From NCBI GenBank assembly GCA_964352475.1, contig CAYGSL010000002.1, positions 106,071 to 170,070 of the forward strand: a stretch of DNA of 64,000 nucleotides. Direction: 5' to 3'. Below the pieces are notes generated by a model. That model worked only from the letters and a program-made list of their open reading frames with translations, made no database searches and had not been told where the DNA came from. The translations under genes and the position numbers were made by a program. This DNA is from an uncultured Pseudomonadales bacterium (lineage in GTDB: Bacteria; Pseudomonadota; Gammaproteobacteria; Pseudomonadales; JAUIET01). Positions 1-64,000 of this stretch are shown here, piece by piece (the first letter of the stretch is position 1; the number at the start of each line of letters is the position of its first letter).

Positions 1-352
1 CTTCGGTTTCGTAGCGGTCATTGAAGTCCAGCGAGATGTCGGTGGTGTCCTGAATCTTGCCCAACAGGGAATTGGCAGTAGTGGAGCTTTCTTCGCCCCG
101 CGCACCTGCGTGTTTGATCAACTCAGGGAACACTTCAAAATGGCCTGCTGAACAATAATCAACCAGTATCTGGCAGAATGTTTTCAGGCGCTGTATTTTG
201 GTTGGAGACTCATTAATCTGCTGATGCACGCCACAAACTGAGCAATACAAAACAATCAATTCCTGGCGCTCTTGCAGCCACCCCTCTATTGCGTGGTTCA
301 GTTTATCCGCGTTATCGGCCGTCATAATTATCTCACTGCTACTCTTCTCCAT
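1..352 (-). CDS. rsd: Rsd/AlgQ-family regulator of sigma-70 (N-terminal part only; C-terminus lies outside the window)
   Basis: Not in the ORF track because it runs off the window start. Manual translation of the minus strand from ATG 352..350 gives MEKSSSEIIMTADNADKLNHAIEGWLQERQELIVLY...FCQILVDYCSAGHFEVFPELI. The FCQxLVDYxSAGHF block matches E. coli Rsd / Pseudomonas AlgQ as I recall them. An alternative start ATG is at 325. Confidence 0.75.
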   Translation of the reverse strand, partial: MEKSSSEIIMTADNADKLNHAIEGWLQERQELIVLYCSVCGVHQQINESPTKIQRLKTFCQILVDYCSAGHFEVFPELIKHAGARGEESSTTANSLLGKIQDTTDISLDFNDRYETE

Positions 353-449
353 TAGTAAATATAGGCCAGCGTCGAAACCTCAGCAAGACCAACTAATACT
401 ATTGACTTTAGGTAGCCTCTATTTGCGTCTGCTACGCTTATAAAACTGG

Positions 450-875
450 ATGGATAAGGATATCACCATGCTCAAAATTTATACTTCTTTGCTCTTCTCT
501 GCGTTAGTTGTTTTAAACGCATCGACTGCAGTTGCCCAAACACAGTTAGAGAAGCCCACGTATGTGGCCTTAACACCTTCTTTTGTCACCAACTACGGCA
601 ATGACAGCAGCCGCCTTCGCTATTTGAAGGTGGATATTTCAGTGCGTGTTGAAACAATGCCGCACTCTCACACCGTAGAAAACCATGTTCCACAAATAAG
701 AAACCAAATAATCCTGCTGCTAAGCCAGCAGAGTAGCGACGGGGTTAACACGCACGAGGGCCGGCAGGAGTTGCGCGCTGAAGCCTTGAAAGCGGTTCAG
801 GAAATTCTGCTTAACGAAGAAGGCGAGAAAATAGTGACCGATTTGCTGTTTGATAACTTCGTGGTTCAGAGTTAA
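450..875 (+). CDS. FliL-family (flagellar basal-body-associated-like) protein, stand-alone
   Basis: 141-aa ORF. An N-terminal hydrophobic segment is followed by YVALTPSFVTNY..RYLKVDISV..PQIRNQIILLLS..LRAEALKAVQEIL..LFDNFVVQS, the layout typical of FliL-family proteins. No other flagellar genes are nearby. Confidence 0.7.
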   Translation: MDKDITMLKIYTSLLFSALVVLNASTAVAQTQLEKPTYVALTPSFVTNYGNDSSRLRYLKVDISVRVETMPHSHTVENHVPQIRNQIILLLSQQSSDGVNTHEGRQELRAEALKAVQEILLNEEGEKIVTDLLFDNFVVQS

Positions 876-885
876 GCCGAATCTA

Positions 886-2475
886 TTACTGCGCGTAATA
901 GTTCGCCAGAAACGTCTCAAAATCGGTGTTGTCGGCCGCCTCAATAGCGGCCTGCTTTTCCACGGATTGCCGCGCACAATCGCTGAAGTATTGCTCGCGT
1001 TCAGAGCTTAAGGGGTCGTCGGCAAAGTACTGCGCGTGCTCTCGCGACTTATGCATGGCGAATTTAAAATACGACTCATCAAAATCCGCCAGATCCGTCA
1101 GTACCTGGGCCGAGGGCAATGCATGCTCGCCACTTATTTTGCTGAATTGGCTACGCCAGGCCTTGCTGAATTGACTGGAGTCCTTGGCCTGGTCAAACAG
1201 ACCAGAGCAGGCTTCTATGCGGCTCATGAGTTCCTTGGCAGCCTCGGTCACCGTCAGTAATTGCCCGGCAAAATGTACTTGCGCTTCTGCAGCGCGACCA
1301 TTGTTAACCACTGTTTTATTGTCTACTCCAATAGCGCTGCACTCTTCCATTGGAATGGGCGGGCTGTCTTCCAGCAGACAAAACAGCAGAAAGGCATCAA
1401 TAAAGCGTATTTGCTCGGCATCGATACCCATAGGCAGATACGGGTTTACGTCCAGGCAGCGTACTTCGATGTATTCAACGCCTCTTTCCATCAGTGCCGT
1501 CAATGGCGGCTCGCCGGACTGGGTTACGCGCTTGGGTCGTACGCTACTGTAAAACTCGTTTTCAATTTGCAGCAAAGAGGTACTGAGCTGAATACGCTGA
1601 CCGTCCCGGTGCGTGCCAATGCGCTGGTAATTGTCAATAGTCTGAGTCAGAGCGCCGCTTAAAGTAGCGGCATATTCATCCAGGGTGTTGTAGCAAACAT
1701 ACAAGCTTTCCTGCTCGCTGCTTTGATAGCCCAGGTCACCCATGCGCAAGGAAGTACCTTGTGGAGAGAACAATGTGCCTTTGCCGCGGCGAGACAAGCG
1801 ATGCTGGTCATGGCCCAGAAAGGTTTGGCACAAAGCAGGAGATGCGCCAAACAAATACACCAGCAGCCAGGAGTAGCGCCTGAAATTTCGAATCAGGTGG
1901 AAATACTGTTCTGTTTTGAAATCCTGCAAACTTCCGGTGGCTGAGCACTGCTGCTGATAAGCCGCCCAGAACGCTTCACTGAAAGAAAAATTGTAATGCA
2001 CTCCGGCAATGGTTTGCATAGCACGGCCATAGCGCTCGCCTAACCCCAGTCGGTAGGCGGTTTTCATCTGGCCAATGTTCGAGGAACCGTATTGCGCCAC
2101 AGGTATGCCAGCATCATCTGGCAATATGCAAGGCATGCTGGCAGCCCACAATGTTTCCTGGCTGGCCGCTGTAGAGCGTGCTCCATTCAGCCCCGCGTAA
2201 CTGAATTGATGAATCTCGCGCAACCAGGCCAGCACTTCGTCCACGCTTTGGCAGACTGGCGTGATGAACTCAAGTAAAGCTTCAGAAAAGTCGGTGGTGA
2301 TGTGCGGGTTCGCCAGAGCACTACCAAATGCTGCAGGGTGCGGGGTTTGAGCAATATTTCCGTCGCTTTGCACCCGCAGGCTTTCCTTCTCAATGCCACG
2401 GTTTACATCGCGTAACAGACGATAAGTATCAGACTGTTGCAGCTTGTTTATTTGTTGATTAAGGGCAGATGACAC
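886..2475 (-). CDS. gshA: glutamate--cysteine ligase
   Basis: 529-aa ORF. The length and motifs (RGIEKESLRV, HITTDFSEALLEFITP, VHYNFS, MGDLGYQS) are typical of proteobacterial GshA. Confidence 0.93.
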   Translation of the reverse strand: MSSALNQQINKLQQSDTYRLLRDVNRGIEKESLRVQSDGNIAQTPHPAAFGSALANPHITTDFSEALLEFITPVCQSVDEVLAWLREIHQFSYAGLNGARSTAASQETLWAASMPCILPDDAGIPVAQYGSSNIGQMKTAYRLGLGERYGRAMQTIAGVHYNFSFSEAFWAAYQQQCSATGSLQDFKTEQYFHLIRNFRRYSWLLVYLFGASPALCQTFLGHDQHRLSRRGKGTLFSPQGTSLRMGDLGYQSSEQESLYVCYNTLDEYAATLSGALTQTIDNYQRIGTHRDGQRIQLSTSLLQIENEFYSSVRPKRVTQSGEPPLTALMERGVEYIEVRCLDVNPYLPMGIDAEQIRFIDAFLLFCLLEDSPPIPMEECSAIGVDNKTVVNNGRAAEAQVHFAGQLLTVTEAAKELMSRIEACSGLFDQAKDSSQFSKAWRSQFSKISGEHALPSAQVLTDLADFDESYFKFAMHKSREHAQYFADDPLSSEREQYFSDCARQSVEKQAAIEAADNTDFETFLANYYAQ

Positions 2476-2876
2476 TCGGGGTAACCAGGCAAATCAGCGG
2501 ACCGCGCAGCATACCAGACCCGGATTGTAATTCCAGCAATGAGGCAAATGTAAACAAGTGAATTAAACGTCGGCTTTTTTTACAGTAACGATTGATTATT
2601 AATCGAATTGCTTGATAATCCGCCGCAAGTGAACAGTGCCTGAGCAGCTTCGCCGCAAAAAACGCGGCAAAATAGCTCAATGGCACCGAATTTGTCGAAA
2701 AAATTAACAGTTTTTGCAGCGATCAATCGCGCGAAATCAGTAAGTTATTGAATAATAAAGAAATATTTAATTGGTCCGATAATTGCAGCTTTTGTATAGC
2801 TGCTTGAAGCAGGCCAGGGAAAGTCCTTAGTGGGCTTAAAGAGATATAGAGGGCGGGAAAACCCGCAGTAATCGGA

Positions 2877-3098
2877 ATGAAATTTAAGCTGAAGTTACGT
2901 CACTGGATTGTTATTGGCATTTTCGCCACCATGACCCCTACGCTGGCGTATGCAATTACTCATTTATCACATGCACCGGAGCCGGGCAATTTGGCCTTGC
3001 TGGGCTTGGGTTTGATTAGCTTAGGCATCGTCAGGCAGCGCGCACGTCGCCGCGCGAACCGGCAAGACAACGAACAAGCAGCTCTGGATTACTCGTAG
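2877..3098 (+). CDS. very small PEP-CTERM sorting-domain protein
   Basis: 73-aa ORF. It has a signal-peptide-like N-terminus (MKFKLKLRHWIVIGIFATMTPTLAYA) and only about 7 residues before the PEP-CTERM-like signal, PEPGNLALLGLGLISLGIVRQRARRR. A 14-aa tail follows. A hairpin terminator lies downstream. Confidence 0.55.
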   Translation: MKFKLKLRHWIVIGIFATMTPTLAYAITHLSHAPEPGNLALLGLGLISLGIVRQRARRRANRQDNEQAALDYS

Positions 3099-3145
3099 CC
3101 GTCACCAGCCTGCTAGGTCGAAGTAACACAGTTTCTTCCTATTGG

Positions 3146-3170
3146 CCCCGCTCCGGCGGGGCGTTTCTTT
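3146..3170 (+). terminator. rho-independent terminator candidate after the PEP-CTERM ORF
   Basis: The stem is ccccgc (3146-3151) / gcgggg (3156-3161) with loop tccg, followed by cgtttcttt. Confidence 0.6.
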
Positions 3171-3305
3171 GCCTTTAATCCGGTGCTAGCATCGCTTAAA
3201 TTTGATCCTGTTTGCGAACTATTCCTCGTAAGTCGTTGTTGACCGGCGAGTTTTATTCAGGGATATTTCCTTTTCCTTTGAATACCGGCGTACAACAACA
3301 ACGAC

Positions 3306-3599
3306 ATGAAGCGCGATCTGATGGTGATCTATCGCATACTCGAGAAAGTCGAGTCCAGCGATTTCGATTCAAGCGAACAAGCTATCCCGATACCAGTGAT
3401 ATTGCCTGGCGTGCCACCGAAGGTGGTTCAATACCATTTTTTGCTGCTGCAGGATGCCGGCTTCATAGAAACCATCTCCAATGAGCAAGGCATGCTGGCG
3501 CCCACCCGTCTCACCTGGAAGGGGCATGACTATCTGGACCATGCCAGCGACGTGGTGATCGATTCCGTTGAAAACTTGTTTGCTGAAGTGCATAGCTAA
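3306..3599 (+). CDS. small winged-helix-like protein (recalled as DUF2513-like)
   Basis: 97-aa ORF. MVIYRILEKVE...VQYHFLLLQDAGFIE...LTWKGHDYLD resembles the DUF2513 family as I remember it. There is no partner gene. Confidence 0.55.
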   Translation: MKRDLMVIYRILEKVESSDFDSSEQAIPIPVILPGVPPKVVQYHFLLLQDAGFIETISNEQGMLAPTRLTWKGHDYLDHASDVVIDSVENLFAEVHS

Positions 3600-3607
3600 C
3601 TAGATAG

Positions 3608-4900
3608 CTATAACAAGTCGGCGATTTGATCCGGCCCAACCGCACGCCCTACATAATAGCCCTGAACAGAGTCGCAGCCCGCCGCGCGCAAAAAATGCAG
3701 TTGCTCGGTATTCTCAACACCCTCGGCAACCACCTTCATATCCAGGCTGTGGGCAATGTCTATTACCGCCCGGGTGATGGTGGCATCAACATGTTGGCAA
3801 TGCGCGTTTTGCACAAATTGCCTGTCAATCTTTAATACGTCGGCCGGAAACTCTTTTAACACTCGCAGCGATGAGTAGCCGGTGCCGAAATCATCGATTG
3901 CTACCCTAACGCCAGAACTGCGCAGCGTATCAAGGCTTTTGATAATACGTTTTTCCGATTCCAAAAAGTCGCTTTCAGTGATCTCAAGTACCAGACGAGC
4001 TGCCGGGAAGTTCAGGCGACCCAGAATTTGCTCGGTGATCTTAACCAGGTCACGGTGCTCAATCTGCCTGGCGGCGAAATTCACCGCCACGTATTCCAGG
4101 CTATTGTCGCTTGTCAAAAATTGGATTGTTTCAGCACACGCGTGACTCAACACGCGCTCACCAATATCAGCGATCAAACCGCTTTCTTCGGCTAACGGAA
4201 TAAACTCCGTGGGCTCTATCCAGCCAAGATCTGCGTGACGCCAGCGTGCCAGCGCTTCCAGACCGGTAACCCGGTCTGAGCGCAAATCAAATATGGGTTG
4301 GTAAAACACGCTTATCTGGTCGGCTTCCAGTGCGCGGCGCAAATCAAGCTCTAAATCCAGACGTCTCAGTGGCTGTTGTTGTACAGAGCCTGAATAAAAC
4401 GTAAAGCAGTTGCCGCCTTTGCTTTGCCCCTCGCTGGCCACCAGCCCTGCTTGTTGCAGCAGTTCAATGCCATCAAGTGGCAACTTGGTGCTGCTACTGG
4501 CAATACCTGCGCTGGCAGTCACCACTACTGTTTGGTGGTCTATCAATAGTGCTTCACGAGAATTGCCAAGCGCTGTTTCGCACAGTGCTCGTAACCTGGT
4601 TTTGCTGGTGCTGGTGAGCAAGACCGCAAATTCGTCGTCAGCGAGATGAGTGAAAGCGATTGCATCCGGGAAAGCGTGCAGAATTCGTTCGCCAATTTCG
4701 TCATGAGCCTGATGGGCGAACTCGTGACCCAAAGCAGAGACAATCTTTCGATAGCGATCCAGATACAACACAATCATGTGAACGCTTTCACCGCTGGCCT
4801 GGGCGTGACCTGCCCGGCTCAGCAATTCATGCCGATCGCAAGTTTGATTATTGTCCCGCTCTTGTGCGGCCAGATTATCCTGCTGTTCCATGCGCACCAT
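3608..4900 (-). CDS. degenerate-GGDEF / EAL domain protein (probable c-di-GMP phosphodiesterase)
   Basis: The ORF track extends to 5125, but that extension overlaps uvrD; a start at M76 (ATG 4900) is likely. The GGDEF position reads ADDEF. The EAL domain motifs are intact (GLEALARW, EITES, DDFGTGYSS, KIDRQF, EGVE, QGYY). Confidence 0.85.
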   Translation of the reverse strand: MVRMEQQDNLAAQERDNNQTCDRHELLSRAGHAQASGESVHMIVLYLDRYRKIVSALGHEFAHQAHDEIGERILHAFPDAIAFTHLADDEFAVLLTSTSKTRLRALCETALGNSREALLIDHQTVVVTASAGIASSSTKLPLDGIELLQQAGLVASEGQSKGGNCFTFYSGSVQQQPLRRLDLELDLRRALEADQISVFYQPIFDLRSDRVTGLEALARWRHADLGWIEPTEFIPLAEESGLIADIGERVLSHACAETIQFLTSDNSLEYVAVNFAARQIEHRDLVKITEQILGRLNFPAARLVLEITESDFLESEKRIIKSLDTLRSSGVRVAIDDFGTGYSSLRVLKEFPADVLKIDRQFVQNAHCQHVDATITRAVIDIAHSLDMKVVAEGVENTEQLHFLRAAGCDSVQGYYVGRAVGPDQIADLL

Positions 4901-4937
4901 TCTAATGCCCGCGGGTTTTATTTGATACCATAGCCGG

Positions 4938-7169
4938 ATGAATCTAGACCACATAACTGCACAGCTAAACGCCGAGCAAAAACAGGCAGTCACTGCCGAT
5001 TCCCAAAATGTTCTGGTATTGGCAGGAGCAGGCAGTGGCAAAACACGTGTGTTGGTGCATCGCATTGCGTATCTGATCCAGGCCGCTGACTTTTCTCCCC
5101 ACAGCATACTGGCCGTTACCTTCACTAATAAAGCCGCAAAGGAAATGCGCTATCGAATTGAGGAACTACTGGCCACGCCAATCAGGGGCATGTGGGTGGG
5201 TACGTTTCATGGTTTGGCGCATCGCCTGTTGAAAGCGCATTGGCAGGAAGCCGGCTTAGCGCAAAATTTTCAGATTCTGGATTCAGACGATCAGTTGCGA
5301 ATTGTGAAACGCACCTGCAAAAATCTGGATCTGGACGACAGTCGTTGGCCGCCAAAGCAGGCTCAGTGGTGGATCAACGAGCAAAAAGACGAAGGTCGCC
5401 GGGCCGCCCATATTAATGCCTCGGGTGACGTATTCCACGAGACAATGCTGCGAGTGTATCGCGGTTACGAAGAAGCCTGTGAGCGTGGCGGTCTGGTGGA
5501 CTTCGCCGAGTTGCTGCTGCGGGCTCATGAGCTATGGCTGAAGCAGCCAGCAGTGTTGCAGCACTATCAAGGTCGCTTCAAGGCGATTCTTGTTGATGAG
5601 TTTCAAGACACCAACACCATCCAATACGCCTGGTTAAGAGTGCTTGCCGGCAACAGCATTGCGGTAACTGCAGTAGGTGACGATGATCAGTCAATCTACG
5701 GTTGGCGCGGTGCGAGAATTGAAAATATTCAGCAATTCACCGAAGATTTCAAGCACACTGAAGTTGTTAGGCTGGAACAAAACTACCGTTCTACAGCAAC
5801 CATTCTGAACGCGGCCAATGCGCTGATTGCAAATAACTCGGGTCGAATGGGTAAAAACCTGTGGACCGAGGGAGCAGAGGGTGAGGCGATCAGCCTGTAC
5901 TCCGCGTTCAATGAACTCGATGAAGCGCGTTATATCGTTGAACGCATAGAGAGCATTTTACAACACGGCCATAAGCGCGACGAAATCGCCATCTTGTATC
6001 GCTCTAATGCGCAGTCACGTGTTATTGAAGAAGGACTGTTAAGACAGTCCATCCCTTACCGTGTTTACGGCGGTCAGCGCTTTTATGATCGCTTGGAAAT
6101 TAAAAACGCCTTGGCCTATATGCGCCTGATTGTCGCACGTGGTTCAGACGCAGCCTTTGAGCGAGTGGTGAATATTCCTACTCGCGGCATTGGTGGTAAA
6201 ACACTGGATGAAGTGCGGCTATTGGCACGTGACCAGCAGATTTCACTGTGGGAGGCCAGTAAGCAAATCATCGATGGTCAGCGGCTTAACGCGCGCGCGT
6301 GCAACGCACTTCTGGGCTTTTTGAACCTTGTGGATGCGCTGGACAAGGGCACTGACGACATGAGCCTTGCCGAAATGGCTGATCATATCCTGCAGCACTC
6401 CGGATTACTGGATTATCATGGCAAGGAAAAAGGCGAGAAAGGCCAGGCCAGAGTTGAAAACCTGGAAGAGCTTGTCAGTGCTTGCAGGGGTTTTGAGCCT
6501 GATGATGAAGACTTGAGTCCGCTGCAAGAGTTTCTCGACACCGCTGCCCTTGATTCAGGTGACGCACAAGCCGATGAATTTGAAGACAGCATTCAAATGA
6601 TGACGCTGCACTCTGCCAAAGGATTGGAATTTCCCTATGTCTTTCTCACCGGCATGGAAGAAAACCTGTTTCCGCACCGCATGTCTATGGACCAGCCGGG
6701 TCGACTCGAGGAAGAACGCAGGTTGTGTTACGTAGGGTTAACGCGTGCCATGCAAAAGCTGTTTCTAAGCTACGCCGAGGTGCGCAGATTGCATGGCAGC
6801 GATACGTTTAATACGCAGTCACGGTTTGTTCGCGAGATACCGGCCAGTCTGCTGCAGGAAGTCAGGCTTAAGTCAGAAGTTCAACGGCCGGTACACCATG
6901 GTTATTCTGAAAGCCGCCACACCGGTTATAGCAAGCCAGGCTACAGTAACGGGAATTCTTACCGCGGCAAACTTGCCCAGGCGAATCAGGCCGAGGCCAA
7001 CGCGGCCGTGGGTTTTCAGCTGGGCCAGCGCGTTATACACAAAGTGTTTGGCGAGGGCGTGGTGTTAAATTATGAAGGCCAGGGCGGCAATGCCAGGGTA
7101 GAAGTTAATTTCGACGGCGCAGGCAGTAAGTGGCTGGTGGCCGCTTTAGCCAAACTCGAAGCGCTGTAA
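4938..7169 (+). CDS. uvrD: DNA helicase II
   Basis: 743 aa. It has Walker A AGAGSGKTRV, LVDEFQDTN, QNYRS, TLHSAKGLEF and VGLTRA, and the length is typical of full-length UvrD. Confidence 0.93.
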   Translation: MNLDHITAQLNAEQKQAVTADSQNVLVLAGAGSGKTRVLVHRIAYLIQAADFSPHSILAVTFTNKAAKEMRYRIEELLATPIRGMWVGTFHGLAHRLLKAHWQEAGLAQNFQILDSDDQLRIVKRTCKNLDLDDSRWPPKQAQWWINEQKDEGRRAAHINASGDVFHETMLRVYRGYEEACERGGLVDFAELLLRAHELWLKQPAVLQHYQGRFKAILVDEFQDTNTIQYAWLRVLAGNSIAVTAVGDDDQSIYGWRGARIENIQQFTEDFKHTEVVRLEQNYRSTATILNAANALIANNSGRMGKNLWTEGAEGEAISLYSAFNELDEARYIVERIESILQHGHKRDEIAILYRSNAQSRVIEEGLLRQSIPYRVYGGQRFYDRLEIKNALAYMRLIVARGSDAAFERVVNIPTRGIGGKTLDEVRLLARDQQISLWEASKQIIDGQRLNARACNALLGFLNLVDALDKGTDDMSLAEMADHILQHSGLLDYHGKEKGEKGQARVENLEELVSACRGFEPDDEDLSPLQEFLDTAALDSGDAQADEFEDSIQMMTLHSAKGLEFPYVFLTGMEENLFPHRMSMDQPGRLEEERRLCYVGLTRAMQKLFLSYAEVRRLHGSDTFNTQSRFVREIPASLLQEVRLKSEVQRPVHHGYSESRHTGYSKPGYSNGNSYRGKLAQANQAEANAAVGFQLGQRVIHKVFGEGVVLNYEGQGGNARVEVNFDGAGSKWLVAALAKLEAL

Positions 7170-7190
7170 GTAAACAGGATTACAAAAACG

Positions 7191-8285
7191 ATGAAACAAA
7201 TACGCATTTTGCTGTTCATGCTATGCAGCCTGGCGCTGTTGGCCTGTGGCACTGATCAACAAGCATCAAGCGCGAGCAACAGCGCAGAACAGCAACAGTT
7301 TAAATGGAAGCTGGTAACCACCTGGCCAAAGAATTTCCCTGGTCTGGGTATGGCGCCCGAACGCCTAGCCCAACGGGTAGAGCTTATGAGTAACGGTCGT
7401 CTGAAGATAAAGGTGTTTGGCGCTGACGAGCTGGTGCCGGCGATGGAGGCTTTCGACGCAGCACGAGAGGGTACGGCAGAAATGAGTCACGGTGGCGCCT
7501 ATTATTGGCGCGGCAAGGTAGCGACGTCACCATTCTTTGCGGCGATTCCATTTGGTATGACCGCGCAAGAGATGAGCGCCTGGTTGCATTATGGCGGTGG
7601 TTTGGAATTGTGGCGTGAAGCGTACGAGCCATTCGGTTTGATACCGCTTGCAGGCGGTAATACCGGTGTGCAAATGGCCGGTTGGTTTAATAAGGAAATA
7701 AATTCAGTCGAAGATCTTAAAGGTCTGAGAATGCGCATTCCCGGTTTGGGTGGTGAAGTCCTTAATAAAGTAGGCGGCGCCTCGGTCAATATGCCCGGTG
7801 GCGAATTGTTTACCTCTTTGCAGAACGGTGTGATAGATGCAACCGAGTGGGTTGGGCCGTACAACGATCTGGCGTTCGGTCTGCATAAGGCAGCCAAGTA
7901 TTACTACTACCCGGGTTGGCAGGAACCGGGCCCGAACCTTGAATTCACAGTTAACAAAGCAGCGTGGGACAGTCTGCCAGAAGATTTGCAGGCGATTGTT
8001 GAGTTTGCGGCACGCAGCGTGCATCAGGACACACTTGATGAATTCACCGCAAAAAACAACACCGCGTTGAAGACCTTGGTGGAAGAGCACGGCGTGCAAC
8101 TGCGCCGCCTGCCTGACGAAGTGTTGCTGGCATTGCGCGATGCCTCTGCAGAAGTAACAACAGAATTTGCCAACGCCTCACCGTTTGCGAAAAAGGTCTA
8201 CGAATCCTGGAAAACGTTCAAGGATGATGTCAACGCCTGGCACAAAATCTCTGAGCAGGCGTACATTGAAGCGCGCGAACTTTAA
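7191..8285 (+). CDS. TRAP transporter substrate-binding protein (DctP-type)
   Basis: 364 aa. It has a lipoprotein-like signal (LALLAC) and KWKLVTTWPKNFPGLG..AEMSHGGAYYW, typical of the COG4663-type TRAP periplasmic component. Confidence 0.85.
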   Translation: MKQIRILLFMLCSLALLACGTDQQASSASNSAEQQQFKWKLVTTWPKNFPGLGMAPERLAQRVELMSNGRLKIKVFGADELVPAMEAFDAAREGTAEMSHGGAYYWRGKVATSPFFAAIPFGMTAQEMSAWLHYGGGLELWREAYEPFGLIPLAGGNTGVQMAGWFNKEINSVEDLKGLRMRIPGLGGEVLNKVGGASVNMPGGELFTSLQNGVIDATEWVGPYNDLAFGLHKAAKYYYYPGWQEPGPNLEFTVNKAAWDSLPEDLQAIVEFAARSVHQDTLDEFTAKNNTALKTLVEEHGVQLRRLPDEVLLALRDASAEVTTEFANASPFAKKVYESWKTFKDDVNAWHKISEQAYIEAREL

Positions 8286-8298
8286 TAATCCTAACGAT

Positions 8299-8697
8299 CT
8301 ATTTTGGGATAGCTCGTGTGCGGCCGTTGTCGTCAATGGCAACGAACACAAAAACTCCTTCGGTGACTTTGTGCAGTTCGGTCTTGCCCTGGTTGACGGC
8401 CCACACTTCAACCTGAACGTGAATTGAGCTTCGCCCGGTACGGACCAGGGTTGTGTAGCAGCTAACCACGGCGCCAACCTTGACCGGTACCATAAAACTC
8501 ATTTCATCAATTGCAACCGTTGCCACGCGACCGTGGGCAATGCGCTCAGCGGTAACCAGGCCGGCTAAATCCATCTGTGAGACCAGCCAGCCGCCAAAAA
8601 TATCACCGCTGGCATTGGTGTCTTTGGGCATCGCAACCGCTTGCAAGGTGAGCTCGCCTAAGGGTGTTGGAACTTCATCATCGGCAATATCGGTCAT
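8299..8697 (-). CDS. acyl-CoA thioesterase (YciA-like hotdog fold)
   Basis: 132 aa. The sequence PKDTNASGDIFGGWLVSQMDLAG..VATVAIDEMSFMVPVKVG matches YciA-type thioesterases. Confidence 0.85.
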   Translation of the reverse strand: MTDIADDEVPTPLGELTLQAVAMPKDTNASGDIFGGWLVSQMDLAGLVTAERIAHGRVATVAIDEMSFMVPVKVGAVVSCYTTLVRTGRSSIHVQVEVWAVNQGKTELHKVTEGVFVFVAIDDNGRTRAIPK

Positions 8698-8724
8698 AGT
8701 TTTCCTTGAGAGCTGCGCTAAATT

Positions 8725-10113
8725 CTATTGGTAAATGGTTTGCGGTAACCAGGTGGCCAGTTGTGGCCAAAACGCCAGTGCCACCAGCATCAGAACCTGA
8801 ATAATAATAAACGGTATCACACCGCGATACATTGCGCTGGTGTCAACGCTGTCGGGTGCTACCCCGCGCAAGTAAAACAAGGCAAAACCAAACGGTGGGG
8901 TTAAAAAAGATGTTTGCAGATTAATCGCAATCATCACGCCAAGCCACACCGGATCCAGCCCCATGGCTAACAGAATAGGTGCAACGATGGGTACTACAAC
9001 AAAAGTGATTTCGATGAAATCAAGAATAAAACCCAGCAGGAATATTGCCAGCATCACCACCACCGTGGCGCCCAGCACGCCGCCAGGCATCGCTTCAAAA
9101 AACCCCTGAATTAATTCTTCGCCGCCAAAGCCGCGAAACACCAGCGAAAACACGGCCGCGCCTATCAAAATCATAAACACCATGCAGGTAACATTCAGCG
9201 TGGAACGCGCCACATCAGCCAGTACTGTGCGGTTCAGTGCGCCATGCATCCAGGCCAAAATCGTGGCCCCCAATGCGCCCACCCCGGCGGCTTCGGTGGG
9301 CGTGGCAACTCCAAAAAGAATAGAGCCTAACACCAGACCAATCAGAAAAATCGGTGCGGCAATACTGCGAAATTTTTCTGCAGTACTGGTATCGGGCAGT
9401 AATGACTTGTCGATTGCCGGCGCGTCTTCAGGTCGTAGCCAGGCGTGAATCAACAAGTAACTGATGTAGGCCAGCACCAATAACAAACCTGGAATCAAGG
9501 CGCCAACAAACAAATCGCCTACCGACACGGTTTTCGGAGAGAAAATGCCCATGTCCAACTGTGCCTGCTGATACGAGCTGGACAGAATGTCGCCTAGTAA
9601 AACCAGCGCTATGGAAGGCGGGATAATCTGGCCAAGGGTGCCAGTCGCGCTAATGGTGCCGGTTGCTAAAGCGGGCGAATAACCCTGGCGCAGCATGGTA
9701 GGTAAGGACAGCAAACCCATGGTAACAACCGTGGCGCCAACAATGCCGGTGCTTGCCGCCAGCAAGGCGCCCACCACAATAACCGATACGCCCAAACCAC
9801 CGCGCATTTGTCCGAATACCGCGGCCATGTTCTGTAACAGCGCTTCGGCGACTTTGGATCGCTCCAGCATGATGCCCATCAACACAAACAGGGGTACTGC
9901 AATCAGCGTTACATTATTGATGGTGCCAAAGATGCGATTTGGCAAGGCAGCCAGAAAAGCCGCATCGAACACGCCACTTAGCGTACCCACTGCGGCAAAC
10001 AGCAGTGCGGTCCCGGCCAGACTGAACGCCACCGGGTAACCGATGATCAGCACCAGGCAGATCACCAGAAACATCAATATGGGTATCAGCTCAATCACGG
10101 CTGCGCAGAACAA
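8725..10113 (-). CDS. TRAP transporter large permease (DctM)
   Basis: 462 aa, polytopic and hydrophobic with DctM-like sequence. It overlaps the upstream DctQ gene by 23 nt. Confidence 0.9.
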   Translation of the reverse strand: MFCAAVIELIPILMFLVICLVLIIGYPVAFSLAGTALLFAAVGTLSGVFDAAFLAALPNRIFGTINNVTLIAVPLFVLMGIMLERSKVAEALLQNMAAVFGQMRGGLGVSVIVVGALLAASTGIVGATVVTMGLLSLPTMLRQGYSPALATGTISATGTLGQIIPPSIALVLLGDILSSSYQQAQLDMGIFSPKTVSVGDLFVGALIPGLLLVLAYISYLLIHAWLRPEDAPAIDKSLLPDTSTAEKFRSIAAPIFLIGLVLGSILFGVATPTEAAGVGALGATILAWMHGALNRTVLADVARSTLNVTCMVFMILIGAAVFSLVFRGFGGEELIQGFFEAMPGGVLGATVVVMLAIFLLGFILDFIEITFVVVPIVAPILLAMGLDPVWLGVMIAINLQTSFLTPPFGFALFYLRGVAPDSVDTSAMYRGVIPFIIIQVLMLVALAFWPQLATWLPQTIYQ

Positions 10114-10591
10114 GCAGGTTCTTGATGATCTCGGCGATCGCTTGAATCAACAACAAAATGGCCATCATTGGTATCAGGCTCTTGAGCAGAAACACGGCCG
10201 GAATACCGTCTTTTTCTACCGATGTTTCCCTCACCGCCCAGGCATTGCTAACGTAGTCCTGACTGGCGTACAGCAAATACAGGCACAAGGGCAGCAGAAA
10301 TAAAACACTGCCGGTCAGATCTATCAGCGCTTTTCGTTTGGCGCTGAAATTCCGGTATAGAATATCCACCCGCACGTGCTCACCTTGTTGCAAGGCATAA
10401 GCCGCGCCCAGCATGAATACGCAGGCGTGCAAATAGGTCACAGACTCCTGCATCGCAATAATGCTGATACCAAAGCCGTAGCGCAGCAACACAACCAGGC
10501 AGCTGATCAGCATCATGGCGTAGACCAGCCAGGCCAGAGCGCGCCCGGTAGCGGTGCTGATGGTATTACAGAATGTCGCAAGTCTGATCAT
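10091..10591 (-). CDS. TRAP transporter small permease (DctQ)
   Basis: 166 aa with four hydrophobic segments. It lies directly upstream of and overlaps dctM. Confidence 0.85.
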   Translation of the reverse strand: MIRLATFCNTISTATGRALAWLVYAMMLISCLVVLLRYGFGISIIAMQESVTYLHACVFMLGAAYALQQGEHVRVDILYRNFSAKRKALIDLTGSVLFLLPLCLYLLYASQDYVSNAWAVRETSVEKDGIPAVFLLKSLIPMMAILLLIQAIAEIIKNLLVLRSRD

Positions 10592-10663
10592 AAGCGGCGG
10601 ATTATACGGGCTTGCCGGTCTGCTACAATACGGCTTGTCTTTTGTTGGCAGTTTAGGGAAACC

Positions 10664-11449
10664 ATGATTGTTATTTTGTCACCGGCCAAAACGCTAGATT
10701 TTGACAGCAAGCCGACCACTAAAACCCATAGTCAGCCAGAATTCCTGGCCGATTCTGCCGAGTTAATCCAGCAATTACAACGGCTGTCGCCGGCGGATAT
10801 CTCCGGCCTGATGGGCATCAGTGACGCACTTGGCGAGCTGAACTTTGACCGCTATCAGCAATGGCAGGTGCCGTTTTCTCCAGCGAATGCCAAACAAGCA
10901 GCACTTGCCTTCAAAGGTGACGTATACACAGGCCTTGAAGCTGAGACCTTCAGCAGTGCCGACTTCAAGTTTGCCCAGAAACATCTTCGAATCTTGTCAG
11001 GGCTTTACGGCATGTTAAAGCCACTGGACCTGATGCAAGCCTATAGGCTGGAAATGGGCATCAAGTTTGCCAATACTCGCGGTAAAAACTTGTATGAGTT
11101 TTGGGGCACACAGCTGACTGAGCAATTGAACGCGCAGCTGAAAAAGAATAAAAGTGATGTGCTGGTTAATCTTGCCTCAAATGAATACTTTAAAGCGCTG
11201 AAGAAAAAAGACATTAACGTTGAGATAGTCAGCCCTTCATTCAAAGACTACAAAAATGGCGAATACAGAATGATCAGTTTCTTCGCCAAAAAAGTACGTG
11301 GGCAGATGGCGGCCTGGATCATCAGGAACAAAGTAACGTCAGCGTCTGATTTACTGGACTTTAGTGTTGACGGTTACAAGCTCAACAAGAAACTGTCTTC
11401 ACCAGCGGTGCCTGTGTTTACTCGCAAACAGCCGCCACCGGCTACATAA
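10664..11449 (+). CDS. yaaA: peroxide stress protein YaaA (UPF0246)
   Basis: The ORF track starts at 10376, but that extension is antisense to dctQ. The real start is most likely ATG 10664 ([13 protein letters not shown]..), the canonical YaaA N-terminus. Confidence 0.9.
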
Positions 11450-13166
11450 ACTCCATAACTTCAATGCCCAGCAGGTCCAGGCCGCGCTGCAATACCTGAC
11501 CGCTGAGTTCACACAAGGCCATGCGACTGGCGCGAGTGTTTGGCTTAACGTCGTCTTTCAGAATTGGGCAGGCTTCGTAAAAGGTCATGAATGCACTGGC
11601 CAACTCGTACAAATAGGCGCACAGCACATGCGGGAAGGCATCCGCGGCTAACTGATCAATCGTTTCCGGAAACTGCAACAGCAGTAGCGCCAGTTCACGT
11701 TCGCTGTTTTCTGCAATACTGAGTGCACTGATATCAGCAGATTCGCAGTTGGCTTTGCGGAACACGCTGCGTATGCGTGTGTAGGCGTATTGCAGATAAG
11801 GTGCTGTATTGCCCTCAAAGCTGAGCATGGCGTCCCAGTCGAACACATAATCATTGGTGCGCGTGATACTTAAGTCGGCGTACTTGATGGCACCGATGCC
11901 AACTTTACGTGCAACTTCCTGCCGCTGTTCTTCGCTGAGTTCGCTGTCACGCTGGCTTAATAGTTCAGCCGCTCTCTCAACCGCTTCCGATAACAATTCG
12001 GCCAGTTTTACGGTACCGCCAGTACGGGTCTTAAATGGTTTGCCATCCTTGCCCATCATTGTGCCAAACGCATGATGCTCAAGACTCACATCATCAGGCA
12101 CCAGACCGGCTTTTCGGCCGATAGTGAACAGTTGCTTCATGTGCAAGGACTGACGCGCATCAATAAAATACATCAAGCGCTTAGCGCCCAGCGTGTTACA
12201 GCGAAAGTCCAGAGCGGCAATATCAGTGGTGGAATACAAAAACCCGCCGCCCGACTTTTGAATAATCACTGCACCGGGTTTGCCTTCCTTGTTCGCAAAC
12301 TCATCCAGAAAAACTACCTTGGCGCCGTTGTCGTCTACTGCGATTCCGCGTTGCTCCAATTTGGCGACGGTATCAGCGAGCATGTCGTTATACGCGCTTT
12401 CCGGCTTAATGTGCTCTCGAGTGAGGGTTACACCCAGCATGTCATAAATGTCCTGGCTGTGATCAACCGAGACGTCAATGAACTTTTGCCACAGCGATAC
12501 GCAATGTGCGTCGCCGGATTGCAATCGCACCACATAGTCACGTGCTTTCGCAGCAAATTCAGGGTCATTATCAAAATGCGTTTTGGAGCGCTGGTAAAAT
12601 GTTTCCAGATCGCTGAGAACCATGTTCTCCGCATCTTCAATACTTTCCAGTTCCGCAATCAACATTCCAAACTGGGTTCCCCAGTCGCCCATGTGGTTTT
12701 GCCTGACTACCTCAAAGCCCTGGAACTCGAGAACACGCGCAAGCACATCACCAATGATGGTAGATCGTACGTGGCCTACGTGCATTTCCTTGGCAAGGTT
12801 GGGTGCGGAATAATCCACAACAATCAGTTCTGAGCGAGAGCCGGGCTGGGCCGCTTGAAGGTTAGCCGGCACGCTGGCCAGCTGCGCATTCAGAAATGAT
12901 GGTTCCAGAAATATATTTATGAATCCAGGGCCTGCTATTTCGGTTTTACTGGCAATACCATCGAGATCAAGTTGATCGATTACCTGCCCGGCCAGGTCGC
13001 GCGGTGCAGACTTCATTTTCTTTGCCGCACCCATCATGCCATTGGCTTGAAAATCACCGAAGCTCGCCTGCTTGCTGCGCGCAATCGCAGGCGGGCAGGC
13101 CGGATCAATGCCGGCAATCAGCATGGCCTCAGCAAATCGCTGTTCGAGAATGGTTTTGATTGACAT
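11442..13166 (-). CDS. argS: arginine--tRNA ligase
   Basis: The likely start is M41 of the ORF (ATG 13166, [11 protein letters not shown]), giving about 574 aa. It has the class I HIGH-type motif (MHVGHVRS) and an ArgS-like C-terminus ending in M. Confidence 0.93.
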
Positions 13167-13274
13167 GTGATTGGCGCCGACAGGTAAGCCCACAATTGTA
13201 CCTAAGAGTGGTAATGCAGAGTATGGAATTTTTTCTGTGTGCGTGGCACTCTTTCCACTGGAAGGAAAAGCCAT

Positions 13275-14027
13275 ATGCAACGACAAAAAAATTGGCGCTA
13301 CTATTTATTTCAACCCTACAAATGGTTGGTGTTCGGGCCGGTACTGGTATTATCCATGCTGCTCGCGGCGGTTTTCATTCTACTGTTTTGCCGCTGGCTT
13401 CCGCGTTATTGTAACCAAAAAGTAGCACCCGGCTGGTGTTCGCTGAATACGCTCACTGCATTAAGCAGTGTTGACGTGCGCGGCCAGCAGCGCATGGACC
13501 CACGTCAGTCCTATATTATTGTTGCCAATCACCTCAGCCATTTCGATATTTTTCTATTGTACGGGCGGCTGGGGCTGGATATTCGCTGGGTCATGAAGCA
13601 AGAGCTGCGTTCCTTGCCTTTCTTTGGCGTGGCCGCGGAAAAGCTGGGGCACATCTATATTGACCGGAGTGACAGAGCCAAAGCGCATGCGCAACTCAGA
13701 GAAGCGCAATTGAAGTTTACGCCGGGCTCGTCAATCATATTTTTTCCTGAAGGCACACGCAGTGAAAGTGGCGCGTTGTTGCCATTCAAAAGCGGTGCGT
13801 TTGTGATGGCCAAGCAGATGCAATTGCCCATTCTTCCTGTGGTTTTGGCGGGCACTGGCGCGGTGGCCCCGCCTAAAAGTCTGGACCTGTATCCTGGCAA
13901 AACCGTGATGACGGTATTGGAACCGATTCCTGAAAGCGATGTCATTAACATGAGCCACGAAGATCTTAAGGAACGTGCCAGAAATGCGATACAAGCGCAG
14001 CAGCAAAGCGAGCAAAGTGGCGTATAA
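13275..14027 (+). CDS. 1-acyl-sn-glycerol-3-phosphate acyltransferase family protein
   Basis: It has the acyltransferase motifs NHLSHFD (HX4D) and [11 protein letters not shown] 13275 is preceded by ggaaggaaaa. Confidence 0.85.
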
Positions 14028-14883
14028 GCTGGCTTTATCAAGTTTCACGCTAGCTGCGTTGCTAGCGTGTATGCCTAACTCCATTAAAGAGGAGCGAGCC
14101 TATGTTGCCAGAACTCTGAGCAACAATCCGTTGGTACAGCATCAAACTGTTGAGTACTCGGGTGGTGTAATGCATGCCGCCAGCGTCGCCCGGCAAAGCT
14201 CAGAAAACGATGAGCTGGTCGCAGTGGTCTTCGTGCATGGCACACCTGGCAGTTGGCAGCATTGGGCCTATTTCCTGATGCACGAACAATTACAAACTGA
14301 GGCAATGTTGGTCTCGATCGATCGTGCAGGCTGGGGAGACTCAACGGTAGACGAGCAGGCGAAAGCCATAAGCTTTGGTTTTCAATCCCATGCGATCTCG
14401 GCCGTATTACAAGAATTGCGTGACAAACAAAAAGTGCAACGAATCGTTCTGGTCGGCCATTCGCTAGGCGCGTCTATAGTGCCGCGGGTAGCTATGGATT
14501 ACCCTGAACTGGTTGATGCAGTGCTAATTCTTGCGGGTTCACTTGATCCTGAGCTTGGCGGGCCGCGTTGGTTTAATCGGCTTGCGGCTATTCCAGGTGT
14601 GTACTGGTTGCTGCCGGATGCTCTGGAGTTCTCCAATCGGGAAATCATAGGCCTGCGCGACAATCTTGAGGCGATGAGCAACCGTTGGGGCGAGCTGACG
14701 CAAGCTGTTCGAATAGTGCAGGGCATGCAAGACAAGCTGGTCTACCCCGGCAACATTGATTTCCTCGAGCGAACATTGCCGGCAAGGCAAGTGCATGCCA
14801 CCCGGTTGGAAGCCGGCCATTTGCTGCATCTGGAACAGCGCCCGCGTCTGTTGTCGGAGCTGCGAGCCCTGATCGCGCCATAA
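13975..14883 (+). CDS. alpha/beta hydrolase (probable lipoprotein)
   Basis: 302 aa with HGTPGSW, the nucleophile elbow GHSLGAS and a lipobox-like LLAC near the N-terminus. The start is uncertain (13975 or 13984). Confidence 0.8.
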   Translation: MPEMRYKRSSKASKVAYKLALSSFTLAALLACMPNSIKEERAYVARTLSNNPLVQHQTVEYSGGVMHAASVARQSSENDELVAVVFVHGTPGSWQHWAYFLMHEQLQTEAMLVSIDRAGWGDSTVDEQAKAISFGFQSHAISAVLQELRDKQKVQRIVLVGHSLGASIVPRVAMDYPELVDAVLILAGSLDPELGGPRWFNRLAAIPGVYWLLPDALEFSNREIIGLRDNLEAMSNRWGELTQAVRIVQGMQDKLVYPGNIDFLERTLPARQVHATRLEAGHLLHLEQRPRLLSELRALIAP

Positions 14884-14987
14884 AATGTAAGCAATCAACA
14901 TTCTGCGTGTGTATAAAGTCGCTGGCGGGGCTGGTTCAGCTTAACTACTTTGTTAACTGAACAAATAGATAGCAAGTAGGCGCTAGA

Positions 14988-15203
14988 ATGCCAAAGTTTT
15001 TCTCATCACGACCCAGCGACGACAAGTTTATTCAGGAAAAGGATTCACTGATTCAGGGGCTGGAAGACATAGCAGAATATCTGGGCGATGATGACGCCAA
15101 GAAGGTGACCTTGCGACATACGGCGCTGCGCAGTCACGTCAGCGTTGAGTCTGCCAACAGCAAAGAGCGACCAAGCGAGCTCGAAGAACTCGAAGGCGCT
15201 TGA
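14988..15203 (+). CDS. hypothetical small acidic protein
   Basis: 71-aa ORF in an otherwise empty gap. I recognise no family, and the ribosome-binding site is weak. Confidence 0.35.
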   Translation: MPKFFSSRPSDDKFIQEKDSLIQGLEDIAEYLGDDDAKKVTLRHTALRSHVSVESANSKERPSELEELEGA

Positions 15204-15227
15204 TACTTCAACAGGCGTAACCGCTTT

Positions 15228-16916
15228 TTACGCCAGGGCCGTCTCTGGCTCAGCCGCTATTTCAAACTGCAAAGGTTGATTGGTGGCACTCAATATCGCC
15301 TGTAAAGAAGCCGATACAATGTCCCGGCTTTTGCCAACGCCACAATAACGCTGTCCGTCTACGCTGAGCTGTACATAGGTAGCGGCGTCTGCACCCGCGC
15401 TGTTGCTCAGCGCATGCTCGCTGTATTCCACCAGTACGATTTGCTTACCGCTGTGAATTTGCAAAGCGTCAACAAAGGCACCCACCACTCCAGTGCCAGT
15501 GCCTTGTAAATTAATAGTTTCACCACGATAGATAACGGTGGCGCTCAGTCGCTCCTGCTTGTTTTCACGGCTGAGTTGATAGCCTTTTAATTCGTACGGC
15601 GTAAACTGCTCAATATACTGCTGGCTGAACAAGGCACCTATTGCCTCGGGGCCTACTTCGGCTTCAGTAACTTCTGCGTGTTTTTGCACAACGCCGCTGA
15701 AATCAATCTGCAGCCAGCGCGGTATTTGCATGCCATGCTCTTGTTCTAACACATAAGCTACACCGCCTTTGCCGCTCTGGCTATTGATACGGATTACTTC
15801 CTGATAAGAGCGGCCGAGATCGGAGGGGTCAATTGGCAGATAGGCCACTTCCCACAGATCGCCTTCTTCGCGCTTGTTAAGACACTTGCGAATGGCATCC
15901 TGATGACTGCCAGAGAACGCGGTAAACACCAACTCACCGGCGTAAGGGTGGCGCGGGTGCACAGGCAATTGGGTGCAGGCTTTTACGCAGCGAATAATCT
16001 CGTCCATGTTAGACAAGTCAAGCTCAGGGTCTATGCCCTGGCTGTACAGATTCATGGCCATGGTAACAATGTCCATGTTGCCGGTACGCTCTCCATTACC
16101 AAGCAAGGTTCCTTCTACCCGATCGGCGCCGGCCATTACCGCAAGCTCAGCGGCGGCAACGGCGCAGCCACGGTCATTGTGCGTGTGCAAACTGATCACA
16201 GCAGCATCGCGATTGGCGAGATGCGTGCAAAACCATTCAATTTGATCGGCGTACACGTTGGGGGTGGTCATCTCTACGGTGGCGGGCAAATTAATAATGC
16301 AGGGCTTCTCTGCACTGGGCTGCCATACGTCCATTACGGCGTCGCACACTTCCACGGCGTAATCGATTTCGGTGCCGGTAAAGCTCTCAGGTGAGTACTG
16401 GAAAGTCCAGTCGGTATCCGTTTGTTGCGCCGCACAGGTTTGTACAATCTCTGCGCCGTTTACGGCAATGGCTTTGATTCCTTCCCGGTCCAGTTCAAAT
16501 ACCTGTTCACGTTGTACGGTAGAGGTGGAGTTATACAGGTGCATTACGGCAGACTTGGCGCCTTTTAGTGATTCGAAAGAGCGTTCGATAAGCTCTTTGC
16601 GGGCTTGTGTGAGCACCTGCACGGTTACATCATCAGGTATCAGGTCTTCATCAATCAGGCGGCGTACAAAGTCAAAATCAGGCTGTGAAGCCGCAGGGAA
16701 GCCAACTTCAATCTCTTTGAAGCCAACATTGACCAGCAGTTTGAACATTTGCATTTTCTGGGCAACATTCATTGGGTCAATCAAGGCCTGGTTGCCGTCG
16801 CGCAGGTCCACGCTACACCATGAGGGCGCTTGCGTGATGCGCTTATTCGGCCACTGTCGGTTGGGCATGTCCAGGGTTTGGAATACGGGGTATTTGCTGT
16901 GGTCAAATCGACTCAT
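15228..16916 (-). CDS. leuA: 2-isopropylmalate synthase (long form)
   Basis: The sequence reads SVDLRDGNQA..EVGFPAASQPDF..LHTHNDRG..GERTGN. The likely start is ATG 16916 (MSRFDHSKY). Confidence 0.93.
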   Translation of the reverse strand: MSRFDHSKYPVFQTLDMPNRQWPNKRITQAPSWCSVDLRDGNQALIDPMNVAQKMQMFKLLVNVGFKEIEVGFPAASQPDFDFVRRLIDEDLIPDDVTVQVLTQARKELIERSFESLKGAKSAVMHLYNSTSTVQREQVFELDREGIKAIAVNGAEIVQTCAAQQTDTDWTFQYSPESFTGTEIDYAVEVCDAVMDVWQPSAEKPCIINLPATVEMTTPNVYADQIEWFCTHLANRDAAVISLHTHNDRGCAVAAAELAVMAGADRVEGTLLGNGERTGNMDIVTMAMNLYSQGIDPELDLSNMDEIIRCVKACTQLPVHPRHPYAGELVFTAFSGSHQDAIRKCLNKREEGDLWEVAYLPIDPSDLGRSYQEVIRINSQSGKGGVAYVLEQEHGMQIPRWLQIDFSGVVQKHAEVTEAEVGPEAIGALFSQQYIEQFTPYELKGYQLSRENKQERLSATVIYRGETINLQGTGTGVVGAFVDALQIHSGKQIVLVEYSEHALSNSAGADAATYVQLSVDGQRYCGVGKSRDIVSASLQAILSATNQPLQFEIAAEPETALA

Positions 16917-17050
16917 GAGTGAAAATCGCCAATGGTTTTGTTGATTCTCCAAGTATAAGAGAACATGGCGAGTGATTGATTGCTAACTCACTACTAAAAA
17001 CCGATAGTTGCGCTATAATTCGCTACTAATATACTAAATAGTAGTGAATT

Positions 17051-17521
17051 ATGGAGCTGGATCGTACTGATCGTAAAATACTCGCGTTGATGCAGCAAAA
17101 TGGGCGCATTAGCAATCTTGAGCTTGCTGAGCAGATTGGGCTGTCGCCTACGCCGTGTTCACGGCGGGTTAAGCGGCTGGAGGAGTCTGGCATCATTCGC
17201 CAGCATGTGACTTTGCTGGATGCGGATAAGCTGGGGCTTGGTATCAAGGTGATTGTGGGTGTGAGTATGGACAGGCACACTCCAGAGCGGTTTGATAATT
17301 TTGCGGAGCAGATTAGACGGTACCCTGAGGTGGTTGAGTGCAGCATTGTGACGGGGCAGGAGGCGGACTTTTTGGTGACGGCTATGTTGCCGGATATGAG
17401 TTTTTTTGAGGAATTCTTGTTGGGGCGGTTAACGCGGATTGAGGGGGTGACTGGGGTGCACAGTAGTTTTGTGCTTCGCAAACTGATTGATCGGACGGAG
17501 TTGCCGTTGGATCATATTTGA
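17051..17521 (+). CDS. lrp: Lrp/AsnC-family transcriptional regulator
   Basis: 156 aa. LDRTDRKILALMQQNGRISNLELAEQIGLSPTPCSRRVKRLEESGII is a classic Lrp N-terminal HTH. The gene is divergent from leuA. Confidence 0.9.
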   Translation: MELDRTDRKILALMQQNGRISNLELAEQIGLSPTPCSRRVKRLEESGIIRQHVTLLDADKLGLGIKVIVGVSMDRHTPERFDNFAEQIRRYPEVVECSIVTGQEADFLVTAMLPDMSFFEEFLLGRLTRIEGVTGVHSSFVLRKLIDRTELPLDHI

Positions 17522-17554
17522 ATGTTTGAGGTTTTGTTCTAGTCCGGCGCAGGA

Positions 17555-17648
17555 TCTATGGCTCCCATGTGGGACACGCCGTGAACCCATCCATGGGGGC
17601 TTGATTTTCGACATCCTGTCTCAAACAGTCCCACATGGGAGCCATAGA
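17555..17648. repeat. REP-like extragenic palindrome (21-bp perfect inverted repeat, 52-nt spacer)
   Basis: tctatggctcccatgtgggac (17555-17575) is the exact reverse complement of gtcccacatgggagccataga (17628-17648). The repeat lies between the convergent genes lrp and a glycerophosphodiesterase gene. Confidence 0.8.
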
Positions 17649-17670
17649 CCCTACGCCTACGATGTGTTGC

Positions 17671-18402
17671 CTACTTTCTTGTTAGTGAGCTAACAAGAGG
17701 AATGGCCATTGAAGGATAATCAGTAATAACACTATCCACACCCATTCGATAAAGCTTCTTCACCACACTAGGTTCATTCACTGTCCAGCACGACACATGC
17801 ATGCCACCGTCCCGGGCATTCTTGACCAGCGCTGGTGTGCACAACTTCCAGTGCGCGCAAAAATAATTCAGCCCGAGCGTAGTAGCGGTCTTTAAATCAC
17901 CTTTCGCGGTAGCAACTATACCGCGTTCGATATGTGGCGCCAGCTCACCAACAAAGCGCAACACATTGGTATTGGAAGAGGTAATAATAATTCGCTTGGC
18001 GTCTTTCTTTTTGGCAAAGCGTTCGCTGAGCATTTCTGCCATGCGCTGCATATCGCGCTTGCTGCCAGGTTTTACTTCTAGCTGATATTTTTTAAGTTCA
18101 GGTGTGGAGCTTAATAGTTTCTCCAGGCTTGGTATGCCGATTAGTTTTTTGCCTGGCCACTGCGGGCCGAAGCGATTGGCGGTCATTTGTTGTAGTTGTT
18201 TTGCAGTGTGTGCAGAGACTTTGCCCTTCTTGTTTGTGGTGCGGTTAACGGTGCCGTCGTGCACGATAACTATTTGACCGTCGCTGGAAAACTGCAGGTC
18301 TACTTCTATTCGCCTGACACCTCGCTCGATGGCGTGTTTGCAACCGGCGATGGTATTTTCCGGGGCTTCGCCTGCGGCACCTCTGTGACCATAAACTTGC
18401 AT
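17671..18402 (-). CDS. glycerophosphodiester phosphodiesterase
   Basis: 243 aa. YGHRGAAGEAPENT..IEVDLQFSSDGQIVIVHD is the GDPD signature. Confidence 0.88.
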   Translation of the reverse strand: MQVYGHRGAAGEAPENTIAGCKHAIERGVRRIEVDLQFSSDGQIVIVHDGTVNRTTNKKGKVSAHTAKQLQQMTANRFGPQWPGKKLIGIPSLEKLLSSTPELKKYQLEVKPGSKRDMQRMAEMLSERFAKKKDAKRIIITSSNTNVLRFVGELAPHIERGIVATAKGDLKTATTLGLNYFCAHWKLCTPALVKNARDGGMHVSCWTVNEPSVVKKLYRMGVDSVITDYPSMAIPLVSSLTRK

Positions 18403-18426
18403 TTTATCGCTCCTGGTTGGATAGCT

Positions 18427-19131
18427 TTAGTGCAGTGCTAGCACTTTGTGTTCATTGGCGCGTAGCCATTTCTGTGCGACTTTCCGTTCAGGGCATATGC
18501 TGTCTACTGCGGACCAATACGCGCGCGAGTGGTTCATGTGTACCAGGTGGCAAACTTCGTGGGCTACCAGATAACGCACGACCTCAGGTGGGCCCAGCAT
18601 GATTAGCCAGTTGAATTGTATGTCGCCTTCGCGGGTGCAATGGCCCCAGCGTGATTTGGTTTTCTTGAATTTTATATTCCGAAGCTTATGGGCAACCTGG
18701 GCTTGCTGGGCTAAATCTTTGGCCAGTGGGGTGATGTAGTCTGTGGCTTGTGCTTTTAACCAGCGATGAAATTCACTTGCGGCATCGGTAAACAAGTCGT
18801 CGGCGGGAAGAATCAGTTCCTTCCCACAGATATCGGTTTCAGCATTGGCTACGTGTTTGATCTGCAGCGATTCGCCAAGATACGGAATGTTTGCGCCATC
18901 GCGCAGGCTGTATTGTTCGCTCTTGCGTTGCTGCTCGGCGAGTAACTGTTGTTCTATCCATTCGCGCTTTTCATGCACGAACTGTTTGATCCAGTAGTTT
19001 GGGGTGCGGTTGGGTACGCGCACTTCGGCTTTGCCGTTGCGTACGTAAATAACGGCGGATTTTCTTCGGGAGCGTTGTACCTCAACGTCGAAGGGCAATT
19101 CGGGTTTTATTTTCAGGCTGGAGCCGAGCAT
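18427..19131 (-). CDS. YgjP-like (DUF45/M48-type) metal-dependent hydrolase
   Basis: 234 aa with WGHCTREGDIQFNW..LVAHEVCHLVHMNHS (HExxH). Confidence 0.8.
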   Translation of the reverse strand: MLGSSLKIKPELPFDVEVQRSRRKSAVIYVRNGKAEVRVPNRTPNYWIKQFVHEKREWIEQQLLAEQQRKSEQYSLRDGANIPYLGESLQIKHVANAETDICGKELILPADDLFTDAASEFHRWLKAQATDYITPLAKDLAQQAQVAHKLRNIKFKKTKSRWGHCTREGDIQFNWLIMLGPPEVVRYLVAHEVCHLVHMNHSRAYWSAVDSICPERKVAQKWLRANEHKVLALH

Positions 19132-19158
19132 ATCTATAAACGTTTTCGTAAGCTGTGC

Positions 19159-21015
19159 CTATAGAGAAATATTTTCGCCATAACCGTGGCCAAAGCCGCT
19201 GGATGGGTCTTGAAACGATTGTATAACTTCCAGAAATTCGCTGCCGTATTTTTCAAGCTTGGCATCACCCACGCCGTTGAGTTGCAGGAAGGCGCTTGGG
19301 GACAGTGGTCGGTACTCCATCATTTCCATTAGGGTTGCGTCATGAAAAATAACGTATGGCGGCACACCTTGTGTTTCGGCAAGTTTGGTGCGGGTTTCTT
19401 TCAATGCATCCCACAGTTGATGATCCGATTCGCTTAGCTCACCATACTGGCCTTTGGATTTCTTATTGCGTGGTTTTTTGCGCAGTGCTTCCTTGGTGTC
19501 TTTGCGCATAAAAATGGTTTCTTCACCACGTAAGATAGAGCGGCATTTATCGCTGAGCTTAAGCGCGCCAAAGGCGTCGAAGTCTACTTCCAGATAAGAG
19601 CGTGCGACTAATTGCCGGAACACTGAACGCCATTGGTTGGCGTCCAGGTCTTTGCCTATGCCGTATGTGCTTAAGGCATCGTGCCCCCACTGCCTAACCT
19701 TGTCGGTGTCGCCGCCGCGCAATACGTCAATGATATGGCTTACACCAAAACGTTGACCGCTGCGATATACACAAGACAAGGCTTTCTGTGCGGCTTCAGT
19801 GCCATCCCAGGTTTCGATGGGGTTAATGCAGGCATCACAGTTGCCGCATTGTTCAGGACTGTTTTCATCGAAATACTGCAACAGCGCATGCCTACGACAG
19901 GAGGTAATTTCGCACAGGCCAAGCATCGCGTTCAGCCGGTGTTGCTCTATGCGCTTGAACTCTTCGTTGCCCTGAGAGTCTTCCATCATCTGGCGCAGCT
20001 TGATTACGTCTTGCAAGCCATAGGCCATCCACGCGGTGGCAGGCTCGCCATCGCGGCCGGCGCGGCCGGTTTCCTGGTAATAGGCTTCGATGCTCTTGGG
20101 TAAATCAAGGTGTGCTACGAAGCGTACGTTGGGCTTATCAACACCCATACCAAACGCGATGGTAGCAACAATAATCACGCCTTCCTCGCGCAGAAATCGC
20201 TGTTGGTTGCGTTGGCGTTTGTCGCTGCTCATGCCGGCGTGGTAGGGCAGGGCGTTAAAACCCTCGCCGCTCAACCAATCGGCTATGGATTCTACTTTCT
20301 TGCGCGACAGGCAATAGACAATGCCGCAGTCTTCACTGTGCTCATTTTTTAGAAAACTGAGTAACTGGCGTTTTTCATTTTGCTTGTTGGTGATGCGATA
20401 TTGAATGTTGGGCCTATCAAATCCGCAGATAAATTGTTTGGCGTCTTCCAATTGCAGGCGCAGCACAATTTCGCGTCGGGTTCGTTCATCGGCGGTAGCT
20501 GTGAGTGCTATACGCGGTACTGTTGGAAATTGCTCGTGCAGCAAATTAAGTTGCAGGTAGTCTGAACGAAAGTCGTGACCCCATTGCGCAACGCAATGCG
20601 CTTCATCTATGGCAAACAAGGCTGGCGTTACGCTGTGCAACATGTCCAGGGTTCGTTGTTGCACCAGTCTTTCCGGTGCAATGTACAGCAAATCCAGCTG
20701 ACCGTTGGCGTAGGACTGTTCTACTTCAAAGGCCTGCTGCGCTGACAGGCTGGAGTTAAGAAACCGCGCATCAACGCCCAATTGGGCAAGCGCATCTACC
20801 TGGTCTTGCATCAGCGCAATCAGTGGCGAGATGACAACGGCAGTGCCGTCACGCAATAGCGCGGGCAACTGGTAACACATGGATTTACCACCGCCGGTTG
20901 GCATCACAACCAGTGCGTCTTTACCTGACGCCACGCGTTGAATAATTTCTTCCTGCGGCTCGCGAAACACGCTGTAGCCGAATACCTGCTGCAGAATTTG
21001 CAGCGCCTCAGACAT
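19159..21015 (-). CDS. recQ: ATP-dependent DNA helicase RecQ
   Basis: 618 aa with PTGGGKS, DEAHC, a Zn-binding cysteine cluster (CGNCDAC) and a C-terminal HRDC-like region. Confidence 0.93.
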   Translation of the reverse strand: MSEALQILQQVFGYSVFREPQEEIIQRVASGKDALVVMPTGGGKSMCYQLPALLRDGTAVVISPLIALMQDQVDALAQLGVDARFLNSSLSAQQAFEVEQSYANGQLDLLYIAPERLVQQRTLDMLHSVTPALFAIDEAHCVAQWGHDFRSDYLQLNLLHEQFPTVPRIALTATADERTRREIVLRLQLEDAKQFICGFDRPNIQYRITNKQNEKRQLLSFLKNEHSEDCGIVYCLSRKKVESIADWLSGEGFNALPYHAGMSSDKRQRNQQRFLREEGVIIVATIAFGMGVDKPNVRFVAHLDLPKSIEAYYQETGRAGRDGEPATAWMAYGLQDVIKLRQMMEDSQGNEEFKRIEQHRLNAMLGLCEITSCRRHALLQYFDENSPEQCGNCDACINPIETWDGTEAAQKALSCVYRSGQRFGVSHIIDVLRGGDTDKVRQWGHDALSTYGIGKDLDANQWRSVFRQLVARSYLEVDFDAFGALKLSDKCRSILRGEETIFMRKDTKEALRKKPRNKKSKGQYGELSESDHQLWDALKETRTKLAETQGVPPYVIFHDATLMEMMEYRPLSPSAFLQLNGVGDAKLEKYGSEFLEVIQSFQDPSSGFGHGYGENISL

Positions 21016-21020
21016 GAGAC

Positions 21021-22595
21021 TCAGGCCTCAGAGCTTTGCAAAAACGATTCGCAGTAGCTTTTGGCCTGCTCGGTAACAGGAAGCGATTGGCAATGCGTTT
21101 GTGTGGTGTTGCGAAACTCCGCAAGTGCGGCCATGCGTGGGGCATTGTCACCTGCCCACTCTCGTAAGCTCTCATCAAGACCTTCCAACCGGGTGCGAGA
21201 GCGCTGATACATTGACTTGCTGGTGGCCAATTCGGCAAACACCTCATTGAAACCGCTGCGCACCGCAGCCAGGTTGTCGGCATCAAGTTCGAGAACGGTT
21301 CGCAGGTAATTAACCCCCCACTGGAATCGGGTGGCCGGTCCGCGGGCTTGATCAAAGGCTTTGCGCCGCCACTCAATGGCAGCATCGGCATTACCGAGCT
21401 TCTGTTCGATGTCGGCGAGTTCGCCCATGAAATAATAGACGTATTTAGAGCGTGAGACTTCAGCACTGAGCAGTTCCTTTGCTTCGGTGAGTTGGCCCGA
21501 TTCAACGAGCATATTCCCTGTTGCGTTTATTGTGGCATGAAACTTGGGGTCAACGCGATCCATTTTTTCTGCATCAGATCGTAAAGCGTTGATTCTTGCT
21601 AACACACCGTCAGCCAATTCAGCGTCCAGCGCTTTGTTAAGTCCAATCAATGCACGCAAAGACTGAATTCGTTGAAACAGCTCTGCGTCAGCATCGTCAC
21701 TCATGGTTTCATACAAGGTTCGAAACCGGGACTGCAGCTCTGGTGTCAGAATTGCGGCCAGAGATTCGCCGGTATCCAGAAAAAGATACAGGTTGGACTG
21801 CAATCGCTCCGGCTGTGCCAGCACGTCGCTGAGCAGCGTTGCGGCTTGTTGCCTGTCGCTGTCTGCCAGCTCAAGGTTGCCATCCGAATCTGTGGCAGCC
21901 ATGAGTTGTTGCTGCAACTGCATCACAGTCAGCCCCGCTTTTTCCTGGTCAGCTGATGCCGGGCAGTGTCTTGCGGCCGCGGAAAACACCTGGCTTAACA
22001 CGGCGGGTTCCAGTGGCTCCGGGTCTTGCTGCCAGGAATGTTGCGCTAACAGGCGACATTCAGCCTGGGTCAGTGCAATCGCAGGCTGGCCTAACTCGGT
22101 TAGGATACGTTGCGCCAAATTGCCTACGGGTTGCAGGTCATTAAGCGCGTACTGTAATACGTTGGCGTAGGCGCCCAAGTCCAGGCCATTGGGAATTCGG
22201 GTGAGTTCCTCGCCACTGGTATTAAAGACCACCAGCGTCGGGTAGCCCATCACGCCGTATTGTTCCGCATACTTCTGCGCACCGGGCGTGTCGCCGTCTA
22301 GATACACGGGCACAAACTGCCGACTGGCCTGAATAAATGACGGTTCCTGGAACACAGTTGCCTTGAGCTCATGACACGGCGGGCACCACACGGCGCCCCA
22401 GTACAGGAATACCGGCTTGTTTTCGGCCGTTGCCCTGGCGAAAGCCTGGTCCACGCTGCCGTCAAACCAGTGGATACCAGCCGCTGAATGATCAGCTGTG
22501 TTCTGCTCGGCTACTTTCTCAGTCTCTCTGTCTGTTGCCGGCTGACCGCAGGCCGCAAGTACCAGTAGCAAGATTAGTAAGACATGAATATTCAA
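21021..22595 (-). CDS. thioredoxin-fold lipoprotein with C-terminal helical-repeat region
   Basis: 524 aa. It has the lipobox LAAC, the thioredoxin motif WCPPCHEL, and a long alpha-helical C-terminal part. Confidence 0.75.
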   Translation of the reverse strand: MNIHVLLILLLVLAACGQPATDRETEKVAEQNTADHSAAGIHWFDGSVDQAFARATAENKPVFLYWGAVWCPPCHELKATVFQEPSFIQASRQFVPVYLDGDTPGAQKYAEQYGVMGYPTLVVFNTSGEELTRIPNGLDLGAYANVLQYALNDLQPVGNLAQRILTELGQPAIALTQAECRLLAQHSWQQDPEPLEPAVLSQVFSAAARHCPASADQEKAGLTVMQLQQQLMAATDSDGNLELADSDRQQAATLLSDVLAQPERLQSNLYLFLDTGESLAAILTPELQSRFRTLYETMSDDADAELFQRIQSLRALIGLNKALDAELADGVLARINALRSDAEKMDRVDPKFHATINATGNMLVESGQLTEAKELLSAEVSRSKYVYYFMGELADIEQKLGNADAAIEWRRKAFDQARGPATRFQWGVNYLRTVLELDADNLAAVRSGFNEVFAELATSKSMYQRSRTRLEGLDESLREWAGDNAPRMAALAEFRNTTQTHCQSLPVTEQAKSYCESFLQSSEA

Positions 22596-22674
22596 GCAGG
22601 TTAACTCCTGTTAAAGCAGCGCGGTGCAAAAAGGTATTATGCTGCCAGACAGCGTAAAACAACAGGGTAGCTAC

Positions 22675-23469
22675 ATGAGTATTCTTGAGCGATTTCGATT
22701 AGATGGCAAGGTGGCACTGGTCACCGGTGGCGGGCGCGGTATTGGCGAGGCCTGTGCGCTGGCGTTTGCGGAGGCGGGGGCCAACGTGGTGATTGGCGCG
22801 CGCACCGAATCGCAACTGGAAATTGTGGCCGAGAAAATACGAGCTATGGGGCAGCGCGCATTGGTCGTGCCGCTAAACGTGATGAAGGATGACCAGCTGG
22901 CGAATTTTGTTGATCAGGCAATGATGGAGTTCGGTCGAATTGATATTCTTGTTAACAACGCAGGTGGTGGTGCGGGGCCGGCACCGGCATTACAGACGTC
23001 AACAAAACAAATGGAGGCTGATTTTCGTTTCAACACCGTATCAGCGTTCGAATTGAGCAAACTGGTAGCACCACTGATGGTTGAAACGGCTGGTGGCGGC
23101 TCTATTGTGAATATCTCATCGGTGGCCGGCAGGCACCCGCACTCTTGTTTCGCAGCCTACGGTGTTGCGAAAGCATCATTGTCGTTTCTTAGTCAGGAAC
23201 TCGCCCAGGAATTTGCGCCGAAAGTGCGGGTAAATGCGATTGCGGTCGGTTCTACAAAAACCAGCGCGCTGGATACGGTGCTTACGCCTGAGATTGAACA
23301 GGCCATGGTTGAGTTAACTCCAATGGATAGGCTTGGTGAAGTAGAAGATATTTCCGCCTGCGCCTTGTATCTGGCCGCACCAGCGTCGGGCTATTTGACG
23401 GGTGATGTGATCCAGGTCAATGGCGGCTTGCAAACATTGAACATGATCATGCCACGCGCCTTCGATTAA
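22675..23469 (+). CDS. SDR-family oxidoreductase
   Basis: It has TGGGRGIGEA and NNAG, and the length is SDR-like. The likely start is ATG 22675. Confidence 0.88.
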   Translation: MSILERFRLDGKVALVTGGGRGIGEACALAFAEAGANVVIGARTESQLEIVAEKIRAMGQRALVVPLNVMKDDQLANFVDQAMMEFGRIDILVNNAGGGAGPAPALQTSTKQMEADFRFNTVSAFELSKLVAPLMVETAGGGSIVNISSVAGRHPHSCFAAYGVAKASLSFLSQELAQEFAPKVRVNAIAVGSTKTSALDTVLTPEIEQAMVELTPMDRLGEVEDISACALYLAAPASGYLTGDVIQVNGGLQTLNMIMPRAFD

Positions 23470-23473
23470 GCTC

Positions 23474-24028
23474 ATGGACCGCGAAGAACAAATTACCCGG
23501 TTGCTGGACAAGCAAGCCATTACCGATTTGCTGTACGCCTACTGCAATGCCGCAGATCGGCACGACAATGAAAAAATGCGCCAGTTATATCACGAAGACG
23601 CGATTGATGATCACGGCGGTTTCTTCAAAGGCCCGGCCATGGATTTTATCGATCATTTGCCTGACATTCAGAAATCCATGCGCATTCTGCATCACAACCT
23701 GACAACAATGAACATTGCCATTGACGGCGACTATGCCGAAGGCGAGATCTACGTACTTGCTTTTCACCAGGCACTGAATGAAAACGATGAGCCCATTGAT
23801 GTGTTGATAGGCGGTCGCTACCTTGACAAGTATGAAAAGCGCGACGGCATCTGGAAATTCAGTTACAAGGCTGTGCTGGCAGACTGGGTCAAGATTAGCG
23901 AACCAAGTGAGGTACGTCTTGACCATCCTTTTGTGGCTGGCTCGCACATAGGCGAGCCCGGGCCAGGCGACCCATCGTATGCAACTTTTCGCTTGTTAAC
24001 GGCTGGCAAGCCGCCGTTTAAGCACTAA
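23474..24028 (+). CDS. NTF2/SnoaL-like superfamily protein
   Basis: 184 aa. ITDLLYAYCNAADRHD..LYHEDAIDDHG resembles the SnoaL_4 / ring-hydroxylating-beta-like fold. It starts 4 nt after the SDR stop. Confidence 0.7.
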   Translation: MDREEQITRLLDKQAITDLLYAYCNAADRHDNEKMRQLYHEDAIDDHGGFFKGPAMDFIDHLPDIQKSMRILHHNLTTMNIAIDGDYAEGEIYVLAFHQALNENDEPIDVLIGGRYLDKYEKRDGIWKFSYKAVLADWVKISEPSEVRLDHPFVAGSHIGEPGPGDPSYATFRLLTAGKPPFKH

Positions 24029-24156
24029 TTAGTCCTTTCATCGGGCGCTTCGTCGGCGTTTTGCTGCGCCAGGCCAGATGCACGACGAACTGTGCTGTAG
24101 TCGAGATTAACTTCGATTAATGTTGCGGGATTGAATGTACCGGGTCTCTCCACGCA

Positions 24157-25935
24157 ATGTCGAAAACGCCGTTCTCTCTGCTACTGAGCAGTTTGCTACT
24201 TTCGCTTATCTCCAATCATGCCATGGCACACTCTGCCATGTTTCCAGATCAATTCCGCTATGACGGCAGTGATGAGGGGCGTCTTGAACAAGCGCAAGCC
24301 AGTGGCGGGCCAGCCAAAGCCAGAGCGGTTTTAAGTAACCAGAATTGTGTCGATGGTCTGGCTGGTGATTACCCCTGCCGCAATATCGACTTGCGCTCAC
24401 TGATGAGTAAAACCGAATTGGGTGGCGGTGACACGTATCTGAATGATATCTGGGGTTGGACAGATCTCACTACCGGCACCGAAGTGGCCATTGTAGGGCG
24501 TGAGAATGGCACTTCGTTTGTTGATATTAGCGACCCCGCCGACCCACAGCTAATGGGCTTCCTGCCATCGTCAAATGGCGGCGTTGGCGACTGGCGCGAC
24601 ATTAAGGTGTATCAAGATCATGCCTATATAGTGGCCGACGGTGCCGGCAATAATACGCACGGCTTACAGATCTTTGACCTGCGTACATTGAGCGGCATCA
24701 CTCCAGGAAGCACGCTCAGCGAAACAGCTACGCACACGGGTTTTGGCAATGCGCATAATATTGCGATCAACGAAGACAGTGGTTTTGCCTATGTCGTTGG
24801 GGCTAACCAGTGCAGCGGCGGCTTGTATATGCTGGATATTTCCACTCCGGCTAATCCGCAGTTCGCCGGGTGTTTCTCGGAAGACGGTTACACCCACGAC
24901 GCGCAATGCGTGGTGTATCAAGGTCCTGATACGCGTTTCTTTGGTCAGGAAATTTGTGTTGCCTACAACGAAGACACGCTGACGGTTGTTGATGTAACAA
25001 CCAAAAGCAACCCGGTGATGTTATCCCGAACGCCCTACCCAGGAGCTCAATATACCCATCAGGGCTGGTTTGTCAGTGACAACCATACCTATATCGTTAT
25101 GAATGACGAGCTGGATGAACAAAATGATGGTGTGAATACCACCAGCTATATGTGGAACATGAGCCTGCTGGATGCACCGATTGAGACCGGCAGGTACCGC
25201 GGTAATTCCAGGGCGATCGATCACAACATGTATACCCGGGACGGCTATGTGTTTGAATCAAATTACCGCGAAGGACTGCGTATTCTCAATGCCAGCAACG
25301 TAGACCTTGGCTCAATGAGTGAGCGCGCGTATTTCGATACCATTCCATGCTCTAACGCTCCGCGTTTTTCAGGCGCCTGGAGCAGCTATATCTACTTTGC
25401 CAGCGGTAACGTTATTGTTAGCGATATTGAGGCAGGATTGTTTGTGCTTAGACCCGACACGGCCGCAATTGCAGCGAATGCCAATAATGCGGCTCCTGCC
25501 AGCAGTCCGGTATGTGCGCCCGAGCCAGAGCCTACGCCCGAGCCAGAACCTGAGCCTACACCTGAACCAGAACCTACACCTGAACCGGAACCTGCACCCG
25601 AGCCTGAACCTGCGCCCGAGCCAGAACCTGCACCCGAGCCTGAACCTGCGCCCGAGCCAGAACCCGCTCCTGAGCCGGAACCCACACCAGAGCCGGAACC
25701 TACACCAGAGCCAGAGCCCACTCCTGCACCAATGCCTGAACCTGAGCCTGCTCCCGAACCAGAACCTGCGCCGGAACCCGAACCTGCGCCAGAACCAGAG
25801 CCTGCACCAACACCACAGCCAGCGTCGCCTCAACCGGCCGCTGAAGCCTCTTCCGGTGGTGGCGGTGGCAGTACTTCGCCGCTGGTAGCTGCTTTACTCG
25901 CAGCTGCGGTACTTCGACGGCGAAAAAAGCGCTAG
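24157..25935 (+). CDS. LVIVD-repeat (choice-of-anchor-B-like) secreted protein with PEPEPA/T linker and GlyGly-CTERM signal
   Basis: 592 aa with a signal peptide. It has [31 protein letters not shown] and repeated xxVVD/IFDL strands. The C-terminus is a long (PEPEPA/T)n repeat, then [28 protein letters not shown]. Confidence 0.85.
25519..25809 (+). repeat. in-frame 18-bp tandem repeat encoding (PEPEPA/T)n
   Basis: Repeated ccngagccngaaccngcn units, with a partly 36-bp higher-order unit, encode [14 protein letters not shown]...[13 protein letters not shown] inside the 24157..25935 CDS. Confidence 0.9.
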
Positions 25936-27755
25936 AGCGGAACTTGCTCTCGCTCTTGCGCTCGCCAGAGCGCGGCATAGGCGCTGTCTGATTGCAGTAA
26001 GACATCATGGCTGCCTTGCTCAACAATGCCGCCTTCGCCCATTACAATAATGCGGTCTGAATCAACCACCGTTGATAAGCGATGAGCTATCGTCAGACTG
26101 GTATGACCTTGTTGAAAGTCCTTTAACGCAGACATGATTGCTTGTTCCGAGCGACTGTCCAGCGACGAGGTTGCTTCGTCAAACACCAAAATAGGCGCAC
26201 CTTTCAAAATGGTTCGGGCAATCGCCACGCGTTGTTTTTCGCCGCCAGAGAGCTTCAGCCCACGCTCACCAACAGCGGTATCCACGCCATCAGGCAAAGA
26301 GGCAATAAAGTCTTGCAAGTGCGCCATTTTAATTGCAGCGCGCACTTCCTTATCGCTGGCATCAATCCGCCCGTAACGTATATTCTCCAAAATGGAGTCG
26401 TTGAATAACACGGTATCCTGCGGAACAATGCCTATGGCATCGCGCACTGACTTCTGGGTGCATTGCGCTATGTCCTGGCCATTAATCAGAATCTGACCGG
26501 CTTCGCCTTGGCCATCCTGGCTTGGGTCATAAAATCGGAATAACAGCTTCACTAGCGTGGATTTGCCAGCACCGCTGCCGCCAACTAGCGCCACTTTTTC
26601 GCCCGGGTGAATAGTGAAGTCCAGGTTGTTCAAAATATCTCGGTCGTTATTGTAGCGAAAGCTCACATTACTAAACTGCACGCTGGGCGGCTTGTCCGTG
26701 GGTAGTTGCAGCTCAACAGCGTCAACCGCGTCGCGCACCGAGGGTTGTTCGTCAAGCAAGGCAAACATCTGCTCAATGTTTGCCATTGAGCCTTTAATTT
26801 CTCTATACACGAAACCGAGAAAATTGAGCGGCAAAAACAGCTGCAGCATAAACGCATTAATCAACACGAAATCGCCCAGCGTCATATCACCGCTGGCGAC
26901 TCTTTGCGCTGCAAGCATCATCATGGCGGTCATTGCACCTGCAATGATAAAAGCCTGGCCCGCGTTCAGTGTAAACAACGATAAGCGATTTTTGCGCCGT
27001 GCAGATTCCCATTCCGCCAGGTCCAGGTCATAACGATCAGCCTCAAATTTTTCGTTAGTGAAGTACTTAACCGTTTCATAGTTCAACAAGCTGTCTATCG
27101 CATGAGTATTACTTGTAGAGTCTGCCAGGTTCGCCGCACGAACAAATCGCGTGCGCCATTCAGTAGTCACAACCGAAAATGCAACGTATAAGGCAATAGC
27201 AATAAGCGTGATAACGGCGAAGTGCCAGCCGTAGTTCGCCATCAGCAGGCCAATCACCAGAAAAATTTCCAGAAAAGTCGGCACGATATTAAACACGAAG
27301 AAGCGCATTAAAAAACCAACGCCAGTGGTACCGCGTTCAATATCGCGGGCAAGCCCACCGGTTCGCCGATTTAAATGAAAGTCCAGGTCCAGTGCATGCA
27401 GATGCTCAAACACCTGCAGACCAATCCTGCGCATGGCGCGCTCGGTAACACGGCCAAACACCGTGTCACGCAATTCGCCAAATGCCACGCTGGAAAATCG
27501 CGCCATACCATAGGCCACTACCAGAGCGACTGGAACGACAATCAGCTCGCCACCAACCGGCTCTGCGTCCAGGGTATCAACAATGTATTTCAACAGGAAC
27601 GGGCCGATCACACTGGCGCCTTTGGCCGCAAGCAGGCAAAGAAACGCCAAGACTATTCTGTTTCGGTAGCCGGCAAGGTGCGGCCAGATCATCTGAAATA
27701 CGCGCCAGTTCAGTTTTGCATCGGCATTGTCGGCAAGCTGGCCGTGAGGTGACAT
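25932..27755 (-). CDS. ABC transporter permease/ATP-binding fusion (ABCB-type exporter, Atm1/HMT-like tentative)
   Basis: 607 aa. An N-terminal 6-TM domain is followed by Walker [10 protein letters not shown], the signature [13 protein letters not shown] and Walker [13 protein letters not shown]. Confidence 0.88.
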
Positions 27756-27758
27756 GTG

Positions 27759-28889
27759 TTAGCAGCCACCGTCCAGAGCGTTTATCCACTCATTTAACAG
27801 TGCTATACCCTCTGCGTGCGCCAGCGATCTACCCAGCTCGGGCATCATGTCACCAGGCTTGGTAGATCGCATTCGAAACGTCATGATGGACCGCTCCGCA
27901 TTACCCGGAACAATCGAGTATTGTCGATTGCCAGTACCGCGCCCGGCGGCCACCGGCGGTTTGCATACACCCATAGACAGCGCGTTTGTGTTTTGAATAT
28001 TTAGCAGCAATGCCGATGTGTCGGCAGCGCCGTTGGGGTTATGGCAATGGCTGCAGTTAATATCAAGATACGCTCGAGCGCGCTCATCCAACGAATGTCC
28101 AGCGCCGTGCTGCCAATCTGCATTTGCAGTAATTGCTTCAGGTACTCCAGTTAACGACAACTTCTCGCGCCAGGCAGTCAGTTGAGCTGCGCCGTCATGG
28201 TAGACAGACGCCTTATGCAAGTGCCTCGCCTTAGGGCCTATGGGCAGCAGTTGTTTGGAACCATGATCGGTTTCATGGCAGCCTGCGCATTGGTTTTTGT
28301 CGGGAACTACATAGGCAAATGATTGAGCCTCGCCACTGGCAGGTTCAAGCAGCGACAATGATTTGATGTCTCCGGTGATCTCCAGACTGGCATCGGTCTG
28401 TTGGTCATTCCATACGTAAGGCAAAGCCTGCCAGTGGTCGCTGTGGCGAATCAGCAAACGGGTTTCAATCAAACGCACTTTGCCCATATCAAGTGCACCA
28501 TTGGCGAAGTACTGGGCCTGATCAGCCTCTTTGAGTACCGTGTTAAAGCCGGCATCGGCAGCGCTGGCCCTGGGGTAAAAAAAGGTTTTGGAAATAACCG
28601 TGCCTACCGGAAAATCAAATGTCTCCTCGTCGTCATAGGCAATTTGCTGGCCCTCTGGAATCCAAACGGTGCGCAGCTTATGCGCGTAATCAGTAAACAA
28701 ACTACTGTTTAAATCATACGGTACAGCACGCGTATTAAGCTGCAGGCGCTGATTACCAACAGATAACAATTGCCACGCGCTGAGTTGCTGGGGAACAGCG
28801 TCCGCGGCGTGCAGCTTCACGTCTTTTGGGGTCTGCGAACAAGACAGTAGCAGTACGCAGCTAACAAGCAGTAAACAGTAACGGTGCAT
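27759..28889 (-). CDS. diheme c-type cytochrome lipoprotein (recalled as SO_2930 / HNE_0200-type family)
   Basis: 376 aa with the lipobox LLSC and two CXXCH motifs (CAGCHETDHG and CSHCHNPNG). The start codon directly abuts the stop of the upstream beta-helix gene. Confidence 0.8.
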   Translation of the reverse strand: MHRYCLLLVSCVLLLSCSQTPKDVKLHAADAVPQQLSAWQLLSVGNQRLQLNTRAVPYDLNSSLFTDYAHKLRTVWIPEGQQIAYDDEETFDFPVGTVISKTFFYPRASAADAGFNTVLKEADQAQYFANGALDMGKVRLIETRLLIRHSDHWQALPYVWNDQQTDASLEITGDIKSLSLLEPASGEAQSFAYVVPDKNQCAGCHETDHGSKQLLPIGPKARHLHKASVYHDGAAQLTAWREKLSLTGVPEAITANADWQHGAGHSLDERARAYLDINCSHCHNPNGAADTSALLLNIQNTNALSMGVCKPPVAAGRGTGNRQYSIVPGNAERSIMTFRMRSTKPGDMMPELGRSLAHAEGIALLNEWINALDGGC

Positions 28890-30155
28890 CTAGCCGCCAA
28901 GAGTCATGTCGATCGCGGGCAACTTGGCCAGCTCACACTGATGTGGTGCAATGTCTTTGCTAACAGCTTTAAAATCGTTAGCTGCGTCCAGATTAATGAA
29001 ACCGGCGCCTTCTTCCTGCACACACAAACGCAAGTCGTCGGGCAGCGCACCATCAACCAGTTTGTCGGGGTTGACCACACCATCCCACAGAATGTCGGGC
29101 AAGCTGCCGGTTAAGCCATACTCCGCAATGCGCAGCGCCTTCAAGCGAACATCACCCGGTGTGCCGCCTGCGCCACTCATTTCATTGTCGTAGATAAATA
29201 TGCTTTCCGGGTAAGGGTCGAAATCTTCAGCGCTTGCTTTCTCGCTAAAAAAACCGGCCGTGAAATAGCTGGTGACTAAAATACTTGCAGTGTTATTGTC
29301 TTTTATACGGTTGTTAAACACTTCCACTTTGTCGTTGGAATTAATGACTACACCGGAGCCTGCCGGAACACTGGCAACCGGCGTACCTTCTGCGCCAAAG
29401 TTCCCAGTGTTATTGTTGTTGATCTCGTTGTTATACACGCGAGTACTGTGGCCAGGTTGTGGCAGATTAGGCATGTTAAACACCAAAATGCCACCTGTGT
29501 TGTTTACGGCTATGTTTTCATACACATCAGCGCCGATGCTGTTTTCTATCTCAATACCAGCCACGTTGTATTCAGCGCGATTTCTGCGCACAACAATATT
29601 GGTAGACTGGCCAACGTAAATTCCGGCATCTGATGCTGCAATAGCAACAGAATCTTCAATCAGTACGTTATTCATTTGCACCGGGTAAATACCGTAGGCG
29701 CCATTACTGGTTGCCGGGCCATTAGTCCATTCTGTTCGCACCCGCTGCACAATCAGGTTTTCACCTTGATTAATCTTGATGGCATCACCTTTTGTATCTT
29801 CAATGGCCAGATCCTGTAGCGTGAAATCGCTGGCGTTTACCAGCAAGCCTTCAGCGCCCTGTATCTGGTTTTTAAAACTGAGCACAGTTTTGTCCATGCC
29901 GGCGCCACGCAGCGTAACACCGTCCACATTCAAACTGAGCCCGCGGGTCATATCAAAGCGGCCTTCTGGCAGCTCTATAACGTCACCGGGCTTGGCTGAG
30001 ATCAGTTTCTGCAGCAAGGATTTCTGAAAATCGTCGGTACTATTATTGGCCGCCGACTCAACCGGCGCGGCTGTCTCCTGACCGCAGGCAAGGATAAACA
30101 CTGAAAGAGAGATCAAAAGCAAAGCGCGAAGCATAAAGTATTCCCAAAATTGCAT
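28890..30155 (-). CDS. parallel beta-helix repeat lipoprotein (NosD/CASH-like)
   Basis: 421 aa with a lipobox ILAC. Repeated xGIxVxxSxNxxVxxN turns are present ([28 protein letters not shown]..). An alternative start is at M8 (30134). Confidence 0.8.
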
Positions 30156-30199
30156 GGACTAATGTCGTAGGGTACCAGTTTACCGGTAGAATAAGTGTT

Positions 30200-31627
30200 A
30201 TGAAAACTGTCATTCCAAACTTTGCGGGCAAGCAAGTGCTGGTTCTCGGTGACCTGATGCTGGATCGCTATTGGGCTGGCCCCACCACGCGCATATCACC
30301 CGAAGCGCCAGTGCCCGTCACACGCGTAGATGAACAGTTTGAACGACCCGGGGGCGCTGGCAACGTGGCGCTTAATATCACCTCGCTGGGCTGCAAGGCG
30401 CGATTGCTGGGCTATGTGGGTGACGATGAATCGGCGCAGCTGCTGGAAAGTGCTCTGCAGCAAGCGGGAGTAGAGTGTCAGTTTCAGACCGTTGCCGGCC
30501 AGCAGACCGTCACCAAACTGCGTGTGCTCAGCCGCAACCAGCAATTAATGCGTCTGGATTTCGAAAAAGGTTTTGCCGACGTTAATGGAACTGAATTGCG
30601 CTGCAGTTATGAACAAGCCATCACCGGCTGTGGCGCGATCGTGCTGTCTGATTATGGTAAAGGCACACTTGCAGATACCAGGCAACTGATCGACCTGGCC
30701 CGCGCCGCCAATGTTCCGGTGCTGGTTGACCCGAAAGGCAGTGATTTTGGTAAATACCGTAAGGCGTCATTGATCACACCCAACCAGGCTGAGTTTGAAG
30801 CAGTGGTAGGACCCTGTGTTGATGATGAAGACTTATTAAAAAAAGGCGAGCAGCTGCGAAGTCAACTTGAACTGGACGCCTTGCTGGTAACGCGCAGCGA
30901 ACGCGGCATGGTGTTGTTTCAACGAGACCAGGCTGCTGTTACTTTACCAACCCGCGCACAGGAAGTGTTTGACGTTACCGGCGCCGGTGACACCGTGATA
31001 GGTACGCTGGCAGCAGCAATTGCCGCGGGTGAAAATTTTGAATCTGCAATGCAGCTGTCCAATCTGGCTGCTGGCGTGGTGGTCGGTAAAATTGGCACCG
31101 CAACAGCCAGTGTGGCTGAACTTCAGCAGGCCATGTTAATGCACGAGCCATTACCGCGCGGCGTTACCGATGAAGATCAATTGTTGGAAACACTCAAAGC
31201 GGCCAAAGCAAACAACGAGCGTATCGTTATGACCAATGGTTGCTTTGATATTTTACACGCAGGTCATGTTGCCTATCTTTCCAGCGCGGCTGAGTTGGGT
31301 GACCGACTAATCGTTGCGGTTAATGATGACGACTCGGTAAAACGTCTAAAAGGGGAAGGTCGACCGGTTAACGGCGTTCAACAACGCATGGCCGTGTTGT
31401 CTGGCCTTGAAAGCGTTGATTGGGTTGTACCGTTTAGCGAGGATACACCTGCTCGACTCATAGCAAAATTACTCCCCGACACATTGGTAAAAGGCGGTGA
31501 TTATGCTCCTGAAGAGATTGCCGGCGGTGACGCGGTTATAGCCAACGGCGGTGAGGTTCAGGTGTTGCAGTTTATAGATGGCTTGTCTACATCAGCTATT
31601 ATTTCAGCGATCAAAAAGCGAGTGTGA
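30200..31627 (+). CDS. hldE: bifunctional heptose 7-phosphate kinase / heptose 1-phosphate adenylyltransferase
   Basis: 475 aa. It has an N-terminal ribokinase-like domain (GDLMLDRYW) and a C-terminal cytidylyltransferase domain ([12 protein letters not shown]). Confidence 0.93.
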
Positions 31628-31646
31628 TGTGATCGACACAACAGGT

Positions 31647-32588
31647 ATGTTAGTTGTTACAGGTGGCGCCGGCTTTATTGGCAGTAATCTTGTAAAAGCA
31701 TTAAACGATGCTGGCCGCAAAGACGTGATCGTAGTTGACGATCTAAGCGACGGACACAAATTCGTAAACCTGGTTGATTGCGATATAGCCGACTATTTGC
31801 ATTTTACTGAGTTTGAGCAGCGTGTGAAAAGCGGTGAGTTCGCCGGCGTACAGGCCATCTTCCATCAGGGCGCGTGTTCAACCACCACCGAGTGGGACGG
31901 CCACTACATGATGGAGAACAACTTTCACTATTCGAAAGTGCTTCTTCACCATTGCCTGCAACACAATATTCAGTTTGTGTATGCCTCGTCTGCGGCTGTG
32001 TATGGCGGCAATCAAACCTTTGTTGAAGTGCCTGAATATGAGGCGCCGCTTAATGTGTATGGGTATTCAAAATTATTGTTCGACCAGTATGTGCGCCGGG
32101 TTGTTGATTTCGCGCGCCCGTATTCACAGGTTGCCGGCTTACGCTATTTCAACGTGTATGGCCAGCGCGAACAGCACAAAGGTAGCCAGGCCAGCGTTGC
32201 ATTTCACCTGCACAATCAGTTAAAAAATGGTGATACGGTTAAGTTGTTTGAAGGCAGTGAAAACTACCCGCCCGGCGAGCAGCGCCGGGATTTCGTATTT
32301 GTTGACGATGTGGTTGACGTAAACCAGTGGTTATTGGCAAATCCAGACGTGTGTGGCATTTTCAATGTAGGCAGCGGGCGAAGCCAAACATTTAATGACG
32401 TTGCCAATGCAGTCATCGAATTTAATGGGCGGGGCGAAATCCAGTACATTGAGTTTCCACCGGGGCTAAAAGAAGCGTATCAAAGCTTCACCCAGGCCGA
32501 TATTTCCAGCTTACGCGCCGCCGGTTACCAGCAAGAATTTAAAACCGTAGAGCAGGGCGTTAGCGAGTATCTGGCTCGTCTTGGTTAG
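31647..32588 (+). CDS. hldD: ADP-glyceromanno-heptose 6-epimerase
   Basis: The likely start is ATG 31647 ([14 protein letters not shown]). The sequence continues with ..YGYSK.., and the length matches HldD/RfaD. Confidence 0.92.
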
Positions 32589-33666
32589 TTTCTAATACCA
32601 GCTTCACTTTAGTAATCACATCCTCAGGCGTAATAAGCTTCATTACATCCGGATGCCGTACTCGCTGCCCCCATTTCACCTGGTCTATGTTTTTTTCCAT
32701 ATACCTGCGCAGCGCCTCAGGATACGCATTCGCAACATACTGCTGGAAACGGTACGGGCCGGTACGCAGAGGGTTACTGCTGGCGTATAGGCCGACCACG
32801 GGCGTGCCGGCCAAATTCGCCATGTGAGCAGGCCCGGTGTCGGGCGCAATCAGCATGCGTGCGCCAGACAGTAAAGCGTACAGTTCCCCCAGTGTGGTTT
32901 GCCCACACAAGTCCAGTAGTTGACCGCCACACTGCTGATTTATTTGCTGTGCAATTTGTCGCTCATTGTCGGCTGGGCCACCGGTCAAAACCACGGCAAA
33001 GCCGCGGTTCTGTAAATATTCGATTACCGGCTTATAGTGCTCTACCGGCCAATTCCGCCAATTGTTTCTCCGCACACTGCTGCAGGCATTGATAACAACA
33101 TACGCTTGCTTATCTTCACGTCGCTGCAATGCACTGTTACGCACCGCCGAAGGTACATCGAACTGCCAGTTCAGTGGCGTGTCGCTGAGGCCGGCTGCGC
33201 TTAAAAACGCCAGAAAACCATCCAGTACGTGCGCTTTTTCCTGCGCGGCAATTTTGTGATTGCTGAACAACCATTGATAATCTGCCGCTCGACGCTTGTC
33301 AAAACCAAGCCGCAGCGGAGATTTGATAAACAGACTTAATACGCTGGCGCGCATAGCGGCCTGCATGTGAAAAAGAATATCGAAGTGGCGGCCTTGCATG
33401 GTTTGTTTGAATTCACGCAAGCCCGACCAGCCGCTACTCTTGTCAAAAGTGATAAACTCAACGCCCTGCAGATACTGCATCAACTGATGCTCGCCTGTGC
33501 CGATCACCCAGGTAATTGCACAATCGGGCCATTGTTGTTGCATTGCGCGCACGACCGGCACAATATTTGTTGTGTCGCCTATGGCCGACAATCGCAGAAT
33601 ACAAACCGAGGCGGGTGGCTTGCTAAACGGCAATAACCTGGATTGAGAAAGTGCAGACGAAGACAT
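32560..33666 (-). CDS. glycosyltransferase family 9 (LPS heptosyltransferase family)
   Basis: [23 protein letters not shown] and the C-terminal DTGPAHMA are typical of GT9. The start is uncertain (ATG 33666, or a later TTG). The 3' end overlaps hldD by 29 nt, and the two genes are convergent. Confidence 0.82.
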
Positions 33667-34442
33667 ACTTGCGCGCAGGTCTGAAAGTGATTGAATACAG
33701 CGCGGCTGGCAATGCAAAAGCAAGCGGTGCTGCAAGGCAATACATCCTAGCCAGTTCCGATAGTGCTGTCGAGGACGATGCGCTGCGCAGACTGTTTGAA
33801 CAGCACAGTAAACATCTGTTGAACACTGTGGCAGACCCGGAGGTAGAGCGCGGCCGGGGCAAAGTGCATTTTTTCGAACATCAGGGTAGAAAACTGGTGT
33901 TGCGCCAGTATCGCCGTGGTGGCCTGGTGGCTGAGCTGATCAAACGCAGCTACCTGTGGATGGGCCTGGAAAATTGCAGACCTTTTTCCGAACTGAAGCT
34001 GTTAGTGGAGTTGCAGCGAAAACCCGTTAAGGCCTGCAAGCCGTATGCGGCGCGCATTATTCGCAGCGGCTTGTTCTACCAGGCCCAGCTGATTACCGAG
34101 CAGGTGGCTGATGCGCTGACTCTCGGTGAATTATTACAAAGCTCGCAGGCAAGCAATCAGGTTTTACAGGCCACTGGTGAAGTGATTCGAGCAATGCACG
34201 ATGAGAATATTCATCATGCAGACCTGAACGCCAACAATATTCTGATCAGTAACGGCGAGGCCGTGCTAATTGATTTTGACCGGGGAAGCGTGCGCCCATC
34301 GGCGCTACTGGATTGGCGCGGGGCTAATATTGAGCGCCTGCGTCGTTCCATCAACAAGCTGCAACAGCGTTATGGATTTAAGTTTAGCAATGATCAATGG
34401 CAAATTCTGTTACAGGCCTACCATAACAAAGACGCCGCTTAG
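33651..34442 (+). CDS. kdkA: 3-deoxy-D-manno-octulosonic acid kinase
   Basis: GRGKVHFF..LVLRQYRRGG..HHADLNANNILI is the KdkA pattern. The start is uncertain (ATG 33651, or GTG 33687). Confidence 0.82.
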   Translation: MQTKTYLRAGLKVIEYSAAGNAKASGAARQYILASSDSAVEDDALRRLFEQHSKHLLNTVADPEVERGRGKVHFFEHQGRKLVLRQYRRGGLVAELIKRSYLWMGLENCRPFSELKLLVELQRKPVKACKPYAARIIRSGLFYQAQLITEQVADALTLGELLQSSQASNQVLQATGEVIRAMHDENIHHADLNANNILISNGEAVLIDFDRGSVRPSALLDWRGANIERLRRSINKLQQRYGFKFSNDQWQILLQAYHNKDAA

Positions 34443-36403
34443 CTCACTACTGAGAGCACATTGTTGATTGGGTACGTTTGCCTGAACCACTCGGCAAAAT
34501 CGGCGGCAGGCAGAGGCTTGCTAATGTAATAGCCTTGCACAAAGTCGCAATTTTCTGAACGCAAAAATTCCAGTTGCTCTTCAGTTTCCACACCTTCTGC
34601 CACCACTTGCAGTTTCATGGTCTGGCCCATGCTGATAATCGTTTTGGCAATCGCGGCGTCGTCTTTGTTATGCGGCAAATCAATTACAAAGTCTCTGTCA
34701 ATTTTCAGATAATGCACTGGAAAGTGTTTCAGGTAAGCCAGTGAGGAGTAACCGGTACCAAAGTCATCAATCGCCAATTTCAAACCAAATTCATTGAGCT
34801 CGGTAAGCAACTCAACCACCGTGCTGCCTTTGTCCATGATGCCCGATTCTGTAATTTCCAGCTCCAGCATACCTGGCGACAATCCGGTATCCAGCACGGT
34901 TTGTTTTATCGTTTCGACCAGCTCAGCATTCTGAAACTGGATAGAAGAGAGGTTAACAGCAACAACGATGTCGCCCATTCCACTTTCGCGCCACAGAACT
35001 TGCTGCTTACAGGCTTGCTTTAATACCCAGTCGCCAAGTTCAATAATCAGCCCGCTTTCTTCGGCAACCGGAACAAACTCTGCGGGCGATACAAAGCCAC
35101 GCTCGGGATGGGCCCAGCGCAACAAAGCCTCAACACCTTTCAAGCGATTGTTGTTAATGTCGATAACCGGTTGATAATGCAAACTGAAATGATCATGCAG
35201 CAGGCTTTCTTGCATGTCTTCTTGCATGCGTCTTTTTGCCTGCACTTTTTGCTCTAGCTTATGGTCAAACAAACGGTATAGACCAAAGCCTGCCTGTTTG
35301 GATTGGTACAGCGCGAAATCCGCTTTCTTCATAAGCGAGGCAACGCTGCTGGCATCATCCGGGTACAGAGCAATGCCAATGCTTTGGGTTGTACCGAACT
35401 GGCAATTGTCGAAGTGAATGTTCTTTTGCCCTTCATGCAAAATATCACTGGCGTAACTCTGAATAGCGTCTCCACTGCTGATATTGGTGGCGATAACAGC
35501 GAACTCATCACCACCCAGGCGGGCGACAGTATCGGTAGTGCGCGATCTGGCCTTCAACTTGCTGGCAATAGATTTTAATAGTTCGTCTCCAGCCATGTGG
35601 CCGTAGGCGTCATTTATGTCCTTGAATTTGTCAACGTCTACCAAAATCAATGCCAGCGACAAACCGCTGCGCTCTGCTTGCTCGCTTGCCTCTTTAAGCT
35701 TTAGATTAAACAAAGTACGATTCGCAAGCCCAGTGAGGCTGTCGTAGTGGGCGAGTTCGGTGAGTTCATTAGTGTTACTCACTATTTGTCGGCGCCAGCT
35801 GGCCGCACGGCTCAATACGAATGCCCACATCAGACCCAGCACTGCTGAGAGGATGTAGTTAAACTGCCTTGCCTTGTCCTGGCTTGATCTTAGCGCCGCC
35901 CTGTTACTCATTGCCGTTGAGCTGAGTGCATTTTGCAATTCGAATTGCACTTCGTTGTACTCTGCTTTCAGGTCTCTGTAGTAGTCGTCTTGAAGTATTT
36001 GCAAGGCGCGTTCTTTGCGGGAGCTGGCGATGGCGGCAAACGCCAGATCTTCTACGGCGAGCAGGCGTTGGTTGAGCGCATCAATCTTTCTGATCGTCGC
36101 CGTTGTACTGCTCATTGTGGCTTTGCGGATACTGGAATCCAACATTGACGATGTTAAGGCGTGGCGCTGTTGCCAAATGCCCATAGGGTCGCCACTGTGC
36201 GCGGCAACCTGCGCAGACATGGCCAGAACCTCGTCGTAATAGCGAATTTCACCGGCAATTTCAGCCAGGTTTAAAACGCGCTGCATGCTGTCTTCAATGT
36301 TCAGCTGTAATTTATCGAGCTTAAGTTGCGAAAATAGAGTAGCCGCCGCGGTCAACATTACCGCAACAACAATTAGCAATTCAGATTTTCGAGTGCTTTC
36401 CAT
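34439..36403 (-). CDS. membrane sensor GGDEF/EAL protein
   Basis: 654 aa. The order is TM, helical periplasmic region, TM, then an intact GGDEF (RLGGDEFAV) and an EAL domain (GVEALLRW, EITES, DDFGTGYSS). Confidence 0.9.
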   Translation of the reverse strand: MESTRKSELLIVVAVMLTAAATLFSQLKLDKLQLNIEDSMQRVLNLAEIAGEIRYYDEVLAMSAQVAAHSGDPMGIWQQRHALTSSMLDSSIRKATMSSTTATIRKIDALNQRLLAVEDLAFAAIASSRKERALQILQDDYYRDLKAEYNEVQFELQNALSSTAMSNRAALRSSQDKARQFNYILSAVLGLMWAFVLSRAASWRRQIVSNTNELTELAHYDSLTGLANRTLFNLKLKEASEQAERSGLSLALILVDVDKFKDINDAYGHMAGDELLKSIASKLKARSRTTDTVARLGGDEFAVIATNISSGDAIQSYASDILHEGQKNIHFDNCQFGTTQSIGIALYPDDASSVASLMKKADFALYQSKQAGFGLYRLFDHKLEQKVQAKRRMQEDMQESLLHDHFSLHYQPVIDINNNRLKGVEALLRWAHPERGFVSPAEFVPVAEESGLIIELGDWVLKQACKQQVLWRESGMGDIVVAVNLSSIQFQNAELVETIKQTVLDTGLSPGMLELEITESGIMDKGSTVVELLTELNEFGLKLAIDDFGTGYSSLAYLKHFPVHYLKIDRDFVIDLPHNKDDAAIAKTIISMGQTMKLQVVAEGVETEEQLEFLRSENCDFVQGYYISKPLPAADFAEWFRQTYPINNVLSVVS

Positions 36404-36627
36404 GCGCTCTGTATGCTGCTTCAGTCCATATCTATTTCAGTGTAGATAAAATGGCCAGACATCACAGTGTCAATGCGCTGTGGTGTTTCTGCTCGCGCTG
36501 CAGCCAGGTTTCAACAAACTGAGGGATTTCAGCGCGATAAGAGAACAAACAGCAACGCGCAACGATACCGTCAGTTTATCGACAGACCACTATTCGCTAA
36601 ACGGTAGGCGACCTACCGGGCATAACG

Positions 36628-37722
36628 CTAGGCAGCGTTCAATGGCTTACTGATTTCGGCCCAGTCAATGTCATAATCATCTGGCATGTTTTCAAACTCC
36701 AGCAAGCCAAGCTCGTCGAATTTCGGCCGGACTGCATCTGTTAGCAGTCCAATTCGGCGCAGATTTGGAATGATGCGTGTGAACAACAAGTTTCGAAACT
36801 GGCTGACCAGTGGCCCTTTCAGGTACACCTCACGGGCTTCTTCCACGTTCCAGCCAAAATGTTCGAATACGCCGGTTGGAATCAAACGCTCTCTGGCAAC
36901 CACGCAAGCCTCATAGGCAAACATGGCGCGATCTTCTTTCTCCTGTTCGGAAAGCGTTTGTACGAAGGCTTCCAGATAATTAACCCCAAACGTTACGTGC
37001 CGGGCTTCATCGCGAATAATGTAATGCAGTAGTTCACCGACCAAGCTGCCCTCAGACACCATCTTCATAGTATTGAACGCAGACAATGCGAACCCCTCAA
37101 TCACTAATTGCATGCCAATGAATTTCAAATCCCAGCGCGGGTCGGTCAGAATTTTGTCCAATAGAAATTTGAGGCTTGGATCAATCGGATAACAATGGCC
37201 AATGCGGGTCTGAATCAGTTTATTGAATGCTTCTACATGGCGTGCTTCGTCGAAGGTTTGCGACGCCGCATACAGCTTGGCGTTATAACTGGGTGCGCAG
37301 CAGGCAAGCTGCGATGCCACCAGCAATGCACCTTGTTCGCCGTGCAGGAATTGCGACAATGTCCAAGCGCTGAGGTGATGATTGACTTCCTTCCTGCCCG
37401 CGTCATCCAGTTGCGCGTACGGCGGGTAGTTCAGAAAAGTATCCACGTCTGGCGCAATATCTTCTTTCATAGGCAGCGTCCAGTCTATGTCCACCTCTAC
37501 GTTCCAGTTCAACTGTTTGCCCAATTCGTAAAGCTTGCGAATGCGATCGTCCTGTACTGAATAATCCCAGTTATAGCTGCCGGCTAAAGGCGTATCAAAA
37601 ATCTCAACAATGTGTTGCACGTCGGCAGGACTCAGCTCCGGATCATCCGGACCCTTGTATTCGGCGTACTCGGGAAACTCAACTACGCCTTTTGGTGGTG
37701 TGCTGACACGTTGTATGTCCAT
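36628..37722 (-). CDS. ferritin-like di-iron carboxylate protein (R2/AurF-like superfamily)
   Basis: 364 aa with two EXXH motifs in helical context (DEARHVEAF and DEARHVTFG), plus HGEQGAL and IEGFALSAF. Confidence 0.75.
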   Translation of the reverse strand: MDIQRVSTPPKGVVEFPEYAEYKGPDDPELSPADVQHIVEIFDTPLAGSYNWDYSVQDDRIRKLYELGKQLNWNVEVDIDWTLPMKEDIAPDVDTFLNYPPYAQLDDAGRKEVNHHLSAWTLSQFLHGEQGALLVASQLACCAPSYNAKLYAASQTFDEARHVEAFNKLIQTRIGHCYPIDPSLKFLLDKILTDPRWDLKFIGMQLVIEGFALSAFNTMKMVSEGSLVGELLHYIIRDEARHVTFGVNYLEAFVQTLSEQEKEDRAMFAYEACVVARERLIPTGVFEHFGWNVEEAREVYLKGPLVSQFRNLLFTRIIPNLRRIGLLTDAVRPKFDELGLLEFENMPDDYDIDWAEISKPLNAA

Positions 37723-37829
37723 AAAAATCTCCTCTCATCGATAACATAAAGAATACGCTTGCCTAATTGGACAACAAGGTGATTGAATGCCTATATTGAG
37801 TCATTGCGGGCCATAACAGATCAATCTAT

Positions 37830-38846
37830 ATGCAAGTGAACGTTAAAGCAGCAATTCCAGGCGTAGGTGGACCCGTGCGAATGGTGCTGCTCAAAATGCT
37901 TGAAGAACGCGGTGTAAGTGTGGAAAGGCTGTGTAGCGGTACACAATTGCAGGCTTCCGCGCTGCAAGATCTGAATTATGAAATGCCGCTTGACGAGTTT
38001 GAGGCATTGTTGGTGCAAAGCCTGCGCCTGTCGGCCTGCCCCGATCTTTTGTTGCGTTACGGCCAGGAAATTAGCCTGGCCTCTCTTGGCGTGTTGGGCT
38101 ATGCCTTTATGTGTTGCGCCAACCTGCGCGAAGTGCTGGATTTGCTGCTCAGATACCACCGGCTGATTTCGCCAACCTGCGATATTCGGTATTCAGTAGG
38201 CGAAAGTGAAGTGTGCATTACCTTGCATAAAGGCTTGCTGAATTCAAAAGTTACATCAATCGACAGCGAGATTTTGTTTTCTTCAGCGACCACTGCACTC
38301 ACCAGTTTGTTGGGTGAAAACAACCTGCAACTAAGAGCGCAATTCAGTCACGCACCACCCTTGTACTCAAATGCCTATGAATCGGTGTTTGGTGACAATA
38401 TCGAATTTCAGACTGCGGTTAATAGCTTGTATTGCAACGCCGAGCTGTTGGAGCGCCCGCTGCAATTTGCCAATCCGGTGATGAAGCAAATTTACCAGCA
38501 ACAATGCGACGCCTTGCTGGAAAGAATGGAGCAGGGGCGTTATAGCATACGTGTGCAGCAGTTGTTGCTAGAGCAGCCAGGCCGCTTTCCTGGCATTGAG
38601 CAAACGGCCGATCGCTTGCAAATTGGTTCAAGAACACTAAGGCGTCGCCTGGCAGGCGAGAATACAACGTACAAGCAATTGGTACAGGAAGTGCGCTGTC
38701 AGCTGGCCGAGGAATACCTGCGCTCCAGCCCATTGTCTATTCAGGAAATAGCAGATATGTTAGATTATTCTGATGTGGCCAATTTCAGGCGCGCATTTAT
38801 TGCCTGGAAAGGTGTTTCGCCCGCTAAATTCCGCAGTCACAAATAG
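37830..38846 (+). CDS. AraC-family transcriptional regulator
   Basis: 338 aa with a C-terminal AraC HTH (IQEIADMLDYSDVANFRRAFIAWKGVSP). It is divergent from the di-iron protein gene. Confidence 0.88.
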   Translation: MQVNVKAAIPGVGGPVRMVLLKMLEERGVSVERLCSGTQLQASALQDLNYEMPLDEFEALLVQSLRLSACPDLLLRYGQEISLASLGVLGYAFMCCANLREVLDLLLRYHRLISPTCDIRYSVGESEVCITLHKGLLNSKVTSIDSEILFSSATTALTSLLGENNLQLRAQFSHAPPLYSNAYESVFGDNIEFQTAVNSLYCNAELLERPLQFANPVMKQIYQQQCDALLERMEQGRYSIRVQQLLLEQPGRFPGIEQTADRLQIGSRTLRRRLAGENTTYKQLVQEVRCQLAEEYLRSSPLSIQEIADMLDYSDVANFRRAFIAWKGVSPAKFRSHK

Positions 38847-38905
38847 CACTTGTACAATACCGCTTTCATCGCGACAATAAACTTTTGTGTGGAGCTCGCG
38901 TTTTC

Positions 38906-40255
38906 ATGCGCTTACTTGATACGCTTTTTCTAGCCAGTCTGCTATTAACCCTCACTGTCGGTGCTCACGCTGCACTACCCGCAAGCGATGGTAGCGGTAA
39001 CCCTCTGCCATCTTTGGCGCCATTAGTAGACAAGGCAACACCTGCGGTGGTGAACATAGCAACCTCTACCACACAACGCAGCAATAACCCGCTGTTCAAC
39101 GACCCTTTCTTCAGGCATTTTTTTAACGTTCCACAGCGTCAATACCGTGCCAGAAAAGTTCAGAGCGCAGGCTCCGGGGTTATTCTCGATGCGCGAGAAG
39201 GTATTGTTGTTACCAATCATCATGTGGTTAAAAATGCCGATGAAATAAGGGTTATATTGCATGATGGGCGGGTTATGGATGCAGAGCTGGTAGGCAGTGA
39301 CCCGGAAGTTGATATTGCGGTATTACGCGTAACTGCACGTAATCTTGTGCAGGTTAAAGTGGCCGATTCAAGTCGCGCTAGAGTGGGTGATTTTGTCATC
39401 GCAATCGGCAATCCGTTCGGTCTGAATCAAACAGTAACAACGGGCATCATCAGTGCTCTGGGGCGCACCGGTCTTGGCATCGAAGGCTTGGAAGATTTTA
39501 TTCAGACGGATGCCTCCATTAACCCGGGTAATTCCGGCGGTGCACTGCTTAATCTGAACGGTGAACTGGTGGGAATTAACACCGCAATTATCGCGCCGTC
39601 AGGTGGTAACGTCGGCATAGGTTTCGCGATACCGGCCAATATGGCCCTGGCCAGCGTTAGCCAGATCGTTGAATACGGCGCGGTATCGCGCGGCCGTATT
39701 GGCGTTGACACGCAAGACATCGACGAGGAATTAGCGCAGGCTTTCGACCTGCCATCGCGAGCCGGCGCCTTGATAGCAAGTATTGAACCCGGCTCGCCGG
39801 CCGATCTGGCGGGTCTGCAGGCAGGCGACGTTATTGTTCAGGTAAATAAAAAGAAGGTTAAGAGTTCGCGTTCGTATCAAAATGCCATTGCCTTGTTGCG
39901 CATTGGCGAGCAGGTCGACATTACGGTTGTTAGAAACGGCAAAAACAAAACCGTGCGTTGTGCAATTGCCGACCCGTTCGACTTTGTTAGCAACCAGTTG
40001 CAAAGTCCCATGGGTGTGCATCTGGAAGGCGCAAGATTCAAGGAGGATTCCAAACTAGGCCTGGTGGTTGTGCGACTTGAGCAGGGCTCAAATGCCTGGC
40101 AGAGCGGTTTGCGTATGAATGATGTGATACTCAGTGCAAACCGGCGCAAGGTCAGAACGGTAGAGCACCTGGACTATGCGCTAAGACTCAGCAATTCGCA
40201 GTTGCTGCTGCGGGTGTTGCGCGGCAACGCCGCACTGTATCTGGTGATAAGATAG
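38906..40255 (+). CDS. Do-family serine endopeptidase (DegP/DegQ-like, two PDZ domains)
   Basis: It has a signal peptide, TNHHV, the catalytic GNSGGAL, and two PDZ-like segments. ATG 38906 is preceded by ggag. Confidence 0.9.
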   Translation: MRLLDTLFLASLLLTLTVGAHAALPASDGSGNPLPSLAPLVDKATPAVVNIATSTTQRSNNPLFNDPFFRHFFNVPQRQYRARKVQSAGSGVILDAREGIVVTNHHVVKNADEIRVILHDGRVMDAELVGSDPEVDIAVLRVTARNLVQVKVADSSRARVGDFVIAIGNPFGLNQTVTTGIISALGRTGLGIEGLEDFIQTDASINPGNSGGALLNLNGELVGINTAIIAPSGGNVGIGFAIPANMALASVSQIVEYGAVSRGRIGVDTQDIDEELAQAFDLPSRAGALIASIEPGSPADLAGLQAGDVIVQVNKKKVKSSRSYQNAIALLRIGEQVDITVVRNGKNKTVRCAIADPFDFVSNQLQSPMGVHLEGARFKEDSKLGLVVVRLEQGSNAWQSGLRMNDVILSANRRKVRTVEHLDYALRLSNSQLLLRVLRGNAALYLVIR

Positions 40256-40310
40256 AAAGCCTGCGTGCTTAGCGCGTATAATTGGGCTGAATTCATTCTC
40301 AGGTAATACC

Positions 40311-40703
40311 ATGAACGAACTTAGCGCTCCCGCGAACCCCAACCTGGTTACGCTCACTTATGTGATTTACGGTTTGCACTTGTTTGGTGTGGTCACAGGT
40401 CTGACAACCGCGGCGATGGTGGTGACAGCCTTCTTAACCGGCTGGCCATCTATTCTTGCGGTCATATTAAATTATGTGAAGCGCGGCGCCACCCGCGGCA
40501 CATTTCTTGAGTCGCATTTCAGGTGGCAAATTCGCACGTTTTGGTTCGCACTACTCTGGTTTGTGGTAGCAGGTCTGTTGGTATTGACAGTCATTGGAAT
40601 CCCCCTGGCCTGGGCATTGGCTGTAGTAGTAGGCTTGTGGGTTGCTTATCGAATGCTGCGTGGCACTCTGCGGCTTCTTAACAATCAACCAATGCCCATC
40701 TGA
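40311..40703 (+). CDS. small integral membrane protein
   Basis: 130 aa with 3-4 hydrophobic helices. I do not recognise the family confidently. Confidence 0.7.
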   Translation: MNELSAPANPNLVTLTYVIYGLHLFGVVTGLTTAAMVVTAFLTGWPSILAVILNYVKRGATRGTFLESHFRWQIRTFWFALLWFVVAGLLVLTVIGIPLAWALAVVVGLWVAYRMLRGTLRLLNNQPMPI

Positions 40704-40709
40704 TTTGCT

Positions 40710-41549
40710 ATGGATGCATTGAACGAATATCTGGGTGAGCGAAGCTTTGCGAGTTACTGCGAAGAGCTGGATGATCGCGGCTTTATCGTTTTTGAAAACA
40801 TACTGCCGCAAACTAAAATCGACGGTTTGAAAGACGCGCTTAAGCCGCATCTAGACAGCAATATGCAAGGGCGCAATGACTTTGAGGGCCTGAAGTCTAA
40901 CCGCGTGTACGCTCTTCTGGCCAAAGGTGAGCCTTTCGTCGAGCTATGCTTGCACCCATTGGCTCTGGCGTTTGCAGAGAAAGACCTGGGTGCTTCGTGT
41001 ATTTTGTCAGCGTGCCTGGCCATTAACTTACAGCCTGGGGAAACAGTACAACCGTGGCACACTGATGACGGCCATATCACCATACCCAGACCCCGGCCAT
41101 CTGCGGGCATTAGTACGTTTTGGGTGCTTGATGACACCACCGAGTTGAATGGTGCGACGGAAGTTCTACCCGGTAGCCATAACTGGGCAGAGGGTGATCT
41201 TGACTTAAGTGTTTTCAGCGATAAGAACGTACGCGACGTTGATGACGACCCACAGGCGCACCCGGACGCTGTTAAAGTAACATTACCCGCCGGATCACTA
41301 ATGATCGCAAAAGGCGGATTATTGCATAGAGGTGGAGCGAATAAATCCGATGCTGATCGCTTGATTATTACCCCTCAATACGCTCCAGGCTGGGCAAGAC
41401 CGTTAGAAAATATGCTGCTGGCTGTACCGCCTGAGATTGCCAAAACGCTGCCGATGCGAGCGCAGGAATTAATAGGCTATTCGATTCATCCGCCTTTTAT
41501 GGGTTACGTTGATGGCATGCATCCATCCAGAACGCTTTCTGCAGATTAA
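40710..41549 (+). CDS. phytanoyl-CoA dioxygenase (PhyH) family Fe(II)/2OG oxygenase
   Basis: 279 aa with WHTDDG..GATEVLPGSH..LHRGGAN (HxD...H facial triad pattern). Confidence 0.82.
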   Translation: MDALNEYLGERSFASYCEELDDRGFIVFENILPQTKIDGLKDALKPHLDSNMQGRNDFEGLKSNRVYALLAKGEPFVELCLHPLALAFAEKDLGASCILSACLAINLQPGETVQPWHTDDGHITIPRPRPSAGISTFWVLDDTTELNGATEVLPGSHNWAEGDLDLSVFSDKNVRDVDDDPQAHPDAVKVTLPAGSLMIAKGGLLHRGGANKSDADRLIITPQYAPGWARPLENMLLAVPPEIAKTLPMRAQELIGYSIHPPFMGYVDGMHPSRTLSAD

Positions 41550-41582
41550 GAACACGAACAAATTTGATATAAGGAAACTGTT

Positions 41583-41963
41583 ATGACTGTAGATGCGCAA
41601 CACATCGCAAGTGTTTTACAAGCTTACGTAGACGCTGTTGGCGGCGACAGCGTTGAAGACATTGTCAAACTGTATGCCGAAGACGCCGTTGTTGAAGACC
41701 CAGTTGGTTCACCAGCGCACAAAGGGCATGCAGCGCTTAGAGAGTTTTATCAAATAGCCGTAGACTCTGTTGAGAAAATGGTGCTTGAGGGCAACCCGCG
41801 CATTCGCGACAATTGGGGTGCTGCGGCTATGTGCGCTTACCCCAAAGGCATGGACATGAAGTTTCGAATGGAAACCCTGGATGTTATGGAGTTTAACGAA
41901 CAGGGCTTGATTACGCGCATGACCGCCTATTGGGGTGACAGCAACATGGTTGAAGAAAAATAG
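41583..41963 (+). CDS. ketosteroid-isomerase-like NTF2-fold protein
   Basis: 126 aa. VLQAYVDAVGGDSVEDIVKLYAEDAVVEDPVGSPAHKGHAALREFY aligns by eye with P. putida ketosteroid isomerase ([34 protein letters not shown]). Confidence 0.8.
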   Translation: MTVDAQHIASVLQAYVDAVGGDSVEDIVKLYAEDAVVEDPVGSPAHKGHAALREFYQIAVDSVEKMVLEGNPRIRDNWGAAAMCAYPKGMDMKFRMETLDVMEFNEQGLITRMTAYWGDSNMVEEK

Positions 41964-41971
41964 CTCAGGCT

Positions 41972-42667
41972 TTACTTTCGTCTCAGTAGCAACAGGCCAA
42001 ACATAGCCAATAGCAGCGATATACCTAGGCTACCGCCTCCACCGCCCCCAGTACTAATCGCTATTTGCACCTGGGCGCGGTCGTTTAGCTCATCCTCCAA
42101 TGGCAACTCAAGCATATCTACTGAGTCCGCTGGCCCATATTCGGCCACCAAGCTGCCGTCAAAGGTATCGTAGATCTCAATCAGTACGTCGTAGTAATCC
42201 GCCGGATAGCCTTCGACCAGATCGGTTTCCACCACGTAGTTATCATTGGCATCAGACTCCAGCACACTGAAATCTTCGGTGACTGCGTATTCCGTCCAAA
42301 CGCCGCCATTACGGCTTAAATAAAGTCGTGCGTATACATCAGCAAATAAATAACTGCTGTCTACATCAAAATCCACGATCAGCCGAGTGTAGTGACCATC
42401 TGCGTCGTCGTCGAATTGCAGTGCAGTGACTGCTGAGTACACCCAAAATCCGGTGTTCAGTATTGCTGCCTGTGAGCGTGGTCTGGTCTTGTGGCCCTCG
42501 TGCTCTTTGTTCAGCATGTTCGCAGCATTCGATCGGGTAAGTTGCTTCACCGCCAGGGCGTCACCGGTATTCATTTGTTCATCGGCCGCGTAACTACTCG
42601 CCGCAAAGCCCGTCATCAGTACAACCGCTAATGGCAACCACGCAATCTTGTTTCTGAATAAACGCAT
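41972..42667 (-). CDS. secreted acidic protein with GlyGly-CTERM sorting signal
   Basis: The likely start is ATG 42667 (MRLFRNKIAWLPLAVVLMTGFAASSYA), preceded by tgaggagaga. The C-terminus is STGGGGGGSLGISLLLAMFGLLLLRRK. Confidence 0.8.
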   Translation of the reverse strand: MRLFRNKIAWLPLAVVLMTGFAASSYAADEQMNTGDALAVKQLTRSNAANMLNKEHEGHKTRPRSQAAILNTGFWVYSAVTALQFDDDADGHYTRLIVDFDVDSSYLFADVYARLYLSRNGGVWTEYAVTEDFSVLESDANDNYVVETDLVEGYPADYYDVLIEIYDTFDGSLVAEYGPADSVDMLELPLEDELNDRAQVQIAISTGGGGGGSLGISLLLAMFGLLLLRRK

Positions 42668-42813
42668 TTGTCTCTCCTCATCATTCGATAAGGTCATTAC
42701 AGCAAGCTCTTGCTGAATGAGGGCTGAAATGAAACTGAACGCAAGCTGATTGCATCTGTATGTTGCTTGCCGCATAGTTCGCACATAGTGATCAAGCTGG
42801 AGAATAAAAAACC

Positions 42814-43695
42814 ATGAGCAAACCAAGTATTGCATTCCTTGGGTTGGGCGTAATGGGCTATCCCATGGCCGGCCACCTGGCCAAAGCAGAGTACGCTGTC
42901 ACTGTGTATAACCGCTCAAGCGCAAAAGCCGAGAGCTGGTGTGAAGCGTTTGGTGGACAAACAGCTGACACTCCCAGAGAGGCGGTCGCCAACGCGGATA
43001 TTGTGTTGGTTTGCGTAGGCAATGACGACGACGTGCGTTCGGTGGTCTACGGTGACGATGGCGCGCTGACTGGCATGAAGTCTGGCTCGGTCTTAGTGGA
43101 CCATACAACGACGTCAGCCGTTCTGGCGCGCGAGTTGGCAGAGGCAGCACAGCAAGCTGGCGTTGGATTTATTGACGCACCAGTGTCAGGTGGTCAGGGG
43201 GGTGCTGAAAATGGCGCGCTCACCATCATGGCAGGTGGTGAGCAAACAGTGTTTGACATTGTTAGTGCCGCGTTGGATGTTTATGCTCGTAAATGCGAGC
43301 TAATGGGCCCAACGGGTAGCGGTCAATTAACCAAAATGGTTAACCAGATTTGTATAGCCGGTCTGGTACAAGGGCTTGCTGAGGGCTTGAATTTTGCAGA
43401 ACTTGCGGGCCTGGACGCGCACAAGGTGGTAGAGGTTATCTCCAAAGGCGCTGCGCAGTCCTGGCAGATGGAAAACCGATTCCAGACCATGCTGGCCGGC
43501 GAATACAATCACGGTTTCGCCGTTGAGTGGATGCGCAAAGATCTGGCCTACGGCATTGCCGAAGCTAAATCGCACGGTGCTGAGCTAGCGGTTACCGAAA
43601 CGGTGAACGACTATTACGCAGAAGTGCTGGACCTGGGTGGTGCACGCTGGGATACATCGTCGTTGCTTGAACGACTTAAACAACGACGAAGCTAA
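42814..43695 (+). CDS. NAD(P)-dependent 3-hydroxyisobutyrate-dehydrogenase-family oxidoreductase
   Basis: 293 aa with FLGLGVMGYPMAGHL (Rossmann) and a family-typical central and C-terminal region. Confidence 0.88.
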   Translation: MSKPSIAFLGLGVMGYPMAGHLAKAEYAVTVYNRSSAKAESWCEAFGGQTADTPREAVANADIVLVCVGNDDDVRSVVYGDDGALTGMKSGSVLVDHTTTSAVLARELAEAAQQAGVGFIDAPVSGGQGGAENGALTIMAGGEQTVFDIVSAALDVYARKCELMGPTGSGQLTKMVNQICIAGLVQGLAEGLNFAELAGLDAHKVVEVISKGAAQSWQMENRFQTMLAGEYNHGFAVEWMRKDLAYGIAEAKSHGAELAVTETVNDYYAEVLDLGGARWDTSSLLERLKQRRS

Positions 43696-43710
43696 ATTAA
43701 ATCCAAAGCC

Positions 43711-43965
43711 CTAACTTGTGGTTTTGGGTTTGACCTTGGCGGGCTTGCTGCCTTCGCGCAATTGCTTGTCGATGTCTTCGCTGATCGCATTCATACGAAA
43801 CTCAGCCAGCTTATTGGTGTGACGTTTAAGGTCTGTAGGCTGGATGCTGGTAGCTGTTTTGTGATCGAGGTTATCTTTCACTTTCAGCTGTTGTTCGGCT
43901 TGTGCGTTAGCGGCAATCCCTGCCAGTACCATGATTGCCGTAAATGGTCGTATTCGCGATCGCAT
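43711..43965 (-). CDS. small secreted lysine-rich hypothetical protein
   Basis: The likely start is ATG 43965 (MRSRIRPFTAIMVLAGIAANAQA, signal-peptide-like). I recognise no family. Confidence 0.5.
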   Translation of the reverse strand: MRSRIRPFTAIMVLAGIAANAQAEQQLKVKDNLDHKTATSIQPTDLKRHTNKLAEFRMNAISEDIDKQLREGSKPAKVKPKTTS

Positions 43966-44212
43966 TGATCTGCCCCTGAAGATGTGTAGTTGGCTGTGTC
44001 TGCCATGTAAAACGTTACTATAGGTAACAAATACAAGAGTAACACACAAGAGCTGCTTTGCAACGAAAATTCTACCTTTCGTCGCCAAGCCCTAAATATT
44101 TATCTCAATTGAATCAGTATGATACAGACATAACTACAAGTTATTTGGCAAATAGCCGTGCGGAATGTAGTGTTACTTATGGAATCAGTGCTAGCGAGCT
44201 GCTGGAAGACGC

Positions 44213-45751
44213 TTAAATAGCTTCCAGCTGCCAGGTTTTGTCCCACTGTTCGATCTCGTAGTGGTTTGTTACCGGAAATCCGGGCGGTCGCTGGTCATGC
44301 AGGCGCTGATCAAAGCGTACCCGGGTACGATAACGCGGCTCGGTAGCGGTTAGTGAGCCCGCGCTTAGGCTGCCAAACACAGTGAGAATGCCATTATTCC
44401 GGTCTGAGTGATTTCGCACCGCAAACCGTCGTTTGGCGTACAAGGCTCCGTGCACTTCCAAATCGCCTGAACCGGTTTTCTCAACGCCGGCAATATCAAT
44501 GATTTTGTCCGACACCAGACCCAAAAAGTCGCTGGTGTTGGCTGAGGCATCTGCATAAACCAGATCATCGGCAATGGTAATTCGCTCTGGCGAATACACC
44601 AGAACCTTGCCTCGCACTTTGCCTTGTACGCACAGGCGCACTTTTTCATCGGCCAGCAGGTAGGCCACTTCACCCGGGAGCTCCAGCCGCTGCACCTTGG
44701 TCGCCTCATGCTCGTCACGCAGCTCCACGCTGCCATCTTGCAAGAATGTTAGGTGAGTGTGTTTCGAAAAACGAAGTAATTGCTGCTCGGCTATATTCAG
44801 GCTCTCCAGCTGTGGGCGAAAACTGCTGGGCAAGCGTATACTTTTCACGCCGGTTTGCAGGCCACCTCTGAATATTTCCGAGCGGCGAGTATACCCAACC
44901 TGGTTCTTCACGTTTATTCTGCGTGCGGCCGTGGTTACTGCACCGTGAAAAACCGGCATGACCTCACGACTGTAGGATATGCTAATTTCCGAGTTGGAAT
45001 GAAAGCGCCCCTCGAGTTCATCGTTATGAAGCTCAACCCTGGGATCCCAATGATCCACAAGCTGCGCGTAATTCGAAAATGCCAGTTCTTTAAGGCTCAT
45101 TTGCGTGGAGCGACGCTCGCCATTGTTATCGGTACTGATATCAACCAATACACGATGTAAGCCGGTCTCATCCGTAGGCGGCAGCCTGGTGAATCTGGCT
45201 TCGTAGTGCTTGCCCTTGTGCCGCCATCGCTTGCCGGCCTCACTAGCAGGCGTTTCTGTAAGCTGGCGCGCCCATTCGAATATCTTTTTTTGCAGCATCT
45301 CTTCCTGTTTTGGTGACAGCGCTGCTTCAACTATTGCCGCCTTAACAGGCTGGCTTATTTTTGTTGCTGCAAATTCAGCGGCAGATAGCGTTACCAGAGT
45401 TTCCATCGATTTTAAGGCTTTAGCTGCAATGGCTGTTCCAGCCTCAGGCTGGCTAATCAAGTCAGTTTGTGGCTGGGTACTGATCCTGGTTGCCGGTGCG
45501 GGAGTATCGGTTGCGGCCAGCAGCGTTTCAACAAGAGGCTCTGTCAATGGCTCGGCAGGTGCTGGTGCAGGCATAGGAGTGCCGTTAACAAACTCGCTGT
45601 CACTGCTGTCGGTGTTTACGCTGACCAGCAGTACGGGCGCGTTTAACTGCACATCAAAACGATCGCCCAGCATTAAATAGGCGGCTGAAAACCCCGCGAA
45701 GTGGGCCAACACGGAGCACAGTGTTGCAATAGTTATTGTCTGGCGTATCAC
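44213..45751 (-). CDS. membrane-anchored hypothetical protein (N-terminal TM, Pro/Ala/Thr linker, large unknown domain)
   Basis: 512-aa ORF. MIRQTITIATLCSVLAHFAGFSAAYLML is followed by a P/A/T-rich linker and then about 350 aa with no motif I recognise. Confidence 0.75.
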   Translation of the reverse strand: MIRQTITIATLCSVLAHFAGFSAAYLMLGDRFDVQLNAPVLLVSVNTDSSDSEFVNGTPMPAPAPAEPLTEPLVETLLAATDTPAPATRISTQPQTDLISQPEAGTAIAAKALKSMETLVTLSAAEFAATKISQPVKAAIVEAALSPKQEEMLQKKIFEWARQLTETPASEAGKRWRHKGKHYEARFTRLPPTDETGLHRVLVDISTDNNGERRSTQMSLKELAFSNYAQLVDHWDPRVELHNDELEGRFHSNSEISISYSREVMPVFHGAVTTAARRINVKNQVGYTRRSEIFRGGLQTGVKSIRLPSSFRPQLESLNIAEQQLLRFSKHTHLTFLQDGSVELRDEHEATKVQRLELPGEVAYLLADEKVRLCVQGKVRGKVLVYSPERITIADDLVYADASANTSDFLGLVSDKIIDIAGVEKTGSGDLEVHGALYAKRRFAVRNHSDRNNGILTVFGSLSAGSLTATEPRYRTRVRFDQRLHDQRPPGFPVTNHYEIEQWDKTWQLEAI

Positions 45752-45869
45752 GCAATACTACTCCCGATAGCTGCGAGTATAAGGCAAATCTGTGCCACAA
45801 ACATGGTTCACATTTTCAATCGCCGGCGTACAATCGGCATGTTCAGCTATTTACATCGGTGCTAATGCA

Positions 45870-46166
45870 ATGAGCTCATTCTTATTGATGCCGTTTCTGG
45901 CGGTGGCTATTTCGGTAGAACAAGACCCCAATGGCCAACACGATGGCCATCACGTGTGGTCGAAAATCAGCGAAGTGCAAAATTTTGATGGTGAAACCAT
46001 TTGCCAATGGAAGTGCTCAGGCCTGCAAGGTGGCTTTCGCGGCGAGCATTACGTAAGTACCCATCGGCGTGGATACTGCCCCACACCTCGTACAGTGAGT
46101 AAACGCAACTATCTAGAGGAAGACATGCGCGGCAGAAACCACGGCCGTGATATACGTGTTCGCTAA
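45870..46166 (+). CDS. hypothetical small protein (doubtful)
   Basis: The internal ATG 45870 gives MSSFLLMPFLAVAIS.., which looks like a signal peptide. I recognise no family, and a competing antisense ORF exists. Confidence 0.3.
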   Translation: MSSFLLMPFLAVAISVEQDPNGQHDGHHVWSKISEVQNFDGETICQWKCSGLQGGFRGEHYVSTHRRGYCPTPRTVSKRNYLEEDMRGRNHGRDIRVR

Positions 46167-46215
46167 AAAGCAGGTAAAATACTGCCAAGAATAAGCAAAC
46201 AAAATAGGCATCGTT

Positions 46216-46647
46216 TTGAACAAATACCTCAACTGGGCGCTGATCGCGTTCGTCGCATTCGTTTTTCTTCAGTCGTTATTCTTTAAGTTTTCGGGGTCTG
46301 AAGAAACCGAGATTATATTCAACACTATCGGTGAATGGATGGCCGGCATAGGGCCTCTGGAATCGATTTCTGGTGCGTTCGCCGCGCACGGTGGCTATGC
46401 CGTAGGTATAACCGAGTTGATCGCAGTGGCCTTGTTGATCTATCCGGCTACGCGTTTTTATGGCGCGCTATTAGGTCTTGGTGTGATCAGTGGTGCAATC
46501 TTCTTCCACCTGTTTACCCCACTGGGTGTTAACCGGGTAGTAGACGCCGCCGGTAATACCGACGGCGGTGCATTGTTCTACATGGCGTGTGGGGTTTGGC
46601 TGAGCTGCGCTATCCTGGCCTTCCTGAATCGGCCTGGCGCTAGCTAG
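46216..46647 (+). CDS. DoxX-family membrane protein
   Basis: 143 aa with four hydrophobic helices. The pattern is DoxX-like (FLQSLFFKF..G..E). Confidence 0.7.
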   Translation: MNKYLNWALIAFVAFVFLQSLFFKFSGSEETEIIFNTIGEWMAGIGPLESISGAFAAHGGYAVGITELIAVALLIYPATRFYGALLGLGVISGAIFFHLFTPLGVNRVVDAAGNTDGGALFYMACGVWLSCAILAFLNRPGAS

Positions 46648-46650
46648 TCT

Positions 46651-46884
46651 TTAACGCTGCAGTGTTTGCAGCAGATTGTTGCTCAGTTTGGCAGGCGCGA
46701 GACGGAGGTATTCGACAAGATTGTCGTTTGCCTTGCGCGCAGTTGGTTTGTCACGAAACGGACCCATTGGCCGCCCTTCACGGGTGATGAGAAACCAGCG
46801 GTCGCCATCGAAGTAATATCGATCGCTGCGAAAAAATCTCCATGAGGACTCTCCGGCCCTGCTTCTGCTATTTACTGTTTGCAT
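46651..46884 (-). CDS. small hypothetical protein
   Basis: The likely start is ATG 46884 (MQTVNSRSRAGESSWRFFRSDRYYFDGDRWFLITREGRPMGPF..). The family is uncharacterised. Confidence 0.55.
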   Translation of the reverse strand: MQTVNSRSRAGESSWRFFRSDRYYFDGDRWFLITREGRPMGPFRDKPTARKANDNLVEYLRLAPAKLSNNLLQTLQR

Positions 46885-47104
46885 ATTCGTCAATTTTACG
46901 TTTGGTTCGAAAGACGCAACTTTACTATTTGCTATTTGCACGGGAAATGCCATTTGTCGCCGATTGTGTCGGGATACATTACATATTGCCAGTTTTACGA
47001 CATGCATCACATTCAGTGAACCGTTCATCGGCCAACGCGGGGTGTGACCGCTTGCACTACTCTAGTAAAATCCCCGTTCACGCATACTGAGAGCATCCAC
47101 TGTA

Positions 47105-47824
47105 ATGGGCAGGGCATACCAAAACCGCAAAGATTCCATGGCCAAAACCTCGGACATGAAAGCCAAGGTCTACAGCAAATACGGCCGTGAAATTTACGTG
47201 TCTGCCAAAGCCGGGGGCGTGGAACCCAGTGGCAATCTGGAATTACGCGGTTTGATAGAGCGCGCCAAAAAAGATCAGGTGCCCGCTCACGTTATTGAGA
47301 AAGCGCTAGATAAAGCAAAAGGCGCCGGCGGGGAAGATTTTTCGCGCGCTCGTTATGAAGGTTTCGGCCCTGCCGGATGTATGGTGATAGTGGATTGTTT
47401 GACGGATAACCCGAACAGAACCTTTGGCGACGTTCGGGTGTGTTTCACCAAAACCAAATGCAAGATTGGTACGCAAGGCAGCGTAAGCCATATGTTTGAC
47501 CATAGCGCCATCTTTGTCTTCCAACACGATGACGAAGAAGCCGTGCTTGAAGCGCTGATGATGGCCGACGTAGATGTTACTGATATAGAAAACGAAGACG
47601 GCGTAATTTCTGTGTTTGCGCCTAACACTGAATACTTCAAAGCGAAAACCTCGTTGCTTGAAGCTTTCGGTGAACTGGATTTCGACGTAGATGAAATTCA
47701 ATTCCTGCCGCAAAACACCCAGGCGCTGGATGGCGAAGATCTTGAAACCTTCGAGAAATTCATCGACATGCTCAATGACGTAGACGATGTGCAGAATGTG
47801 TATCACAACGTAGAGTTGTCGTAG
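47105..47824 (+). CDS. YebC/PmpR-family DNA-binding regulator
   Basis: 239 aa. The N-terminus [26 protein letters not shown] is typical of the family. Confidence 0.9.
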
Positions 47825-47836
47825 AGCTTTCGCACT

Positions 47837-48523
47837 GTGCTATACGCAGTTCTCAGTGCTGTACTGATGCTTCTGGTGTACCTGCCGAGTTTGTGGGTGC
47901 GCTACGTGATGCACAAGCACAATACGCAATTAGAGGAAATGCCCGGCACCGGTGGAGAGCTGGCCGAGCATCTTATCCAGCGTTTCGAATTAGCGGACGT
48001 AGAAGTAGAACAAACCACCGAGGGCGCAGACCATTACGACCCGGCCGCAAAAATGGTGCGCTTGAGCCCTAGCAATTTTGAGGGCAAGTCCATCACAGCG
48101 GTTGCCGTTGCCGCCCATGAAGTTGGCCACGCAATTCAATTCAGTCGCAATGAAACTATTTCGCAGCTGCGCTCACGCTATATTCCAAAAGCAATGCTGA
48201 TGAAAAAAATTGGCATTCTATTGCTGACACTGCTGCCCATAGCCGGCTTTGTGATTAAGGCACCCGCTGCATTGTTTGCACTGATAGGTTTGAGTATTGG
48301 TTTGCAATTGCTCGGTGCATTGGCGTATTTAATTGTATTGCCGGAAGAATGGGACGCCAGTTTTAATAAAGCATTACCGATATTAAAAGAAGGCGACTAT
48401 CTCCCTGAGCAATACCAGGCGGGTGCGCATAAAGTACTAAAAGCAGCGGCGCTCACTTATTTTGCCGGCGCACTGGCTGATGTAGTCAACATTGGCCGTT
48501 GGCTGCTGGTGCTCAGACGTTAA
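47837..48523 (+). CDS. zinc metallopeptidase (YugP-like)
   Basis: 228 aa with AHEVGHAIQ (HExxH) and C-terminal TM helices. Confidence 0.8.
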   Translation: MLYAVLSAVLMLLVYLPSLWVRYVMHKHNTQLEEMPGTGGELAEHLIQRFELADVEVEQTTEGADHYDPAAKMVRLSPSNFEGKSITAVAVAAHEVGHAIQFSRNETISQLRSRYIPKAMLMKKIGILLLTLLPIAGFVIKAPAALFALIGLSIGLQLLGALAYLIVLPEEWDASFNKALPILKEGDYLPEQYQAGAHKVLKAAALTYFAGALADVVNIGRWLLVLRR

Positions 48524-49137
48524 GCTTGCTCGCTTAAATGCTCGGTCTGATTAAAGCTTAACAGCGAACGTGTTTCCAGACAGAACTCGGAAAACGCCGT
48601 GTTTTTCTTAGAGTACTGTGTCCAGCGGCGGGTATCATTGTCAATATAGTGGGCCAGCGCAATTCCCAGCGCAACACCGTGCGCTACTATCACAATATGC
48701 TCACCAGAGTGTCGGTTTACTATCTCATCAACCGCTGATACAAAGCGGTCTCGCACACTGTTTTGTGACTCACCATTCGGCGTGGCGTAACCTGGGTCTT
48801 CCACCAGTTTGCGCATGGTGTTTTCACCAGCCGCTGACAACGACTCAAAAGTTTTGTCTTCCCAGTCGCCCAGATTAAATTCCATCAGGCGTTCATCCAG
48901 GTTCACATCAAGCTTGAAGTGTTTGGCAATTTCCTCGGCGGTTATGCGCGCGCGTTGCAAAGGGCTGGCGTAGATCACCGTGGGTTGCATGTAGTTACCG
49001 AAGTACTCACCCAGTTCGCGCGCTTGCTGATAACCTAAATCAGTAAGCTTGGTATCGGTGTGACCATGCCAAACGCGGTCAATATTGGCGTATGTTTGAC
49101 CGTGTCTTACCAGGCCCAGGCGTCCATTTGTACTCAT
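48520..49137 (-). CDS. histidine phosphatase (phosphoglycerate-mutase-like) family protein
   Basis: 205 aa with LVRHGQT near the N-terminus and a later VAHG. Confidence 0.85.
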   Translation of the reverse strand: MSTNGRLGLVRHGQTYANIDRVWHGHTDTKLTDLGYQQARELGEYFGNYMQPTVIYASPLQRARITAEEIAKHFKLDVNLDERLMEFNLGDWEDKTFESLSAAGENTMRKLVEDPGYATPNGESQNSVRDRFVSAVDEIVNRHSGEHIVIVAHGVALGIALAHYIDNDTRRWTQYSKKNTAFSEFCLETRSLLSFNQTEHLSEQA

Positions 49138-49139
49138 GC

Positions 49140-49769
49140 TTACTCCGGTCGCTGGGCTTCAGGGCCCGCAATTGCCATGGCTTTCTGGTAAGCCGGTCTC
49201 GCCGCGATACGCTCAACGTAAGCCTGAATATTTGGGTAGTCAGCAAGATCAATACCGGTCATTCCAGACAGCATCGTAATTGGAAACATCGCCATAATAT
49301 CCGCGCAGGTCAGCGCATCGCCAATAATAAACGCGTTGTTGGCCAGTTGATTATTCAGGTGTTTGTAGGTACGACCTTGACGAGAGCTCATGGCTTTCAT
49401 CATGGAACTGTTTTCTTCGGTTTGGTCGCCGGCAGCCATTTTCGCAAAAAAAGCACTTTGAAGATTATGATTGAGCTGCATCCAGTACATGTAGTCAGCG
49501 TAGTTGTCATCCGTTGGCGCTACGCTGAGCTTGCTCTCGCCGTGTCGATGACTGATGTACTCAACAATCGCATTTGATTCCGTCAGCACTAAATCACCAT
49601 CGCGAATGGTCGGCGAGGTAGCAGTAGGGTGCAGTGCGTGGTAATCCGCTTGCGCCAAAAAATCTTCGCCACGATCGAACCACTGCAAATCATACGGCAG
49701 TTCAAGTTCTTCCATTAGCCAGACAATGCGGTCAGATTGAGATAAGCCAAGATGGTAAATTGTGATCAT
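49140..49769 (-). CDS. glutathione S-transferase family protein
   Basis: 209 aa. It has an N-terminal thioredoxin-like GST domain (LTESNAIVEYI) and a helical C-terminal domain. Confidence 0.85.
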   Translation of the reverse strand: MITIYHLGLSQSDRIVWLMEELELPYDLQWFDRGEDFLAQADYHALHPTATSPTIRDGDLVLTESNAIVEYISHRHGESKLSVAPTDDNYADYMYWMQLNHNLQSAFFAKMAAGDQTEENSSMMKAMSSRQGRTYKHLNNQLANNAFIIGDALTCADIMAMFPITMLSGMTGIDLADYPNIQAYVERIAARPAYQKAMAIAGPEAQRPE

Positions 49770-49847
49770 TGTTGTGCCTGCCAGAAACGGCTCAACATAA
49801 TAACAGATGGTTCATGACGGAAGAATGGCGAAATCCTTTCGCAACGC

Positions 49848-49871
49848 AAAAGGCCGGCGCAAAGGCCGGCC
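49848..49871 (-). terminator. rho-independent terminator candidate for the 49891..50598 gene
   Basis: On the minus strand the sequence reads ggccggc-ctttgc-gccggcc followed by tttt. The stems are at 49852-49858 and 49865-49871. Confidence 0.65.
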
Positions 49872-49890
49872 CGAATAAAGGTATGTGCGT

Positions 49891-50598
49891 CTATTTTTTC
49901 TGAATCCGAATCGATGACACGCTTTTGTTTTTACCTTCCATTTTGATTCTGCCATCTTTCTCCATGATGGTGCTATTGCCGTCAAAGTTGTTGTCTTTAT
50001 ACAAATACACCTTGTACTTGCTGTTCAGATCTATGTACTTCGCTTTGTCGTCCCAGCCATACGCTTCCAATATTCTGTACTCGCCAAATGGCAGGCATAA
50101 GGCGTGCTTGGTATTCTTCTTTTTTAAACTAGCCGCTGATTCGTAAAGGCAAACCGGATATCCGCCTCTTCCATCACTGTTCTTCCAGATGCGCACACCT
50201 TTCATGGCGCTTCGTCGAATATCAACCGGGCCACTTTTCGATACCGTGGTTTTTGTCATCGACCCCTTCGCATTCTTATGATGGATCTCGGCGGTATAGC
50301 CCTTCTTAACGCTAATGTATTGCACTGGTTTTGCATAAGCGCGCGCTATTTTAGTGATTTTCTTGAAGTTAGTATCACCACCACCCATTGCCTTGTAGCC
50401 ATGACCGCCCACCGTAAAACAGCTGCGCTCTGATTTCAGTTTTTGCTTACCCGCGTTTTCGTAGAAATACATGCACACAGGGTATCCATATTTTGGTTTG
50501 GCCGCGCTCGCCATTTGACTGGCGCTGGCGAGCATGACAAACAGCAAGCCAGTGTATGCCAGCAGATTTTTTTGGTTTAATAATCGTGTAAGTGTCAT
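49891..50598 (-). CDS. secreted lysine-rich protein with internal duplication (beta/gamma-crystallin-like Greek-key motif, tentative)
   Basis: 235 aa with a signal peptide (..MLASASQMASA). It has two related halves (GYPVCMYFYE..GVRIWKN and GYPVCLYESA..VYLYKDNNFDGNS..VSSIRIQ). The coding sequence is visibly AT-richer than its neighbours. Confidence 0.75.
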   Translation of the reverse strand: MTLTRLLNQKNLLAYTGLLFVMLASASQMASAAKPKYGYPVCMYFYENAGKQKLKSERSCFTVGGHGYKAMGGGDTNFKKITKIARAYAKPVQYISVKKGYTAEIHHKNAKGSMTKTTVSKSGPVDIRRSAMKGVRIWKNSDGRGGYPVCLYESAASLKKKNTKHALCLPFGEYRILEAYGWDDKAKYIDLNSKYKVYLYKDNNFDGNSTIMEKDGRIKMEGKNKSVSSIRIQKK

Positions 50599-50658
50599 CG
50601 CGATTCTCCTGTTGCGTGATTTGACACTTACAGTCTACGAGTCGATGCGAGACTAAGT

Positions 50659-50676
50659 ATGGGGTATCAACCCCAT
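50659..50676. promoter_or_regulatory. 7-4-7 palindrome ATGGGGT-ATCA-ACCCCAT (copy 1)
   Basis: Perfect inverted repeat. It lies 11 nt after the TonB-dependent receptor stop and 60 nt upstream of ATG 50598. The same half-sites recur at 53485-53502. Confidence 0.55.
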
Positions 50677-50687
50677 ATTGAGTGCAG

Positions 50688-52904
50688 TTAAAAAGAGAGT
50701 GTCAGCGAGATACCGACGCGGCGTGCAGACTCGCGCGCATAAAAAGACAAATAGCCACCCGCATCAACCGGGTTGTCGAAATGCGCCAGGGCAAAGCTCT
50801 TATTGAATACATTATCGGCATAAATTCGTATTCGAGTAAACGGCCTGGCAAGCGAGACGCCGAGATTCCAAACGCCAAACGCGCCTTCTTCGCGCAAGGC
50901 ATCGTTGTTGAAAGCCGTTTGCATAGAGGATTGCCAACGAAACAGAGAATCCAGGGCAAGTTCAAAGCCAGCGGGTTTTAAATCGAATGTATATCTTGCC
51001 ATCACATTAAGCTTCACATCCGGCGCAAAAGGCAGCGCTTCACCACGCAGATCACGCAATCCATTCGGGCATTCGCCGCGCTGCACTTCACCATTGCCGC
51101 ACAATACACCTTGCACATCGCCTATGCGTGCTTTGGTCCAATCAACAGCGGCTCGAACAAGCCAATTCTGGTACGCCCAGTCAGCCTCCAGTTCAATACC
51201 ATACGACTGAATATCCCCAGAATTAATCAACAATAATTTAGTACTGCCTGGTTCCTGGATTTGCGCCTGGTAGTTATCAAACTCGGTATGAAACGCTGTG
51301 GCGCCAAGCATTAGTTGCTGTCGTGCAAATAAGCGTTTATACGAAATTTCCCAGGATTCACCCCGTTCTTTGCCTACCGCGTCCAGCTCATCGGCATCCA
51401 TATCAAAGATCACATTGTAAGCGGGCGCTTTGTGACTTCGCGACCAGCGCAAATAACTTGAATAACTACCCTCAGGTCGATAATGCAAAGCGGCCTCAGC
51501 ATCCAGCGCGGTAGCGTCGTTTGAGTCACTGACATCGCTGAGTGCAGCAAGATTCTGCAAAGCAAACGCGTCTCGATCGGCGGTAAAACTGATGCGGGTA
51601 TCCGTATGGCGTAAACCGCTTTCCAAGCTCAGATCATCAGATAGCTCGAACGTGCCATGAGCGAATACGGCCAGTTTGCGTTGTGAGATGTCTGCCTGAA
51701 AGTTTGCCGGGGCGAGATTCAGAAATGCTCTGTCGTATTCTCTTGTGCGATCTTGCTGCTCGTAATAGGCGCCAAGCTGATAGTTAAAGGCCATGTCCCT
51801 GTTTGAGCTGTAGCGAAGCTCTTGCGAGAACTGTTCATGAGTGTCGTCGCCCGCACTGATTGGAATAAGGTCAATCGGCAGAAAATCGAAGTCTTGCGAT
51901 TCACGCTCGGAATACTTTGAGGCCGCGGTAACACTGTGCAGGATAGCTTCACTCTCAAACCTCTTCTCGATCGCCAGTCTCACGCTGCTAGCGCGTGAAT
52001 TGGCGAGAAACGCCGTATTAGTGTTAGACACACGGTTTTCCTCGCTGGCGATAACCGGCCGTAAAATAGCACCTATCTGCGCACTGCTTACTGATGTTAC
52101 AACCGGTGCGCAACAGTTTGCTTCGGCATTGTTGTGACTCACGTCCAGCGCCACTGAAAGCGACTCTGATGCTGCCCAGTCAAACTTGCTAATCAGTGAT
52201 GATTGCCTGCTGCCGTTGAGCGTTCGCTGGTTAAACGCATTACTAATAAAGCCTTCTGAATCGCTACTGAACAATCCGAATCGCACCCCGGTACTGTCTG
52301 ATATTGGGCCACCAAAAAAGGCGCTGCCTTCCAGTGCATCACTGTTAAAAGCGTTAACCGCGCTGGCATTCAGCTGCACTCGCCCCTGCCATTGATCGCC
52401 AGCGCGTGTGCTAAGCAGATTAATAACACCGGCTGCCGCATTGCGTCCAAAACGTGTCACTTGCGGACCACGCCATATCTCTACCCGATCAATGTCCAGC
52501 ACCGGCATCATGCTTTGCGCTGCGCCGCCGTGTGACACGCCGTCTGTGGTGGTAATCACAGATGGCTCTATTCCTGCGCTAAAAATAAGAGTGCCCAAAC
52601 CGCGAATGAGAAAGGCGGATTGGCGGTTGCTGAAACTCTGCAGTGCTGTCAGTGACGGGGCGAGTTTAACCAGCTCGCTGCTGTGAGAGATGTTTGCCTG
52701 GGCAAGAAGCTCAGCATCAAGTACGCTGAGCGCGCTGCTTACGTTGAGCTGCTCAAGCGCAATAGCTTCCGAGGTAACAAGCAGTTCTTCCGTGTTAAGC
52801 TCCTCGGCACTGGCACTCTGCGCAATACACAGTGCCAGTGACAGCGTGAGCAGACGATTATGGATACTCCGACTCTTCGTCGCCTTCGTCCGAGTCTTCT
52901 TCAT
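50688..52904 (-). CDS. TonB-dependent receptor
   Basis: It has a plug-domain sequence (IDRVEIWRGPQVTRFGRNAAAGVINL) and a C-terminal beta-barrel ending ..GISLTLSF. The most plausible start is ATG 52904 (MKKTRTKATKSRSIHNRLLTLSLALCIAQSASA), which overlaps the upstream gene by 47 nt. Confidence 0.88.
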   Translation of the reverse strand: MKKTRTKATKSRSIHNRLLTLSLALCIAQSASAEELNTEELLVTSEAIALEQLNVSSALSVLDAELLAQANISHSSELVKLAPSLTALQSFSNRQSAFLIRGLGTLIFSAGIEPSVITTTDGVSHGGAAQSMMPVLDIDRVEIWRGPQVTRFGRNAAAGVINLLSTRAGDQWQGRVQLNASAVNAFNSDALEGSAFFGGPISDSTGVRFGLFSSDSEGFISNAFNQRTLNGSRQSSLISKFDWAASESLSVALDVSHNNAEANCCAPVVTSVSSAQIGAILRPVIASEENRVSNTNTAFLANSRASSVRLAIEKRFESEAILHSVTAASKYSERESQDFDFLPIDLIPISAGDDTHEQFSQELRYSSNRDMAFNYQLGAYYEQQDRTREYDRAFLNLAPANFQADISQRKLAVFAHGTFELSDDLSLESGLRHTDTRISFTADRDAFALQNLAALSDVSDSNDATALDAEAALHYRPEGSYSSYLRWSRSHKAPAYNVIFDMDADELDAVGKERGESWEISYKRLFARQQLMLGATAFHTEFDNYQAQIQEPGSTKLLLINSGDIQSYGIELEADWAYQNWLVRAAVDWTKARIGDVQGVLCGNGEVQRGECPNGLRDLRGEALPFAPDVKLNVMARYTFDLKPAGFELALDSLFRWQSSMQTAFNNDALREEGAFGVWNLGVSLARPFTRIRIYADNVFNKSFALAHFDNPVDAGGYLSFYARESARRVGISLTLSF

Positions 52905-53421
52905 CCAACTCGCTGTCGTCCTCGTCCTCTTCGTTACCGACTCTGTCTTTTCCATCCCTGTCTTGTTCAAACCAGTTTCTATCTTCCAGGTCAACAGCTG
53001 CCAATACGTATCTTATTGGTCCCAGGGGCGCCATTACCGTGACATCGAGGTTACCCGATGCATTGGCTTTAAAGGTGGCGGTACCGAGTAGTGGCAAGTC
53101 GTTGCCACTGTATTCACCTGCTCCGGTTTTCACAATATCTTTTATTACCACCATATTGGGTTGTACCTGCAACACAAACAAGTGCAGCCAGCTGTCAACG
53201 GCGTAAGCCCGACCACGCTCAATACGAATGCGTTTATTAATCGATGTGATGTTCCAGACACCATCCAAAGGCATGGCTTCTGAAGTGGGCGGTACGGTAT
53301 GCGACAAAGGCAAAAACGCTGGTATTTGTGGAATACCGGTTTGAGCGTACGCAAAGCTACTACTCATTAAGGCGAGCAAAAATGCGATAATGGTTTTGAA
53401 GTTTCTGAGTTGGGTGGCCAT
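52858..53421 (-). CDS. secreted hypothetical protein with strongly acidic C-terminal tail
   Basis: ATG 53421 is preceded by ggaga. The signal peptide is MATQLRNFKTIIAFLLALMSSSFAYA. The C-terminus is NEEDEDDSELDEEDSDEGDEESEYP. Confidence 0.7.
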   Translation of the reverse strand: MATQLRNFKTIIAFLLALMSSSFAYAQTGIPQIPAFLPLSHTVPPTSEAMPLDGVWNITSINKRIRIERGRAYAVDSWLHLFVLQVQPNMVVIKDIVKTGAGEYSGNDLPLLGTATFKANASGNLDVTVMAPLGPIRYVLAAVDLEDRNWFEQDRDGKDRVGNEEDEDDSELDEEDSDEGDEESEYP

Positions 53422-53484
53422 TGTGTTCTCCAGGTCTTTTCTGTGATGCTGGGAACAAGTGTGAACTGAGGAGAATAAAAGCGT

Positions 53485-53502
53485 ATGGGGTATGCACCCC
53501 AT
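53485..53502. promoter_or_regulatory. 7-4-7 palindrome ATGGGGT-ATGC-ACCCCAT (copy 2); alternatively the response-regulator gene terminator
   Basis: Perfect inverted repeat. It lies 43 nt after the response-regulator stop and 63 nt upstream of ATG 53421. On the minus strand it is followed by acgcttttattc. Confidence 0.55.
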
Positions 53503-53545
53503 TTGCAGGGGGCCCTCAGTAGACCAGTATTGTTATGCGCGGAAA

Positions 53546-54262
53546 CTATTTATGGGAAACACGATGGCCATCATCAAGCAAGCCTTCACGCAAGGCCAGA
53601 GCTATCAGCTCTACGACCGAGTGCACACCCAGCTTGCTCATCATGCTAGTGCGATGTTTATCAACGGTTTTTGCGCTGACGCTCATGGCATCGGCAATTT
53701 CGCGGTTGCTTTTCCCGGCGACCACCATATTCAGTGTTTGTCGCTCGCGCGGCGTCAGCGAGCCAAGCGCACTTTGTGTTTCAAGAATGCGACTAAAGCG
53801 AGGCGAAACATACGTGGAGCCATCAAGGATAATGGGCAGTTTATCCAGCAACTCTTCAATAGGATCTGCTTTGGAGAACAAACCGCGCACGCCGTCTTCG
53901 ACCAGGCCCAGCAGCAAGCCGGCTGTTTCCACACCCGTGAATACGACCGTATTTGTGTCTGCACTCCAACGCCGGATATCATTCACAATCTGCGCACCCG
54001 AGGCCAATGGCATAGCAACGTCAAGCAGCAGCAAGTCGGGTTTGTGTTGCTTAACAGCCGCAACTGCTTCAAAGCCATTTTCCGCATGCGCCAACACGCG
54101 CAAGCCTTTAACAGCAACCCGTCCAGGACGGCTGAGGGCGTCGTCAAGCGCGTTTCGAATAATGGCGTGATCGTCGGCAATAACAACTGTTTTATCGCCG
54201 TGAATCAATGAATGTGCGCCCAACAGAAACCTCTTTGCTATGAGTAAGTTCGCTGCTACCAC
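53546..54262 (-). CDS. NarL/FixJ (LuxR-type HTH) response regulator
   Basis: It has a receiver domain (VVIADDH..LLLLDVAMP) and a LuxR HTH (LTPRERQTLNMVVAGKSNREIADAMSVSAKTVDKHR). The ORF-track start at 54262 would overlap the divergent kinase gene, so TTG 54208 is an alternative start. Confidence 0.88.
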   Translation of the reverse strand: MVAANLLIAKRFLLGAHSLIHGDKTVVIADDHAIIRNALDDALSRPGRVAVKGLRVLAHAENGFEAVAAVKQHKPDLLLLDVAMPLASGAQIVNDIRRWSADTNTVVFTGVETAGLLLGLVEDGVRGLFSKADPIEELLDKLPIILDGSTYVSPRFSRILETQSALGSLTPRERQTLNMVVAGKSNREIADAMSVSAKTVDKHRTSMMSKLGVHSVVELIALALREGLLDDGHRVSHK

Positions 54263-55799
54263 CTTTGGAATTCTTGTATTGGTGTCGTTGTCAGCCAGCG
54301 CAGCACAGACTATATCGTATTACGAACAGCAACTGCAAAGTGTAGCGATTACCGCCATATTTTATGCAAGTTCTATCGTGTTGTTGCTGGTGTTTGCGCT
54401 ATTCAATGTGGCGTCACGAAATGGCTTTGGTCTGTGGTATACGCTGCAGTTTATGCTGGGCTTGTTTCTGGTGGCCTGCGTCGACGGTACCGCTTCACGG
54501 TTGCTGTGGCCGGGTAATCCAGAGCTTGCGAACTGGATACCGCTGACCACCTTACTGGCGTTAAATGGCAACGGCTTGTTATTAGCGGTTGCCGCCTCTG
54601 AGGGTCAGCCACCGGTTCTAATGAAAAAGCTCAGTGGTGTTTTTCAGATAATGGGCATTATCAGTTTTGTCTGTATTGCGCTGATCCCTGTTGTGCCGAT
54701 TATTTTGCTCGCGCTAATTGCCAATATCTTGTTTATACCGATGGTGTTATCACAGTTATTATCCGCTATGAGCTGGCGGCCAAGTGGCCAGCATCCTGGC
54801 GAGCGTCAGTTCGCCTACGCCGGCCGGTTTTCTCGAATCACAGGCTTGCTGTTTATGCTAGCCGTGTTGGTTATATGTGCCGTGGCCTGGCATCAAATGA
54901 GCAAGGATACGTTTTCCTACGCGGAACTAAGCTATACCGCGGTACGGCTGGTGTACGCGCTATTGTCATTCAGCCTGGTTGCCACGTACATGGCGCATAT
55001 TATTGGTATACGAAAAGATCATGAGGAAGCATTGCAACGTGAATTGCAAACGGCACGTAGAGCCGCTCTTATCAGTGAAGAGAAATTGCAGGCCGAACGC
55101 GAATTTACGCGCATGCGCGAACTGGCAGCGCAACGTCGTGCCAGGTTGTCTGAAGCCAGCCATGATATTCGCCAACCGCTTGTGTCGCTTAGACTCACGC
55201 TGGACAAGCTAAAGCACGCGGTTGATCTGGACGACGACATTGAGTATCAGCAGGCATTGAGCTACATAGACCGTCTTGCTGATAGCTTTGCGTCTACCGA
55301 TTCAGACTCTGACAATGCGCCGATTGAGGCAAGTGCATCGGATTCGCAGAGCGAAGTAATGCCTTTGAATCTGCTACTGCAAACAATGACGCAAATGTTT
55401 GCAGAAGAGGCCAAGAGTAAAGACATACAGCTGCGTACCGTACCCACGTCAATGCAAGCCCTGGTTAATCCGGTTGCTGTGATGCGAATTACGTCGAATA
55501 TGGTATCGAATGCCATTGAGCATTCCGGCTCGCAACGAATCCTGATTGCGTGCCGCCGCGATGGCAACAGGGTTCGTATTGAAGTGTGTGATCAGGGTAG
55601 CGGCGTTAGTGCCGAACAATTTGAACAACTGAAACTGCGCGGTGTGAAGGGTGACGACTCTACCGGTCAGGGGATTGGCCTGACCAGCTGCTTTGAGCTA
55701 GCGGAACAAAACCACTATCCGTTTGGTGTAAGACGTTCACCATTGATCGCAAGCTGCTTTTTTCTGAGTGTGCCGCGACACCCAGGCAAACCGCACTAA
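54240..55799 (+). CDS. sensor histidine kinase with multi-pass (about 7 TM) N-terminal domain
   Basis: 519 aa. About seven hydrophobic helices are followed by a coiled linker, the H-box EASHDIRQPL and an HATPase region (NAIEHS..DQGSG..GIGL). Confidence 0.88.
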   Translation: MSKFAATTFGILVLVSLSASAAQTISYYEQQLQSVAITAIFYASSIVLLLVFALFNVASRNGFGLWYTLQFMLGLFLVACVDGTASRLLWPGNPELANWIPLTTLLALNGNGLLLAVAASEGQPPVLMKKLSGVFQIMGIISFVCIALIPVVPIILLALIANILFIPMVLSQLLSAMSWRPSGQHPGERQFAYAGRFSRITGLLFMLAVLVICAVAWHQMSKDTFSYAELSYTAVRLVYALLSFSLVATYMAHIIGIRKDHEEALQRELQTARRAALISEEKLQAEREFTRMRELAAQRRARLSEASHDIRQPLVSLRLTLDKLKHAVDLDDDIEYQQALSYIDRLADSFASTDSDSDNAPIEASASDSQSEVMPLNLLLQTMTQMFAEEAKSKDIQLRTVPTSMQALVNPVAVMRITSNMVSNAIEHSGSQRILIACRRDGNRVRIEVCDQGSGVSAEQFEQLKLRGVKGDDSTGQGIGLTSCFELAEQNHYPFGVRRSPLIASCFFLSVPRHPGKPH

Positions 55800-56779
55800 A
55801 GCTCGGCGATGACAGTCGGTTTTTTATTCCGAAGCATTTCGGCAATTTCAGGCAACAAAGTACGTGCTCTTTTATGCCCTTGCTCAGCCGCTTTTAACAG
55901 CCAGCGATACGCTTCCTGCACATCTTTTTTACCACCGGTGCCGCGCGCGCGACACACACCAATATTATACTGAGCCTTAATATGGCCAAAGTTTGCAGCC
56001 TGCTCAAAGTAAGTGACCGCCAGGCGATGATTAATGGCCACACCGTCGCCTTTCATGTAACGCACCGCTCGAGCGTATTTTTGCTCGGCAGTAGCAGGCA
56101 CGGCTTGTTTGGGCGCGTTCGGCTTGGTCAGTGACAAGCCTCGTTCAATACGCTTGGCCATATCCATACTGGCTTCAATGTGGCGCATGCGGGATATTCG
56201 CTCTGGGTCAGGCGTAGGCAGCTGAATCAGGTTGTTGCGGGCATTCCTGGATTTTACGAATTGTGTTTCCTTGTTCGCCCTGGTCAGTGCTACATCTTTC
56301 TCTTTGATTTCCTGCGCAGCCTCCACCAGTTTTGCTTGCAGGGAAACGAGCTGTGCTTTGTCAGCACTGTGCGCTTTCACTAGTTGCTCCAGCACGTCAA
56401 TTCTCGCTAAGTCCTTTTCTCGTCTTGCGTTCTGAATGCGCAAGGCCCTGCGGGCGGCGGCCAGCTTTTTTGTGGCATTTTGCAAGCGACTGCGCAGAAT
56501 TTTATTTTGTATCTGTGCGTTTTGCCCGGGCGGATTAAATCTGGGTGTAGATGCTGTTTTGGTCTTCGCGGCTTTCGCATCAACAACAAACATATCGATC
56601 ATGCAGGACCGGCAAAAAAAGCGAAGCTTTACCTTGTGTCTTTTATCCAGGTGGGACGGTTCCGAGCGCAGAATTCTCTCGGAATTGCAAAATGCACAGC
56701 GCTTGGGAATGTAGTCAATCGTGACTGACGAGGGCTTGTTGGCAATACGTTCCAGGAATTTCATGCATGTGTCCGTCAA
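55796..56779 (-). CDS. Sel1-repeat protein with N-terminal CxxC...CxxC zinc-ribbon-like motif and coiled coil
   Basis: 327 aa. It has CAFCNS...CRSCM, then a long K/R/A/Q-rich helical stretch, then Sel1-like repeats (YMKGDGVAINHRLAVTYFEQAANFGHIKAQYNIG..AYRWLLKAAEQGH). Confidence 0.8.
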   Translation of the reverse strand: MTDTCMKFLERIANKPSSVTIDYIPKRCAFCNSERILRSEPSHLDKRHKVKLRFFCRSCMIDMFVVDAKAAKTKTASTPRFNPPGQNAQIQNKILRSRLQNATKKLAAARRALRIQNARREKDLARIDVLEQLVKAHSADKAQLVSLQAKLVEAAQEIKEKDVALTRANKETQFVKSRNARNNLIQLPTPDPERISRMRHIEASMDMAKRIERGLSLTKPNAPKQAVPATAEQKYARAVRYMKGDGVAINHRLAVTYFEQAANFGHIKAQYNIGVCRARGTGGKKDVQEAYRWLLKAAEQGHKRARTLLPEIAEMLRNKKPTVIAEL

Positions 56780-56881
56780 GCGCGAGGCTTTGCCGACCTT
56801 ATGGGTACAACTGATGGTAAATCAATCAGAACCAATAGTACATATATTGAGCAACTTAAGCAGTCACTCCGGGCCAATGGC

Positions 56882-57220
56882 TCAGTCAGGCAGACCTTTC
56901 GGCGGACTGGTGCGAACGCTAAGACGATTTACACCGTCGCCGGGTTGGCCCACCATTTCGTCATAGGCGCTCTGATGCACAAGCCGGTACTCGCCGACAT
57001 CGCAGCCCAGTAGCAACTGCTTCAGTGCTTCGGCGTTGCCGCGCCGAATACTGGCGCCGTGGTCCAGAACCAGGTATTCGCTGTTACCGATAAACACCCG
57101 CATCGTGTACAAGGACGGTGTGATCGACAATATCTCAACTTTGTCGATATACCGTTGTTGCTTCAAGCTGTTCAGTCGAATCGACTTCACCAATCCACCC
57201 AGTGCATTGTCATCTGTCAT
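56882..57220 (-). CDS. hypothetical protein
   Basis: The likely start is ATG 57220 (MTDDNALGGLVKS..). I cannot name the family confidently. Confidence 0.55.
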   Translation of the reverse strand: MTDDNALGGLVKSIRLNSLKQQRYIDKVEILSITPSLYTMRVFIGNSEYLVLDHGASIRRGNAEALKQLLLGCDVGEYRLVHQSAYDEMVGQPGDGVNRLSVRTSPPKGLPD

Positions 57221-57309
57221 AAACTCGGTAACTTGTACTATTACGCACGCTTGTTGCACGCGGATCAAGCCCTGCTGATCCGCTCAGTGAATAGACACGG
57301 TTTAAAACG

Positions 57310-58080
57310 ATGAACAACGAACCATCAATAGCGCACCCGCGCAGCATGTTTGACTGGCTTGGCAACGTATTTGCGCTGCTGCTAACGGTCGCGGTGAACG
57401 CGCTTGCGAACATTTTGCCGCTGGCGGGTCTGACAACCGGTGAGGTGTCGGCGCTTTATCCATCCTTGTTTACCCCGGCCGGCTACACCTTCGCGATCTG
57501 GTCATTGATTTACCTCGCCTTAACAGCGTTTGTTGTTTACCAGGCGATACCGTCGCAGCGCAGCAATGCAAGGCTTGCAAGCATAAGCAACAGGTTCAAA
57601 GTAAGCTGCGCGGCAAACTGCGTGTGGATTGTGCTCTGGCACTATCAGTTGATTGCGCTAACCCTGCTAATGATGCTGCTGCTTTTGGCCAGTTTGGTCG
57701 TGATTTATCGACAATTAAACGCGTCATCAAAACCGGCCAGTGCGCGAGAGCGGTGGCTGGTGGAGGCGCCTTTCAGTCTCTATTTGGGCTGGATTAGCGT
57801 AGCAACCATTGCCAACATCAGCGCGGTTCAAACCGCACTGGCCCTGAATGATGCCGGATTGTCGGCCGTCGTATGGACGGTGCTGAAACTTGCTCTGGCT
57901 GGCTTGATCGCTGCGGTGGTTAGCAGGCGCTACCACGACGGGGTTTATGCATTGGTGTTTGTCTGGGCTGCTCTTGGTATTGCTACCGCCCAGGCGGCAA
58001 ACACCGCGGTGCTTATTGCGTCTCTTGCTTTAGCCGCGTGCAGCCTGGTGTTGGCTATACACGCATTTCGGGCGTCCTAA
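57310..58080 (+). CDS. polytopic membrane protein (TspO/MBR-related, tentative)
   Basis: 256 aa with about 7 hydrophobic helices. NALANILPLAGLTTGEVSALYPSLFTPAGYTFAIWSLIY resembles the long TspO-related proteins as I recall them. Confidence 0.75.
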   Translation: MNNEPSIAHPRSMFDWLGNVFALLLTVAVNALANILPLAGLTTGEVSALYPSLFTPAGYTFAIWSLIYLALTAFVVYQAIPSQRSNARLASISNRFKVSCAANCVWIVLWHYQLIALTLLMMLLLLASLVVIYRQLNASSKPASARERWLVEAPFSLYLGWISVATIANISAVQTALALNDAGLSAVVWTVLKLALAGLIAAVVSRRYHDGVYALVFVWAALGIATAQAANTAVLIASLALAACSLVLAIHAFRAS

Positions 58081-58088
58081 ATCGGCTA

Positions 58089-58625
58089 CTACCACATTAA
58101 ATCATCCGGTATTTGATAATCCGCATAGGGATCGTCTTCATCAATATCGGTTTTACCCGCTACGTTTTGCACCAGCACAACGCTGTCGTCACGCTGTTTG
58201 ATCTTATCCGCCACTTTGGCAGGTACAAGCTCGTACTTGTCATTGTTTCGCACTATCGCAATAACGCCATTGATAAGTTGCGTCTGCAGTAACTGGCTTA
58301 CATACAATTTCTTGATTTTCTTACCGTGCGAAAACTGATACGCAATGTCGCCGTCTTTGCGCTCAATTCGGTTGCTGTCTATCAATTGCTTGATCTGTGC
58401 GGCAATGGCCTTTTGCTCGGCGGCAAGCTGGCGTTGACGATTTATTTCCTTGTCTTTGGCGGCGCGCTCGGCCTGGGTTTGTCTGGCCTGCTCTCTGGCT
58501 TCATTGGCCTGCACCTGGCCTTTGGGTATTTGCTTGGCTTGCTTGCGTTTTTGCTTCTCTATCTGCTTGGCTTTCTTTTCATCCACCAGTCCGGCGTTCA
58601 GAAGTTGGTCTTTTAATGAAGGCAT
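58089..58625 (-). CDS. DUF2058 (YaiL-like) protein
   Basis: The start is ATG 58625 (MPSLKDQLLNAGLV..) and the C-terminus is DDPYADYQIPDDLMW, closely like E. coli YaiL. Confidence 0.85.
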   Translation of the reverse strand: MPSLKDQLLNAGLVDEKKAKQIEKQKRKQAKQIPKGQVQANEAREQARQTQAERAAKDKEINRQRQLAAEQKAIAAQIKQLIDSNRIERKDGDIAYQFSHGKKIKKLYVSQLLQTQLINGVIAIVRNNDKYELVPAKVADKIKQRDDSVVLVQNVAGKTDIDEDDPYADYQIPDDLMW

Positions 58626-58711
58626 AGTTGTAAAATAGGTGTAAACGCTATGGGATAATCGTTGCGACATGCACCACACTATCACCTTTAAAAAATGACT
58701 CCAAGAGCCTT

Positions 58712-59311
58712 ATGCCGCTAAGCCACTGCAGCCACTGGATTTTCGACATGGATGGCACCTTAACCCTGCCGATGCATGATTTTGACGACATACGTGCGCA
58801 ACTGGGTATCAGTGCCGGAGTGCCTATTCTCGAAGCCATAGAGGCGATGCCCGCAGACCGCGCCGCAGAGTTAAGCAGGCAACTGCATGATATTGAAATG
58901 GAAATAGCAGGGCAGGCCAAGGCGCAACCCGGTGCCAGAGATCTGTTGCAAGCGATGCAGCAACAGGGTCTTCAGCTGGGCATACTCACTCGAAACGGAA
59001 AAGACATAGCGCATGCCACCTTGGCCGCAGCCGGACTGGAGTTCTTTGCTGAGCCTCATATTATCGGCCGCGAATGTTGCGCGCCAAAGCCGTCGCCGGA
59101 TGGTATATGCCATCTGCTCAAGCTATGGGGCGCAGAGCAACAGCAGGCGGCAATGGTGGGTGATTTTTTGTATGACATTGAAGCCGGACGCAAAGCCGGC
59201 GTGAACACAGTGCATTTTGATGAAACAGGCGCCTTTCGCTGGCCTGAGTTCGCAGATCACCGGGTTACCCGCCTGGCAGACATTGCTGAACTCATTGGTT
59301 TGTCTCTGTAG
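58712..59311 (+). CDS. HAD-family hydrolase
   Basis: 199 aa with motif I, WIFDMDGTLT, and a later GDFLYDIEAGRKAG. Confidence 0.85.
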   Translation: MPLSHCSHWIFDMDGTLTLPMHDFDDIRAQLGISAGVPILEAIEAMPADRAAELSRQLHDIEMEIAGQAKAQPGARDLLQAMQQQGLQLGILTRNGKDIAHATLAAAGLEFFAEPHIIGRECCAPKPSPDGICHLLKLWGAEQQQAAMVGDFLYDIEAGRKAGVNTVHFDETGAFRWPEFADHRVTRLADIAELIGLSL

Positions 59312-59435
59312 CGCTAACTTCAACACCTGCATTATGATGCGCGCTGAGCAAGCGCCCCGCGAGTTGGTGTGATCTATTCCGTAATGCCGGTCGTAGAGCA
59401 CAGTACATTCCAAAAAAACTACGGGCCAATGCATT

Positions 59436-59750
59436 ATGAAACACTTCATTTTAAGCAGCTGGAACGCATTAATGGACAATGAGCGAAATCCATTGCGTCA
59501 TCTGGATTTAGCCTCGCAACACGTATTCATGCAAATCCTTGGCTGGATGTGGAGCATGGTGTTTAGCCTTTCTTACCTGTCAATTTACCAATTCGGTCTT
59601 ACCTGGCTGCCGCACATGCTGATAATCGGCGGCGCGTTCTTCACGGTTGCCTTATTTAAAGAAGGCGAAAAGATGGCCTTGCAAGCGGCAGAGATAGCAC
59701 CGTTAAGCCATGGTGCCAACTGCGTTTGGAATCTGGAAAAAGAAGCGTAG
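59436..59750 (+). CDS. small membrane protein, hypothetical
   Basis: 104 aa with two hydrophobic helices. I recognise no family. Confidence 0.5.
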   Translation: MKHFILSSWNALMDNERNPLRHLDLASQHVFMQILGWMWSMVFSLSYLSIYQFGLTWLPHMLIIGGAFFTVALFKEGEKMALQAAEIAPLSHGANCVWNLEKEA

Positions 59751-59776
59751 TACTGTACCGCAGTAAGGATTTCAAC

Positions 59777-60322
59777 ATGATAGATCGCCTGCAACGTACG
59801 CTTGTCACAGGCTTGCTGATCGTCAGTCTCGCTGCTTGCGCAGGTGCTGAAGTAACAGATTACCAAGACTTTGAGCCCAAGTTTGTTCCGGAAACTTTTT
59901 TTAATGGCTCGCTGACTGCACACGGCGTTGTTAAAAATCGCGGCGGTAAGGTGATCAGAAGCTTCAATGCCAATATAGATGCGCAATGGAAAGAGGGGGT
60001 TGGCACTCTGGTTGAGGATTTCATTTTTGATGACGGCGAACAGCAACAGCGAATTTGGACGCTCACACCCGACGGTCAGGGCGCTTACAAGGGCAGCGCT
60101 GGTGATGTAATCGGTGAAACCCAGTTAAAGCTATCAGGTAATAGTCTGTTCATGGAGTACGTGCTGCGCATAGCGTATGGTGACGGAACCCTGGACTTGA
60201 CGGTTGACGATCGAATGCATCTTACGTCCCCTGATGTGTTGATCAATGAGTCGGTGATGAAAAAGTTTGGTATTCGGGTTGGCAGTATTCAGTTGGTGAT
60301 ACTCCGGCACAGCGATACTTAG
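59777..60322 (+). CDS. DUF3833-family lipoprotein
   Basis: ATG 59777 is preceded by aagga. It has the lipobox SLAAC, and FFNGSLTAHGVVKNRGGKVIRSFNANIDAQW..GEQQQRIWTL fits DUF3833 as I recall it. Confidence 0.75.
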   Translation: MIDRLQRTLVTGLLIVSLAACAGAEVTDYQDFEPKFVPETFFNGSLTAHGVVKNRGGKVIRSFNANIDAQWKEGVGTLVEDFIFDDGEQQQRIWTLTPDGQGAYKGSAGDVIGETQLKLSGNSLFMEYVLRIAYGDGTLDLTVDDRMHLTSPDVLINESVMKKFGIRVGSIQLVILRHSDT

Positions 60323-60428
60323 TACTGTAGCAAAAAAATAAAACCATCGAATGACGACTTAATTCGTACAAGACAGCGCCCTGTGGGTATAGTGCTCTGG
60401 AGGTATTTTCCTCGACCATTAGAACCAC

Positions 60429-60896
60429 ATGGAAACAAATGCAATGAATATTAAATCAGTACTTACAACAGTCATAGCTCTGATGTTCTCCGGGATTGCA
60501 ATTGCCGATCTAGAACCATTCAAAGACTATGATATTAGCGAGTCTGTTTGGTCAATCTCTACTATAAGAGTTGACGCCAACATGGACGATGCCTATCTCG
60601 AAGGTTTAAAGCAGACTTGGGTAGCCAGCAACGAAGTATCGAAAAAGCTGGGCCACATCGAAAGCTATTCTATGTTTCGAAGTGACATGCCTCAAAGCGG
60701 TGACTTTAACTTGCTGCTTATCATAAAGTTTGCCAACACCAGCGACCTTGCACCAAACAAAAAACGCTATGAAGAATTCCTGAAGGAATGGGGCGAGACT
60801 AAAAGCAAGGAATCGACTGATTTTGCGCAAAAGAACTATCCTGCGATGAGAGAAATCACAGGCCAGTATCAAATGCGTGAAATTACGCTTAAGTAA
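60429..60896 (+). CDS. secreted hypothetical protein
   Basis: 155 aa with a signal peptide (..ALMFSGIAIA). The coding sequence is AT-richer than its surroundings, and a strong terminator follows. Confidence 0.65.
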   Translation: METNAMNIKSVLTTVIALMFSGIAIADLEPFKDYDISESVWSISTIRVDANMDDAYLEGLKQTWVASNEVSKKLGHIESYSMFRSDMPQSGDFNLLLIIKFANTSDLAPNKKRYEEFLKEWGETKSKESTDFAQKNYPAMREITGQYQMREITLK

Positions 60897-60910
60897 AAAG
60901 CTCTAAATAG

Positions 60911-60941
60911 AAAAAGCCACCCTTATGGGTGGCTTTTTTTT
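60911..60941. terminator. bidirectional rho-independent terminator
   Basis: The sequence is aaaaagccaccc-ttat-gggtggcttttttttt. It lies between the convergent genes 60429..60896 (+) and 60977..61642 (-). Confidence 0.85.
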
Positions 60942-60976
60942 AATCTCAAACGTGAACGAACCACAGCTCGCAGAGA

Positions 60977-61642
60977 TCACTTACTTGATTCAGAGCGTTC
61001 TACCTCTTCATCACGGGTGGCGCGTTCGCCTTCTTCAAGCCTAAGCAAAGTATCAATATACCCAACAAAGCGATTCAAATAATGCGGCGACAATTCCCGC
61101 ATAGACTCCAGTGAACGAATCAATAATTTCTGTGGATTCAACGGACCAAGCGCATCCGGGTCGTTGTTAACAATTGCATCTACCAGGGCATCGGTTTCAA
61201 ACTGCTTCTTGCTTTCCCTAAAAAGGGTATAAGCCTGCAGTTCATTCGGTTGCTTGTTTAGCGTTTCAAAGCCTGCTTCAACTAGCGTGCAGTCTTCCTT
61301 TTCCAGCAGCATTTCTGTGATCGCGTCGCTTGAGTTGCTATCACTTTGTCTTCGGTGTCGATTGTTCAGCGATTGATGCAGGTCTTTCAGATAGTTTCGC
61401 GTTTTCGACCTTCTTGCCAAACGGCAAATATTGTCTTCGTTTGCATCCAGATCACTTTTATAGGCGTCCAGCAGCGACGCTGCTTTGTCGTACAACTTTT
61501 CACGAACGCCTTCTCTCGCTTTGCCCGCTTTGGTCGCAAGCTGGGATATATGGTTGTAGCGCACGGCGTCAAAATGGTGATCGCCATTGGCCATCAACGC
61601 TGTCAGGTGATCTTCAATGTTCTGTTGAACACTGCTCATCAC
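60977..61642 (-). CDS. soluble protein, recalled as DUF2894 family
   Basis: 221 aa. The C-terminal GPLNPQKLLIRSLESMRELSPHYLNRFVGYIDTLLRLEE fits my memory of DUF2894. The start overlaps the upstream stop by 4 nt (ATGA). Confidence 0.65.
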   Translation of the reverse strand: MMSSVQQNIEDHLTALMANGDHHFDAVRYNHISQLATKAGKAREGVREKLYDKAASLLDAYKSDLDANEDNICRLARRSKTRNYLKDLHQSLNNRHRRQSDSNSSDAITEMLLEKEDCTLVEAGFETLNKQPNELQAYTLFRESKKQFETDALVDAIVNNDPDALGPLNPQKLLIRSLESMRELSPHYLNRFVGYIDTLLRLEEGERATRDEEVERSESSK

Positions 61643-62283
61643 TCACTTTCCTTATTGCTTTTTGGTACCGGTGCAATTTCAACGCGTCTATTCTGCGCGC
61701 GGTTTTCCCGGTTGGTATTGGCAACCATCGGCTGCTCTTTGCCAAACGCAGCCGCAAATACCTGGTCGGCAGGCATACCTTCATTGATAAGTGCGCGAGT
61801 AACAGTAAGCGCACGTTCGGCAGACAGCTGCCAGTTGTCGTCAAAGTGTAAATTGTCGCTGTGAATGGCGCGGTCGTCAGTGAAGCCGCTCACCATTAGC
61901 ATCTCATCGCGTTGACTGAGGTATTGCTTTAAGGGCTCAACCAGTTTTTGCAATAACTCTTGTCCATCGTTTTGCAGAGCCGCGGAATTGGTGGCGAACA
62001 ATACGCTGCCGCTGATGCCGATTTTTCCATTGCTTAGTGTGATGCGCCCGCTAGCAAGTGGGTCAGCAAGCGCTATTTCCAACGCTTCCTCAGCACGGTA
62101 ACGTTGCTGTTGCTCCACCTGGCGTTGTTGTACTTCTTGCTCCAGAGACTGCGACAACTCCACCTGATGACCCAGTGTCCATACCAACAGTAATACGAAT
62201 ACGCCTACCACGCCCGCCATTAAGTCGCCAAAGATAGGCCATACCGGCGTGTCGTGAGTCTGACTGTCGTCAAGCTGGTCCAT
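61639..62283 (-). CDS. MotB-like / OmpA-family peptidoglycan-binding protein
   Basis: 214 aa. It has an N-terminal TM with an aspartate (WPIFGDLMAGVVGVFVLLL) and an OmpA-like C-terminus (VLFATNSAAL..GFTD..NWQLSAERA..NRRVEI). The start shares one nucleotide with the upstream stop (TAATG). Confidence 0.88.
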   Translation of the reverse strand: MDQLDDSQTHDTPVWPIFGDLMAGVVGVFVLLLVWTLGHQVELSQSLEQEVQQRQVEQQQRYRAEEALEIALADPLASGRITLSNGKIGISGSVLFATNSAALQNDGQELLQKLVEPLKQYLSQRDEMLMVSGFTDDRAIHSDNLHFDDNWQLSAERALTVTRALINEGMPADQVFAAAFGKEQPMVANTNRENRAQNRRVEIAPVPKSNKESE

Positions 62284-64000
62284 TAGTTTAGCGCCGCAGA
62301 TGAAGCTTCGCTTTGCTCCGGTTCACCGCTGTTGATCTGGCGCATTTCATCAAACAGTTCTCTTTGCGAGAGCAAGCTCTGGTCAATAATTTCTCTGGCT
62401 TGCGCAACGTAGTACGACATTTGTTGGTCGCTGCGATTGCCCGCCGCGTCCATGGATTGTTCTATGCGGTTTAACTGTTGCACCAGCTGCTCGTTCGATT
62501 GGCTGTATTGCGCAACCGCGGTCGCAAATGCCTCGCCCAGGCTTTCCATATTGAGGGCGCTGGCTTCGAAGTGCTCAGTCACACTGCCAAGCTTCGCAAG
62601 CTCGGTGCCAATGTGATGGTTAAAGTCCGCCCCAGCCTGTGCCAATAGCGCAGAAGAATCCTGAATAAGCTGGTTCATAGTCTCGTGTTGCTGCTGTGAG
62701 CTGGCAGCGTTGGCCTGGCTGATACTGTCCAGCTGCTCGATGAGCTGCTGGCGCTCTTGCAGTAAGGTTTTGTCACGCTCTACGTTGCTGGTTATTTCCT
62801 GGCGCAATTGGCCAATCACTTCTGCGGCGGCTTTTGGTGTCTCGCTGGCAGTAGTTATCAATTGCGCCAATGGTTCTTCAAGTGTTTTGCCAAGCTGAGC
62901 GACTTGCTCGGCTACAGAGCTGGTCAGTTGCTCCATACGGGTTTGGTTATGCTCCATCCAGTCTGAGGTGCTGGCCTGTTGCGCGTGCAGGTTTTCTTGC
63001 CAGGCGGCGTTCAGCTGTGTGGTCGTTCCTTGCAGTTGGCTGCTAATAGCGACAAGCTGCTGCTCGGTGGCGGCGCCAATTCGCTGTTGGGTGTTTTCGC
63101 TCGCGCTGGCCAAAGCGTTCAACTGCTCAGCTACCATGGCGCTGATGTTGGCGTTGGTTTTATTGCTGCTTTCAATCAGGCTTTCGTTCAGCGAACGATG
63201 CACAGACGCAGCCAATTCGGTAAACGAGCTTTGCACTGTGTCCTGAAAACCCTGCTGGTTTGCAATCAAGGTGTCGTTCAACGCCGTGCCGTTCTGCACA
63301 ATGCCTTCCATCATGGCCTGCATTTGCTCGGCCAATGCTGGCATTAACTCGGCCTGGGCCTGAAGAATCTGATACGTTTGCTGGCGATTATGGGTAAGCG
63401 AAAATTCGCGAAGCTGCGTGGCTATCTGCGTATCCAGCGAACGTGTTGCCAGCATGCGCTCGCGGCGACTAAGCGTGGACATCAAGCCAAGCATTGCCGA
63501 AGCGGCAACGCCTGCCACTGACGTACCAAAGGCCAAGCTGAGACCGTTAATCGGTGCGGTCAAACCCTGGCGAATGGCTTGCAGTTCGGTACTGCCCTGC
63601 AAAGCAGTAACCGCACCACCCAGGGTATCGACCATGCCAATAAACGTACCGAGTAATCCCAGCATTACCAACAAGCCTACAAGGTAAGGTGTTAGAACTG
63701 GCGCTGGCAAGCCAACGCGTTCACTTTCAATACGCAAACGAACCGGGTTTTGCAAAGAGTGATGTATTTTAGCCAACCAATCATCCAGTTGATTGATAGG
63801 CTGCGGAATATCACGAAGCGCGTTTTCCAGCGAGTCTGTGGCTTTACGAAACTGAAACAACTCCATTCCGCCAATGCCAAAGGCAATTGCAATTAACAGC
63901 GTTACCAGCAAAGCGAGCGTATTTGTGCCTATGAACAGGCCAGCAACCCATATTATGGCAATGGCGCCAATAGCAGCAGGAATAGCAAACAGCAGATTTT
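62283..64000 (-). CDS. MotA/ExbB/TolQ-like membrane protein with long helical tail (recalled as DUF802 family); N-terminus outside window
   Basis: The ORF track starts at TTG 63911, but the frame stays open to the window edge (..NLLFAIPAAIGAIAIIWVAGLFIGTNTLALLVTLL..). It has LGLLGTFIGMVDTLG and GLSLAFGTSVAGVAASAMLG, like MotA_ExbB channel helices. About 400 aa of Q/A/E/L/S-rich helical sequence follows. Confidence 0.85.
   Translation of the reverse strand, partial: NLLFAIPAAIGAIAIIWVAGLFIGTNTLALLVTLLIAIAFGIGGMELFQFRKATDSLENALRDIPQPINQLDDWLAKIHHSLQNPVRLRIESERVGLPAPVLTPYLVGLLVMLGLLGTFIGMVDTLGGAVTALQGSTELQAIRQGLTAPINGLSLAFGTSVAGVAASAMLGLMSTLSRRERMLATRSLDTQIATQLREFSLTHNRQQTYQILQAQAELMPALAEQMQAMMEGIVQNGTALNDTLIANQQGFQDTVQSSFTELAASVHRSLNESLIESSNKTNANISAMVAEQLNALASASENTQQRIGAATEQQLVAISSQLQGTTTQLNAAWQENLHAQQASTSDWMEHNQTRMEQLTSSVAEQVAQLGKTLEEPLAQLITTASETPKAAAEVIGQLRQEITSNVERDKTLLQERQQLIEQLDSISQANAASSQQQHETMNQLIQDSSALLAQAGADFNHHIGTELAKLGSVTEHFEASALNMESLGEAFATAVAQYSQSNEQLVQQLNRIEQSMDAAGNRSDQQMSYYVAQAREIIDQSLLSQRELFDEMRQINSGEPEQSEASSAALN

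Follow-up and report, generated by a model that had tools for sequence, protein, structure and literature searches.

Genes and palindromes at the locus

The sites described here lie in a 64-kb stretch of DNA (the window, by which we mean the whole stretch analysed), beside a two-component system. The response regulator (RR), which we propose as the binder of both sites, is of the NarL/FixJ type, with a REC domain and a GerE HTH, and is encoded on the minus strand at 53546..54223. Its open reading frame reaches a GTG at 54262, and the likely start is the TTG at 54223, which is preceded by AAGAGG; its recognition helix reads SAKTVDKHRTS. Divergent from it, on the plus strand at 54240..55799, is the gene of its presumed partner, a sensor histidine kinase with a 7TMR-DISM 7TM region, HisKA, and HATPase_c. 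Of 81 related loci, 77 have a homologous kinase next to the RR.

Downstream on the minus strand is the gene of a 187-aa secreted protein (52858..53421), which consists of a signal peptide, a conserved β-barrel domain of about 120 aa, and a tail rich in D and E. It has 68 unnamed homologues, no family match in Pfam or NCBIfam, and no match in a sequence search of the PDB; its AlphaFold2 model (pLDDT 84.7) gives weak lipocalin/calycin-like matches (E 0.008, TM 0.35–0.47). The next gene, also on the minus strand (50688..52904, start codon uncertain), encodes a TonB-dependent receptor with Plug and TonB_dep_Rec_b-barrel domains that scores under all NCBIfam equivalog cut-offs. The receptor reading frame and the end of the 187-aa protein gene overlap, so the two are probably cotranscribed from the promoter upstream of the latter (promoter 2 below); neither a copy of the palindrome described below nor a promoter-like site lies between them. 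Further along is the gene of a 235-aa secreted protein (49891..50598, minus strand), which has an internal duplication and no family in Pfam or NCBIfam, and whose homologues were found in just the two closest relatives; downstream of it lies a canonical G+C-rich terminator at 49851–49872 (GGGCCGGC...GCCGGCCT, then TTTT). The domain assignments bear out the gene identities for the RR (REC and GerE/LuxR HTH), the receptor (TonB Plug and barrel), and the kinase (7TMR-DISM/HisKA/HATPase). The label "crystallin-like" used for the 235-aa protein in the preliminary description is plausible but weak, since the protein gives no more than weak matches to microbial β/γ-crystallins (3hzb, E = 0.004; spherulin 3a; protein S). 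The region is present in DNA metagenomes from marine biofilm, sediment, and algae, and only in these; no RNA runs carrying the genes were found.

Two copies of one palindrome, each with perfect 7-bp arms and a 4-bp spacer, can be read directly from the sequence: ATGGGGTATCAACCCCAT at 50659–50676 (box 1) and ATGGGGTATGCACCCCAT at 53485–53502 (box 2). In the orientation of the minus-strand genes they read ATGGGGT-TGAT-ACCCCAT and ATGGGGT-GCAT-ACCCCAT, respectively, with half-site centers 11 bp apart, about one helical turn. We propose box 1 as an RR dimer site in the promoter of the 235-aa protein gene and box 2 as one in the promoter of the 187-aa protein/TonB-dependent receptor operon. A search of all 64 kb for ATGGGGT-N4-ACCCCAT with up to two mismatches returned these two copies only, both exact (shuffle mean 0.12; none of 100 shuffles contained two copies), so that the repetition of one palindrome reported in the preliminary description holds. 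Relaxing the pattern to ATGGGG-N6-CCCCAT with up to three mismatches added just three matches in the 64 kb, fewer than the 21.6 expected by chance. ORF coordinates likewise reproduce the distances that had been given: box 1 lies 60 nt upstream of the ATG at 50598 and 11 nt past the receptor stop (50688–50690), and box 2 lies 63 nt upstream of the ATG at 53421 and 43 nt past the RR stop (53546–53548). A T-tract follows box 2 only, as had been noted, and a terminator scan flags box 2 and not box 1.

Distribution of the box and its link to the response regulator

We compared the window with two close relatives, L001 and L002, in which the 187-aa protein is 80% and 61% identical across the two. 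All 18 bp of box 1 are the same in both relatives, and box 2 is the same but for one spacer base, while the flanks of both boxes diverge. Beyond the boxes, the next conserved blocks are candidate −10 elements and ribosome-binding sites, and comparison of the window, L001, and L002 revealed no larger repeat unit around the boxes.

We extended the comparison to 82 loci totaling 1.125 Mb, namely the window, 80 loci collected through homology to the RR, and the close relative L002. In these 82 loci ATGGGG-N6-CCCCAT with up to one mismatch occurs at 112 sites, compared with 2.8 in block shuffles, a roughly 40-fold enrichment in counts that ignore phylogeny, with one or more boxes present in 65 of the loci. 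The box-enriched RR loci span Alpha-, Beta-, and Gammaproteobacteria and Cyanobium. The 187-aa protein family is the one most frequently found downstream of the box, at 38 sites in 32 loci, and the kinase and RR genes are also among the downstream genes. Gene calls in high-G+C loci were crude (greedy longest ORF), making intergenic assignments approximate, and for these loci we relied instead on genes anchored by homology and on the distance to the −10 described below. Among 42 nonredundant sites the consensus is ATGGGG(T/G)-N4-(A)CCCCAT, with G3–G6 and C14–C16 invariant (42/42).

The presence of the box follows that of the RR gene. When new homologues of the 187-aa protein were fetched as a prospective check, four of five lay close to an RR and a kinase gene and were preceded by a box, while homologues with no RR neighbor (L004, L008, and L212) had no box upstream. 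The first of these, L004, has an ECF sigma factor upstream and no box, and is the sole locus that a metagenome scan using the alignment of the 187-aa family gave. In the reverse direction, a scan of the genome collection for the exact pattern gave at least 120 matches, an arbitrary set in which unrelated phyla predominate; among the matches listed, five have a homologue of the RR, of the 187-aa protein, or of the kinase as a neighbor. Also among the matches listed, the exact box lies beside NarL-type RRs just 25 to 34% identical to this one, in Verrucomicrobiota, Thermoleophilia, and Chloroflexota. Specificity for the box is thus not unique to this RR subfamily, and these distant RRs have a KTVExHR helix in common. 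In several loci (L003, L209, L210, L211, L213, and the L174–L189 group) the box lies between divergent genes, which makes a terminator role impossible there.

A single variant of the box points to the recognition helix. ATGGGTA-N4-TACCCAT replaces the box in exactly five loci (L175, L179, L203, L211, and L213), and in all five the RR residue that precedes TV/TA in the recognition helix is Arg. The same residue is Lys in the other 67 box loci, none of which has the variant (0/67); these counts, too, take no account of phylogeny. Two of the five pairings were predicted before the RR was inspected, and the combined change from Lys to Arg and from GGGGT to GGGTA occurs in at least two sub-branches of the RR. 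The covarying Lys aligns with SsrB K179, whose replacement (K179A) abolishes DNA binding (PMC4769171).

Promoter geometry and comparison with known systems

Measured from the box, TAnnnT occurs at an offset of 22 in 40 of 224 site-orientations and at 21 in a further 5 (45/224 together), compared with about one at any other offset, and the peak is also seen in the 42 nonredundant sites. If this element is a −10, the spacing of 21 to 22 nt places the center of the box near −42.5/−43.5. Relative to the predicted start, this position would correspond to the geometry of a class II activator, like that of the lux box. A TTGACA-like −35 is absent from the 42 aligned promoters, where that stretch belongs to the box and to the bases on its 3′ side (CAT-A/G-C...). 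Mismatches are fewer in the promoter-proximal half-site than in the distal half-site (1 versus 8), as is expected of an activator site and not of an RNA stem.

Within the window, the candidate −10 of promoter 1 is TAGACT (50632..50637, minus strand), 21 nt downstream of box 1, which reads TAAACT in L001 and L002 and from which transcription is predicted to start near 50625. For promoter 2 we tentatively assign CACACT (53458..53463, minus strand), also 21 nt downstream of its box, which would give a start near 53451. CACACT lies at an offset that agrees with the family-wide TAnnnT peak; it does not itself conform to TAnnnT but retains the A of the second position and the T of the sixth, and the hexamer is invariant in the window, L001, and L002. 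TATTCT, 7 nt after box 2, was ruled out as a −10 because it is not conserved in L002.

The DNA-binding domain of the RR is closest to those of EsrB (7VIM), FixJ (5XSO, 1X3U), and SsrB (2JPC), with E values of 4e-13 and 7e-10 for the EsrB/SsrB matches. The RR is not thereby an SsrB orthologue, since the best NCBIfam model, PRK15369, gives 117 bits versus a cut-off of 242. SsrB, the activator of Salmonella SPI-2, binds an 18-bp 7-4-7 tail-to-tail palindrome, which was also recognized by its conservation inside otherwise drifting promoters and which does not require strict spacing to the transcription start (PMC2837388). The two systems thus share an 18-bp palindrome of two heptamers around a degenerate 4-bp spacer, and an RR of the NarL/FixJ family with the recognition helix xKTV(D/E)xHR. 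They differ in that the distance from box to −10 is fixed here, whereas SsrB has no strict spacing; in the kinase, which here is of the 7TMR-DISM type; and in the proposed targets, which here are secreted proteins and a TonB-dependent receptor and for SsrB a type III secretion system. The half-sites also differ, being G-rich here (ATGGGGT) and A+T-rich for SsrB.

Other members of the family bind related arrangements. NarL recognizes heptamers of the form TACYYMT, arranged head-to-head as 7-2-7 with a 2-bp spacer, through the recognition helix TVKVHVK; the ComA site is TTGCGG-N4-CCGCAA, and the ComA and DosR sites have four central nonspecific bases. All three are NarL-family RR dimers on inverted heptamer or hexamer repeats, and the four nonspecific bases of ComA and DosR recur in the box. 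The spacer of 4 bp and the recognition helix set this RR apart from NarL. Judging from the NarL consensus, which the variant half-site TACCCAT fits, we take the half-sites here to be tail-to-tail, with outward-facing heptamers, and on this orientation and the spacer we rejected a NarL-type 7-2-7 reading. The earlier suggestion of paired heptamers as in the NarL family therefore stands as to the inverted heptamers and not as to their arrangement, which is the 7-4-7 of the SsrB site.

For the position of the box, the nearest parallel is LuxR, which carries out class II activation at luxI from the lux box, a 20-bp palindrome centered at −42.5. In both cases a dimer with a GerE/LuxR-type HTH would occupy a palindrome over a poor −35 region, at −42.5 for the lux box and at a predicted −42.5/−43.5 here. 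The likeness does not extend to the box sequence, which is unrelated, or to the activating signal, which for LuxR is an acyl-homoserine lactone and not phosphorylation, and the start here is predicted from a −10-like element.

Proposed regulation, alternatives, and implications

We propose, with a probability of about three in four, that both palindromes are operators of activator-dependent σ70-type promoters and are bound by a dimer of the adjacent NarL/FixJ-type RR. The divergently encoded 7TMR-DISM histidine kinase would presumably phosphorylate the RR, whose dimer would then contact the half-sites ATGGGGT and ACCCCAT, their centers 11 bp apart. With the box ending 21 nt before the −10 (TAGACT at site 1, CACACT at site 2) and centered near −42.5 over a poor −35, the bound RR would bring in RNA polymerase and thereby activate two transcription units. 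One encodes the 187-aa lipocalin-like protein with its acidic tail as well as the TonB-dependent receptor, and the other the 235-aa crystallin-like secreted protein. The preliminary description had suggested an operator for a dimeric regulator and had named the adjacent RR as its candidate, and six comparative lines support this: the boxes are kept in two relatives; they are enriched about 40-fold at RR homologues; their distance to TAnnnT is fixed at 21 to 22 nt; they occur between divergent genes; they are absent where the RR neighbor is absent; and the half-site covaries with a residue of the recognition helix.

Binding by the same RR could instead repress, the box over the −35 barring RNA polymerase for as long as the RR stays phosphorylated and bound. 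A position that overlaps the −35 suits either sign of regulation, and boxes upstream of RR or kinase genes at other loci could equally mean negative autoregulation. We nevertheless consider repression unlikely, because the lack of a TTGACA-like −35 is a hallmark of activator dependence, because phase-locked −10 spacing suits class II activators whereas repressors tolerate variable positions, and because the closest characterized relatives, SsrB and FixJ, activate. It is less probable again that the operator serves another transcription factor encoded elsewhere and that the two-component genes are mere neighbors or targets. Co-occurrence would be compatible with the RR and kinase genes being just part of the regulon of such a factor, and the identical box beside RRs of 25 to 34% identity in other phyla means that the link between box and RR is not one-to-one. 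Against this, at 187-aa protein homologues the box follows the presence or absence of the RR gene; it covaries with a position in the RR helix that contacts DNA; the KTVExHR helix recurs in the distant RRs; and the geometry of the palindrome suits a dimer of GerE-type HTHs.

The alternative offered in the preliminary description, that the palindromes form a small repeat family and work as hairpin terminators, is not supported. As RNA hairpins, the palindromes would be intrinsic terminators or 3′-end stabilizers of the RR and receptor genes, sharing their sequence by common descent. Both copies do lie 11 to 43 nt past a stop codon on the coding strand, as short, perfect, G+C-containing hairpins of moderate stability (local folds of about −15 kcal/mol at both copies; z = −3.4 at copy 1), and site 2, a 7-bp stem followed by the T-rich CTTTTATT and flagged by the terminator scan, resembles an intrinsic terminator of the RR gene. 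However, copy 1 has no U-tract and the 3′ flank is mostly not T-rich across related loci; boxes occur in divergent intergenic regions, where no gene ends; and the stem bases are invariant instead of covarying, with halves that are unequally conserved and, as sole alternative form, one discrete variant tied to an RR residue. Moreover, the fixed distance is to the downstream −10 and not to the upstream stop codon, and the clear canonical terminator at 49851–49872 looks quite unlike the box. We therefore regard the hairpin reading as very unlikely, although copy 2 might, as a weak suggestion, have a side role as a weak terminator of the RR gene. Short perfect extragenic palindromes right after stop codons are also typical of REP elements, but a repeat family of the REP/BIME or MITE kind, dispersed and without any part in regulation, is hardly credible given just two copies in 64 kb and none with one or two mismatches, the lack of a larger repeat unit around them, a sequence common to several classes and phyla where REPs are species-specific, and a fixed placement relative to −10 and start codons.

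Activation of the kind proposed here, by an RR dimer bound to a palindrome in the class II position, is a textbook mechanism. Papers found in literature searches on the box and on its halves were all unrelated, whether or not regulator terms were added, and GGGGTGAACACCCC or its complement appeared in no paper. Because the same box accompanies this regulator family in dozens of other bacteria, it would define a previously undescribed, if mechanistically ordinary, regulon. A wider reading is possible, though we hold it to be distinctly less probable than its negation: the box and its 22-nt spacing to the −10 would be an ancient operator/promoter module of an SsrB/FixJ-like clade of KTVExHR RRs. 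Such a module may extend over Proteobacteria, Cyanobacteria, Verrucomicrobiota, Thermoleophilia, and Chloroflexota, rewired to other kinases and targets, of which a DesK/DesR-like desaturase unit in Verrucomicrobiota may be an example. Its core target in proteobacteria may be the lipocalin-like acidic-tail protein as a secreted ligand-binding partner, which could supply the TonB-dependent receptor or act back on the 7TMR-DISM kinase, and a single Lys/Arg switch in the helix may change the sequence recognized from GGGGT to GGGTA.

The analysis equips a previously anonymous two-component system, which occurs widely in marine Alpha-, Beta-, and Gammaproteobacteria and also in Cyanobium, with a defined candidate operator of 18 bp, a predicted architecture for its promoters, and a core target that is conserved, an uncharacterized lipocalin-like acidic-tail secreted protein that is here coupled to a TonB-dependent receptor. 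At the residue aligned with SsrB K179, Lys goes with GGGGT and Arg with GGGTA; this natural one-residue specificity switch could serve studies of DNA recognition in the NarL family and its engineering, and the box itself offers a means of annotating promoters and members of the regulon in metagenome-assembled genomes.

The palindrome pair and its genes

The palindrome ATGGGGT-N4-ACCCCAT (hereafter, the box) was read directly at 50659-50676 (box 1, ATGGGGTATCAACCCCAT) and 53485-53502 (box 2, ATGGGGTATGCACCCCAT), confirming the pair as the preliminary description gave it; the distances it reported from the boxes to neighboring start and stop codons all agree with the ORF coordinates. A pattern search of the 64-kb window for ATGGGGT-N4-ACCCCAT with up to two mismatches returned just these two matches, against a chance mean of 0.12, and 0 of 100 shuffles reached two. 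Relaxing the pattern to ATGGGG-N6-CCCCAT with up to three mismatches added three matches in the window, which is below chance, and the bare heptamer showed no over-representation there (6 observed versus 5.7 expected). Thus, the boxes are a pair of specific 18-mers and not a repeat family within the 64 kb.

The box-associated genes all lie on the minus strand. In order of transcription, the first encodes a NarL/FixJ-type response regulator (RR) with REC and GerE/LuxR HTH domains; its ORF runs 54262..53546, translation probably starts at TTG 54223, with AAGAGG ahead of it, and the phospho-acceptor Asp lies in the stretch LLLLDVAMP. Box 2 follows, and then come the genes for a secreted protein of 187 aa whose tail is rich in D/E (53421..52858) and for a TonB-dependent receptor (about 52904..50688), the receptor ORF overlapping the 187-aa protein gene at the latter's 3' end. 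Beyond box 1 lies the gene for a 235-aa secreted protein (50598..49891), with a canonical G+C-rich terminator after it (49872-49851). The best candidate start of the receptor (MKKTRTK..., 52904) lies inside the 187-aa protein gene, giving a 47-nt overlap with its end (52858-52904); the overlap is also present in two related loci, L001 and L002. A histidine kinase gene (7TMR-DISM/HisKA, 54240..55799, plus strand) is divergent from the RR gene, and the two start codons (likely TTG 54223 and ATG 54240) are only about 16 bp apart, so the promoter of each gene must fall within the other. No box occurs there (54223-54240), and the two-component genes of the window therefore seem not to be autoregulated, unlike those of many relatives. 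Directly downstream of the kinase gene and overlapping its stop codon is a minus-strand gene (55796-56779) for a 327-aa protein with an N-terminal Cys-rich segment and C-terminal Sel1 repeats.

Conservation of the box and its association with the response regulator

The same gene order occurs in two gammaproteobacterial metagenome-assembled genomes, L001 (187-aa protein 80% identical) and L002 (61%), each with the exact box pattern at both positions. In intergenic alignments of both sites, the 18-mer and 2-3 flanking bases form a block of identity amid drifting sequence, and among the three genomes nothing but a single spacer base, at site 2, interrupts it. Apart from the box, conservation marks the ribosome-binding sites and a hexamer 21 nt downstream of it (TAGACT/TAAACT at site 1 and CACACT at site 2). 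The 235-aa protein family was found in the three closest genomes only. In a more distant locus, L003 (40% identity), the homologous gene has ATGGGTA-GCGA-TACCCAT 66 nt ahead of it, a symmetric change from the canonical box in both arms (positions 6/13 and 7/12). There the kinase and RR genes form an operon on the opposite strand, and alignment with the window kinase puts the kinase start downstream of the first ATG of its ORF; the palindrome thus sits between divergent genes, where it cannot act as a terminator.

Scanning with an RR alignment yielded 80 loci, whose RR homologues are 42-93% identical by tblastn, from Alpha- and Gammaproteobacteria (Roseibium, Nioella, Yoonia, Erythrobacter, Sphingomonadaceae, Halieaceae, and Pseudoteredinibacter) and Cyanobium. 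Candidate carriers include Pseudoteredinibacter isoporae (L140), Roseibium spp., and Cyanobium gracile UHCC 0281 (L139), and the RR is also encoded in complete genomes such as NZ_CP134616.1, NZ_OZ246971.1, CP121329.1, and OY770021.1. Together with L002 and the window (82 loci, 1.125 Mb), these contained 112 matches to ATGGGG-N6-CCCCAT with at most one mismatch, versus 2.8 in block shuffles. At least one canonical box was present in 65 of the 82 loci and an ATGGGTA variant in three more, and many of the remaining box-less loci have the most distant RRs (42-49% identity). In 77 of 81 loci the RR has a homologous kinase beside it. Searching proteins with the 187-aa sequence returned 68 homologues, none of them named or assigned to a Pfam family; in a prospective check of the loci of five of these, four (L209, L210, L211, and L213) have the RR and kinase within 4 kb and an upstream box, with four boxes in L209, from the cultured betaproteobacterium Denitromonas ohlonensis. 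The fifth, L212, has no box and a GerE-TPR regulator in place of the RR and kinase, and two other loci, L004 (with an ECF sigma factor upstream) and L008, have neither RR nor box. Upstream of the 187-aa homologue in L212 (~3930-3950) is GGGTAATTACCC, with GGGTA/TACCC half-sites as in the variant box and a 2-bp spacer; these re-spaced half-sites may reflect a regulator swap with changed spacing.

The box co-varies with the recognition helix of the RR. The variant ATGGGTA-N4-TACCCAT occurs in L175 (on the same contig as L003), L179, L203, L211, and L213, and exactly these five loci have an RR helix of the form S-x-R-T-(A/V/T)-E-K-H-R-A-S, while all 67 loci with a GGGGT box have S-x-K-T-V/A (SAKTV in the window RR). 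The 2x2 table (67/0 versus 0/5) gives p ~7e-8 at face value, with loci counted as independent despite their kinship. In L211 and L213, the variant box was noticed before the RR sequence was read. Because the L213 RR belongs to a different sub-branch from the other four, the Lys/Arg and box switch probably arose at least twice.

An exact-pattern genome scan (L009-L128, at least 120 loci) extended the box to other phyla. Among the matches listed, an identical box occurs in Verrucomicrobiota, Thermoleophilaceae/Solirubrobacterales, and Chloroflexota (for example, L017 6231-6248, L080 5611-5628, and L028 840-857), usually as an 8-2-8 palindrome, ATGGGGTG-AA/TT-CACCCCAT. In the same set of listed matches, TAnnnT follows these boxes at offsets 21-24, peaking at 22 (21 of 251 site-orientations versus a background of ~2), and about 20 of 120 loci have a NarL-type RR that is just 25-34% identical to the window RR but shares the KTVE(K/S)HR helix; in the listed Thermoleophilaceae the box lies consistently ~1 kb upstream of the RR start. 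The order HisKA_3 kinase, RR, box, fatty-acid desaturase in a verrucomicrobial MAG (L017 5108-7689) is that of a DesK/DesR-like unit with the same box.

Predicted promoter geometry and candidate target genes

Of 224 site-orientations, 40 had TAnnnT downstream of the box at offset 22 and 5 had it at offset 21, against a count of about 1 at any other offset within 0-60; CTA, which is typical of alphaproteobacterial -10 elements, occurred at offset 21 in 30 cases. After removal of near-duplicates, 42 oriented sites gave the consensus (A/C)(A/G)(A/T)-ATGGGG(T/G)-N4-(A)CCCCAT, in which the arm nearer the promoter is the more strictly kept (1 mismatch, versus 8 in the distal arm). No TTGACA-like -35 is present at the box promoters. 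With TAnnnT taken as the -10 hexamer (-12 to -7), the box would extend from about -52 to -35, or -51 to -34, and would be centered at -43.5, or at -42.5 in the window, the position of a class II activator. In the window, transcription would then be predicted to begin some 7 nt past TAGACT and CACACT, near 50625 and 53451. Many alphaproteobacterial target promoters have a further TTTC(A/T)TCATCGAAAC-like motif ~8-15 nt after the -10 (among the L062-L208 promoters, for example, L162 8805, L165 9275, and L167 4349), possibly a sign of where transcription begins, or of a leader element.

Clustering of the ORFs beginning no more than 260 nt downstream of a box identified homologues of the 187-aa protein as the largest target family (38 sites in 32 loci). 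Histidine kinases, in loci ordered RR-box-kinase, and a family of secreted 170-290-aa proteins, of which some contain an SH3 domain, came next. Further targets include giant GGxGxD-repeat proteins, a VWA/YfbK protein, and a permease. The RR gene itself follows a box in 6 loci, which suggests autoregulation there. Several loci have paired boxes, 41-65 bp apart (start to start), in divergent intergenic regions: L174, L176, L178, L184, L188, and L189 (about 10000-10250 or 5570-5640), L203 (4472-4534), L209 (3829-3911), and L210 (3787-3845). In most of these each box is proximal to one of the two divergent genes, one box to the gene for a 187-aa homologue and the other to that for a secreted protein of 280-290 aa.

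The box as a probable response regulator site

The preliminary description had proposed an operator for the adjacent RR or, alternatively, a repeat family of hairpin terminators. The pattern of RR presence and absence, the helix-box co-variation, and the strict -10 spacing support the former, and from these comparisons we put the probability that the boxes are sites for activation by the RR at roughly three in four. The terminator or RNA hairpin reading is not supported: a simple terminator scan does flag copy 2, and hairpin stability is moderate, but a U-tract is absent at copy 1 and at most related sites, the box is found between divergent genes, its stem bases are invariant with arms unequally conserved, and it is phase-locked to the downstream -10 and not to the upstream stop codon. 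Copy 2 may still serve as a terminator in a minor way. Two copies in the window and a sequence conserved across classes likewise fail to support REP elements. Another regulator may bind the box, but the presence and absence of the box and its co-variation with the RR helix point to the RR. Repression by the RR is possible but disfavored by the missing -35 and the strict spacing.

No NCBIfam equivalog exists for the window RR; its best model, PRK15369, which bears a generic name and which we take to be of SsrB type, gives 117 bits, short of the 242-bit cut-off. Taken by itself, the DNA-binding domain is closest to EsrB (7VIM), FixJ (5XSO, 1X3U), and SsrB (2JPC). A NarL 7-2-7 site was rejected, since the orientation and spacer of the box differ. 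In its predicted position at the promoter, the box resembles the lux box. The SsrB operator is an 18-bp palindrome of two tail-to-tail heptamers with a degenerate 4-bp spacer, discovered as a conserved island within drifting promoters (PMC2837388). The box shares this architecture and differs in half-site sequence, kinase type, targets, and strict -10 spacing. By alignment to SsrB (SIKTVETHRMN), the co-varying residue would correspond to K179, as numbered from the K-to-M spacing in the SsrB helix; an SsrB K179A mutant is unable to bind DNA (PMC4769171).

In an AlphaFold2 model (31-sequence alignment, pLDDT 84.7), the 187-aa protein forms a beta-barrel with weak lipocalin/calycin-like matches (E 0.008, TM 0.35-0.47), and the acidic tail after it is disordered. 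The 235-aa protein weakly resembles microbial beta-gamma-crystallins that bind Ca2+. The source DNA is found in marine biofilm metagenomes. We speculate that the regulon might serve surface capture of a ligand or metal for the TonB-dependent receptor, or a cation-dependent surface matrix. The system, undescribed so far, would belong to a well-known kind in which an RR dimer binds a palindrome at a class II position; its comparative signature is unusually clean, and its specificity switch is a natural one.

What the first reader, a model, noticed from the sequence alone, without database searches (positions are those of the whole stretch)
60977..64000. Stator-like three-gene operon: MotA/ExbB-like protein with a very long helical tail, MotB/OmpA-like protein, and a small soluble protein. 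It is cut by the window edge.
Seen: three co-directional minus-strand genes are translationally coupled (TAATG at 62283; ATGA at 61639-61642). Gene 1 is at least 572 aa with an open frame to position 64000. It has TM helices with MotA/ExbB/TolQ-like channel motifs (LGLLGTFIGM, GLSLAFGTSVAGVAASAMLG), followed by about 400 residues of low-complexity, Q/A/E/L-rich, presumably coiled-coil sequence. Gene 2 has a single TM carrying an Asp (IFGDLMAGVV), as the proton-conducting Asp of MotB/ExbD/TolR-type partners does, plus an OmpA-type peptidoglycan-binding C-terminus (NRRVEI). Gene 3 is a 221-aa soluble protein. Established knowledge: MotAB, ExbBD, TolQR and ZorAB are ion-driven 5:2 motors, and ZorA of the Zorya anti-phage system is distinguished by a long C-terminal helical tail. 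From memory, these three proteins correspond to the DUF802 / OmpA / DUF2894 cluster, which is often accompanied by a DUF3348 gene and has no assigned function. Inference: this is an uncharacterised ion-driven motor with a long tail, architecturally parallel to ZorAB. It lacks ZorC/D/E-type partners downstream, because a strong terminator follows gene 3. Any further partner must lie beyond position 64000.
Basis: partly seen in the sequence, partly recalled or inferred. Interest (0 to 1): 0.72.

Follow-up and report, generated by a model that had tools for sequence, protein, structure and literature searches.

The report
Zorya type III anti-phage operon
These three genes are the zorA, zorB and DUF2894 genes of a Zorya type III anti-phage defence system, a kind already named and shown to work in 2021, so the locus is an ordinary new instance and not an unknown motor.

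Summary
Three coupled minus-strand genes run from 60977 to the window edge and end at a strong terminator. They are not an uncharacterised system. PADLOC models call them ZorA3 (E 3e-206), ZorB3 (E 8.5e-101) and ZorF3/DUF2894 (E 1e-37). In every related genome locus with upstream DNA, a DUF3348 gene (ZorG3) sits immediately upstream of zorA. This gives the canonical type III order zorG-zorA-zorB-zorF. Only about 10 codons of zorA, plus zorG, lie beyond position 64000. Zorya type III was defined by Payne et al. 2021, and a Stenotrophomonas system protected E. coli against phages. The motor features are present. ZorB Asp20 aligns with the essential Asp26 of E. coli ZorB. ZorB has an OmpA peptidoglycan-binding domain. 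The ZorA channel helices are nearly invariant, and about 385 residues of amphipathic helical tail follow them. ZorF and ZorG are predicted to be all-helical, with no structural or sequence relative in the PDB. How type III stops phage therefore remains unknown. The locus has native base composition, and close relatives share its downstream flank. There are no mobile or defence genes in the flank I could see. Interest is low.

The parts
62283..64000 (-). zorA (type III), truncated by the window edge. 571 codons are visible and about 10 N-terminal codons are missing.
   Evidence: PADLOC ZorA3 E 3.1e-206. The head matches the solved Shewanella type I ZorA, 8vvn_C, at E 5.9e-8. It is 85% identical to the 581-aa orthologue in L003.
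63480..63716 (-). ZorA channel-forming transmembrane helices (residues 95-128 and 155-173 of the visible protein). They carry the motifs LGLLGTFIGM and LSLAFGTSVAGVAASAMLG.
   Evidence: Hydropathy analysis. Identity is 81-97% across 26 homologues. The region aligns with the GTF and TSV motifs of Shewanella ZorA.
63849..63998 (-). N-terminal hydrophobic stretch of ZorA (visible residues 1-50). It looks like two membrane segments joined by a short G-T-N turn.
   Evidence: Hydropathy analysis. The topology is inferred only.
62286..63443 (-). ZorA cytoplasmic tail (residues 186-571). It is an amphipathic helical region rich in Q, A, S, L and E.
   Evidence: Composition and 4 prolines. Periodicity is 3.58-3.7 residues, with 0 of 2000 shuffles as strong. 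There is a weak tail-to-tail alignment with 8vvn_C.
62367..62438 (-). Conserved tail-tip motif NRSDQQMSYYVAQAREIIDQSLLS (residues 521-544). It is a candidate docking site for the soluble partners.
   Evidence: 17 of these 24 residues are at least 95% identical across 26 ZorA3 homologues, in a tail that is otherwise 22-50% identical. The docking role is inferred by analogy with the E. coli ZorA tail tip (PMC11946911).
61639..62283 (-). zorB (type III), 214 aa. Its start overlaps the zorA stop (TAATG).
   Evidence: PADLOC ZorB3 E 8.5e-101. NCBIfam PRK09040 at 326 bits against a cutoff of 194. Junction sequence.
62224..62226 (-). Codon for ZorB Asp20, in the single transmembrane helix (IFGDLMAG).
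   Evidence: It aligns with Asp26 of E. coli ZorB (8qyd_F) and with the equivalent Asp of Shewanella ZorB (8vvn_B). D26N abolishes E. coli Zorya I defence (PMC11946911).
61687..62001 (-). ZorB OmpA-type peptidoglycan-binding domain (residues 95-199).
   Evidence: Pfam OmpA E 9.7e-20. PDB MotB and PomB C-terminal domains at E 4e-15 to 1e-9.
60977..61642 (-). zorF (the DUF2894 protein, called ZorF3 in PADLOC-DB and ZorG in the text of Payne 2021). It is 220 or 221 aa, and its start overlaps the zorB stop.
   Evidence: PADLOC ZorF3 E 1.1e-37. Pfam DUF2894 E 3.5e-29. The AF2 model is all-helical, with pLDDT 69.6 and pTM 0.33.
60911..60938 (.). Intrinsic terminator hairpin (12 bp, A-run on one side and U-run on the other). 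It is shared with the convergent gene at 60429-60896.
   Evidence: Sequence. Fold of 60900-60976: -28.3 kcal/mol, z = -4.3.

Best explanation
The locus is the zorA-zorB-zorF part of a chromosomal Zorya type III anti-phage system in a marine gammaproteobacterium. The fourth gene, zorG (DUF3348), and the first 10 or so codons of zorA lie just beyond position 64000. The likely mechanism follows from the solved type I and II systems. Five ZorA and two ZorB subunits would form an inner-membrane proton-driven 5:2 rotary motor. When phage entry disturbs the envelope, the OmpA-like domains of ZorB would anchor to peptidoglycan. Protons passing ZorB Asp20 and the invariant Thr/Ser of the ZorA helices would then drive ZorA, with its roughly 385-residue (about 50-60 nm) helical tail, around ZorB. 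The conserved tail tip would pass this signal to the soluble helical proteins ZorF and ZorG, which replace ZorC/D and ZorE. What is shown here: family membership, gene order in orthologous loci, the key residues and domains, and the helical character of the tail. What is inferred: 5:2 stoichiometry, rotation, tail-tip docking, and what ZorF/ZorG do. They have no recognisable nuclease or other enzyme fold, so the final step that blocks the phage is unknown.
For: PADLOC-DB gives ZorA3 3.1e-206, ZorB3 8.5e-101 and ZorF3 1.1e-37. Pfam gives OmpA 9.7e-20 and DUF2894 3.5e-29. Among the related genome loci, every one with enough DNA has zorG-zorA-zorB-zorF in that order. The upstream gene in L003 and L005 scores as ZorG3 at 4e-47 and as DUF3348 at 1e-35, and it overlaps the zorA start. 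The ZorA head matches the solved type I ZorA 8vvn_C at 5.9e-8. ZorB Asp20 aligns with the essential Asp26 of E. coli ZorB (PMC11946911). The tail shows significant amphipathic periodicity and a conserved tip motif. In the literature, type III was defined as ZorA and ZorB flanked by DUF3348 and DUF2894 proteins. The S. nitritireducens system reduced plaquing and prevented culture collapse at MOI < 0.1 in E. coli (PMC8565338). The canonical order is zorGABF (PMC11946911). Type III genes are upregulated on phage exposure in S. maltophilia and B. cenocepacia.
Against: zorG cannot be seen in this window. No phage assay exists for this locus or for any close relative. The only functional test of type III found in the searched library is one heterologous system from a distant genus. 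ZorF and ZorG have no nuclease or DNA-binding signature: Foldseek against the PDB gave no hit at E <= 0.001 and PDB profile searches gave nothing. The 'recruit a nuclease' step of the type I and II models therefore may not transfer. The locus does not look like a typical defence island. Its composition is native, two of its three closest relatives share its downstream flank (L004, L005; L003 differs), and the visible 10 kb holds no defence or mobile genes. Pfam MotA_ExbB does not hit ZorA.
Confidence: 0.85

Rival explanations
1. The four-gene cluster is mainly a housekeeping envelope motor. It would be a PMF-driven machine for envelope maintenance or stress signalling, inherited vertically, whose anti-phage effect in a heterologous host is secondary.
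For: The operon GC content is 51.5% against 51.0% for the window, and GC3 is within the window's range. The downstream flank is collinear with L005 and L004 at 60-90% identity. Flanks are shared within genus-level groups. No defence, integrase or transposase genes lie in the 10 kb downstream. ZorF and ZorG have no enzymatic fold. Type III is concentrated in particular genera (PMC11890865).
Against: A type III system did protect E. coli against phages (PMC8565338). Its genes respond transcriptionally to phage in two species. L003, at 85% ZorA identity, has different flanks, so the site is not fixed. No envelope phenotype has been reported in the papers found.
Confidence: 0.1
2. It is an ordinary MotAB flagellar stator, or an ExbBD-TonB or TolQR-Pal energy-transducing operon.
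For: The ZorB C-terminus resembles MotB, PomB and OmpA domains. The ZorA channel helices resemble the MotA/ExbB superfamily.
Against: Pfam MotA_ExbB gives no hit at E <= 0.1. All NCBIfam MotB, MotD and MotS scores are far below their cutoffs, for example 88 bits against 283. The roughly 385-residue tail is absent from those families. The partners are DUF2894 and DUF3348, not TonB, TolA, Pal or flagellar genes. The type III HMM scores are overwhelmingly higher.
Confidence: 0.02
3. It is a Zorya type I or type II system whose ZorC/D or ZorE genes lie elsewhere.
For: There are weak hits to ZorA1 (1.4e-14), ZorA2 (1.4e-6) and ZorB1 (3.5e-21).
Against: The type III models score 150 to 190 orders of magnitude better. 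NCBIfam antiphage_ZorA_1 and _2 score below their cutoffs. The flanking genes in all orthologous loci are DUF3348 and DUF2894. A terminator follows zorF.
Confidence: 0.02

Closest known systems
Zorya type III (zorGABF; Payne et al. 2021, PADLOC models ZorA3/ZorB3/ZorF3/ZorG3)
   Same: All three visible proteins match the type III models at E 1e-37 to 3e-206. The order A-B-F, the shared strand and the overlapping start and stop codons all fit. Orthologous loci carry the DUF3348 gene upstream.
   Different: The tail is among the shortest in the set compared here: 581 aa in total against 551-777 aa. Other homologues carry 11-218 extra residues at tail positions 344-350. The Pfam DUF802 tail segment is not detectable in this copy. 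The host is an uncultured marine gammaproteobacterium, whereas the best-populated type III genera are Burkholderia, Xanthomonas and Stenotrophomonas.
Zorya type I of E. coli and Shewanella (ZorABCD; PDB 8qyd, 8vvn)
   Same: The ZorA channel helices are homologous (8vvn_C, E 5.9e-8). The ZorB transmembrane Asp and the OmpA-like peptidoglycan-binding domain are shared. Both have a long helical cytoplasmic tail. A 5:2 proton-driven rotary mechanism is presumed for both.
   Different: There is no ZorC (DNA-binding) and no ZorD (nuclease). The partners here are two all-helical proteins with no known fold relatives. ZorA probably has an extra N-terminal membrane segment: two hydrophobic segments precede the cytoplasmic loop, against one TM1 in E. 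coli ZorA. The tail is about 385 residues against about 507.
Flagellar stator MotAB/PomAB and ExbBD/TolQR 5:2 motors
   Same: They share the superfamily-level channel architecture, the essential Asp in the B subunit and, for MotB and PomB, an OmpA-like peptidoglycan anchor.
   Different: Pfam MotA_ExbB does not match. A long tail replaces the rotor-binding or TonB/TolA-coupling surfaces. The genomic partners differ, and the output is thought to be defence signalling, not torque on a flagellum or energy transfer to the outer membrane.

Membership tests
Zorya type III | ZorA: a MotA/ExbB-like membrane head followed by a long C-terminal helical tail | tested here: met
   PADLOC ZorA3 E 3.1e-206. 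Head matches 8vvn_C at 5.9e-8. The 386-residue tail has a periodicity of 3.58-3.7 and only 4 prolines.
Zorya type III | ZorB: an N-terminal transmembrane helix with the conserved Asp, plus an OmpA-like peptidoglycan-binding domain | tested here: met
   PADLOC ZorB3 E 8.5e-101. Pfam OmpA 9.7e-20. Asp20 aligns with E. coli ZorB Asp26.
Zorya type III | A DUF2894 protein encoded immediately downstream of zorB | tested here: met
   Pfam DUF2894 E 3.5e-29. PADLOC ZorF3 1.1e-37. Its start overlaps the zorB stop.
Zorya type III | A DUF3348 protein encoded immediately upstream of zorA | tested here: inconclusive
   The gene would lie beyond position 64000, so it cannot be seen in the window. It is present and overlaps the zorA start in L003 and L005 (PADLOC ZorG3 4e-47, Pfam DUF3348 1e-35). 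It is present in every related locus with upstream DNA.
Zorya type III | Canonical order zorG-zorA-zorB-zorF on one strand | tested here: met
   A-B-F are in order on the minus strand with overlapping junctions. The full G-A-B-F order is seen in the related loci. The canonical order is stated in PMC11946911.
Zorya type III | Protection against phage infection that depends on all components | not testable with these tools
   Shown only for the S. nitritireducens system in E. coli (PMC8565338).
Zorya type III | ZorA5:ZorB2 assembly | not tested
   No multimer modelling was available. This stoichiometry has been solved only for types I and II (PMC11946911, PMC11890865).
Zorya type I / type II | Accessory genes zorC and zorD (type I) or zorE (type II) downstream of zorB | tested here: not met
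   The gene downstream of zorB is DUF2894, followed by a terminator. The next 10 genes have no PADLOC hits. The ZorA1 and ZorA2 models score only 1e-14 and 1e-6.
MotAB / ExbBD / TolQR | The A subunit matches Pfam MotA_ExbB, and the operon encodes or adjoins TonB, TolA-Pal or flagellar genes | tested here: not met
   MotA_ExbB gives no hit at E <= 0.1. NCBIfam MotB-type scores are below their cutoffs. The neighbours are DUF2894, DUF3833, HAD and DUF2058.

The most novel reading that the evidence does not exclude
Zorya type III may stop phage without a nuclease. Both accessory proteins are all-helical and have no enzyme-like fold or PDB relative. The locus also looks like a stably inherited chromosomal module. 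ZorF and ZorG docked on the invariant tail-tip motif could therefore couple the motor to a different output. Examples are membrane depolarisation or remodelling (an abortive outcome), or capture of a host or phage factor. None of these has been described for any 5:2 motor system.
Probability: 0.3. Interest if true: 0.6.

Novelty: already known. Interest (0 to 1): 0.2.

Why it matters
As found, it matters little, because PADLOC, whose ZorA3, ZorB3 and ZorF3 models match the three proteins, would be expected to label the locus Zorya type III. Its modest value is as a compact natural example of the subtype whose effector mechanism is still unknown. It has one of the shortest tails in the set compared. 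It also has a sharply conserved tail-tip motif, and its partners have no recognisable enzymatic domain. These features could guide experiments on how a tailed 5:2 motor signals to non-nuclease partners.

Tried and rejected
1. Pfam on ZorA gave no MotA_ExbB or DUF802 hit. DUF802 appears only in the longer-tailed homologues.
2. The exact-sequence lookup of ZorB found only two 5.4-kb Logan contigs that also end inside zorA. The window's own upstream DNA could not be recovered.
3. AlphaFold2 on ZorF gave pLDDT 69.6 and pTM 0.33. On a ZorG orthologue it gave pLDDT 80.7 and pTM 0.74. Foldseek of both models against the PDB gave no hit at E <= 0.001.
4. PDB profile searches with the ZorF and ZorG alignments found nothing.
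5. An hhalign comparison of ZorF and ZorG showed no homology between them.
6. A search of 1.84 billion representative proteins with the ZorF profile looked for informative domain fusions. The family has 2181 clusters. The top 150 are all stand-alone proteins of 183-332 aa, so there are no fusion clues.
7. A homologue search with the tail tip alone returned only 12 short fragments.
8. pI and net charge of ZorF and ZorG gave no consistent hint of DNA binding.
9. The simple terminator scan missed the hairpin. Folding confirmed it.
10. MotAB, ExbBD, TolQR and Zorya I/II were considered and rejected on HMM scores and gene partners.
Full report
**1. Observation**

The region holds three minus-strand ORFs:
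- Gene 1 runs from 62283 to the window edge. It has 571 open codons in the frame that starts at 63998.
- Gene 2 is 61639-62283 (214 aa).
- Gene 3 is 60977-61642. It is 221 aa from the GTG start, or 220 aa from the ATG at 61639.

The zorA stop and the zorB start overlap as TAATG. The second junction reads GTGATG. This is a minor error and translational coupling still holds.

A 12-bp hairpin lies at 60911-60938, with an A-run on one side and a U-run on the other. The 77-nt stretch 60900-60976 that contains it folds at -28.3 kcal/mol, with z = -4.3 and 0 of 200 shuffles as stable. The hairpin also faces the convergent gene at 60429-60896. The consensus terminator scan missed it, probably because the A/U pairs absorb the T-run.

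**2. Identity**

PADLOC-DB models give decisive matches:

| Gene | Best model | E-value |
|---|---|---|
| Gene 1 | ZorA3 | 3.1e-206 |
| Gene 2 | ZorB3 | 8.5e-101 |
| Gene 3 | ZorF3 (DUF2894) | 1.1e-37 |

- The type I and II models score far lower: ZorA1 1.4e-14, ZorA2 1.4e-6 and ZorB1 3.5e-21.
- Pfam confirms OmpA (9.7e-20) in gene 2 and DUF2894 (3.5e-29) in gene 3. It finds neither MotA_ExbB nor DUF802 in gene 1.
- NCBIfam places gene 2 in PRK09040 (326 bits against a cutoff of 194). It scores the MotB-type and antiphage ZorA_1 and ZorA_2 models below their cutoffs.

**3. The missing part**

A scan of species-representative genomes returned 27 related loci from marine gammaproteobacteria. These are Pseudomonadales and Cellvibrionales MAGs, Halioglobus, Seongchinamella, Spongiibacter, Zhongshania and Arenicella, plus one MAG labelled Desulfobacterales. 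The best match is 85% identical.

- In L003 the ZorA orthologue is 581 aa. The window copy aligns from its residue 11, so only about 10 codons are missing.
- A 246-aa ORF lies immediately upstream and overlaps the zorA start. It scores as ZorG3 (4.2e-47) and as Pfam DUF3348 (1.3e-35). The same holds in L005.
- I searched all loci with HMMs built from my ZorF and ZorG alignments, and with tblastn for ZorB and ZorF. Every locus with enough DNA has zorG-zorA-zorB-zorF in that order.
- Exact-sequence lookup of the window's ZorB found only two 5.4-kb contigs that also end inside zorA. The window's own upstream DNA could not be recovered.

**4. What is already known**

- Payne et al. 2021 (PMC8565338) reported 6,401 ZorA/ZorB gene pairs (the paper's text prints 'zorBC') flanked by DUF3348 and DUF2894 genes and named them Zorya type III.
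- They cloned the Stenotrophomonas nitritireducens system into E. coli. It reduced the efficiency of plaquing and prevented culture collapse at MOI < 0.1.
- Hu et al. 2024 (PMC11946911) give the canonical order as zorGABF. For type I they solved a ZorA5B2 proton-driven motor with a pentameric tail of about 70 nm.
- In that system ZorB D26N and tail truncations abolish defence. The tail tip is needed to recruit the nuclease ZorD.
- Mariano et al. 2025 (PMC11890865) solved type I and II ZorAB. [quoted passage not shown]
- Type III genes are upregulated on phage exposure in B. cenocepacia and S. maltophilia.
- None of the papers found assigns a mechanism to the DUF2894 or DUF3348 proteins.
- Naming is inconsistent. 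The text of Payne 2021 calls DUF3348 ZorF and DUF2894 ZorG. PADLOC-DB and 'zorGABF' use the opposite names. I follow PADLOC-DB here.

**5. Anatomy of this copy**

*ZorB.* Asp20 in IFGDLMAG aligns with Asp26 of E. coli ZorB (8qyd_F) and with the equivalent Asp of Shewanella ZorB (8vvn_B). Residues 95-199 form an OmpA-type domain related to the MotB and PomB C-terminal domains.

*ZorA head.*
- It matches the solved Shewanella type I ZorA (8vvn_C, E 5.9e-8). The GTF and TSV motifs align.
- Across 26 homologues, residues 97-181 are 81-97% identical. T118, T159 and S160 are conserved in at least 95% of them.
- By inference, these correspond to the Thr/Ser ion filter described for E. coli ZorA.
- The N-terminal 50 to 60 residues form two hydrophobic segments joined by a G-T-N turn.
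- This suggests four membrane segments, as in MotA, whereas E. coli ZorA has three. This is inference only.

*ZorA tail (residues 186-571).*
- It is rich in Q, A, S, L and E, acidic (pI 4.5), and has four prolines.
- Its hydrophobic periodicity is 3.58-3.7 residues, and no shuffle out of 2000 matched its strength.
- This fits amphipathic helices with a repeat longer than the heptad. Hu et al. modelled the E. coli ZorA tail as a right-handed coiled coil.
- At 0.14-0.15 nm per residue, an unbroken tail would reach about 50-60 nm (inference).
- Conservation in the tail is low (22-50%), except for the tip motif NRSDQQMSYYVAQAREIIDQSLLS at residues 521-544. Seventeen of its 24 residues are at least 95% identical.
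- ZorA length ranges from 551 to 777 aa. Almost all indels fall at window residues 344-350.
- The 53-residue Pfam DUF802 matches three longer homologues at about residues 320-372, but not this copy.

**6. The accessory proteins**

- AlphaFold2 predicts ZorF as all-helical but not compact (pLDDT 69.6, pTM 0.33). Its N-terminal 70 residues are confidently modelled. Its invariant C-terminal motif GPLNPQ..L.....MRELSP.YL..FV..D.L is only moderately so.
- A ZorG orthologue folds as a confident helical bundle (pLDDT 80.7, pTM 0.74).
- Foldseek against the PDB gave no hit at E <= 0.001 for either model. PDB profile searches found nothing.
- The two families are not homologous to each other.
- A profile search of 1.84 billion representative proteins found 2181 DUF2894 clusters. 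The best 150 are all stand-alone proteins of 183-332 aa, so no fusion partner hints at a function.
- Type III therefore lacks the recognisable nuclease found in types I and II.

**7. Genomic context**

- The operon's GC content (51.5%) and GC3 match the window's (51.0%).
- The ten genes downstream include DUF3833, a HAD hydrolase, DUF2058, DUF6482, a Sel1-repeat protein and a 7TMR-DISM histidine kinase. They have no PADLOC hits and no integrase or transposase domains.
- The flank at 49-58 kb is collinear with L005 at 60-90% identity. L004 shares the immediately adjacent genes.
- Relative to L005, several genes lie between zorF and DUF2058 in the window.
- L003 has different flanks. Across the wider set, flanks are shared only within genus-level groups.
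- The visible side therefore looks like a stable chromosomal site, not a defence island. The upstream side is unseen.

**8. Mechanism and rivals**

*Best explanation (confidence 0.85 for the identity; the mechanism is inherited by analogy).* A ZorA5B2 proton-driven motor is anchored to peptidoglycan by ZorB when phage disturbs the envelope. Its rotating tail signals through the conserved tip to ZorF and ZorG.

What is shown here:
- family membership
- gene order in orthologous loci
- the Asp, the OmpA domain and the channel motifs
- the helical tail and its conserved tip

What is inferred:
- 5:2 stoichiometry
- rotation
- docking of ZorF and ZorG on the tail tip
- the effector step that blocks the phage

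*Rivals.*
- A housekeeping envelope motor (0.1). The stable context and the lack of an enzymatic effector support it. The published defence phenotype and the induction by phage argue against it.
- MotAB, ExbBD or TolQR (0.02). Rejected on HMM scores and gene partners.
- Zorya I or II (0.02). Rejected on HMM scores and gene partners.

**9. Verdict**

The system is nevertheless a named, experimentally supported defence type, so its own refutation criterion is met. Novelty is 'already known' and interest is 0.2. The most novel reading still open is that type III acts without a nuclease, through its two helical partners (probability about 0.3).

Noticed in passing
window 62367-62438 (ZorA residues 521-544): The tail-tip motif NRSDQQMSYYVAQAREIIDQSLLS is almost invariant across 26 ZorA3 homologues, although the rest of the tail is only 22-50% identical. 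It may be the docking surface for ZorF and ZorG.
   Followed up: partly
window about 62949-62969 (ZorA residues 344-350): This is a hot spot for tail-length variation. Other homologues carry 11-218 extra residues here, giving ZorA lengths of 551-777 aa. The window's clade has one of the shortest tails.
   Followed up: partly
L006, L012 and L028 ZorA, residues about 320-372: Pfam DUF802 (53 aa) is a short tail segment that scores above its cutoff only in some longer-tailed homologues. The window's ZorA does not score. The 'DUF802' label therefore fits the family but not this copy.
   Followed up: yes
window 63849-63998 (ZorA residues 1-50): Two consecutive hydrophobic segments joined by a G-T-N turn suggest four membrane segments, as in MotA. 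The solved E. coli ZorA has three. This rests on hydropathy only.
   Followed up: no
window 58712-60896 compared with L005 12989-13027: In L005 the DUF2058 gene directly follows zorF. In the window, four genes lie between them: a 155-aa ORF, DUF3833, a 104-aa ORF and a HAD hydrolase. L004 has the 155-aa and HAD genes but not DUF3833.
   Followed up: partly
window 61637-61642: zorF has two possible overlapping starts: GTG at 61642-61640 (221 aa) and ATG at 61639-61637 (220 aa). Gene calls on identical public contigs use the ATG.
   Followed up: yes
alignment A1 (ZorF family), C-terminal ends: Distant DUF2894 homologues end in lysine-rich basic tails and have a pI of 9 to 9.8. The window's clade ends in an acidic tail and has a pI of about 5.4. 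This may mean different binding partners.
   Followed up: no
literature (PMC8565338 compared with PADLOC-DB and PMC11946911): The names ZorF and ZorG are swapped between sources. The text of Payne 2021 has DUF3348 = ZorF and DUF2894 = ZorG. PADLOC-DB and 'zorGABF' have DUF2894 = ZorF and DUF3348 = ZorG. PMC11946911 itself prints both zorFABG and zorGABF.
   Followed up: yes
window 60911-60938: The terminator hairpin has an A-run on one side and a U-run on the other. It sits between the convergent genes zorF and 60429-60896, so it could act in both directions.
   Followed up: partly
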